Below, in pieces: positions 1 through 20,744 of a stretch of DNA of 20,744 nucleotides. A program made the position numbers and the translations under genes. The first letter of the stretch is position 1, and each line of letters opens with the position of its first letter. Source of the DNA: Myxococcota bacterium (GTDB taxonomy: Bacteria; Myxococcota; XYA12-FULL-58-9; JALHOP01); assembly GCA_041288095.1 (NCBI GenBank), contig JBGGMJ010000074.1:1-20744 (forward strand), in the 5' to 3' direction. The notes under the pieces were generated by a model. That model saw nothing but the letters and a program-made list of their open reading frames with translations. It did not search any database and had not been told where the DNA came from.

Positions 1-636
1 GCCCTTCAAGCGGCCCCAGAAGGTGATGCTGAACGCGGAGACGTCCGCCCAAAGCCTGTTGATGAGGTTCAGCACCGAATAGACGAGGCCGACGAAGAAG
101 CCGACGAAGACCATCTTCGCCTGCGTGCCGCCCTGCTCACCGACGATGAGCACGTCGGCACAAGCAGTGCCTTCGGGATAGGTGAGCTTGCCGTGCTCCT
201 TGACGATGAGCCCGTGGCGCAGCGGAATCATCATGAGCACGCCGATGAGGCCGCCGAGCATGGCGACCAGCATGATGCGCGAAGCTTCGAGGTCCCCGCC
301 CATGATCAGCAGCGACGGCAACGTGAAGGCGACGCCCGCGGCGAGCGACTCACCCGCCGACCCGGCGGTCTGCACGATGTTGTTCTCGAGGATGGTCGCG
401 GGCTTCAAGCCAATCGCCTTGGCGAGCCAACGGAACAGCGTGATCGAGAGAACCGCGACCGGAATCGAGGCCGAGACCGTGAGGCCAACCTTCAAGCCCA
501 GGTACACCGACGATGCCGCGAAGATGACGCCGAGGAGCGACCCGATGATCAGCGCGCGGACCGTCAGCTCGGTGACGTTTTGTTCAGGAGCAATAAAAGG
601 CTTGAAGCCTTCGCCACCTTCGGAGTGTGATCCCAT
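1..636 (-). CDS. OPT family oligopeptide transporter, N-terminal part (runs off the left edge; not in the ORF track)
   Basis: Manual translation from ATG 636: [64 protein letters not shown]...[24 protein letters not shown]...LMMIPLR...[13 protein letters not shown]. ELTxRA, YLGLKxG, ENNIVQT and YPEGTA are OPT-family motifs. The frame is open to position 1. Confidence 0.93.
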
Positions 637-767
637 GTGGGTGTCGGACTGAGTCTGGTGTGCGGCCACGTTGACTCCAAACACATTGATAAGGTGCGGT
701 GAGCCGGTAGCACGGTCACGAACGATTTGGCTAGCCCTGTCATCGTCTAGTTGGCATGACCCCGCCG

Positions 768-2639
<1,872 letters not shown>

Positions 2640-2656
2640 TCTAAACGTCTCGCGTA

Positions 2657-2686
2657 TTGCCGTGACGCAGGGTCCATTCTTAGGTT
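2657..2686 (+). promoter_or_regulatory. possible sigma70-type promoter for the kinase-transporter-Omp85 unit
   Basis: TTGCCG (2657-2662), 18 nt spacer, TAGGTT (2681-2686), in the 64-nt gap before ATG 2704. Weak match only. Confidence 0.25.
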
Positions 2687-2703
2687 ACGGCTTAGGCCTT
2701 CGG

Positions 2704-4035
2704 ATGACCCAAAATCCCCGCGAAGTGCATTTCATTCCAACGCACGGCACGGTGACGCACGCCGTGAACGCGGAAGTGCGCGACGACGTGCGCCCGGAGA
2801 TGATGGTCCGCCGCGGCCAGCGTATCGGTCGCCTCGCCATCGCCGGCTTGTGCTTGTGGGTCGCGTCGCTCGTCTTGGCCCTGGTCACCCTGAACCTCCA
2901 CGGCCTCGTGCTCAACTGGACGCACACCTTGGCCATCGCCACCGGCACCCTGGCGCTCGTGCTCATGGGCGTCTCCGTGCGCAACCTCTACACGCTGGTG
3001 TCGACCATCCGTGGCTCGGCCAACATGGGCAGCTACAACCTCGAGCGCCTCCTCGGCAAAGGCGGCATGGGCGAGGTCTGGAGCGCCAAGCACCGTCTGC
3101 TCGCGCGGCCAGCCGCCGTGAAGCTCATCAAGGCTCAGGCCATGGGCGCCGGCAGCGGCTCGAGCTCCGACGTCGCGACGGCGCGCGTTCGCTTCGCACG
3201 CGAAGCTCAAGCCATCGCCCGCCTCTCGTCGCCGCACACCGTGCAGCTGTTCGACTTCGGCATCGCGGACTCCGGTGACTTTTACTACGTCATGGAGCTG
3301 CTCAACGGCTTCACCATGGAGCAAATGGTCGAGCGCTACGGTCAGGTCGACCCGGCGCGCGTCATCTACCTCATCGTGCAAGCCGCCGAGTCGCTCGCCG
3401 AGGCACACCAGGCGGGTCTCGTGCATCGCGACGTCAAGCCGGCGAACATTTTCGTGTGCCGCTACGGCATGCGCTACGACTTCGTGAAGGTCTTGGACTT
3501 CGGGTTGGTGAAGGACCGCACCCGCGAGCTGACCGCTCAAACGGTCACGACCGACGGCACCATCACCGGCACACCTGCTTACATGGCTCCCGAGATCGCG
3601 CTCGGCAAGATCAACATCGACGCGCGGGCCGACATCTACTCGCTCGGGTGCGTCGCCTTCTGGCTGCTCACCGGCAAGAATCTGTTCGAAGGCGACACCG
3701 TGATGGAAGTGCTGGTGCGCCACGTCAACGCCAAGCCGCCGTCCATCAGGGACCACGTCGAGGTGGAGATGCCTGCGGGCCTCGAGGATGCGATCTTGCG
3801 CACCCTCGCCAAGGATCCCGACGACCGCCCGCAAACCATGGACGAGCTCATCCACGAGCTCTTGTCCGTCAAAGTGGACGCCCCGTGGAACTTCGCGCGT
3901 GCCCGCCGCTGGTGGGAAGCGCATGTCCCGGAAGTGCCCACGGTCTCCGCGACCGGGGCCGACAGTGCGGTGCGTGACCGAGCCGTCGATGAAGCCGTCG
4001 CGGCCGCGGCCGCGGTGAGCAGTGAGCGGCGATGA
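2704..4035 (+). CDS. Hanks-type Ser/Thr protein kinase with two N-terminal transmembrane helices
   Basis: All motifs intact: GKGGMG, AAVK, FAREA, HRDVKPAN, DFG, GTPAYMAPE, DIYSLG. Two hydrophobic stretches precede the kinase domain. ATG 2704 chosen because the ORF-track start (2548) lies inside the peptidase gene. Confidence 0.95.
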   Translation: MTQNPREVHFIPTHGTVTHAVNAEVRDDVRPEMMVRRGQRIGRLAIAGLCLWVASLVLALVTLNLHGLVLNWTHTLAIATGTLALVLMGVSVRNLYTLVSTIRGSANMGSYNLERLLGKGGMGEVWSAKHRLLARPAAVKLIKAQAMGAGSGSSSDVATARVRFAREAQAIARLSSPHTVQLFDFGIADSGDFYYVMELLNGFTMEQMVERYGQVDPARVIYLIVQAAESLAEAHQAGLVHRDVKPANIFVCRYGMRYDFVKVLDFGLVKDRTRELTAQTVTTDGTITGTPAYMAPEIALGKINIDARADIYSLGCVAFWLLTGKNLFEGDTVMEVLVRHVNAKPPSIRDHVEVEMPAGLEDAILRTLAKDPDDRPQTMDELIHELLSVKVDAPWNFARARRWWEAHVPEVPTVSATGADSAVRDRAVDEAVAAAAAVSSERR

Positions 4036-6437
4036 GCTCTAGCGCGGAGACTTCCGCATCGCGGTCGGAAGGTAATCGCGCCGCCGCGCTGCTCGCGGCT
4101 TTCTGCGCCTTGGTGATGATCGCCTTCCAAACCGCGAGCAAGGTCATTCGCGATACACTCTTTTTCGAGAGCTTCGAAGTCACGGCGCTGCCGACCATCG
4201 TCATCTGTGCCGCCGTCGCGTCGGTCGCCTTCGCCATCCCCGCGGGTCGCGTGATTCGCGTGCTGTCGCCGGCCCGGATTATCCCCCTCGGCTTCCTGAT
4301 TTCGGCCGGCCTGCTTATGGCCGAGTGGACCTTCCGCTATACGGCGCCGAAGGTGACCGCTATCGCGCTCTACCTGCATTTCGCGGCGCTAGGCGCCGTG
4401 CTCATCTCCGGCTTCTGGTCGCTGGTCAACGAGCGCTTCGACGCGCACACCGCGAAGATGTACGTCAGCCGTATCGCCGGCGGCGCGACCCTGGGCGGCC
4501 TCATCGGTGGTGTCGTCGCCGAGCGTCTTTCGGGCGTCCTCGACGCCGCGTCCGTCATCCCGGTACTCGCGGCGTTTCACGCGGCCTGCGCCGTGCTCAC
4601 CTTCATCATCAGCCGCCATCACAAGCGCAAGGTCGCTGGGCCGGCGCCCACGGGCGACAAGACGGACAGCAAACAAGAGCCACGCCCCGCCGAGGAAAGC
4701 CGCGACGACGGCAAGGGTGAGTCGATGCTCTCGGGCCTCGGCATCGTCTTGCGCGTGAAATACCTGCGCAACCTCGCCGCCATGGTGCTCCTGACCACGA
4801 CGGCGGCCGGCGTGCTCGACTACGTGTTCAAGGCGGCGGTCGTCGCCGAATACGTCGAGAAGGCGGAGCGGCAGCGCTTCTTCGCCATCTTCTACACCAG
4901 CTCCTCGCTCGCGACATTCCTGCTCCAAGCGCTGCTCGGCTCGCGCATGCTGCACCGCTTCGGTATCGCCGTGACCATGGGCACGCTGCCGGTCATCTCT
5001 GGGATCGGCGCCGTCTTGAACTTCGTCTTCCCGGGCGTCTGGACCGCGACAGTGCTGCGCGGCGGTGAGCTCGCGCTGCACAGCTCCCTGTTCCGAGCGG
5101 GCTACGAGCAGCACTACACGCCGATTCCTCCGCGCGAGAAGCGGCCAGCCAAGTCCGTGAACGACGTCGTCGTCGACCGCACCGGTGACGCGCTCGGCGG
5201 CGGCATCATCTCGGGCCTCTTGGCCGTATCCGCCGCCATGAACTTGAAAGTGGCGATGCTGCTCGTCGGCGTCACCATCGTCCTGTACGTCATAGCGATC
5301 ATCATCACGAGTCGCCTGCGGGCCGGCTACGTGGAGGCCATCGAGAAGGGCTTGGTCGACCGAGCCTACGACCTCGAGACCGTCGACCCCCTGAGCGGCG
5401 CGCCGCTGAGCTTCGCGGGTTATGGCAACGACTCGCTCACCCATGCGGCCGTCGCCTCCGCCTCGAAGAGCGCCGTCAACATGTCGATGCATTCGCTGCA
5501 ATCGATCGCCCCCGTGCCTTCCTCGATGGCCCCGGGCGCGCCATTGGGCTCGGAGCACAACGCCGCGACGGACAACCTGGTGTCACTCACGGCCGACCTG
5601 CGCTCGCGCGACCCCGCGCGTGTGAAACGCGCCTTGAAGTGCTTTGGCTCGGTCGACCGTCCGCCCGTGCAAACAGCCGTGCCGCTCCTCGCCTGGGACG
5701 CGGTCGCGCCCCAGGTCGTCGCGGCGCTCCGCCCCCTCTGCAACCGTTACGTCGGCACCTTGGTCGATGCCCTCCTCGACGAAGACGAAGAGTTCACGGT
5801 GCGGCGCCGCGTGCCGCGTATCTTGGCCGCCGCGACTTCGCAGCGGGCCTTCGACGGCCTGACGCGCGCGCTCGCGGACAAGCGCTTCGAGATCCGCTAT
5901 CGCGCAGCAAACGCCCTCGTACGCATTCACGGCAAGAACCCGGAGGTCGAGGTCAACAAGGAGCGCATCTACGACGCCATCCGCGCCGCGGTGGCGAGCG
6001 ATGCCCGGCTGGTCGCAAGCCGCACCATCGTCGACCGACTGCCCGACACCGACGCGCCGCTTCTCGGCGAGGTCCTCGAGGAGCGGCTCGACCGCGGCCT
6101 CGAGCACGTCTTCACGCTGCTCTCCTTGGTGCTCGACTCGCAGCACGTCCGCATCGCCTTCCAGGGCATCCACACCAACGACCCATCGCTGCACGGCCTC
6201 GCGCTCGAGTACCTGGACAGCGTCCTCCCGGATGATCTGCGTGAGCCCGTATTGGCCCTCGTCGCCATCGACGAGGAAGCCAAGAAGAAGCCGCGTGGCC
6301 AGGTGAGCCGCGATCAACGCCAAGTCGTCGAGGACCTGCTGCGCTCGCGCGAGTCCATCGTCATGAATCTTACGGCGCTGAAGAAGACCTCGAAGCGCCG
6401 CGAGCCCGCCGAGGGCGAGACCTCCGAAAGCAAATAG
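4032..6437 (+). CDS. TLC/NTT-like (ATP/ADP translocase-related, MFS fold) transporter fused to a C-terminal HEAT-repeat-like domain
   Basis: About 12 hydrophobic segments with TLC-like motifs KVIRDTLFF, FWSLVNERFD..AK, GATLGGLIGG and YTPIPPREKRPAKSVND...RTGDALGG. Helical tail LLDEDEEFTVRRRVPRIL / LADKRFEIRYRAANAL resembles HEAT repeats. ATGA overlap with the kinase stop. Confidence 0.8.
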   Translation: MSSSAETSASRSEGNRAAALLAAFCALVMIAFQTASKVIRDTLFFESFEVTALPTIVICAAVASVAFAIPAGRVIRVLSPARIIPLGFLISAGLLMAEWTFRYTAPKVTAIALYLHFAALGAVLISGFWSLVNERFDAHTAKMYVSRIAGGATLGGLIGGVVAERLSGVLDAASVIPVLAAFHAACAVLTFIISRHHKRKVAGPAPTGDKTDSKQEPRPAEESRDDGKGESMLSGLGIVLRVKYLRNLAAMVLLTTTAAGVLDYVFKAAVVAEYVEKAERQRFFAIFYTSSSLATFLLQALLGSRMLHRFGIAVTMGTLPVISGIGAVLNFVFPGVWTATVLRGGELALHSSLFRAGYEQHYTPIPPREKRPAKSVNDVVVDRTGDALGGGIISGLLAVSAAMNLKVAMLLVGVTIVLYVIAIIITSRLRAGYVEAIEKGLVDRAYDLETVDPLSGAPLSFAGYGNDSLTHAAVASASKSAVNMSMHSLQSIAPVPSSMAPGAPLGSEHNAATDNLVSLTADLRSRDPARVKRALKCFGSVDRPPVQTAVPLLAWDAVAPQVVAALRPLCNRYVGTLVDALLDEDEEFTVRRRVPRILAAATSQRAFDGLTRALADKRFEIRYRAANALVRIHGKNPEVEVNKERIYDAIRAAVASDARLVASRTIVDRLPDTDAPLLGEVLEERLDRGLEHVFTLLSLVLDSQHVRIAFQGIHTNDPSLHGLALEYLDSVLPDDLREPVLALVAIDEEAKKKPRGQVSRDQRQVVEDLLRSRESIVMNLTALKKTSKRREPAEGETSESK

Positions 6438-6445
6438 GGACTAGC

Positions 6446-7984
6446 CTGACACCTTCCACACTGCTGCTGCTCGCCCTCGCCATTGCGCAGGCCGAGCCCG
6501 AAACACCGACCGCCGGAGCGGATACGTCCGCGCCCGCCGCGCAACAAGAGACGCCGCCCGCCGCCGAGCCGGCCGACGACGAGAGCATCTTATCGCCGCC
6601 GCGTGAGCCGAGCGCGGGTCCGCTCGAAGAACGGCGCGAAGTGCCCGATTACGACGGTCGCGAGGGTGAGTGGTCGCCATCGCCCGTGGTTTGGCCGGCC
6701 CGGCTCGTGCTCTTTCCCTTGTTTCTGGTCACCGAAGTCGGCTTACGCCAGCCCATCGGCTTCATCACCCGCGGCATCGACCGCTTCAACATCGCGACGC
6801 GCACGCGCGAAGCGCTCACGTTCCGCGACCACACCCTCGGGTTCTTTCCCACCATCACCATCGCCAACGGCATGCAGCCGGGCTTCGGCATTGCCGCTTT
6901 CGCGGACCGGCTCTTCGTCGACTGGCACTTCATGCGCGGCTCGGTGGTCACCGATTTCCAGCGCAACATCATCGCCAGCTTCTTGAACCGCTTCAACCTC
7001 GGGCGGGCCGCGGATCTCAACCTGCTGGCGAGCTACCAGCGCCGCAACGACCTCGTCTTCTACGGCACCGGCAGCGACACCGTGAGAGACGACCGCACGC
7101 GCTTCGAACGGCGCAAGCCCTTCATCGAGCTCGAGCTCGCGACGGGCTCCGGTCAGGTAGCCAGCGCCGCCGCCTCATCGAACGGTATCTCCTCCGGCGA
7201 CTTCGCGACTCTCGACACGGCGTTGCAGGCCTTGAGTCACTTCGGCGGCCGGTTGTCGATCGAGCTCTCCGACAACAACTTCGGCTGCACCACGCGGGCT
7301 CCCGATATTTGCGGCGACGACAGCGCCGAGGGCACCGGCGACGACCGCTACAGCCTCGGCCGCGACGGCGAAGCCGCTTACTTCACCAGCGGCTACGCGC
7401 TCATGCGCATCAAAGCGTTGATCTCCGCCGACACCCGCAAGGCCGGTCGTCCCAGCTCGACCGGGGTGCGCATCGACATCTTCGGCCGCTACGGCGAAGG
7501 CCTGGGAAGCCGCGCCGACGACGTTCGCTTCTTCCGCTATGGCGGTGAGCTCTCGGGCTTCTGGGACGTCACCGGCCACCGCCGGCGCGTCTTCGCGGCG
7601 CGTCTCTACGTGGAGCTGCTCGAGCGTGGCCGGAATCACGACGTGCCTTTCATGGAGCTCATCAATCTCGGCGGCCCAGAGGTCATGCGCGGCTTCCTAC
7701 GCGCCCGCTTCCAGGGTGAATCGGCGACGGTTGCGACCATCGACTACCGTTGGCCGATCTGGTCGTTCCTCGACGCCAACCTCTTCTACGAAATGGGCAA
7801 CGTCTGGGACCGCCACCTCGCGAACTTCGACGTCAAGAAGCTCCGTGGCGGCTATGGTCTCGCCTTGCGCACCAACAGCTCGCGGGATGCCTCGTTCCAG
7901 TTGCTCATCGCCGCCGGCACCAAGCAGTGGTCCGCCCAGCCGGACGAGTTCCGGTTCATGGCCGGCACCAACGTGGGGTTCTGA
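6446..7984 (+). CDS. Omp85 (BamA/TamA superfamily) outer-membrane beta-barrel without obvious POTRA domains; probable CTG start
   Basis: Loop-6 motif LGGPEVMRGF (MRGF at 7685-7696), amphipathic beta strands, LFYEMGNVW, GYGLALR and C-terminal Phe. The frame upstream of GTG 6641 encodes a signal peptide from CTG 6446, preceded by AGGGA (6436-6440). Confidence 0.82.
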   Translation: MTPSTLLLLALAIAQAEPETPTAGADTSAPAAQQETPPAAEPADDESILSPPREPSAGPLEERREVPDYDGREGEWSPSPVVWPARLVLFPLFLVTEVGLRQPIGFITRGIDRFNIATRTREALTFRDHTLGFFPTITIANGMQPGFGIAAFADRLFVDWHFMRGSVVTDFQRNIIASFLNRFNLGRAADLNLLASYQRRNDLVFYGTGSDTVRDDRTRFERRKPFIELELATGSGQVASAAASSNGISSGDFATLDTALQALSHFGGRLSIELSDNNFGCTTRAPDICGDDSAEGTGDDRYSLGRDGEAAYFTSGYALMRIKALISADTRKAGRPSSTGVRIDIFGRYGEGLGSRADDVRFFRYGGELSGFWDVTGHRRRVFAARLYVELLERGRNHDVPFMELINLGGPEVMRGFLRARFQGESATVATIDYRWPIWSFLDANLFYEMGNVWDRHLANFDVKKLRGGYGLALRTNSSRDASFQLLIAAGTKQWSAQPDEFRFMAGTNVGF

Positions 7985-7985
7985 C

Positions 7986-9605
7986 GTGAAGCGCATCGCC
8001 CTCCTCGCCCTGATCGCCACCGCCTGCGCCAGTCACCCCGGCGGCTGGAAGCCCGTACCGCTCGTCACCCAAGACGACGACCGCCACCCCATCAAAGAGC
8101 CGGATGAGTACTGGTCGTCCCTCTATTGGGACGGCGCCGACCAAATGGTCTTCTTGCCGATGCACCGCGCCCTCTTGGTCGACGTGGGCGGGCCGGCCGT
8201 CAACGTCAACGCCTACGGTGAAGTTCCCAACTCGAGCTGGTTCACCAACCGCATCGGCCGCACGCGCATCTCGCCGGAGCGCCTGGTGCGTGGGCCTTGC
8301 GCCGAGGATGACTACCTCTCGAGCGGGCCTTGGCTTGCCAAGAGCGGCAAGGTCGACGGCGCCAATCCCGGGTTCGTCATCGAAGACGCACAAACGCACA
8401 AGCGCTACGTGTTGAAGTTCGACAGCAAGACGCAGCCCGAACGCGCGAGCAGCGGCGACGTCATCGGCTCGAAGCTCTACTGGGCCTTCGGCGCCAGTGT
8501 CCCCTGCAACTTCGTCGTGACCTTCGACGCCTCGACGGTGCAGCTCGCACCGGATGCAACCCAAACCGATCGCTTCAACAACAAGGTGCCCCTCACCCAA
8601 CAAGACGTCGACCGCGCCATGCAATCCGCGGCGCGAACGCCGGACGGGAAGCTGCGCGCCTCGGCCTCGATGTTCGTCACCGGCAAGCCCATCGGCCCGT
8701 GGACTTATCAAGGCAAGCGCGGCGACGACCCCAACGATGCCTTCGACCACGAGGACCGCCGGGACCTACGTGGCGCCCGCTTGATGGCCGCCTGGACCCA
8801 ACACTTCGACGCGCGCGAGCAAAACACGCTCTCGACCTTCATGAAGGCCGGCGACGGCGAGCTCGGTTGGGTCGAGCACTGGACCATCGACTTCGGCGAT
8901 ACCCTGGGGAGCTTGTGGGCCGCGGACGACATGTCGCGACGCTTCGGGCACTCTTACTACTTCGACTTCGCCGACGTGTTCTCCGACCTCTTCACGTTGG
9001 GCTTCCGGAAGCGCCCCTGGGAACAGGTGCAAAAGGATCCGAAGGCCGAAATCTGGGGTTACTACGAGCACGAGAACTTCGAGCCCGAGGATTGGAAAGG
9101 CGGCTATCAGAACATCGCCTTCATCCGCATGGACGACGCGGATGCCTATTGGGCAGCGCACATCATCTCGCGCTTCACCGATGCGCACATCGACGCCCTG
9201 GTCGCCGCCGCTCAGCTCTCGAAGCGCGAGTATGGCGAACGCCTGCGCGAAGTCCTCATCCAGCGCCGCAACCGCATCGTCGACCGCTACATGTCCCCGA
9301 TGGCCTCGTTCGAAAACCCGGTGCTCGACGACTCACGCCTGTGCTTCGAAGACGCGATGGTGACCGCCGGCCGGCTGCCCACCAGCGGTCAGCGCTACGA
9401 GACGCGGTTCGACGATGGCCCTTGGGTCGCCGTGTCCGCCGAAGCGAACGGCAAGGTATGCACTGCTCTCGAGGCCGGCGCGTCCCGGGTCGAAGCCCGC
9501 ATCACACGGCCCGGCGCCGACGAGCCGACAGCCCCTGTCGCGTTCCACCTCCATCGCGAAGGTAGCGCCACCAAGCTCATCGGCATCGAGCGCAAAACAC
9601 CTTGA
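7986..9605 (+). CDS. hypothetical lipoprotein with atypical protein-kinase-like (HipA/PI3K-like) motifs
   Basis: GTG start 1 nt after the Omp85 stop. Signal MKRIALLALIATAC. Motifs in kinase order: GKVDGANPGF, YVLKFD (K144), HFDAREQN (D275/N280), IDFG (D302). The ORF-track extension to 7539 overlaps the Omp85 gene. Confidence 0.75.
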   Translation: MKRIALLALIATACASHPGGWKPVPLVTQDDDRHPIKEPDEYWSSLYWDGADQMVFLPMHRALLVDVGGPAVNVNAYGEVPNSSWFTNRIGRTRISPERLVRGPCAEDDYLSSGPWLAKSGKVDGANPGFVIEDAQTHKRYVLKFDSKTQPERASSGDVIGSKLYWAFGASVPCNFVVTFDASTVQLAPDATQTDRFNNKVPLTQQDVDRAMQSAARTPDGKLRASASMFVTGKPIGPWTYQGKRGDDPNDAFDHEDRRDLRGARLMAAWTQHFDAREQNTLSTFMKAGDGELGWVEHWTIDFGDTLGSLWAADDMSRRFGHSYYFDFADVFSDLFTLGFRKRPWEQVQKDPKAEIWGYYEHENFEPEDWKGGYQNIAFIRMDDADAYWAAHIISRFTDAHIDALVAAAQLSKREYGERLREVLIQRRNRIVDRYMSPMASFENPVLDDSRLCFEDAMVTAGRLPTSGQRYETRFDDGPWVAVSAEANGKVCTALEAGASRVEARITRPGADEPTAPVAFHLHREGSATKLIGIERKTP

Positions 9606-9606
9606 G

Positions 9607-11229
9607 CTACAAGCGCACGTAGCGCGCCGCGACGTGTCGAGAAAACGCGGGGCTCACGAGGTGCAAGCCGTCGAGGCTTGCCACGACCTCGGTGTCGACG
9701 AGACGCGCGCCCGAGACATCGTCCACCCAGGTGACGCGATAGCGGCCGCCGCTGATCTGCGGCAAGCGAACCTCGACACCGCGCTTGGTGTCGCCGTTCG
9801 CGAGGAGCCAAACCGCGCCGCTGGAGCCATCCGCCGCGGCAAGCTGCCACACCTGCGCCCCGCCGGCGACTTCGGCGTCGAAACGGGGCGCCGCCCAGCC
9901 CTTCGGTAGCGCCTCGAGGAAGTCACGCAGCACCTTGAAGTGCATGGCGCGGCTGCGTGTCATCGGTTGATCGGAGTCGACGTTGAAGACCGGCGCCGTG
10001 TGCGACAAGACACCGGCGCCCGAGAAGATGGCGCTCCACAGACCAACGTGCGTGTGCTCGTGCGTCGCGTGGTCTTCACCCCCGTAACCGAACTCACCGC
10101 AGAGCACGGGCCTGTCGTATTCCCAGACCTCGCGCACGCGCCGGGTCATCTCGATGGCGAGGTTTGCCGGCTCGTAGAACGGCTCTCCGTAGAGATGCCA
10201 CTGCACGATGTCGTTCTCGCGCGCCTGATACCAAGCCCGCTCGTCGGCGCCGCCGATGTTCGACGACAGGCCGACCGGGCCCACCGTAATCATGTGGTCA
10301 CGCCCGTCGTGTGTCTGCGCGAAGCGCGCGAGCTCTCGCGCCCAGGGCACCCACTCGCCCTCCGGGATGGGCCCGTCCCACTCGGGCTCGTTCAAGAGGT
10401 CGACCGCCAACAGCTGCGGCGAGTAACCCCAGCGCGCCAGCACGTAACGCAAGCGCTCCGCCGCGTGTGCGCGCGCCGTCTTGTCCGTGAAGAAGTCCTG
10501 CGGCTTTTCGGCCGGCCCGCCGCGCTCCTTGCTGTAGGGATTGTCGTGCCAGCTCTTCCAAGTTTCGCCTTCGGTGAAGCCGACCGCGAAGAGCGTGAGA
10601 ATCACGTGCACGTCGTTCTCCTCGGCGGCCCGCATGATGGCGTCGAAGCGGCGCGCCGTCGCGGAGTCGAACTGACCGAGCTTGGTCTCGAGCGCGCCGA
10701 GCTGAACACCGCCTTCACACTCCTCGCATTCGGTGTCCGTGAAAACGAACACTCGAAGCGTCGTCATGCCGTAGCTCGCCATGCGTGCCACGTACTCCGG
10801 ACCACCCAGCGCCTCGACGTTCCAGCTGGGGTCGTAAACGTTGATGCGGTTCTCGCCGAGCATGAAAAACGTCGATCCATCCTCGCGCACCAAGCGGCGC
10901 GGCTCTTTCGGATCGCGTTTCACCGGCCCCGAACGCGACGAGGGCGACGCGACGAAGCCGCCGCGCAAAACGTCCGTGTCGCCACGGCGGACGACGAAGG
11001 TGTGGTCGCCCAGCTCCCGCGGAGCGAGACGCACGAAGGTGTCATTCCCTTCGTCGTAGCTCTCGACGCGCACCGACGCGCCGCTCGGAGTCCAGACCTC
11101 GGCCACCGCCGGTTCGGCGCCCGCTCGGCGCGGCATGCGCAGCTGCAACATGCCGTAGCGCTCGACCTGCCCGTACTCGCGCGACGGAACACACGCCCCG
11201 ACCGCCAAGATCAACAAGACACAACGCAT
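9607..11229 (-). CDS. clan GH-A (GH5-like) glycoside hydrolase, predicted lipoprotein
   Basis: Signal MRCVLLILAVGAC. Acid/base motif LLNEP (E281), WHLY, nucleophile motif LCGEFGY (E379), and YVLARWGYSP. Small N- and C-terminal beta domains. ATG 11229 is 2 nt past the upstream gene's stop. Confidence 0.8.
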   Translation of the reverse strand: MRCVLLILAVGACVPSREYGQVERYGMLQLRMPRRAGAEPAVAEVWTPSGASVRVESYDEGNDTFVRLAPRELGDHTFVVRRGDTDVLRGGFVASPSSRSGPVKRDPKEPRRLVREDGSTFFMLGENRINVYDPSWNVEALGGPEYVARMASYGMTTLRVFVFTDTECEECEGGVQLGALETKLGQFDSATARRFDAIMRAAEENDVHVILTLFAVGFTEGETWKSWHDNPYSKERGGPAEKPQDFFTDKTARAHAAERLRYVLARWGYSPQLLAVDLLNEPEWDGPIPEGEWVPWARELARFAQTHDGRDHMITVGPVGLSSNIGGADERAWYQARENDIVQWHLYGEPFYEPANLAIEMTRRVREVWEYDRPVLCGEFGYGGEDHATHEHTHVGLWSAIFSGAGVLSHTAPVFNVDSDQPMTRSRAMHFKVLRDFLEALPKGWAAPRFDAEVAGGAQVWQLAAADGSSGAVWLLANGDTKRGVEVRLPQISGGRYRVTWVDDVSGARLVDTEVVASLDGLHLVSPAFSRHVAARYVRL

Positions 11230-11231
11230 CG

Positions 11232-12332
11232 CTAACCTTGAAGAGATTCGTGGATGGCGAGGAGCTCGTCGACGCGATGAGCACACGTATGGCGCTCTTG
11301 CACCGTCGCCCTGCCTCGGGTCGCCAACGCCGCGGCCATATCGGTGTCCGAAAGCAGGTCGCGCAGGTGGCGCATCATGGCGCGCGTGTCCTCGGCGACC
11401 AGGTAGTCCTTGCCGGGGGTGAAGAGGCCCTCGGTGTCGTCCCACGGCCCGCTGATCACCGGGATACCGCAAGCAAGCGCCTCGAAGAGACGCCCTTTCG
11501 GCACGCCGGGAATCGGCTGCGATGGCGGCACGTAGACGGTGGCATAATGCTGCGCATAGGACTCCGGCAACGCGTAGCCCGGCACCCAACCGCGATAGCG
11601 GATATCCGCGGCCAAGAGCTCATCAGCGAGCTTCGCTGGGTATCCCGCGCCGCAGACATCCGCATCAAGCCCCAGCTGTTTGATGGGCTCGATGACGAGC
11701 TCGTGAATGGCGGCATCACGGTTGGCGTCGTTCGCCCAGTTACCCACATAAACGAGGTCGCGCTTCATCATTTCGCCGGTCGTCGTCCGCGAGAGCAGCG
11801 GCTTGAAGATGCGCACGTCGGCGGCTTCGTGCCAGGTCCACGCCGCCTTCGCCCACCCGTGTTTTTCGTGTGCGACGCGCAAAGCTTCGCCGGTCGCGAG
11901 CACGCCGTCATACTCAGACAGGTCGAAGTCGCTCATGCTTGCCGGGTTGGTCAACGCGCGGTGATGGGTGTCGTGAAAGTACGCGCGCATGAAATGGCTG
12001 GTCTTGCGCTTCTCACCCACGCGCTTGATCAGCTCGGGTTCGTTCCACTGGTGCACCAAGACGAGGTCCGCGTCCTTGAGAGCGACATCGACGTCGAGCG
12101 TCGTCGGCATGTAGCGGATGATGTCGAGCGCTGGGTAGAGCCGCAGCACCGCCTCGATGGGATGGGGACCAGCCGCCTTCATTAGACCTTCGACGCTACG
12201 GCTGTTTCGAGGCTCGTAGCAGACGACCCGATGGCCGCGCGCCGCGAGCTCGGTCACCACTCCACGCAGAAAATGCGCACCGTCGTTGTGCCAATCGGAC
12301 AACAACGAGTGAACGAACAGGACGACACGCAT
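11232..12332 (-). CDS. CgeB/YkvP-family GT-B glycosyltransferase
   Basis: N-terminal HSLLSDWHNDGAHFLRG, plus FHDTHHR, WHEAAD, DLVYVGNW, RLFEALACGIPVIS and HTCAHRVDEL, typical of CgeB-family proteins. Confidence 0.88.
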   Translation of the reverse strand: MRVVLFVHSLLSDWHNDGAHFLRGVVTELAARGHRVVCYEPRNSRSVEGLMKAAGPHPIEAVLRLYPALDIIRYMPTTLDVDVALKDADLVLVHQWNEPELIKRVGEKRKTSHFMRAYFHDTHHRALTNPASMSDFDLSEYDGVLATGEALRVAHEKHGWAKAAWTWHEAADVRIFKPLLSRTTTGEMMKRDLVYVGNWANDANRDAAIHELVIEPIKQLGLDADVCGAGYPAKLADELLAADIRYRGWVPGYALPESYAQHYATVYVPPSQPIPGVPKGRLFEALACGIPVISGPWDDTEGLFTPGKDYLVAEDTRAMMRHLRDLLSDTDMAAALATRGRATVQERHTCAHRVDELLAIHESLQG

Positions 12333-12384
12333 GGCGCAGCTACCATCGCCGCGCGGGTCACGCCGGGCAAGACGTCGGCGAGAC

Positions 12385-13038
12385 TTAGTTCAATGCCGCG
12401 TGGCGGGCGCGCCAGACCTCGATGGCCCAGGCGTCGCTCTCGATGTAGTCCCGGGCGATCACTGCCGTGGGCTTGGCCACGGCTTCCTCGTGCGCGATGA
12501 CGCTTCGCAGCTCCCGCACCATGGTCGCGAGCTCGACATCGTCGCCGCTGGCGTTGGCGCTTTGCGGTTTTTTTACGCCGAGGCCGAGCATCGAGCGGAC
12601 GCCGGCATCGACGTCGCGGGCAAGCTCGTCGCGTTTCGCCGAAACATCGAACGCGAGGCGGTGACTGATGCTGCCGTCACGGACATCGATCATGCGGAGG
12701 GCCACGGCGACGAGCTCACCCCGCTTGGCGACCTCGCCGATGACCACGAAATCGACTTGCAGGAGCCGACCCAAGCGCGCGGCACACCGCTGTTGCGGAC
12801 ATGCCGAGCTCGGGCTCACGTTCTGCATGGCGCGAACGACGTCAGAGCGAACCAAGCGAAACAGTCCGCTGGTCTCGAAGCTGCTGCGAACCTCGGAGGC
12901 GATGGCGTCGCGTGTCGGCGCCAGCTCTTCGGAGGCGGCGATGCCGGAGATGGCGATGCGCGGCGCCGGGGCGCCCTGGGCAACGGCCACGGGGGCGAGA
13001 ATGCTGATGAAAGCCAAAAGTACTGATGCGCTACGCAC
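12385..13038 (-). CDS. secreted hypothetical protein, possible CsgG/LpoB/TolB-N-like alpha/beta domain
   Basis: GTG start with GAGGTG upstream. Signal peptide ends AVA-Q. Pattern CPQQRCAARLGRLLQVDFVVIGEV...LRMIDVRDG resembles CsgG/LpoB-like folds. Confidence 0.65.
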   Translation of the reverse strand: MRSASVLLAFISILAPVAVAQGAPAPRIAISGIAASEELAPTRDAIASEVRSSFETSGLFRLVRSDVVRAMQNVSPSSACPQQRCAARLGRLLQVDFVVIGEVAKRGELVAVALRMIDVRDGSISHRLAFDVSAKRDELARDVDAGVRSMLGLGVKKPQSANASGDDVELATMVRELRSVIAHEEAVAKPTAVIARDYIESDAWAIEVWRARHAALN

Positions 13039-13078
13039 GGATACACCTCGGACTTAGCGTCTTGGCGGTCTACGAGAG

Positions 13079-13105
13079 TTATCGGCCCGTCACGGCCGAA
13101 GTTGC
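13079..13105 (-). promoter_or_regulatory. sigma28 (FliA/SigD)-type promoter
   Basis: Minus strand reads GCAA-N15-GCCGATAA: exact -10 octamer (13079-13086) and canonical spacing relative to TAAA-N15-GCCGATAA. Intergenic, 40 nt upstream of GTG 13038. Confidence 0.7.
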
Positions 13106-13117
13106 TCCGCCAGCGCG

Positions 13118-14554
13118 TCAGAACAGGACGATTCCGTCTTCGGGGGCCGCTGGCGCCTCGGAAAGCTGCTTTTGCACGAAGCGCGATTCCGCCGCGGCGA
13201 TGGTCTTGGCTGCGCGGTTGTCGACCCGTCGCGCCAGCACCTGACCAGTCTCCGTGAACATACAAACGTCGAGCGGCGCCTGCCCGCCCAGCAAATGGGC
13301 CGTGAGCGGGATGTTCTCGGTGGCGAGGAACTCGCGGATGAAGGCGATGTTCTTGGCCGGGACGCTCGAGCTCATGGTGTCGAGCACGTGCGCGCCGCCG
13401 AAGATCTTTGCCTGCAGGCGGTCACGATGCCCGCCTTGTCGCATGATGGCGTTGATGAGGAGCTCCATGGCGTGGACACCGAACCGCGCCGAGGTCGGCT
13501 CGTCGTCCCGTCCGGCGGGCAGCAAGAAGTGGTTCATGCCGCCGACCTTGGCGACGGGATCGTACAAGCAGGCGGCGATGCACGAGCCCAGGAGCGTGCG
13601 GATCGCGGTCGGCTTCTTGGTGGCAAACACCTGGCCGACGGTAATGCGACGCGCCGTATGCATCGCCTCGGAGGTCTTCGTCCAAGGCCGCTGACGCGGA
13701 CGCGGCTCCGGGTCACCCGCCTGGCGCACGTAGTACGTCGTCCCGACGCCGTGCCGGAACAGGTGCGGCATCCAATGCAGAGTCTCCGAATGGCCGAGGA
13801 TCAGCGGCGCGCCCGGCTCGAGCAGCGTCGCGAAGCGTTCGAAGAGCGAGCCCTGTGACTGCTGATCGAAGTAGATAACGACATTGCGGCAGAAGATGGC
13901 GTCGAAGCGTGTGCGCACCGGCCAACTCGCCTGGTGGAGATTGATCCGCCGCGCCACGACCATGTCGCGCAGTGCTTGAATGACGCGCAGGCGCCCGTCG
14001 GCCAGCTCTTCGAAATAGTGGTGACGCAGGTTCATCGGGATCGGCGCCACCGCTTCAGCGGAGTAGACACCGGCCGTAGCTTGCCCCAGCACCTCGGTGT
14101 CGACGTCGGACGCGAGGATACGCACGTCCCAGGTCTCGGGCCGCGGGAGCGAGGCGTGCAGCATCATGGCGATCGAATAGGGCTCTTCGCCGCTCGAGCA
14201 GCCAGCGCTCCAGATGCGAACGCGACGGCTGCCGGTGGCCTCGGCTCTGCGCACCAAGGCGGGTACGATTTCGCGCGCCAGTAGGTCGAAGTGATGCGGC
14301 TCGCGGAAGAACGACGTCTTGTTGGTCGTGACCGCGTTGATGAGGTGCTCGAGCTCTTCGTGATGCTGACGAACGTATGCGTAGTATTCGTCGTAGCCGC
14401 GCAGCATGAGTCGCCGCAGCCGCCGTTGGAGGCGGGCCGCCAAGAAGTTCTTCTTGCCGTCGTTGAGGACGATGCCGGTCTCGGCGGCGATGAGGTCGCG
14501 AAGGGCATGGAACGCCGCCGGGCCAAGCACGCGCTCTGGTACGGGGTCGCTCAC
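13118..14554 (-). CDS. cheR-cheD: CheR methyltransferase-CheD deamidase fusion
   Basis: CheR motifs TTNKTSFFRE, IWSAGCSSGEEPYS, IFCRNVVIYF and LGHSE. In the same frame, CheD motifs TLLGSC (C325), GGMNHFLLP (H342) and AKIFGGA. Confidence 0.93.
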   Translation of the reverse strand: MSDPVPERVLGPAAFHALRDLIAAETGIVLNDGKKNFLAARLQRRLRRLMLRGYDEYYAYVRQHHEELEHLINAVTTNKTSFFREPHHFDLLAREIVPALVRRAEATGSRRVRIWSAGCSSGEEPYSIAMMLHASLPRPETWDVRILASDVDTEVLGQATAGVYSAEAVAPIPMNLRHHYFEELADGRLRVIQALRDMVVARRINLHQASWPVRTRFDAIFCRNVVIYFDQQSQGSLFERFATLLEPGAPLILGHSETLHWMPHLFRHGVGTTYYVRQAGDPEPRPRQRPWTKTSEAMHTARRITVGQVFATKKPTAIRTLLGSCIAACLYDPVAKVGGMNHFLLPAGRDDEPTSARFGVHAMELLINAIMRQGGHRDRLQAKIFGGAHVLDTMSSSVPAKNIAFIREFLATENIPLTAHLLGGQAPLDVCMFTETGQVLARRVDNRAAKTIAAAESRFVQKQLSEAPAAPEDGIVLF

Positions 14555-15003
14555 GCCATGTTGCCCACGACGTCGACGTCCACGAGCCCGAAGAGCCGAT
14601 CATCGACGCGCGCGATTGCGGACAAGAATGCTTGTTCGGGTGCCATACCCGTCTCGGGAGGAGGCGTGACGGCCTCGGGTGCGATCTGGAGCACGTCGGA
14701 GACCGCGTCGACGATGAAGCCGACCGTCTTGCTCTTCAAGGCGACCAAAATGATCACAGTGAGCGGTGTGCACGCGGCGGCGGACAAGCCGAAGCGCACC
14801 CGCAGATCCACGACCGGCACGACCGCTCCACGCAGATTCATGACTCCTTTGATGTGCGGCGCCGCGTTCGGAATCGGGGTGATCGACGTGTAGCACTTGA
14901 TCTCCTGCACCCGTAGGATCTCGATGGCGTACTCTTCCTTGCCTACGACGAACGACAACACCTGCACGGGTGCCGACGCGGCTACTTGCATTTCCGTGTT
15001 CAT
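14551..15003 (-). CDS. cheW: chemotaxis coupling protein CheW
   Basis: EYAIEILRVQEI, ITPIPNAAPHIKGVMNLRGAVVPVVDLR, GFIVDAVSDV. 4-nt overlaps with both neighbours. Confidence 0.96.
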   Translation of the reverse strand: MNTEMQVAASAPVQVLSFVVGKEEYAIEILRVQEIKCYTSITPIPNAAPHIKGVMNLRGAVVPVVDLRVRFGLSAAACTPLTVIILVALKSKTVGFIVDAVSDVLQIAPEAVTPPPETGMAPEQAFLSAIARVDDRLFGLVDVDVVGNMA

Positions 15004-16646
15004 GCTTCTGCCCGCCCACGCACCAAGCTCGGTGCATCGAGAATCAACGCGACACGTCCGTCGCCCATCACCGTGGCGCCCATGATGCCGTCGACGCGCT
15101 GAAAGTTGGTATCGAGACTCTTCACGACGACCTGTTGCTCACCGAGCAGGTCGTCGACCTGGAGCGCAACGCGACGCCCTTCGTTCTCGATGATCACGAG
15201 AATCGACTCGCACGGATCACTCGCGCGAGGCGGCTGCGCGAAGAGTTGATGCAGGCGCAAGATTGGCAGGACCTGACCGCGCAACATCAGGACGTCGCCG
15301 CGACCGAGCACCGACTTCACGTCCTCGCGTCGCGGGCGCAGCGACTCAACGATCGACAGGACAGGCAGCACGTAGGTCTGCGCGCCGACCGAAAGAGACA
15401 TGCCGGAGAGCATCGCCAAGGTGAGCGGGAGCTTGATGCGCGTCGTCGTGCCGAGACCGGTCTCGCTGCTGACGGCGACGCTGCCACCGAGCGATTCGAC
15501 GATGCGCTTGACCACATCCATTCCGACGCCGCGGCCGGAGATCGTGCTCACGGCGTCAGCGGTGGAAAACCCAGGCGCGAAGATCAGGGCTTCGAGCTCC
15601 GCGCGACTCGGCTGGTCCTGCGCGCCGAGCATACCGCGCTCGATAGCGCGTTGGCGAACCTTGTCATGGTCGATGCCGCGTCCGTCATCGCGAACCTCGA
15701 TGAGCACACTGCCTCCATGCGCCTTGGCCGAGATGCGGATCTTGCCAGTCTCGACCTTCCCGGCCGCGACGCGCGCCGGTGGCGGCTCGATGCCGTGATC
15801 GATGGCGTTCCGCACCAGATGCGTCAGTGGATCGGCGAGCCGCTCGACCAAGCTCTTGTCTAGCTCGGTCTGATCGCCGTCGAGCTCGAGCGCGATCTTC
15901 TTGCCGCTCGCCGCGGCGAGGTCACGAACGAGCCGGGGAAAGCGACCGAGGACGACACCCACCGGGACCATGCGCACGCCCATGCAGTGCTCTTGCAGCT
16001 CGCGCATGCTGCGCTCGACATGACCAGCCGCTTCGCGAACCTGATGCGAAGCCCCTGCCCCTTCGCGCCGCAGCACTTCGTTGAGCATCGACTGGGCGAT
16101 CACGAGCTCGCCCACCAGGTCGACGAGCTGATCGAGCTTGATGGACGACACACGCAGAGTCGAGACATCGACCGACACATCCGCCGCAGCGGACCTTTCG
16201 GCGTCGCCGGCGACAGGCGCGTCGAACAGCTCGAAGCCTTGGTCGTTGGTGCCGGTGTCGGCTGGCGCCTCCAGGAAGGCACCCAGCGCCTGGGCCACCT
16301 CCAGCGTGTGCGCGTGAGGCTCGCCGTTGTCACGCGCCACCGCGACCAGCGCCTTGAGCACATCGACCGCGCGCAAGGCGACCCCCACGAGATCGGGCGT
16401 CACCGGCAGCACACTTGCCCGTACGCGCTCGAGGACGCTCTCGAGCGTGTGCGTGAAGCTCTCGATGGCATCGAACCCGAAGCTGCCGCTCGCGCCCTTC
16501 AGTGAGTGCGCAGCCCGGAAGATGGCGCCAACCACGGCGTCAGACGAGTCGCTCTCGAGCTTCAGGACGTTGCTCTCGAGCTCCTCGAGCCGCTCTGCCG
16601 CTTCCTCGAAGAAGACGGCGCGAAACTGCCTGAGATCGTCTTCCAT
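15000..16646 (-). CDS. cheA: chemotaxis histidine kinase CheA (short, apparently lacking P2)
   Basis: HPt FRAAHSLKG, dimerisation LVDLVGELVI, HATPase HLVRNAIDHG / DDGRGID / GFST / SGRGVGMDVV, and a C-terminal CheW-like domain ending GATVMGDGRVALILD. Confidence 0.97.
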   Translation of the reverse strand: MEDDLRQFRAVFFEEAAERLEELESNVLKLESDSSDAVVGAIFRAAHSLKGASGSFGFDAIESFTHTLESVLERVRASVLPVTPDLVGVALRAVDVLKALVAVARDNGEPHAHTLEVAQALGAFLEAPADTGTNDQGFELFDAPVAGDAERSAAADVSVDVSTLRVSSIKLDQLVDLVGELVIAQSMLNEVLRREGAGASHQVREAAGHVERSMRELQEHCMGVRMVPVGVVLGRFPRLVRDLAAASGKKIALELDGDQTELDKSLVERLADPLTHLVRNAIDHGIEPPPARVAAGKVETGKIRISAKAHGGSVLIEVRDDGRGIDHDKVRQRAIERGMLGAQDQPSRAELEALIFAPGFSTADAVSTISGRGVGMDVVKRIVESLGGSVAVSSETGLGTTTRIKLPLTLAMLSGMSLSVGAQTYVLPVLSIVESLRPRREDVKSVLGRGDVLMLRGQVLPILRLHQLFAQPPRASDPCESILVIIENEGRRVALQVDDLLGEQQVVVKSLDTNFQRVDGIMGATVMGDGRVALILDAPSLVRGRAEA

Positions 16647-16656
16647 CGCGGACCCT

Positions 16657-17028
16657 TCAGGGTTGAGGCACGAGCCTGTTGACGACGGAGAGGAGCTGGT
16701 CTGGACGGAAGGGCTTGACGACCCAGCCGGTGGCTCCGGCTTCGCGCGCGTCTTCTTTCTGTGTACCGAGCGGGTCGGTGGTGAGTAGCAATGCCGGGAC
16801 GGTCTTGGCGGCTGGACGCGCGCGCAGCTCGCGGATGAAGGTGATGCCGTCCATGACGGGCATGTTGAGGTCCGTGATCACGAGGTCGACCATCGTCTTG
16901 TCGAGCTGACGCAGAGCATCCGCGCCGTTGTCGCTCTCGAGGACTTCGAAGCCCGCCTTCTGCAGCGTGTAGACCACCATGACGCGGATGGACTTCGAAT
17001 CGTCGATCACCAGGGCTCGTCGCGTCAT
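16657..17028 (-). CDS. cheY: single-domain response regulator CheY
   Basis: VIDDS, ITDLNMPVMDG, LLTT and GWVVKPF; first gene before cheA. Start 17028 sits 9 nt after GGAG; 17034 and 17043 are alternatives. Confidence 0.92.
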   Translation of the reverse strand: MTRRALVIDDSKSIRVMVVYTLQKAGFEVLESDNGADALRQLDKTMVDLVITDLNMPVMDGITFIRELRARPAAKTVPALLLTTDPLGTQKEDAREAGATGWVVKPFRPDQLLSVVNRLVPQP

Positions 17029-17050
17029 CTTCATGGGCTCCACAACTATA

Positions 17051-17131
17051 TGAACGACGCGTTCTTGCCCGTCGTTGAGGCAACTGAGCGGCGCGCAACA
17101 GATTCAATGCCGCTGCCCCCCGTGCCGCTGA
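17051..17131. promoter_or_regulatory. divergent control region with two back-to-back degenerate sigma28-like elements
   Basis: Minus: TCAA(17078-17075)-N16-GTCGTTCA(17058-17051). Plus: TCAA(17104-17107)-N16-GCCGCTGA(17124-17131). Inverted repeat AACGACG(17053-17059)/CGTCGTT(17070-17076). Confidence 0.4.
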
Positions 17132-17152
17132 ATGAGAACGAGGAGGCGACAA

Positions 17153-18859
17153 GTGCGCCTGGCCATTACCCCTAGTGTTTCGATTCGGCTCATGACGGTC
17201 TGCGGCCTGGCGATTGCGACCACGGCAGCCACCGGCTGGATTGGCACGAGCGGCATGTTGGCCGCCGAAGCCAGCGTTCACGAGGTCCTCGCCGACCTGG
17301 GTGAGCTCGACGAGATCAAGCAAGCGCATGTCGACGTCCTCAGCGCCGTCCTCTTCGAGCACGAGACCTTCAGCTCGCCTGACGAAAGCGTGCAACAACG
17401 CTACGCCGGGCGAGCCTTGGCGACCATCGACGGCATCGACACCCACATGGAGGCTGTCGAGAGGACGGTCAGAGACGCCGCCACCATCGCGGACCTCGCC
17501 GAGGTTCGCCGGACCCTGCCCGCCTGGCGCGTCGCCGTCGAGCAGGTGACCCAGGCGAGCCCAGCCGACCCGGAAATCCTCGGCATGCTGAGCAGGGCGG
17601 ATTCCTTGGCCAACCAGATCATCAATGCCTTGGACCGGGTGACTACCAGCAAACGCACACTTGCGACCACAGCAGCCGACAGTGCCAGCGGGACGAGCTT
17701 CCGCGCCCGCGCTCAGCTCCTCATTGCCGCCTTGATTGGCGCCCTTCTCTGTTTCGGTGCCGGCTTCATCATCGCTCGCGGCATCATCCAGCCGCTCAAG
17801 CAATCGGTCGCGGTGCTCGAAGCGGTGGCCACCGGTGACTTCACGCGAACGCTCGACTTGGACAGCCGAGACGAGCTCGGCGCCATGGCCGGGGCTCTCA
17901 ACGGCGCCATCCGCAGCGTTCACGTCGCCCTCAACGACGTGCGCGAGGCCGCTGAAGCGGTCGCCAGTGCTTCCTACGAGCTCTCGGCCGCCGGCGACCA
18001 GATCTCCAGCGGGGCCCAAGCACAGGCATCCAGCCTCGAGGAGACCTCGGCGTCGCTTGCCGAGATGACGACCACGGTCAAGCAAAACGCCGACAACGCA
18101 GTGGCTGCCATAGCGGTCGCCAAGAACGCCCGCGAGGTCGCCGAGCAAGGCGGCGAGATTGTCAGCAGCGCCGTGTCCGCGATGATGGAGATCAACACGG
18201 CGGCCAAGAAGATCGGCGACATCATCACCACCATCGACGAGATCGCTTTCCAGACGAACCTCCTGGCGCTCAACGCCGCGGTGGAAGCGGCGCGCGCTGG
18301 AGAGCAAGGCCGTGGCTTCGCGGTGGTCGCGGGCGAAGTGCGCAACCTTGCCCAACGCAGCGCCACCTCGGCCAAGGAAATCCGCAGCCTCATCCATGAT
18401 TCGCTCGGGAAGGTGCAGAACGGCAGCACATTGGTCCACCGCTCCGGCGAAACGCTCCGCGAGATAGTGGTCGCAGTCGAGCGCATGTCCGGTATCGTGG
18501 ACGGCATCGCCGCCGCTTCACGCGACCAGGCAACGGGCATCGATCAACTCAACCGCACCGTGTCCCAGATGGACAAGGTGACTCAGGCCAACGCAGCGCA
18601 GACCGAAGAGCTCTCGGGCACGGCGCAATCCATGTCGTCGCAAGCCGAACAGCTACGCGACCTCGTGAGCCGCTTCCGCCTCACGCGCCTCGAAGCCACG
18701 CAGAGCGACAAGGCCGAGTGGCCGCCTCGTGGCCGGCGCACCGTGGCGCCGGAACACCGCCGCGCGGAGCTCGCGCGCTTGCAAGACGGAGAAGAAATCG
18801 GTGTCGGCGGGTTCAGCCGCGAAACGACCGATGTCGAGGGTGAGTTTCATGAGTTCTAG
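17153..18859 (+). CDS. methyl-accepting chemotaxis protein (TM-helical sensor-TM-HAMP-signalling domain) with C-terminal pentapeptide
   Basis: [40 protein letters not shown] hairpin, HAMP IIQPL...DELG, two TMs, C-terminus EFHEF. GTG 17153 follows AGGAGG (17141-17146) by 6 nt; ATG 17132 is an alternative start. Confidence 0.96.
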
Positions 18860-20120
18860 ATTGCAGTGGGCTACTTTGGCTGGGTGCCTTACGTTGAGCG
18901 TGACGGCGTTGGCGCAAGAGCAAGAAGGCGACGAGCCCGCACCGCCGCCCGAGGCCGGCACACCGCCCCCGACGCCGGCGGAGACCACGACGGGCTTCGG
19001 CTTCGAAGTCGGCCCGCTACCGATTGAGATCCATGGTTACGCGAGCCAAGGCTTCGTTATTTCCGACCACAACAACTACTACGCATCCGAAAGCGGGAAA
19101 GGCTCGCTGCGTCTCACCGAAGTCGCGCTCAATGCAACCTCGCAGGTCACCGAGCGCACGCGCATCGTGTTGCAAGTTGCGTCGGTCATCAATGACGAGG
19201 AGACCAAGCCTGGGTTGCGGCTCGATTTCGGCTTCGTCGACTATCGCTTCGCGGACGCCTTCGGCCTTCGGTTTGGACGGTATCGCGTGCTCAGCACGCT
19301 CTACAGCGAGGTCTGGGACACGGACATCGCAAGACTGCCGATCTTCATGCCGGCGAGCGTGTACGACCCGCAGGGCCGCCAGTTCTTCTTGAGCTCGCAG
19401 GGCGCTCAAGCTTACGGTTCGGTCCGTTCGCGCGAGGCCGGCAGCCTCGATTATGCAGTGAGCGTCGGCGCCTTGGCTCCGTTTTCGCTGGGTGGCGGCG
19501 ACATCAAGGTCGACTTCGTTTCAAGCGCGCGCCTCATCTACAATACGCCGATCGACGGTCTGCGCATTGGCACTAGCGGTATCTACGCCAACGGCAGCTC
19601 GGTCACCGACCTCGGCGCCATCGCGACCATCGGCTTGATCCAGGCAGGTCTCGCGCCCCCGACCTTCGATGGGCGCTTGGGCACGAGCCTCTCGGACCTG
19701 TGGCGTGTGGCCGCTTTCGCGGAGCTGAGCCTCGGCGGTTTCACACTCGCCGCCGAGTATTTGCGTATGGGCTTCGACTTGGCCGCCAAAGACCCCGCGT
19801 TCGCCGCGCTCATTCCGCCCGCGAACGCCAACAACGAAGATTTCTATGTGCTCGCGAGCTATCGCTTCACCGATCACTTCACCGCTGGCGGCTACGCTTC
19901 GTTTCACTTCGAGGACTACAAGCAACGCGATGCAAAAGATCCAGCGATGCACAGCTTCGACTATGCCGCGACGTTGCGCTTCGATCTTAATGCCTATCTT
20001 GCGTTCAAGGCCGAGCTGCACCGTATCTACGGCACGGCGCGGCTCATCGCCGACTTGAACCCTGGCGCGAAGTCGGACGAAGGCTGGCTCTTGGCGTTGC
20101 GCGCGACGGCGGCGTTCTAG
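18849..20120 (+). CDS. porin-like outer-membrane beta-barrel protein
   Basis: Signal peptide MSSRLQW...ALA-Q, Pro-rich linker, then alternating beta strands ([42 protein letters not shown]) and C-terminal Phe. Start overlaps the MCP end by 11 nt. Confidence 0.8.
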
Positions 20121-20134
20121 TCATGGAGAGGTCG

Positions 20135-20575
20135 ATGAAACGGATCCTGGCTGCGATGCTCGCGATGGTGCTCGCAGGGGCGGCGCGTGAGGCGCGAGCC
20201 AACGAGCCCCTAGCTTACATGGTCATCGTCAACGCCGCGGTAAAGACGCCATCGGTATCAAAAGCGGACGTGCGTGACCTGTTCGCCAAGAAGCTGACGC
20301 GCTGGCCCGACGACGGCGCCGTCACACCTTTTGATTTGACGCCGAACGCCCCGCTACGCGCCGCCTTCAGCGCAGCCGTCTACAACAAGAGCCCGCAAGC
20401 AGTGCTCTCCGAGTGGCGCCAGCGCATCTTCACCGGCCAAGGCACGCCTCCTCGCGAGGTCAAGGACGAGGCTTCGATGATCGCAGCGGTCGCCGCGACC
20501 GCGGGCGGGCTGGGCTACGTTCGCGTCGGCACGGCGTTGCCGCCACAAGTTCGGATCCTCACGGTTGGCAACTAG
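20135..20575 (+). CDS. small exported protein resembling a single lobe of a PstS-like (PBP2) substrate-binding protein
   Basis: Signal peptide ending ARA-N. VIVN...SKADVRDLF...W and MIAAVAATAGGLGYV resemble PstS-family segments. ATG 20135 follows GGAG; 20123 is an alternative start. Confidence 0.78.
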   Translation: MKRILAAMLAMVLAGAAREARANEPLAYMVIVNAAVKTPSVSKADVRDLFAKKLTRWPDDGAVTPFDLTPNAPLRAAFSAAVYNKSPQAVLSEWRQRIFTGQGTPPREVKDEASMIAAVAATAGGLGYVRVGTALPPQVRILTVGN

Positions 20576-20582
20576 CCATGAT

Positions 20583-20744
20583 TCAAAGGCACACGAGGTC
20601 GTTGCAGATGCCCGATTCGAAGCGCGCCCGATAGACCGAGCCATTGGTGATTTGCAGATCGGCGACGTCGTGCGGCTCACGCCCGCGAAAATCGGAGAGC
20701 ATCACCGCGTTGGTCGCGCCGTGTGCGATGATCAGCACGGCGCC
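20583..20744 (-). CDS. histidine phosphatase (phosphoglycerate mutase-like) family protein, C-terminal part (not in the ORF track)
   Basis: Manual translation GAVLIIAHGATNAVMLSDFRGREPHDVADLQITNGSVYRARFESGICNDLVCL*. VLIxxHG and NGS match the second-His region of this family. Confidence 0.75.
   Translation of the reverse strand, partial: GAVLIIAHGATNAVMLSDFRGREPHDVADLQITNGSVYRARFESGICNDLVCL

Follow-up and report, generated by a model that had tools for sequence, protein, structure and literature searches.

A putative exported lipoprotein with a predicted atypical kinase fold, encoded together with a POTRA-less Omp85 barrel in Myxococcota

The gene at 7986..9605 on the forward strand of the window (the whole stretch of DNA that was analysed, 20,744 nt) encodes a lipoprotein that, at odds we put at roughly 0.6, probably works in the periplasm as a nucleotide-dependent phosphotransferase, sits docked to a POTRA-less Omp85 barrel and in many genomes receives its nucleotide from a carrier. 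The fold, the conservation of residues, the export signals, the linkage between genes and the predicted complex of lipoprotein and barrel were all computed. On the strength of the modelled fold, the lipoprotein would add a new sequence family to the exported atypical kinases.

Gene arrangement and reading frame

Four genes run head to tail on the forward strand, and within this run the first 4 nt of the carrier gene (TLC-HEAT) are shared with the end of the Ser/Thr kinase gene. The stop of the barrel gene sits 1 nt ahead of the GTG of the lipoprotein gene, which is translationally coupled to it. A scan of positions 1-12500 for promoters and terminators gave no signal above that of shuffled sequences. 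The features of the four genes and of the lipoprotein are as follows.

2548..4035, + strand: Hanks-type Ser/Thr kinase (cytoplasmic), the first gene of the four-gene run; Pfam Pkinase, E 2.8e-39
4032..6437, + strand: TLC/NTT nucleotide-carrier domain of the ATP/ADP transporter family in fusion with HEAT repeats, 801 aa; Pfam TLC (PF03219), 47.2 bits against a cut-off of 21; HEAT_2
6446..7984, + strand: POTRA-less (noNterm-type) Omp85 barrel gene; Pfam Omp85, E 3.5e-16, 60 bits against a cut-off of 24
7986..9605, + strand: coding sequence of the kinase-fold lipoprotein, 539 aa, GTG start, TGA stop, stop-free frame
7986..8027, + strand: signal peptide and lipobox, VKRIALLALIATA-C14, read from sequence; codon of C14 at 8025-8027
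8028..8297, + strand: conserved N-terminal extension, residues 15-104, with the motif NVNA..EVP.SSWF.NR, of which S83, W85 and R89 are at least 97% conserved
8298..9299, + strand: predicted atypical kinase core, residues ~105-438
8343..8375, + strand: Gly-containing loop SGKVDGANPGF, S120-F130, between β1 and β2, assigned from conservation and the strands of the model
8415..8417, + strand: putative β3 lysine K144 in YVLKFD (141-146), within strand 140-145
8457..8459, + strand: putative αC acidic residue D158, within helix 153-168
8802..8825, + strand: putative catalytic loop HFDAREQN, H273-N280, with D275 and N280; conserved in relatives
8889..8897, + strand: DFG with D302 (IDFG, 301-304); conserved in relatives
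9300..9578, + strand: C-terminal Ig/FN3-like β-sandwich, residues 439-531, with the pair C453/C492

In the alignment, the GTG start position of the lipoprotein matches the Met start of its homologues, in which a signal peptide comes next. A longer open reading frame of 688 aa that opens at 7539 was rejected as an artefact, because its first 149 residues are the barrel gene read out of frame and the homologues begin at the position of the GTG. For the barrel gene, the first canonical start codon lies at 6641, and a conserved CTG at 6446 precedes a signal-peptide-like stretch; the gene likely starts at this CTG.

An earlier note, made from this DNA, had picked out the Gly-containing loop, the β3 lysine, the catalytic loop, the DFG and the lipobox cysteine C14, and translation of 7986-9605 with codon arithmetic placed every one of them where it had been claimed to lie. 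The partner barrel, the nucleotide carriers and the PAP2 link did not figure in that note.

Conservation of the predicted active site

We aligned 250 full-length relatives that share 30-84% identity with the query (median 40%). The four residues that had been put forward as catalytic, K144, D275, N280 and D302, were kept in 244, 247, 247 and 250 of these relatives, respectively, in the test of invariance that the earlier note had proposed. Their surroundings were conserved as well, with H298 kept in 249, F303 in 222 and G304 in 225 of the 250, and with the loop residues K122, G125 and G129 kept in 238, 243 and 241. At a level of 97% or more, only 25 of the 539 positions were conserved, including all four predicted catalytic residues, and simple arithmetic puts the chance that four named residues would all fall among those 25 positions at ~4e-6.

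For the αC acid, two candidates had been offered, of which D158 stood (Asp in 170 and Glu in 64 of the 250 relatives, one or the other in 234) and E152 fell, being dropped as not conserved in the homologues. Swapping between D and E, as seen at D158, is the usual behaviour of an αC acid. A paralogue in the same genome (C182), only 34% identical, also keeps K144, D158, D275, N280 and D302.

These counts weigh against the possibility that the protein is a pseudokinase or nucleotide sensor, a periplasmic subunit without catalysis that would gate the barrel, or serve as its scaffold, on nucleotide binding. Such a role, which we judge to be quite unlikely, would suit the tight binding to the barrel predicted by the complex model, the scarcity of ATP in the periplasm, and the presence of Fam20A, itself a pseudokinase, among the structural matches. 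Pseudokinases, however, usually lose at least one of the lysine, the catalytic aspartate and the DFG aspartate, and here all three are kept in 244-250 of the 250 relatives and in the divergent paralogue.

Conservation also extended past the kinase motifs. A near-invariant stretch comprising D248, D251, H255, R258, R259 and R262 lies immediately N-terminal to the helix preceding the catalytic loop, and R224, S228, D386, W389 and R427 were likewise near-invariant among the 250 relatives. With these residues counted in, the active region would exceed the kinase motifs both in size and in basic character.

Predicted fold of the core

The AF2 model of the lipoprotein, built from a 43-sequence alignment, reached a pLDDT of 91.7 and a pTM of 0.91. 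Secondary structure assigned by DSSP runs through the N-lobe as β1 (116-122), the Gly loop, β2 (129-134), β3 (140-145, with K144) and a helix (153-168, with D158), and continues with two strands, an insertion, a helix (259-271), the loop of D275 and N280, a hairpin (281-300) and D302-F-G. In the model, this order of elements is the canonical kinase order. That K144, D275, N280 and D302 would meet in a single pocket is predicted from this order of secondary structure and not from measured distances.

Foldseek placed Fam20C, Fam20A and CtkA at the top of the structural matches, nine of which had E<=0.001, and the strong neighbours of the model were confined to HipA, PI4K, CotH, Fam20, CtkA and similar kinases. 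The bilobal kinase fold proposed in the earlier note was thus recovered by AF2 and Foldseek through these neighbours, but not by hhalign against 17 HipA_C proteins from genomes of the phylum, which returned a probability of 0.6%. Two marks of the PKL superfamily are found in the protein, namely a bilobal fold in the model and a lysine, αC acid, D-x4-N and DFG aspartate that are conserved and in order, and assignment of the core as an atypical PKL domain of the Fam20/CotH/CtkA/PI4KII/HipA structural class is supported by the modelling.

The kinase fold is established by structure only, and a fold does not fix chemistry. SelO nucleotidylates and SidJ ligates an amino acid, and both are precedents with the PKL fold. 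By the same token the lipoprotein might carry out AMPylation or nucleotidylation, amino-acid ligation or ATP hydrolysis, or use a donor other than ATP, and the near-invariant D248, D251, H255, R258, R259, R262, R224, D386, W389 and R427 suggest a specialised site of some kind. We nevertheless consider a different chemistry unlikely, given that the K, D-x4-N and DFG with kinase-like spacing are the phosphotransfer signature of the nearest structural neighbours, and that no SelO-like or SidJ-like chain appears among the structural matches listed.

A family without an annotation model

Searches of Pfam and NCBIfam with the lipoprotein gave zero matches, and no model covers the family. When 43 members of the alignment were searched against Pfam at E<=10, the PI3/PI4 kinase (PF00454) and CotH (PF08757) families were absent, the Fam20 profile (PF06702) matched none of the 43 members nor the query, and HipA_2 appeared in only two of the 43 with an E of 0.039, below any cut-off (HipA being represented in Pfam by PF07804 and PF20613). 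Searches of PDB sequences with phmmer and two family profiles found no related protein, with only chance matches to a HEPN toxin (E 0.21), an armadillo design (E 0.28) and an AAA ATPase (E 0.63). A Fam20C profile run against 151 genomes of the phylum found nothing, although the controls were equally silent and the blank accordingly says little. In the Atlas, the nearest named cluster to the family had a score of only 0.79, with Fam20C present in 11% of the cluster's members. The relation of the family to kinases is invisible to sequence methods and rests on predicted structure.

The family itself is large. Of 8000 candidates from a word-indexed protein search, 1212 were relatives at E<=1e-3, and no precomputed Pfam domain was attached to any of these; an exhaustive HMMER search gave 2338 cluster representatives at E<=1e-3, of which 621 reached E<=1e-30. 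Since the family has no Pfam or NCBIfam model, genome annotation calls its members hypothetical; the guess that the protein would be so annotated proved right for every relative whose database name was seen, bar one, which bore the automatic Atlas cluster label 'Lipoprotein family protein'.

Relatives were encoded in 298 of 368 pattern-matched stretches from species-representative genomes, and thus in 298 species-level genomes. The best 80 of these 298 loci came nearly all from Myxococcota, Polyangia, Bradymonadia or Deltaproteobacteria, as titled in the records, and the Atlas also holds clusters in which Acidobacteriota is the commonest phylum. Even sampling of the phylum found the family in 25 of 121 genomes, with one to four matches apiece.

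Export

At the lipobox column of the alignment, a cysteine corresponding to C14 was present in 207 of the 250 relatives and a strict lipobox pattern in 171, which upholds the reading of an SPII signal in the earlier note as far as sequence can. The signals of the relatives were mostly L-[AT]-[AG]-C lipoboxes, and some were SPI-like. Two cysteine pairs varied together across the 250 relatives: C105 and C174 were both present in 168, both missing in 80 and single in 2, and the corresponding counts for C453 and C492 were 165, 68 and 17. Since the two pairs co-vary as disulfides would, they argue for an oxidising, extracytoplasmic location. Taken from sequence, export of the lipoprotein is supported, and the protein would be anchored in the outer membrane.

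It would be highly improbable, in our opinion, that the protein stays in the cytoplasm as an enzyme and that its N-terminus only looks like the signal of a lipoprotein. With 13 residues the signal is short, and the lipobox, ATAC, departs from the textbook L-A-G-C, but the signals of homologues are either canonical L-[AT]-[AG]-C lipoboxes or SPI-like, and both the co-varying cysteine pairs and the coupling of the gene to that of an outer-membrane barrel speak against a cytoplasmic location. Two relatives (P0272 and P0273) begin without a signal peptide and carry a fused GT4 domain of cytoplasmic type, and so not every member of the family need be exported.

The partner barrel

The AF2 model of the upstream gene product has 16 strands preceded only by helices at residues 15-59, with no POTRA domains, and its structural matches were TamA and BamA barrels (best E 1.7e-14). 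As modelled, it is a 16-stranded barrel without POTRA, which is what defines a noNterm Omp85 protein.

Association of the two genes was common among the best 80 of the 298 loci. A barrel homologue lay directly upstream on the same strand in 66, and of the other 14 loci, 6 had it elsewhere in the locus, 6 had none that was found and 2 offered no room upstream. The pair of barrel and lipoprotein has also been duplicated as a unit, both in this genome and on the contig of L001/L013. Natural fusions point the same way, with one protein (P0149) joining the kinase-fold protein to an Omp85 domain and another (P0174) joining the barrel's N-terminal PDYDGR...W.PRV motif to the kinase-fold region.

To these linkages we can add a model of the complex, computed from paired alignments, in which barrel and lipoprotein reached an ipSAE of 0.72 (0.73, 0.68 and 0.72 in separate runs) against 0.00 for the best of three controls. 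The ipSAE mark was reached by 58 of 80 solved pairs versus 2 of 110 mismatched pairs, a calibration that holds roughly for custom alignments. At least 91% of the contacts were shared between runs, and the pLDDT of the partners was at least 87. On the side of the barrel, the predicted contacts involve the N-terminal helices (1-48) and residues 313-316, 369-381 and 412-413, with the contact turns following strands 10, 12 and 14 and all being periplasmic by strand parity. On the side of the lipoprotein they involve residues 19-81, through which the N-terminal extension (15-104) is predicted to touch the N-terminal helices of the barrel, together with residues 313-346. Invariant residues at the predicted interface include Y369, P372, W374 and D378 of the barrel and D334 and G339 of the lipoprotein. 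The lipoprotein is predicted by this model to sit under the barrel, on its periplasmic face.

Nucleotide carriers, PAP2 enzymes and other neighbours

The flanks of the best 80 of the 298 loci, 1.10 Mb in total, were searched for TLC genes with an HMM built from 11 seeds. This search found 54 TLC-family open reading frames in 38 of the 80 loci, within 300 nt of the pair of barrel and lipoprotein in 32 loci, and no TLC gene in the flanks of the other 42. All ten adjacent transporters that were scanned scored above the Pfam TLC cut-off, and the carriers next to the pair were either TLC-HEAT proteins of 750-945 aa or TLC-only proteins of 440-520 aa. In 25 sampled genomes that bear the family, the TLC background was at most ~0.68 matches/Mb (119 in ~175 Mb), from which ~0.75 would be expected in 1.10 Mb against the 54 observed, a rough comparison in that the background counts matches and not genes and that the relatives are not independent. 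Across the phylum TLC genes are common, with 100 of the 121 sampled genomes carrying them against 25 with the lipoprotein family, which means that the link concerns particular paralogues and not the whole TLC family. The linkage hints at ATP-driven chemistry outside the cytoplasm.

Other neighbours recurred less often among the same 80 loci. An open reading frame in the cluster of the Hanks-type kinase was present in 22, a cNMP-binding one in 14 and one of the PAP2 superfamily in 14, and five of the PAP2 frames were directly downstream on the same strand. One relative of the lipoprotein (P0134) is itself fused to a PAP2 domain. PAP2 enzymes take lipid phosphates as substrates, with a site that faces the periplasm. 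Because they act on lipid phosphates, a lipid or lipid-linked substrate is our best guess for the lipoprotein, although only a guess. Longer fused forms were found in only four proteins at E<=1e-10 (one with DUF4114/MopE, one with an AMP-binding domain and two with GT4); these are few and mixed, and some may be merged gene calls.

The same carriers could instead work inward, in a scheme of nucleotide scavenging: nucleotides from outside, such as those of lysed prey, would enter through the barrel, be captured or converted by the lipoprotein and be imported by the TLC carrier. Polyangia and Bradymonadia are groups known as predators, and it is in genomes of these types that the family occurs; TLC genes are linked to the pair in the 38 loci noted above. 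All characterised NTTs are importers of parasites and plastids, according to the available text of the NTT study (PMC5381601). We give scavenging low odds all the same, as a role in binding or shuttling needs no invariant catalytic Asp, Asn and DFG, and PAP2 and cNMP-binding partners fit regulation or phospho-cycling better than uptake. Nor are BamA/TamA-type barrels known to act as open solute channels.

Proposed mechanism

The phosphotransferase reading assembles these observations as follows. The lipoprotein would be made together with the POTRA-less Omp85 barrel and would dock on the periplasmic face of the barrel. It would bring a full catalytic set, comprising the β3 lysine K144, the αC acid D158, the catalytic D275, N280 and the metal-binding D302, and ATP-dependent phosphoryl transfer onto an envelope substrate would be the most likely mechanism. 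In many genomes, the linked TLC/NTT antiporters would swap cytoplasmic ATP for periplasmic ADP across the inner membrane. The many invariant arginines, together with the recurrent PAP2 partner, suggest that the substrate is anionic or lipid-linked. Catalysis, ATP as the donor, the direction of transport by the carrier and the nature of the substrate are the parts of this scheme that we infer from the computed evidence.

Against the scheme stand the general view that the periplasm lacks ATP, the 42 loci with no TLC gene in their flanks and the commonness of TLC genes in genomes that do not have the family. A wider proposal, which we offer as tentative, is that some diderms run an extracytoplasmic ATP economy, in which an NTT exports ATP and retrieves ADP, the docked kinase phosphorylates a lipid, glycan or protein of the envelope, and PAP2 enzymes reverse the modification or relay the phosphate. 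This reading at the level of the system would be categorically new if a periplasmic supply of ATP is real. The periplasm is normally treated as ATP-free, with the power for envelope processes thought to come from the inner membrane. The narrower phosphotransferase reading, if true, would offer a testable example of phosphorylation that depends on nucleotide and takes place beyond the bacterial cytoplasm.

Comparison with known systems

No description of the family or of the module was found in the literature searched, and the available part of a 2026 preprint on new PKL families of the oral microbiome does not cover the lipoprotein family. A close published arrangement is that of the noNterm Omp85 proteins of Leptospira, which share with this locus a POTRA-less barrel and a lipoprotein gene immediately downstream (PMC11358297, in the text available). 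The downstream lipoproteins of Leptospira carry Big/integrin or DUF1566 domains, and the words 'kinase' and 'nucleotide' have no occurrences in the available text of that paper (PMC11358297). NTT-HEAT fusions, for their part, are described as widespread and uncharacterised in free-living bacteria, often with a cNMP-binding gene coming after them (PMC5381601, available text), and the present loci share with them the upstream TLC and HEAT gene and the cNMP-binding reading frame found in 14 of the 80 loci. In the available text of PMC5381601 these carriers are not tied to an exported kinase or an Omp85 barrel, and 'export' does not occur. If the proposed mechanism is true, two orphan groups, the NTT-HEAT carriers of free-living bacteria and the POTRA-less Omp85 barrels, would for the first time be placed in a functional setting.

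Among kinases with related predicted structure, the HipA and HipT toxin kinases differ in that HipA is cytoplasmic and paired with an antitoxin, whereas the present protein is, by its signals and gene linkage, exported and paired with a barrel. The lipid kinases PI4KII-α and Legionella MavQ and LepB are cytosolic, and the lipoprotein has no PF00454 match; the spacing from the loop Asn to the DFG Asp is 22 residues here versus 12 in L083, the best of four hits to the PI3/4K-type pattern D-R-H-x-x-N ... I-D-[FH]-G (range 10-13). With CtkA (the secreted kinase of Helicobacter pylori), CotH (the spore-coat kinase) and actin-fragmin kinase, no relation was detected at the level of sequence, and none of the three is known to be a lipoprotein or to have an Omp85 partner.

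The kinases of the secretory pathway, Fam20C (the Golgi casein kinase), Fam20B and Fam20A, are a further point of comparison. The lipoprotein has no match to the Pfam Fam20C family, and it differs from these enzymes as a bacterial lipoprotein with a predicted docking site on an Omp85 barrel and an extra Ig-like domain. Should the tentative ATP economy prove true, it would overturn the working rule that there is no ATP-driven enzymology in the periplasm, and it would stand as a bacterial counterpart of the ATP import and Fam20 system of the ER and Golgi.

Translation start of the Omp85 barrel gene

Upstream of the kinase-fold lipoprotein gene, with positions 6434-6640 of the window examined, the earliest ATG, GTG or TTG codon of the Omp85 barrel gene was found at 6641, a start that would leave the protein no signal peptide. 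In frame and 5' of this codon lies a signal-like stretch, LTPSTLLLLALAIAQA|EPE, whose first codon is a CTG at 6446 preceded by AGGGA. The three closest genomes (L001-L003) retain this CTG as well as AGG(G)A, and remoter Omp85 homologues begin with Met followed by a signal peptide. The barrel gene is probably translated from the non-canonical CTG start at 6446.

Genes flanking the module

The following lie ahead of the TLC-HEAT gene, which encodes a fusion of nucleotide carrier and HEAT repeats:

756-2639, + strand, full-length peptidase M2 of the angiotensin-converting-enzyme type (Pfam E 6.9e-224, 5-581 of 581 covered)
2548-4035, + strand, Hanks-type Ser/Thr kinase (4 nt shared between its stop and the TLC-HEAT start)

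The peptidase gene is also kept in L001 and L002. Ser/Thr kinases with 41-52% identity to the Hanks-type kinase occur within the module at loci L010, L012, L020, L075, and L076, and an ORF cluster of this sort was present in 22 of the 80 related loci. The Hanks-type kinase may regulate the TLC-HEAT carrier from the cytoplasmic side.

Beyond the lipoprotein gene, the following were found on the opposite strand:

9607-12332, - strand, two genes convergent with the lipoprotein gene, GH5 then GT1
12385-16646, - strand, DUF3280/TolB_N-like protein, CheR-CheD fusion, and CheA-type kinase, in this order

The GH5 cellulase-family ORF ends 1 nt past the lipoprotein gene stop, contains an internal lipoprotein-like start (MRCVLLILAVGAC), and is full length in L001 only, with short fragments in L002 and L003. 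The second convergent gene, a GT1-family glycosyltransferase, is unchanged in position in L001-L003. Fusions to a GT4 domain were seen in two distant relatives of the lipoprotein (P0272 and P0273), both lacking a signal peptide.

The region 12385-16646 is a chemosensory cluster, in which the CheR-CheD fusion protein is 478 AA long and the CheA-type kinase carries a CheW domain; a tie between this cluster and the module was not evident.

Second pair and companion genes

The source genome holds a divergent second pair:

L111 (contig C182 of genome G000), 6849-8930, barrel and kinase-fold pair, 34% identity

It lacks the C105/C174 cysteine pair, and no TLC gene was found in the initial 20 kb of its contig; the genome carries its other TLC gene at one end of contig C103.

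At 14 of the 80 loci the module has a PAP2-superfamily gene in its company:

L062, 9681-10562, PAP2-superfamily gene (also L009, L022, L075, L076, and 9 more loci)

Genes for cNMP-binding proteins likewise stand alongside the module at 14/80 loci, and a single relative of the lipoprotein, P0134, carries a fused PAP2 domain.
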